Assembly: GCA_026770705.1 (NCBI GenBank)
Contig: JANJGN010000052.1
Location: 3,348,001 to 3,412,000 of the forward strand
Direction of reading: 5' to 3'
DNA length: 64,000 nt
Source: Isurus oxyrinchus
Lineage: Eukaryota
In this document: one piece after another, positions 1 to 64,000 of the stretch
Layout of the letters: every line of letters starts with the position of its first letter
How positions within the stretch are numbered: position 1 is the first letter of the stretch
Made by a program: the position numbers and the translations under genes
Notes under the pieces: model-generated
The model's input: only the letters and a program-made list of their open reading frames with translations
Databases searched by the model: none
Told to the model about the DNA's origin: nothing

Positions 1-51265: not shown

Positions 51266-51514
51266 TCAGTTTCGCTTGAATCTGATCTGTGCGTATTCCG
51301 TCTCCTCTTCCCTGTGGACAGACGCATCACCACTGGACACCCTGAAGACTTGGGGATTGGCGTAGAGAAGGTTGTCAGTATTGTCAGGGATTCCATGTCC
51401 AGCATCGCCTCCCACTGCACCTTCAGAGAGACCCCGGGGAGCTGGGGTCTCCCCCTCACTAGTTGTGTCTCTGGTTGTGTTCCGGGGCTCAGTAATCAGC
51501 ACGTTCTGTTTACC
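51266..51514 (-). CDS. Siglec B terminal cytoplasmic exon (LLYANP; ITSM TEYAQI)
   Basis: 249 nt, paralogous to 18863-19111. Confidence 0.88.
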   Translation of the reverse strand, partial: GKQNVLITEPRNTTRDTTSEGETPAPRGLSEGAVGGDAGHGIPDNTDNLLYANPQVFRVSSGDASVHREEETEYAQIRFKRN

Positions 51515-51662
51515 CTACAGAGAAATGGAAACAGAAGACATCCTCACATCATTTACTGGCACTGATAGGGTTAAATTATTGTGCAGCCTCGTTAGTGTCA
51601 GTCGTGGCTCAGTGGGTTTAACTGTCCTTCCCATGTCTTATGAAAGAAACCACCTAAGGCAT

Positions 51663-52405
51663 GTGCAGTGCTCCCTCAGTACTGACCCTCCGACAGTGCA
51701 GTGCTCCCTCAGTACTGACCCTCCGACAGTGCAGCACTCCCTCAGTACTGACCCTCCGACTGTGCAGCACTTCCTCAGTACTGACCCTCCGACAGTGCAG
51801 CGCTCCCTCAGTACTGACTCTCCGGCAGTGCAGCACTCCCTCAGTACTGACCCTCCGACAGTGCAGCACTCCCTCAGTACTGACGCTCCGACAGTGCAGC
51901 ACTCCCTCAGTACTGACCCTCCGACAGTGCAGCACTCCCTCAGTACTGACCCTCCGACTGTGCAGCACTTCCTCAGTACTGACCCTCCGACAGTGCAGCG
52001 CTCCCTCAGTACTGACTCTCCGGCAGTGCAGCACTCCCTCAGTACTGACCCTCCGACAGTGCAGCACTCCCTCAGTACTGACGCTCCGACAGTGCAGTGC
52101 TCCCTCAGTACTGAACCTCCGACAGTGCAGCACTCCCTCAGTACTGACCCTCCGACAGTGCAGCACTCCGTCAGTACTGACCCTCCGACTGTGCAGCACT
52201 TCCTCAGTACTGACCCTCCGACAGTGCAGCGCTCCCTCAGTACTGACCCTCCGGCAGTGCAGCACTCCCTCAGTACTGACCCTCCGACAGTGCAGCACTC
52301 CCTCAGTACTGACCCTCCGGCAGTGCAGTACTCCCTCAGTACTGACACTCCGGCAGTGCAGCACTCCCTCAGTACTGACCCTCTGTCAGTCCCGCACTCC
52401 CTCGG
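51663..52405 (+). repeat. 33-bp satellite array (~22 units) in the last intron of Siglec B
   Basis: Tandem units. Confidence 0.95.
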
Positions 52406-52532
52406 TAATGGCTCTGGCGAGTGACGGCTTGGATTCTGCACACAGGTGCCTGGTGTGAGGCTCAATAATATGAACCTTGTAATCAGAGAGAGGATTAGAG
52501 AGAGAGATAGAGATGAAGGGACAGAGACAGAG

Positions 52533-53289
52533 TGTTATGAATCTATTAATGTATGTAATGTAATTGGAAATTGTCTATTTAGACAGAAGTTCAGTCTGTG
52601 GGTGTGTTTGTGTGTGTTTTAATTGGACTAAAGCCAGCCAGTCTGGGTACTTGGATGTCTAGTAGTCTTCAGATGTAAACAAAGAGGTAAAGTGGTAATT
52701 TGCATTTTTAAATAGAGCATTCAATGTCTGGGGGCGAAATGTTAAACCAATCAACATTTATATTACTAATAAAATTGAGACAATGAAAGGGGATTTATTG
52801 TTAGAAGAGATGGAGTTCAAAGGTCCTGATGATACAATGAGAATTTACATTCAAAGAGAAGCACTGGGTATAACTTGAGCAGTTTTGTGTGTGCAGAGCA
52901 GAGGCTTGTAACATCAAAGCAGCTGTAAGCCTACACCTGTCTGCAAAGGAACCAAAGTGAAAGGAACTTCATTTGGAATTTCTGAGGTGAAAATGCTTTG
53001 CTGGAATCTGCTTGAAATCTATGTGTTCTCTTAGAGGAGATGAGTTAGAGAATTTGTTAAAAAGTTATGATAATACTAGTTTGTAGCCATGTGCATATGT
53101 TTAACTTGTGTAAATTAATAAATGTCTCATGTAGTTTGATATAAACCCATCTCGAGAACTGGTGGTCTTATTCCTGAATTTAGAGCTGCATCTCAAACAT
53201 TCCACTGGGAAATATAGGTTATGACAGTTGTTTAAAGTTTCCCTCTGGGATTTTAAACAACAGCCTTTACCAGTTGCTGTGTCATAACA
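52533..53289 (+). mobile_element. Solo LTR (TGTTATGA...TCATAACA)
   Basis: TG...CA ends with an 8-bp terminal inverted repeat; absent from the paralogous intron of gene A. Confidence 0.75.
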
Positions 53290-53424
53290 GAGAGACAGCG
53301 TGATACTGAACCATTGCTGACTCCACAGGTACAAATCAGTGGGTAACTGGGCAGGGAATCTGGGACACGTGTTGTCTACACACTGAGATTGAAGCTTTGG
53401 AGTGAGTGTAAACAGCTCCTGTAC

Positions 53425-53506
53425 CTGGTGCTTCACAGAGAGTGGACTGGGGGTCAATGCAATGTCACTGGTCCCTGAAACTCTCTCCTCCATCGCTGTC
53501 TTTCTC
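53425..53506 (-). CDS. Siglec B first cytoplasmic exon
   Basis: 82 nt, near-identical to 23996-24077. Confidence 0.82.
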
Positions 53507-53619
53507 CTGCAATAACACAATATCACACTGTGGTTATCATATAGCAGAGAGTCAGTGCAGCACAGAAACAGAGCCCACTGTAACCTTACACCAACGACTG
53601 GACTGTCTCTTTAAATCAC

Positions 53620-54095
53620 TTCTGCACAAAGCACAGAATTAAGAAGCTCGACACCATCCAGGACAAAGCAGCCCGATTGATCTACACCCCATCCCCCACA
53701 TTAAACATTCACTCCCTCCACCATGAACACACAGTGGCAGCAGTGTGTGTACCATCTACAAGATGCACTGCAGCAACTCAGCAAGGCTCCTTCAACAGCA
53801 CCTTCCAAACCCACGACCTCTACCATCTAGAAGGACAAGGGCAGCAGACACATGGGAACACCACCACCTGGAAGTTCCCCTCCAAGTCACTCACCATCCT
53901 GACTTGGAAATATATCACCATTCCTTCACTGTCGCTGGGTTAACATCCTGGAACTCCCTCTCTAACAGCACTGTGGGTGTACCTACACCACATGGACTGC
54001 AGCGGGTCAAGAAGACAGCTCACCCCCACCTTCTCAAGGGGCAATTAGAGATGGGCAATTAATAGCGGCCTCACCAGTGACAGCCACATTCGATG
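53620..54095 (+). mobile_element. LINE 3' fragment
   Basis: KKLDTIQDKAA...CTIYKMHCSNSARLLQQHLPNPRP family. Confidence 0.85.
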
Positions 54096-54613
54096 TAGGG
54101 ATTTAAAATCTCGCAGCTTAGGAAGAAGCCACTCAGCCCATCGTGCCTGTGCTGGCCCTTTGTATAAACTGTCCAGTTAGTCCCACTACCCAGACTGTTC
54201 AATCCTTGTGATGGTTATAACCTCTCAGTTCTGATATCATCCCTGTGAATCTAAATCAGAGAGAGGCAGATACAACGTGGGAATATACAGTTACTTATTC
54301 AAGTCCCTGGAACATTGCAAAGCCGTTCCCGGTGAATGAACCAATCATCGGGGTGTGGTCACTCCGCTTGTGTGGAATCACAAGGTGACCTGATACAATC
54401 CAGGAGTAATCGTGCAGAGTGAGGAATCTCTGGGTCTCGTGATCATTTAACTGGATACAGGACAATGAAAGGTTCTCTCCGGATCATAGTGGACACAGGG
54501 ATCACTTACAGAGAGGGACCTGGTGCTGATCCCAAGGGAAACAATCACCGACTTAAGGAAAGAGCATTGAAGCAAATGTTTATATTAAAATCAAGTTAAA
54601 TCTTCAGACTTAC

Positions 54614-54710
54614 TTTCTCACACAGATGAAGATGAAGATTCCAGCCAGGAAAACACTCAACATGATCCCAGCCGTGAACAATCCTACTGTCCATTTACTG
54701 GAGTCTCTAC
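54614..54710 (-). CDS. Siglec B transmembrane exon
   Basis: 97 nt, same sequence as 24955-25051. Confidence 0.88.
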
Positions 54711-55787
54711 CTGTAAAAACAGCCATTAATTACTGCACTACAGGTTTACAATGATGCTCCGATGTATCTCGAGAAGCGATACACTCACTCAGTGTTTAAA
54801 TACTCATTCTCGGGCAATGCTGACATTTATTGTCCATCCCTAGTTTCCCCTTGAGAAGGTGGTGGGGGGTCTTCCTCCTGAACCACTGGTTTGTCCCAAA
54901 CTGGGAGACCAGTTCAGAGGGCAGGTAAGAGTTAACCATGTTGGTGTTACAGACTGGAGTCACTTATACACCCAGACCTGTTAAAATGGACAGGTTTTCC
55001 TCACTAAATGGACATTAGTGACCCACCCTATACATGTGATCTCTATATACGTATCAACCAACCTCACTAAAATAATCCATTATCAGATCACTGTCACCTT
55101 GTGTGGGATCTTGCTGTACACATTTTGGTGCCGTATTTCCTACATTACAACATGACATTGCTTCAAATATATCTCATTGACTGTAAAGTGTTTTGGGACA
55201 ATCTGATCATTCAATAAATACAGGTCACCCTTTTCAATGTAACAATTATTGATAATTTTATCAATGAAATATTTGGTTATTAATCAAACTCCAATTTCTG
55301 CCTGTTCACTGTTGACTAAAACCTGTCTAGACCCTGAGTCACATGAGGTGATGTTAGGGACAGATGACCTTGTGAAGGGGACATAAGGAGCCTACAAAGT
55401 GACACAGAGTTTTAAGTGAATGGGCAAAATCTGGCAAATAGTGTATAACGTGGGAAAAGATGAAATTGTCCATTTTGACAGGGAGAATAAGGTGAAGCTT
55501 GATAGGTTCTTGATTCACAAAGGGGTGAAAGGTCATCAAGGGTGAGCAGGGAATGTGGGGTTGAGGTTACAATCAGATCATCCATGACCTTATGGAAAGA
55601 TGGAACAGGCTCGAGGGGCTGAGTGGCCTCCTGCTGCTCCTCATTCCTGTGTTCGTATGTTTGTTTCACCAAAAGCTTTGTCAAAGAGATCGGTTTTAAA
55701 GAGAGTCCAAACTGAATGTTTCAACACAGCCCAAAAACCAGGACAGTGATCCAGAGTGATCCAGTGCGGAACTGAGAGATCAGGAAC

Positions 55788-56964
55788 TGTGTGTGCGTAT
55801 GTCTGTGTGTGTGTGTATGTGTCTGTGTTTGTGTATGTGGATGTTTGTGTGTCTCTGTGTGTGTGCGTCTGTGTGTGTGCGTATTCCTGTGTGTGTGTCT
55901 GTGTTAGTCGATGTGGATGTGTGTGTGTGTCTGTGTGTGTGCGTATGTCTGTGTGTGTGTGTGTCTGTATGTGTGTGTGTGTGTCTGCGTTAGTCGNNNN
56001 NNNNNNNNNNNNNNNNNNNNNNNNNNNNNNNNNNNNNNNNNNNNNNNNNNNNNNNNNNNNNNNNNNNNNNNNNNNNNNNNNNNNNNNNNNNNNNNNNNNN
56101 NNNNNNNNNNNNNNNNNNNNNNNNNNNNNNNNNNNNNNNNNNNNNNNNNNNNNNNNNNNNNNNNNNNNNNNNNNNNNNNNNNNNNNNNNNNNNNNNNNNN
56201 NNNNNNNNNNNNNNNNNNNNNNNNNNNNNNNNNNNNNNNNNNNNNNNNNNNNNNNNNNNNNNNNNNNNNNNNNNNNNNNNNNNNNNNNNNNNNNNNNNNN
56301 NNNNNNNNNNNNNNNNNNNNNNNNNNNNNNNNNNNNNNNNNNNNNNNNNNNNNNNNNNNNNNNNNNNNNNNNNNNNNNNNNNNNNNNNNNNNNNNNNNNN
56401 NNNNNNNNNNNNNNNNNNNTGTCTCTGTGTGTGCAACTATGTGTTTCTCTGTCTGTGTGAGTGCATCTGTGTGTGTGTGTGTGCATATGTCTGTGTGTGT
56501 GTGTGTTTGTGTTTGTCGATGTGGATGTTTGTGTGTGTCTATGTGTGTGTGTCTGTGTGTGTGCGTATGTCTGTGTGTGTGTGTCTGTATGTGTGTGTGC
56601 GTGTGTGTGTCTGTGTTAGTNNNNNNNNNNNNNNNNNNNNNNNNNNNNNNNNNNNNNNNNNNNNNNNNNNNNNNNNNNNNNNNNNNNNNNNNNNNNNNNN
56701 NNNNNNNNNNNNNNNNNNNNNNNNNNNNNNNNNNNNNNNNNNNNNNNNNNNNNNNNNNNNNNNNNNNNNNNNNNNNNNNNNNNNNNNNNNNNNNNNNNNN
56801 NNNNNNNNNNNNNNNNNNNNNNNNNNNNNNNNNNNNNNNNNNNNNNNNNNNNGCATCGGTGTGTATGTGTCTCTGTGTGTGCATCTATGTGTATCTCTGT
56901 CTGTGTGTGTGCATCTGTGTATGTGTGTGCGTATGTCTGTGTGTGTGTTTGTGGGTCTGTATGT

Positions 56965-57040
<76 letters not shown>
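55788..57040. repeat. (TG)n-rich region with two assembly gaps
   Basis: Visible TG runs and N blocks. Confidence 0.9.
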
Positions 57041-57041
<1 letters not shown>

Positions 57042-57219
57042 CTGAGTGACAGCTGCGCTGTCGGGGGGTCAGTAGGAAGGGAGCTCTGCAATGTCAGAGG
57101 TGAATTTTTATCAATAAAAGCAGATGATCTGTTGTTAAACAAACTGTATTTTATGGGTTTTTACTGTGTAGCATGTGGACTATAATGGCCAATGTAGAAT
57201 AAAGGATGTCTGTACTTAC

Positions 57220-57516
57220 CTTGCACAGTTAGTACGAGGGTCCGCTCCGATGAAACAGATGGATATCTCACTCTGCAGCTGAGAGTGTGTCCGTGGTGTT
57301 TGAGTGATGGGATCAGGGTCAGAACAGAAGTATAGGTCAGAGTGACACCATGCTGAGTTACAGTGTTTGAGACTGATCCAGGTACGTCAGTGGGAGTGTC
57401 CCAGGTTAAGACAGGTGCTGCTGTTCCATTGCACGTTGTGTTGAAGGTGCAGCTTACATCCACACGCTTTCCTGCAATAATTTCAGCAGGGAATATCGTG
57501 GGTTTATCTGTGAAAT
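57220..57516 (-). CDS. Siglec B domain-2 (C2-set) exon
   Basis: 297 nt, near-identical to 38531-38827. Confidence 0.9.
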
Positions 57517-57887
57517 CTAACAGACAGAGAATGGATCCTTTTAGAGAAATATAACGTGAAGCATCAGTTCAAATAGAAACCACAGACCCACAAGAAAAAG
57601 CACTTTTACAAGGATGATATCAGAACTGAGATGTTTCAACGATCCTGATAGACTGTTAGACACAATTAGAGTGATCAATGGAAGTGGAATACATTTAATC
57701 ATTGATATTAAAGTGAGTATTAGAGGTTGCTTTAGGACTGAACTGGAAGCTATCACCAGGTTATTGAGAATCAGACAGCGTGTTATAATAAGCTGTGTTT
57801 TGTGTTAATATGTAAACGTCACAGTTTGTGTTATTTCCCATTGAGTGTTGAATGTGAATTGTTGAGTAATTATAACACAGCACTTAC

Positions 57888-58253
57888 CAGAAACGTGAAG
57901 CTGGGTTACAGGATAATAGTTGTATCTATTTCTGCTGTCAAATTCTATTCTGAAATAATAAGGTCCTGCATCTTCCCGTGTGATGTTGTTTATAATCAGA
58001 GAACAGTCGCCATCTTTCAGGTCTCCAGACAGTCGGGTCCGATGGTGGAACCGTGGTAACTCGTGACTGTGATCCTTGGAGTGAAAGGCTATAGACGATG
58101 TTTCCCGTTCCTCATTATTAAACCAGACTCCACCTCGCGGTTGGTTTTCCAGACACAATGGATAACTGTAATGACACGGAATCTGTACACACGAACCTTC
58201 CTGCACTGTCACCTCTTGTGGAGTGTCACCTTTCCACTCTTGTGAGGGTTCAG
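57888..58253 (-). CDS. Siglec B second V-set exon (V2)
   Basis: 366 nt, open; DAGPYYFRIE with the conserved Arg. Confidence 0.92.
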
Positions 58254-58309
58254 CTGGGGAGAGAAATCTCAATATTTAACTCTGGATGTTTTGTGGATCC
58301 ACTGAACCT

Positions 58310-59140
58310 GATATTTACAGATGAGGCTGAATTGGGGGGATGGTCAATAATGAGGAGGAATGCAACAAATTATATTGTCAGGAAGAATAGAAAAACAGGA
58401 TATTATTTAAATCGAGAGAGGGGGCAGAATGCAGTACAGAGGGATCTGGGTGTCCTGGTACATGAATCACAGAAAGTCAGCATTCAGGAACACCACGGAA
58501 TGAGGAAGGCAAGTGGAATGTTGGTCTTTATTGCAAAGGTATGGAGTATAAAAGGAGGGAAGTCTTGCTACAACTGTATAGGGTGCGATTGTATCAGGAG
58601 CAGTGTATACAGTTCTGGTCTCCTTACTTAGGGATGGATAGACTTGCATTGGAGGCAGTTCAGAGGAGGTGCACTGGGCTGATTCCTGGGATTAAAGGGT
58701 CTGTCCTGTGAGGAAATGTTGAGCAGGTTGGGCCTGTATCCATTGGAGTTTAGAAGAATGAGGCGTGACCTTATTGAAACATATCCGATTCCGAGGGGGC
58801 TTGACAGGGTGGATGCTGGGAGGATGTTTCCCCCTCGTGGGGGAATCTAGAACCAGGGAGCACAGTTTCGGAATGAGGGCTCCCCCATTTAAGACTGAGA
58901 TGAGGAGGAATTTCCTCTCTCAGAGGGGCGCTAGCCTGTGGAATTCTCTTCCCCAGAGAGCAGTGGAGGCTGGGCCATTGAATAGACTCAAGGCTGAGTG
59001 AGGCAGGTTTTTGATCGACAAGGGAGTCAAGGGTTTGGGGGACAGGCAGGAAAATGGAGTTAAGGCCACAACCAGATCAGTGAGAGCAGGCTCGAGGGGC
59101 CGAATGGCCTGCTCCTGTCCCTATTTCTTGTGTTCCTACA
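58310..59140 (+). mobile_element. CR1 LINE 3' fragment
   Basis: QRDLGVLVHES...PFKTEMRRNFLSQR...LWNSLPQRAVEA. Confidence 0.88.
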
Positions 59141-60629
59141 TTCTTACCTTCTTAAAATATTAAAGCTGCAGAATAAACATGCAAGTGACTGACCCGCTCG
59201 ACCCACCTTCCATCTGGGGGTCCCATGGGGAGGACCCTTCCTGAGCCAGATCCACCAGCCAACATGGTCTGGATCCGAGCACAGGAGACACGGGGGGTAG
59301 TGACTAACAGGCTCCTTGTGACAGGCCCCGTCTGTCCAATGGCTGGCTTTCAGCTGCCAAGGCCAGAGTGGTCCTTGCTAAAACCGGCTCAGGACAGGCC
59401 AGGACCCCTGTGCAGACCCCCCCCAGCGCTGCAGCCTCTGTACAAACCCCTCATGCGCTTGTGGAGAGACACAAACAAGGCTGCACATTACCGAGGAGAA
59501 TCCCCTCTACGGACTAAGGGGCTGACTCATCACCTTAAACTGCGCAAATGAGGAGGCTCTCACTCAGTATCGGGGCTTGGCATTCGCTCAGTAAAAATAA
59601 TCAAATGACATTTTGGTCAGAAATCCAAGGAGGTTGTACATTCCCTCAAAAATAAGACTCGATCTGGGGTCGCGGGTCAAAGGGCAACAACTTATATTTA
59701 CACAACAACTTTAACATGACAAATCACCCCAAGGTGCTACACAAGAGTGTCATAAAACAAAGTATGTCACCCAGACACATGTGGAGATATTAGCAACAGC
59801 TGGCCAGAAGAGGTCGGTGTTTTGGAGAGACAGAGAGAAAGAGAAAAAGAGACAGAGAGAGAGAGAGAGAGAGAGTTGGAGAGGTTTCGGGTGGGAATTC
59901 CAGAGCTTATGGTCCCAGGCAGCTGAAGGCACGGCCGCCAATTTTGGAGCGATAGCATCCGGTGATGGTCAAGAGTTTGGAATTGGAGGAGTGCAGTGAT
60001 CTCGGGGGGTTGTAGGTGCTGTAGTTTGTACAGAGGCTGCAGAGAGGCTACAAATTAGGAAAATTTGGAGAGGCTGTAGGAGTTCACAGAGCTAGGGAGG
60101 GTTGTAGAGTATGCAGGAGGTTACAGAGATAGGGAGGGTTGTAGGGGTTGGAGGAGTTACAGTGAAAGGGAGGTGGATGTAGGGACTGGTGGATGTTACA
60201 GGGTAAGGGAGGCATTAGGGGCATGAGTAGGTTACAGAGACAGGGGGTTTGGAGGGACTGGAGAAATTTACAGTGAAAGGGAGGCTTAAGGGGATAAAGA
60301 TGGTGACAGAGATAGGGAGGGTGGACGGGAATGGGAAATGTTATGGAGATAGGGGGTTTGTAGGTACAGGATGGGGTTATAGAGATTGGGAGTTTTATAG
60401 GGAATGGAGGACATTACAGAGATAGGGGTTGTTGCAGCGGTTGGAGAAGGTTACAGAGAAATGGACCGTTGTTGGAGCTGGAAGAGGTTTATGAGGGAGG
60501 GGTGGTTATAGGGACTGAAATAATTTACAGAGATTGGGAGTGTTGTAGGGGCTGGAGGAGGTTACAGAGATAGGGTGGGTTGTAGGGGCTGGAGGTGGAA
60601 GAGGAGATTACAGGGATAATGAGGAAACA

Positions 60630-61610
60630 AAGATGAAAATTTGGACATTGAGACTTTGCTTGACCAGGAGCCAGTCTCGGTCATCGAGCAGAGCGGGTGA
60701 TAAGGGAACGGGACTTGGTGTGAGTAAGGATGTGGTCAGCAGTTTTGGATGGCCTCAAGTTTATGGAGTATGGAGCGTATGTTGGAACAGTCGAGTCTGG
60801 AGGTAATGAAGGCGTGGATGAGGGTTTCAGCAGCAGATGAGCTGAGACAGGGTGATGTCGTGCGATGTTATGGAGGTGGAAATAGACGGTGTTAGTGAGG
60901 GCGCAGATATGAGGCCGGAAGCTCATCTCAGGATCAAATGAGACAACAAAGCTGTGAACAGATTGGCTTCAATCTCAGAGAGCTGCCAGGGAGAGGAATG
61001 GAGTTGGTAGCGAGGGAACAGAGTTTGGAGCGGGGAATGAAGCCAATGGCTTCAGTCTTTCCAATATTTAATTGGAGGGAATTTCTGCCCATCCAGTACT
61101 GGATGTCGGATAAGCAGCCTGATAATTTAGCAGCAGTGGAGGAGTCGAGAGAGGTGGTGGTGAGGTAGAGCTGGGCATCCTCAGTGGACAGGTGAAAACT
61201 AACACTGTTCAGATGATGCTGCAAAGCCATTGCAAGTGATTCTCTGGCTACGATGAGATGGATAAGAGTGGAGCCAGGGGAGAGCAGTCCCACCCAGCTG
61301 GACCACAGTGGAGAGGTGTTGGAGGAGAATGGTGTGGTCGAGCGTGTCAAAGGCTGCAGACAGATCGAGAAGGACGAGGAGGGAAAGTTGACCTTTGTCA
61401 CAGTCACACAGGATGCCATTTGTGACCTTGATAAGAGCTGTTTCAGCACAGTGGCTGGGGTGGGAACCTGATTGGAGGGATTCAAACATGGAGTTCCGGG
61501 AAAGATGGGAACGGATTCGGGAGATGGAAACACGTTCAAGGACTTTGGAGGGGAAAGAGAGGCTGGAGATGGGACGGGGGTTTACACGGACGGTGTGAGG
61601 GGTGGAAGGT
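60630..61610 (-). mobile_element. L2-type LINE RT fragment
   Basis: RPISSLSFPSKVLER...ETALIKVTN...LLVLLDLSAAFDTLDHTILL; LQLNIGKTEAI. Confidence 0.88.
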
Positions 61611-61853
61611 GTAGTGGGGAGGAGATACTTCACTCAGGGGGGAGGTGTCATCACCCCTCAGCTTGGTTTACGTTACAGCTATGATGTGGATTCAATCACA
61701 CACAATAAGCTCATGGATCTGGGAGCAGAAATAGACAAATCATTAAAAATAGTGATGCTGGTTAACACGGCCAAAAAACAAGCAAATCAAACACTATTAT
61801 TTCCCATTGAGTGTTGGATGTGAATTGTTGAGTAATTATAACACAGCACTTAC

Positions 61854-62240
61854 CAGAAACATGAAGCTGGGTTTCAGGATAGTAGCTATAACTATTGTTG
61901 CCGTCAAATTCTATTCTGAAATAATAATATCCTGCATCTTCCCGTCTGATGTTGTTTATAATCAGGGAACAGTCGCCATCTTTCAGGTCTCCAGACAGCC
62001 GGGTCCGATGGTGGAACCATGTTAACTTGCGATTGTGATTCTTGGAGTGAAATGCTATGATCCCTCTAGACCTTGTATTCCATGTATTCCATGTATACCA
62101 TATCACATACCAGATTCCGACACGTGCTCTCCCTACTAAATGTGCTGGATAACTGTAATTACATGGAATCTGTATACACGAACCTTCCTGCGCTGTCACC
62201 TCTCGTGGAGTGTCACCTTTCCACTCTTGTGACAGTCCAA
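61854..62240 (-). CDS. Siglec B first V-set exon (V1, intact); leader exon lies beyond the window
   Basis: 387 nt, open; VGLSQEW...GSCIQIPC...DAGYYYFRIE. Confidence 0.92.
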
Positions 62241-62499
62241 CTGGGGAGAGAAATATCAATATTTTACTCTGTGTGTTTTGTCAATCCACTAGACTCAATA
62301 TCCACCCCCTCCTTCACTGGGGCACAGTGGCTGCAGTGTGGACCATCTACAGGACACACAATGAACTCCCCAAGGTATCACAATAGATGGAAGTGAATCC
62401 TGGAAACAGGAGTGGACAAGTTCATTCTAAATTGGCTCATGGTCCTCAGGACCCTATTTGTGCACAAGCCTGCTATCCAACAGAACTGAATTTGGGGAA

Positions 62500-64000
62500 A
62501 ATCCATTTGGAATTCCATTGTCCAGGGCATTGTGTTAACTTGCTGAGTTTGTTTCAAATCTAACATCTATTTTTGGTCTGTTGCCTTAAAGGGAGTGTAA
62601 CTGGGAGTCAGGTTAATTAGGAATTTTAGGAGTTATTATAGCAGTCATTGTAGACTTACGTCTGTGCTTAAAATCTTTTATTTTGATGACAAATATTTTA
62701 ATTTATTTTTTTAAATCTCTAAAGATCTTGGTGGACTTATTGCTTCTGAATTCAGTGCACACATCTCATAATAAATAAAAAAATCAAGAATCATTATGAT
62801 CGTGTGACCACCTTTCTCTCATGGACTTGGTCTGCCTGGCACACATCACCTGCCAAGTGCTAACACTGTTGTAATATGCCTTTCAGGGACAGCAGCATGA
62901 CATCACTCGAGGGGAAGTGTGTCATGTGATTTTTCGGAACTGGGGTTGGCTTAAGGAAGCTCTCTGTGTATTTGTGTGCATTAGGCATAAGGTATATCTT
63001 TCAGTTCAAGTTTAGTTTGTATTTCTGTATTTGGGTGTTTTGAAAAGGGGGAACTTGAGTTTTGGTTTCACTTTGGAAGAAGCCACCTATCTAATGAGTT
63101 TTTATGACTCTTGAAGGGAAGTCAAAACAAACACAATGTAGAATAAACTGTGCTGTTGCCTAGTAACAGTGGTCCAGAGGGAAAGACCCACAGAGACCGA
63201 GAAAAACAGAAAAGTACTTTCAGTTCTGTTGAAAGGAGTTGCCAGGAGAAGCAGCAAAGGAGCGGGACAGATAGTCAGTCCCAAAGTAAAGATGAAGCCA
63301 AAACCATCGAGTGGAACAGGAGAAAGGGCCCAAGAAAACCTTCTTGTCAGATCTGGAAAAGGCCCTGTTAAGTGAAGTTAAGAGTGAGGAGCAGAAGAAG
63401 GCTTCAAGCATAAAGGCAGAAAGCAGCAGGACACAGACCTAAAGCAAAATAGGCTTGCGAGAAGCCAGAAGATCCTAGGAGACACCACAGGTTGGTGACT
63501 CATTACTACGGCCATGTGAAGCCATGGTGTTCCATTGACACGGCTGAGCATTGGAGAGACAGGGCGTGGAAGGAAGGCTGAATGCACGTGGCGATCCAGG
63601 GGGCAGGAACATGGGAAGGAGAGTTTGAAATAGTGAAAGTGGACCCTTGTGGAAGGTGTCTGAGTGAAAGTGTCATGTTGGAGAAGATTCCAAAGCGAGT
63701 TCTTGGAGAGTGGAGATTGGAAACCCTCATATGGATATCTCAGTTCAGTGAGACTGGTTGGCTCACAGTGTAACAAGCGTCTGGGGTCTGATGAGGAGGG
63801 AGACATAGCATTTGTTCCAAGTGGGTTCTGTCAGTTTCTTTCAGAATGTGGTGTCCCTGACCCCAGGTCGTCTATTGGTTTACATCGACTGTGCACTTAG
63901 TGTGAACATGAGAGTATAAGATAGCTATTGTAACATGTGTTCTACTTATGAATCTGCAAAGGTATAGGTCTGGGTGAAGGAGTAATGTAATATAGTTTGT
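62500..64000 (+). mobile_element. LTR-like sequences (partial LTR to ~62865, a second element from ~62870)
   Basis: 62580-62865 resembles the reverse of 17672-17960; the assignment of the remainder is tentative. Confidence 0.45.

What the first reader, a model, noticed from the sequence alone, without database searches (positions are those of the whole stretch)
57220..62240. Tandem double-V-set Siglecs with a V2-specific extra cysteine suited to a V1-V2 disulfide
Seen: both genes have two V exons, and each V sequence retains the strand-F Arg. V1 starts VGLS-QEW, completing the leader; V2 starts AEPS-QEW, which is linker-like. Both V2 domains have an extra Cys in the B-C loop (IPCHYSYPSC, IPCHYSYPLC) where both V1 domains have His. 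Known: in Siglecs the first V-set Cys bonds to a B-C loop Cys of the next domain, and two V-sets are rare (Siglec-12). Inference: an independently evolved bivalent V-V Siglec in which V2 gained the acceptor Cys.
Basis: partly seen in the sequence, partly recalled or inferred. Interest (0 to 1): 0.8.

Follow-up and report, generated by a model that had tools for sequence, protein, structure and literature searches.

The report
Shark Siglec genes with two V domains
Two neighbouring shark immune-receptor genes of the sialic-acid-binding Siglec family each carry two binding-domain exons, and the inner domain has an extra cysteine, shared by inner domains of many sharks and rays, that probably staples it to the outer domain.

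Summary
Two minus-strand Siglec-like genes each have two in-phase V-set exons before a Siglec-type C2 exon. Both V2 exons carry an extra B-C-loop Cys where both V1 exons have His. Gene A lies outside the given coordinates, and its V1 has a 1-nt deletion and a premature stop.

The pattern is general. Three word searches fetched 153 shark and ray Siglec-like proteins, and 22 of them, from 8 species, have 2-4 V domains. The Cys is in 0 of 18 first V domains, 23 of 28 internal V domains and 1 of 115 single V domains. These rows are related, and a test on independent pairs had no power.

RNA-like contigs show leader-to-V1 and V2-to-C2 splices. One contig joins a V-exon 3' end to the V2 acceptor by 11 letters, but it is not gene-specific.

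With the extra Cys, V1+V2+C2 holds 10 cysteines, so all can pair.

RefSeq already models such proteins, named "Siglec-12" automatically. My paper searches found nothing on shark multi-V Siglecs. Two unchecked first-reader notes flag the same cysteine pattern elsewhere in this genome.

Verdict: a real feature and a new variant of a known kind.

The parts
61854..62240 (-). Gene B V1 (outer V-set) exon, 387 nt, phase 1-1. His codon 62142-62140, F-strand Arg codon 61917-61915, 3 Cys.
   Evidence: A leader 3' end is joined at its acceptor in run X1 (loose end at 62242). It matches the end of gene A's leader.
57888..58253 (-). Gene B V2 (inner V-set) exon, 366 nt, phase 1-1. Extra B-C-loop Cys codon 58155-58153, Arg codon 57951-57949, 4 Cys.
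   Evidence: Joint 57516->57888 to C2 in runs X1 and X5. A V-exon 3' end is joined at its acceptor in X1.
57220..57516 (-). Gene B first C2-set exon, 297 nt, with the Siglec domain-2 pattern C-x5-C plus an F-strand Cys (3 Cys).
   Evidence: Pfam C2-set_2 at 2.1e-9. Its C-x5-C aligns with the same pattern in MAG domain 2. Cys count.
54613..54729 (-). Gene B transmembrane exon. Borders are approximate, taken from tblastn.
   Evidence: open frame with a hydrophobic stretch, 77-97% identical to the TM region of RefSeq shark Siglec models.
53401..53526 (-). Gene B cytoplasmic exon. Borders are approximate.
51269..51538 (-). Gene B last coding exon. It holds a TEYAQI (ITSM-like) motif and a non-canonical LLYANP motif, then a stop.
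45179..45217 (-). Gene A leader coding segment, the only leader-like exon in the readable window.
41211..41578 (-). Gene A V1 exon, 368 nt. His codon 41480-41478, 1-nt deletion near 41465, in-frame stop at 41414-41412. Its 3' part is 99.2% identical to gene A V2.
39199..39567 (-). Gene A V2 exon, 369 nt. Extra Cys codon 39469-39467, Arg codon 39262-39260.
   Evidence: 99% identical in protein to the V2 of Carcharodon RefSeq model P0013.
38531..38827 (-). Gene A first C2-set exon.

Best explanation
Gene B encodes a type-I membrane Siglec. Its order is leader (beyond the window end), outer V-set (V1), inner V-set (V2), Siglec-type C2 domain, transmembrane segment, then a tail with a tyrosine motif.

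Both V exons are spliced in tandem in at least some transcripts. V2 belongs to a class of 'internal' V domains found in many sharks and rays. These domains keep all three usual Siglec V-set cysteines and add a fourth in the B-C loop.

The inference runs by analogy with the known Siglec V-to-C2 disulfide. There, the V domain's cysteine just before strand B pairs with a B-C-loop cysteine of the next domain. I infer that V1's otherwise unpaired cysteine bonds to V2's extra cysteine, and that V2's own such cysteine bonds to the C2 domain. That would give a stapled V1-V2-C2 rod.

Both V domains keep the arginine that binds sialic acid, so the head may hold two sugar sites.

What is shown and what is inferred:
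- Shown: the exon anatomy, the family assignment, the position-specific cysteine pattern, and the splice junctions L-V1, V-V2 (at family level) and V2-C2.
- Inferred: the disulfide, the two binding sites, and tandem use in gene B specifically.
For: -
- Siglec identity comes (V-set, Ig_CD22, C2-set_2). The best solved relatives are Siglec-10, CD33, Siglec-5, Siglec-8 and MAG at about 1e-13, with the C-x4-C and F-strand Arg aligned. In one search the C2's C-x5-C aligns with MAG domain 2.
- The V-to-C2 disulfide is established for Siglecs. PMC10122656 gives Cys46-Cys172 in Siglec-6, consistent with crystallised Siglecs. PMC7426717 gives CD33 C169. I read passages only.
- Cysteine counts are V1 3, V2 4 and C2 3, total 10. 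Without the extra Cys the total would be odd.
- Comparative pattern: Cys at this column in 0 of 18 first V domains, 23 of 28 internal V domains and 1 of 115 single V domains. The one single-V case, P0002, is an N-truncated model that starts with the V2-type start. The donor Cys is present in 18 of 18 first V domains and 30 of 30 internal V domains that have a residue there.
- 22 of 153 fetched proteins have 2-4 V domains, from 8 species of sharks and rays.
- RNA-like contigs: the V2->C2 joint with GT..AG is seen in X1 (depth 473) and X5 (depth 116). In X1 a 12-letter leader end joins the V1 acceptor, and an 11-letter V-exon end joins the V2 acceptor. X1 keeps the Cys codon.
- No leader lies between V1 and V2.
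- The acceptors and donors of both V exons are near-identical strong sites.
Against:
- The V-to-V2 junction rests on one contig in one run and on 11 letters. Those letters have C where gene B's own V1 end has T, and the first about 36 nt of V2 are identical in genes A and B. It therefore shows the junction for the family, not for gene B.
- The runs are only guessed to be RNA. 54 joints and 259 loose ends were not shown, so a V1-to-C2 or leader-to-V2 junction may exist unseen.
- 5 of 28 internal V domains lack the Cys: P0100 pos2, P0103 pos2, P0104 pos2, and pos4 of P0101 and P0107. In 3 further internal V domains no residue aligns at this column: pos2 of P0101 and P0107, where the loop is shortened, and the truncated pos2 of P0115.
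- The proteins are related paralogues, isoforms and automatic gene models. The V-domain tree is poorly resolved. The independent-pairs test found 1 pair on supported branches and had no power.
- In this window the His/Cys codon sits in the 5' segment that keeps position-specific ancestry, while the 3' segment is homogenised. The Cys could therefore simply be inherited with that segment.
- Gene A's V1 is frameshifted.
Confidence: 0.55

Rival explanations
1. V1 and V2 are alternative exons. Mature receptors mostly carry one V domain, as leader-V1-C2 or leader-V2-C2. The V-V forms would then be minor isoforms or artefacts of gene prediction.
For: - All V exons are phase 1-1, so skipping either one keeps the frame.
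- Gene A's V1 is frameshifted, so a working gene A product would have to skip it.
- RefSeq holds single-V models of close relatives, such as P0019, P0020 and P0002.
- No V1(B)-to-V2(B) joint was listed.
Against: - One contig in X1 joins a V-exon end to the V2 acceptor.
- A V2 used alone would carry four cysteines, and with the C2 the total would be an odd seven.
- The Cys is absent from 114 of 115 single-V models.
- The V1-V2 intron is 3.6 kb in gene B and 1.6 kb in gene A, so there is no steric bar to using both exons.
Confidence: 0.2
2. The tandem V-V protein is real, but the extra Cys of V2 does something else. It could form a bond between two receptor chains, bond to another protein, or stay free.
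For: Nothing here measures the bond. The extra Cys lies in a surface loop (alignment).
Against: - V1's donor Cys would then stay unpaired, yet it is kept in 18 of 18 first V domains.
- The Cys tracks having a V domain in front of it, not any other feature seen.
- Its spacing after the B-strand Cys (x6) is close to that of the C2 acceptor (x5).
Confidence: 0.15
3. One of the two V exons of gene B is a decaying duplicate, as V1 of gene A appears to be. The cysteine difference would then be neutral history.
For: Gene A V1 carries a deletion and a stop. Gene conversion is active between the V exons.
Against: - Both gene B V exons are open and keep all Ig and Siglec hallmark residues and both splice sites.
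- Both are covered by RNA-like contigs at exon-specific depth in X1 and X5.
- The internal-V Cys recurs in 8 species.
Confidence: 0.1

Closest known systems
Mammalian Siglec-12 (human Siglec-XII)
   Same: It has two N-terminal V-set domains ahead of its C2-set domains. [quoted passage not shown] RefSeq's automatic names call several of the shark V-V models 'Siglec-12'.
   Different: - The shark genes sit in an elasmobranch expansion in which V1 and V2 are closest to each other and to other shark V domains.
- Orthology with SIGLEC12 was not tested, and the name is automatic.
- Shark and ray models reach 3 and 4 V domains.
- I did not check whether Siglec-12's second V domain has a B-C-loop cysteine. 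No Siglec-12 sequence was fetched.
CD33-related Siglecs and MAG: V-set plus C2-set with an interdomain disulfide
   Same: - The V-set cysteine pattern, F-strand Arg and domain-2 C-x5-C pattern are the same.
- The best solved relatives are Siglec-10, CD33, Siglec-5, Siglec-8 and MAG.
- The V-to-C2 disulfide is documented in PMC10122656 and PMC7426717 (passages read).
   Different: Here a second V domain is inserted between V and C2. It carries the acceptor-like Cys in its own B-C loop, which the solved single-V Siglecs aligned lack at that position.
Paired inhibitory and activating Siglecs (Siglec-5/14, Siglec-11/16)
   Same: - The ectodomain exons are near-identical and kept alike by gene conversion.
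- The window's genes have a long tyrosine-motif tail.
- RefSeq relatives P0013, P0014 and P0002, and the RNA contigs, join the same C2 to a short tail whose membrane segment holds an Arg.
- The paradigm is described in PMC13358205 (passages read).
   Different: The pairing was not shown for gene B itself. The exon for the short tail is not in the readable window.
Fish Siglec repertoire as published
   Same: They are Siglec-family receptors of a fish in the broad sense.
   Different: PMC7226832 (abstract and passages read) states that only Siglec1, CD22, MAG and Siglec15 are regularly present in fish, and that fish genomes lack CD33-related Siglecs. That paper does not mention sharks. The shark cluster here is a large CD33/MAG-like expansion with ITIM-type and Arg-in-membrane tails.

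Membership tests
Siglec (I-type lectin) | N-terminal V-set Ig domain of the Siglec type | tested here: met
   Pfam V-set and Ig_CD22 both score above their cut-offs on B-V1, B-V2 and A-V2. The top solved relatives are all Siglecs, at about 1e-13.
Siglec (I-type lectin) | Conserved arginine on strand F that binds the sialic-acid carboxylate | tested here: met
   The Arg in YYFRIE aligns with the Arg of the same motif in Siglec-10, CD33 and Siglec-5. It is present in B-V1, B-V2 and A-V2, and is out of frame in A-V1.
Siglec (I-type lectin) | V-set cysteine pattern: one Cys just before strand B, plus the B and E strand pair | tested here: met
   The pattern C-x4-C ... C is present and aligns with solved Siglecs. 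The bonds themselves cannot be tested with these tools.
Siglec (I-type lectin) | Second domain of C2-set type with an extra B-C-loop Cys (the acceptor of the interdomain bond) | tested here: met
   C2-set_2 at 2e-9. The C-x5-C aligns with MAG domain 2.
Siglec (I-type lectin) | Membrane anchor and a tail with ITIM or ITIM-like motifs, or a charged membrane residue | tested here: inconclusive
   Gene B has an open TM exon. Its last exon has TEYAQI (ITSM-like), but the proximal motif LLYANP is not a canonical ITIM. I judged the motifs by eye.
Siglec (I-type lectin) | Binds sialylated glycans | not testable with these tools
   This needs glycan arrays or binding assays.
Siglec-12 orthologue | Two V-set domains in one polypeptide | tested here: inconclusive
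   The gene structure allows it. One RNA-like contig shows a V-to-V2 junction at family level. RefSeq V-V models exist. No full-length transcript was seen.
Siglec-12 orthologue | Descent from the same ancestral gene as mammalian SIGLEC12 | not tested
   No mammalian sequences were put in the tree. Solved-structure hits show no preference for any one mammalian Siglec.

The most novel reading that the evidence does not exclude
Sharks and rays build Siglec heads as disulfide-stapled chains of two to four V-set domains. Every internal position is filled by a dedicated 'acceptor' V subtype, which has the B-C-loop Cys and mostly keeps the sialic-acid arginine. This would be a natural multivalent Siglec, arisen separately from primate Siglec-12, and kept position-specific despite ongoing gene conversion between the V exons.
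Probability: 0.35. Interest if true: 0.75.

Novelty: new variant of a known kind. Interest (0 to 1): 0.55.

Why it matters
- The textbook Siglec has one sugar-binding V domain. The literature I could read treats Siglec-12 as the lone exception (PMC7876704) and treats fish as lacking CD33-type Siglecs (PMC7226832).
- A shark and ray lineage that chains 2-4 arginine-bearing V domains would be a natural experiment in multivalent sialic-acid recognition, and in how Ig domains are made to stack rigidly.
- The recurrent cysteine would mark each internal domain as a stacking partner.
- It gives a simple rule that can be tested at the bench: internal V means four cysteines.
- The rule also offers a check on automatic gene models that chain V exons.

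Tried and rejected
- **V-domain tree** (96 rows, 121 columns, quick method). It is poorly resolved: 17 of 89 inner branches are starred. The Cys state needs 7-8 changes on the tree, 3 of them forced by starred branches, against about 23 in shuffles. The independent-pairs test found 1 pair on supported branches (8 on all branches) and cannot reach significance. I therefore do not claim phylogenetically independent support or repeated gain. Rows left out: V-domain segments shorter than 105 residues, and proteins for which I had not typed a species code (57 of the 153 fetched).
- **Short Arg-in-membrane tail exon.** RNA contigs join this exon to the C2 exon. No match was found in the readable window. 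I did not look it up in other copies, because it may lie in the N runs.
- **Second leader between V1 and V2.** None was found by a peptide pattern with up to 4 mismatches or by blastn.
- **Depth as a test of tandem versus exclusive use.** Rejected, because contig depth cannot rank exons and paralogues share words.
- **Big representative search and protein atlas.** Not run. So absence of internal-V domains outside elasmobranchs is not claimed.
- **Paper searches**. They gave nothing on shark or ray multi-V Siglecs. The whale shark genome paper only lists Siglecs among expanded families. Its Supplementary file 9 could not be seen and may list them.
- **Joined spliced model.** I neither built nor searched one from the window. 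Exons were searched one by one, and database proteins were used for multi-domain questions.
Full report
**What is there.** The window is vertebrate DNA. Its closest proteins are RefSeq models from lamniform sharks: gene A's V2 is 99% identical to a Carcharodon carcharias model.

Two Siglec-like genes lie head to tail on the minus strand.
- Gene B, the one inside the finding's coordinates, has V1 at 62240-61854, V2 at 58253-57888 and a C2 exon at 57516-57220.
- Gene B then has a transmembrane exon near 54729-54613, a cytoplasmic exon near 53526-53401 and a last exon near 51538-51269. All three are open. Its leader lies beyond the window end.
- Gene A has a leader at 45217-45179, V1 at 41578-41211, V2 at 39567-39199 and C2 at 38827-38531. 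Nine further C2-type exons follow, then the same kind of tail.

All V and C2 exons have ag|...G|gt borders and phase 1-1. V1-V2, V2-C2 and V1-C2 joins are therefore all in frame.

**Family.** Each exon was searched on its own.
- The V exons match Pfam V-set and Ig_CD22, and the C2 exons match C2-set_2.
- Against solved structures, the V2 exon's best relatives are Siglec-10, CD33, Siglec-5, Siglec-8, MAG and sialoadhesin, at 1e-13 to 1e-12.
- The Cys just before strand B, the B-strand Cys, the E-strand Cys and the F-strand Arg are all aligned.
- The C2 exon's C-x5-C aligns with the same pattern in MAG domain 2.
- Published passages confirm that in Siglecs the V-set is disulfide-bonded to the underlying C2 domain. 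Examples are Siglec-6 Cys46-Cys172 (PMC10122656) and CD33 C169 (PMC7426717).

It is correct in its details.
- V1 starts (V)GLSQEW in both genes and V2 starts (A)EPSQEW.
- V2 has YPLC in gene B and YPSC in gene A, where V1 has YPAH and YPSH.
- One thing was omitted. Gene A's V1 has a 1-nt deletion near 41465 and a stop at 41414-41412. An earlier first-reader note on this window says the same.
- Downstream of the His/Cys codon, gene A's V1 and V2 are 99.2% identical, and the following intron is 100% identical. Upstream of it, the V1 exons resemble each other (93.5%) and the V2 exons resemble each other (96.3%).
- Gene conversion has therefore homogenised the 3' part, and the His/Cys codon sits in the segment that keeps position-specific ancestry.

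**Is V2 a separate gene?** No leader-like exon lies between V1 and V2 in either gene. The acceptors and donors of V1 and V2 are nearly identical strong sites. V2 can therefore only be expressed by splicing from V1 or from the far leader.

**RNA.** The look-up of sequencing runs listed 22 coded runs. I laid four of them, from four studies, on 57150-62300.
- X1 and X5 behave like RNA. Exon bins have depth about 70-750, while intron bins outside the repeat-rich stretches are mostly 0-85 (lower in the V2 5'-end bin, where X5 has none).
- The V2->C2 joint (57516->57888, GT..AG on the minus strand) is present in X1 (depth 473) and X5 (depth 116).
- In X1 a contig that ends at the V1 acceptor runs on for 12 letters, which equal the end of the leader exon.
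- In X1 a contig that ends at the V2 acceptor runs on for 11 letters, which are the 3' end of a V exon. That is the predicted ...HVS|AEPS... junction.

Limits of this evidence:
- Those 11 letters carry C where gene B's own V1 has T, and the first about 36 nt of V2 are the same in genes A and B. The junction is therefore shown for this gene family, not for gene B.
- It rests on one contig in one run.
- X5 does not cover the V2 5' end.
- 54 joints and 259 loose ends were not displayed, so V1-to-C2 or leader-to-V2 junctions cannot be excluded.
- X20 and X7 gave no exon-specific signal.
- The X1 contig over the B-C loop reads Ser-Cys instead of Leu-Cys (place 58157). The Cys codon is unchanged.

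**Comparative pattern.** Three word searches fetched 153 shark and ray Siglec-like proteins, nearly all RefSeq models. A V-domain profile built from the window's three intact V exons finds V domains in 144 of them.
- 122 have one V domain, 15 have two, 5 have three and 2 have four.
- The 22 multi-V models come from Cetorhinus, Carcharodon, Mustelus, two Scyliorhinus species, Chiloscyllium, Mobula and Hypanus.

At the column of the extra Cys:

| V domain position | With Cys | With a residue at the column | Other residues |
|---|---|---|---|
| First | 0 | 18 | H 13, R 3, N 1, D 1 |
| Internal | 23 | 28 | H 3, R 1, E 1 |
| Single | 1 | 115 | various |

- Three further internal V domains align no residue at this column.
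- The one single-V case is P0002, a model that starts directly with the V2-type start and so is probably truncated.
- The donor Cys before strand B is present in every first and internal V domain that covers it (18 of 18 and 30 of 30).
- The F-strand Arg is present in 21 of 22 first V domains and 26 of 31 internal V domains.
- In gene B the cysteine counts are 3, 4 and 3. That is an even total of ten, which lets every cysteine pair. Without the extra Cys, V1's donor would have no partner.

**Cautions on the comparative pattern.**
- The rows are paralogues, isoforms and automatic gene models, not independent observations.
- The V-domain tree is weak. The Cys state needs 7-8 changes on it, and the independent-pairs test had no power.
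- The five internal V domains without the Cys may be mis-chained exons or real exceptions.

**Reading.** Most likely gene B makes a leader-V1-V2-C2-TM receptor with an ITSM-like tail. In it V2 is an 'internal' V subtype whose extra Cys accepts V1's free Cys, just as the C2 domain accepts V2's. That would give a stapled rod with two arginine-bearing faces.

I put 0.55 on that whole statement. Rivals are alternative use of V1 and V2 (0.2), another role for the Cys (0.15) and a decaying duplicate exon (0.1).

**Novelty.**
- RefSeq already holds V-V, V-V-V and V-V-V-V models, some auto-named 'Siglec-12'. The architecture as such is therefore in databases.
- My paper searches found no description of multi-V Siglecs in sharks or rays, nor of the internal-V cysteine rule.
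- The passages I read present Siglec-12 as the only two-V Siglec and say that fish lack CD33-related Siglecs.
- Two unchecked first-reader notes flag three-V Siglecs with a similar cysteine pattern on other pieces of this genome. That agrees with the RefSeq three-V models I examined.

Noticed in passing
window 57220 (3' end of gene B C2 exon): In runs X1 and X5 the contig covering the C2 3' end continues into an exon that I read by eye as the start of the short tail of RefSeq models P0013, P0014 and P0002. In that tail the membrane segment contains an Arg, the activating type. This exon is not in the readable window. The transcripts may come from a paralogue, or the exon may lie in an N run. 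I did not look it up elsewhere.
   Followed up: partly
window 9919-10227, minus strand: This is a V-set exon of a third, different Siglec-like gene. It is 90% identical to residues 9-111 of the Cetorhinus model P0111, which is auto-named Siglec-13.
   Followed up: partly
window 62060-62150 (gene B V1, C-C' loop): Gene B V1 has an 18-nt insertion rich in W/T/N codons compared with the other three V exons. A similar loop appears in Carcharodon model P0095.
   Followed up: no
window 45180-45236, minus strand: RefSeq model P0023 matches the leader exon region in a different reading frame (19 of 19 residues). This looks like a gene-prediction workaround for a frameshifted V exon.
   Followed up: no
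window 19300-23780, 51660-52420, and shorter arrays near 38020-38410, 5590-5940 and 13170-13360: Long arrays of a 33-bp tandem repeat, 82-91% alike between sites, lie downstream of the last coding exons of both genes.
   Followed up: no
window 25866-37880, minus strand: Gene A has nine near-identical C2-type exons, 93-97% identical to residues 238-329 of P0020. Gene B lacks them. Several N runs lie among them.
   Followed up: partly
window 58157: The run X1 contig reads G for A on the + strand. This turns the Leu before the extra Cys into Ser, the residue found in gene A and in nearly all database internal V domains. It may be an allele or a paralogue.
   Followed up: partly
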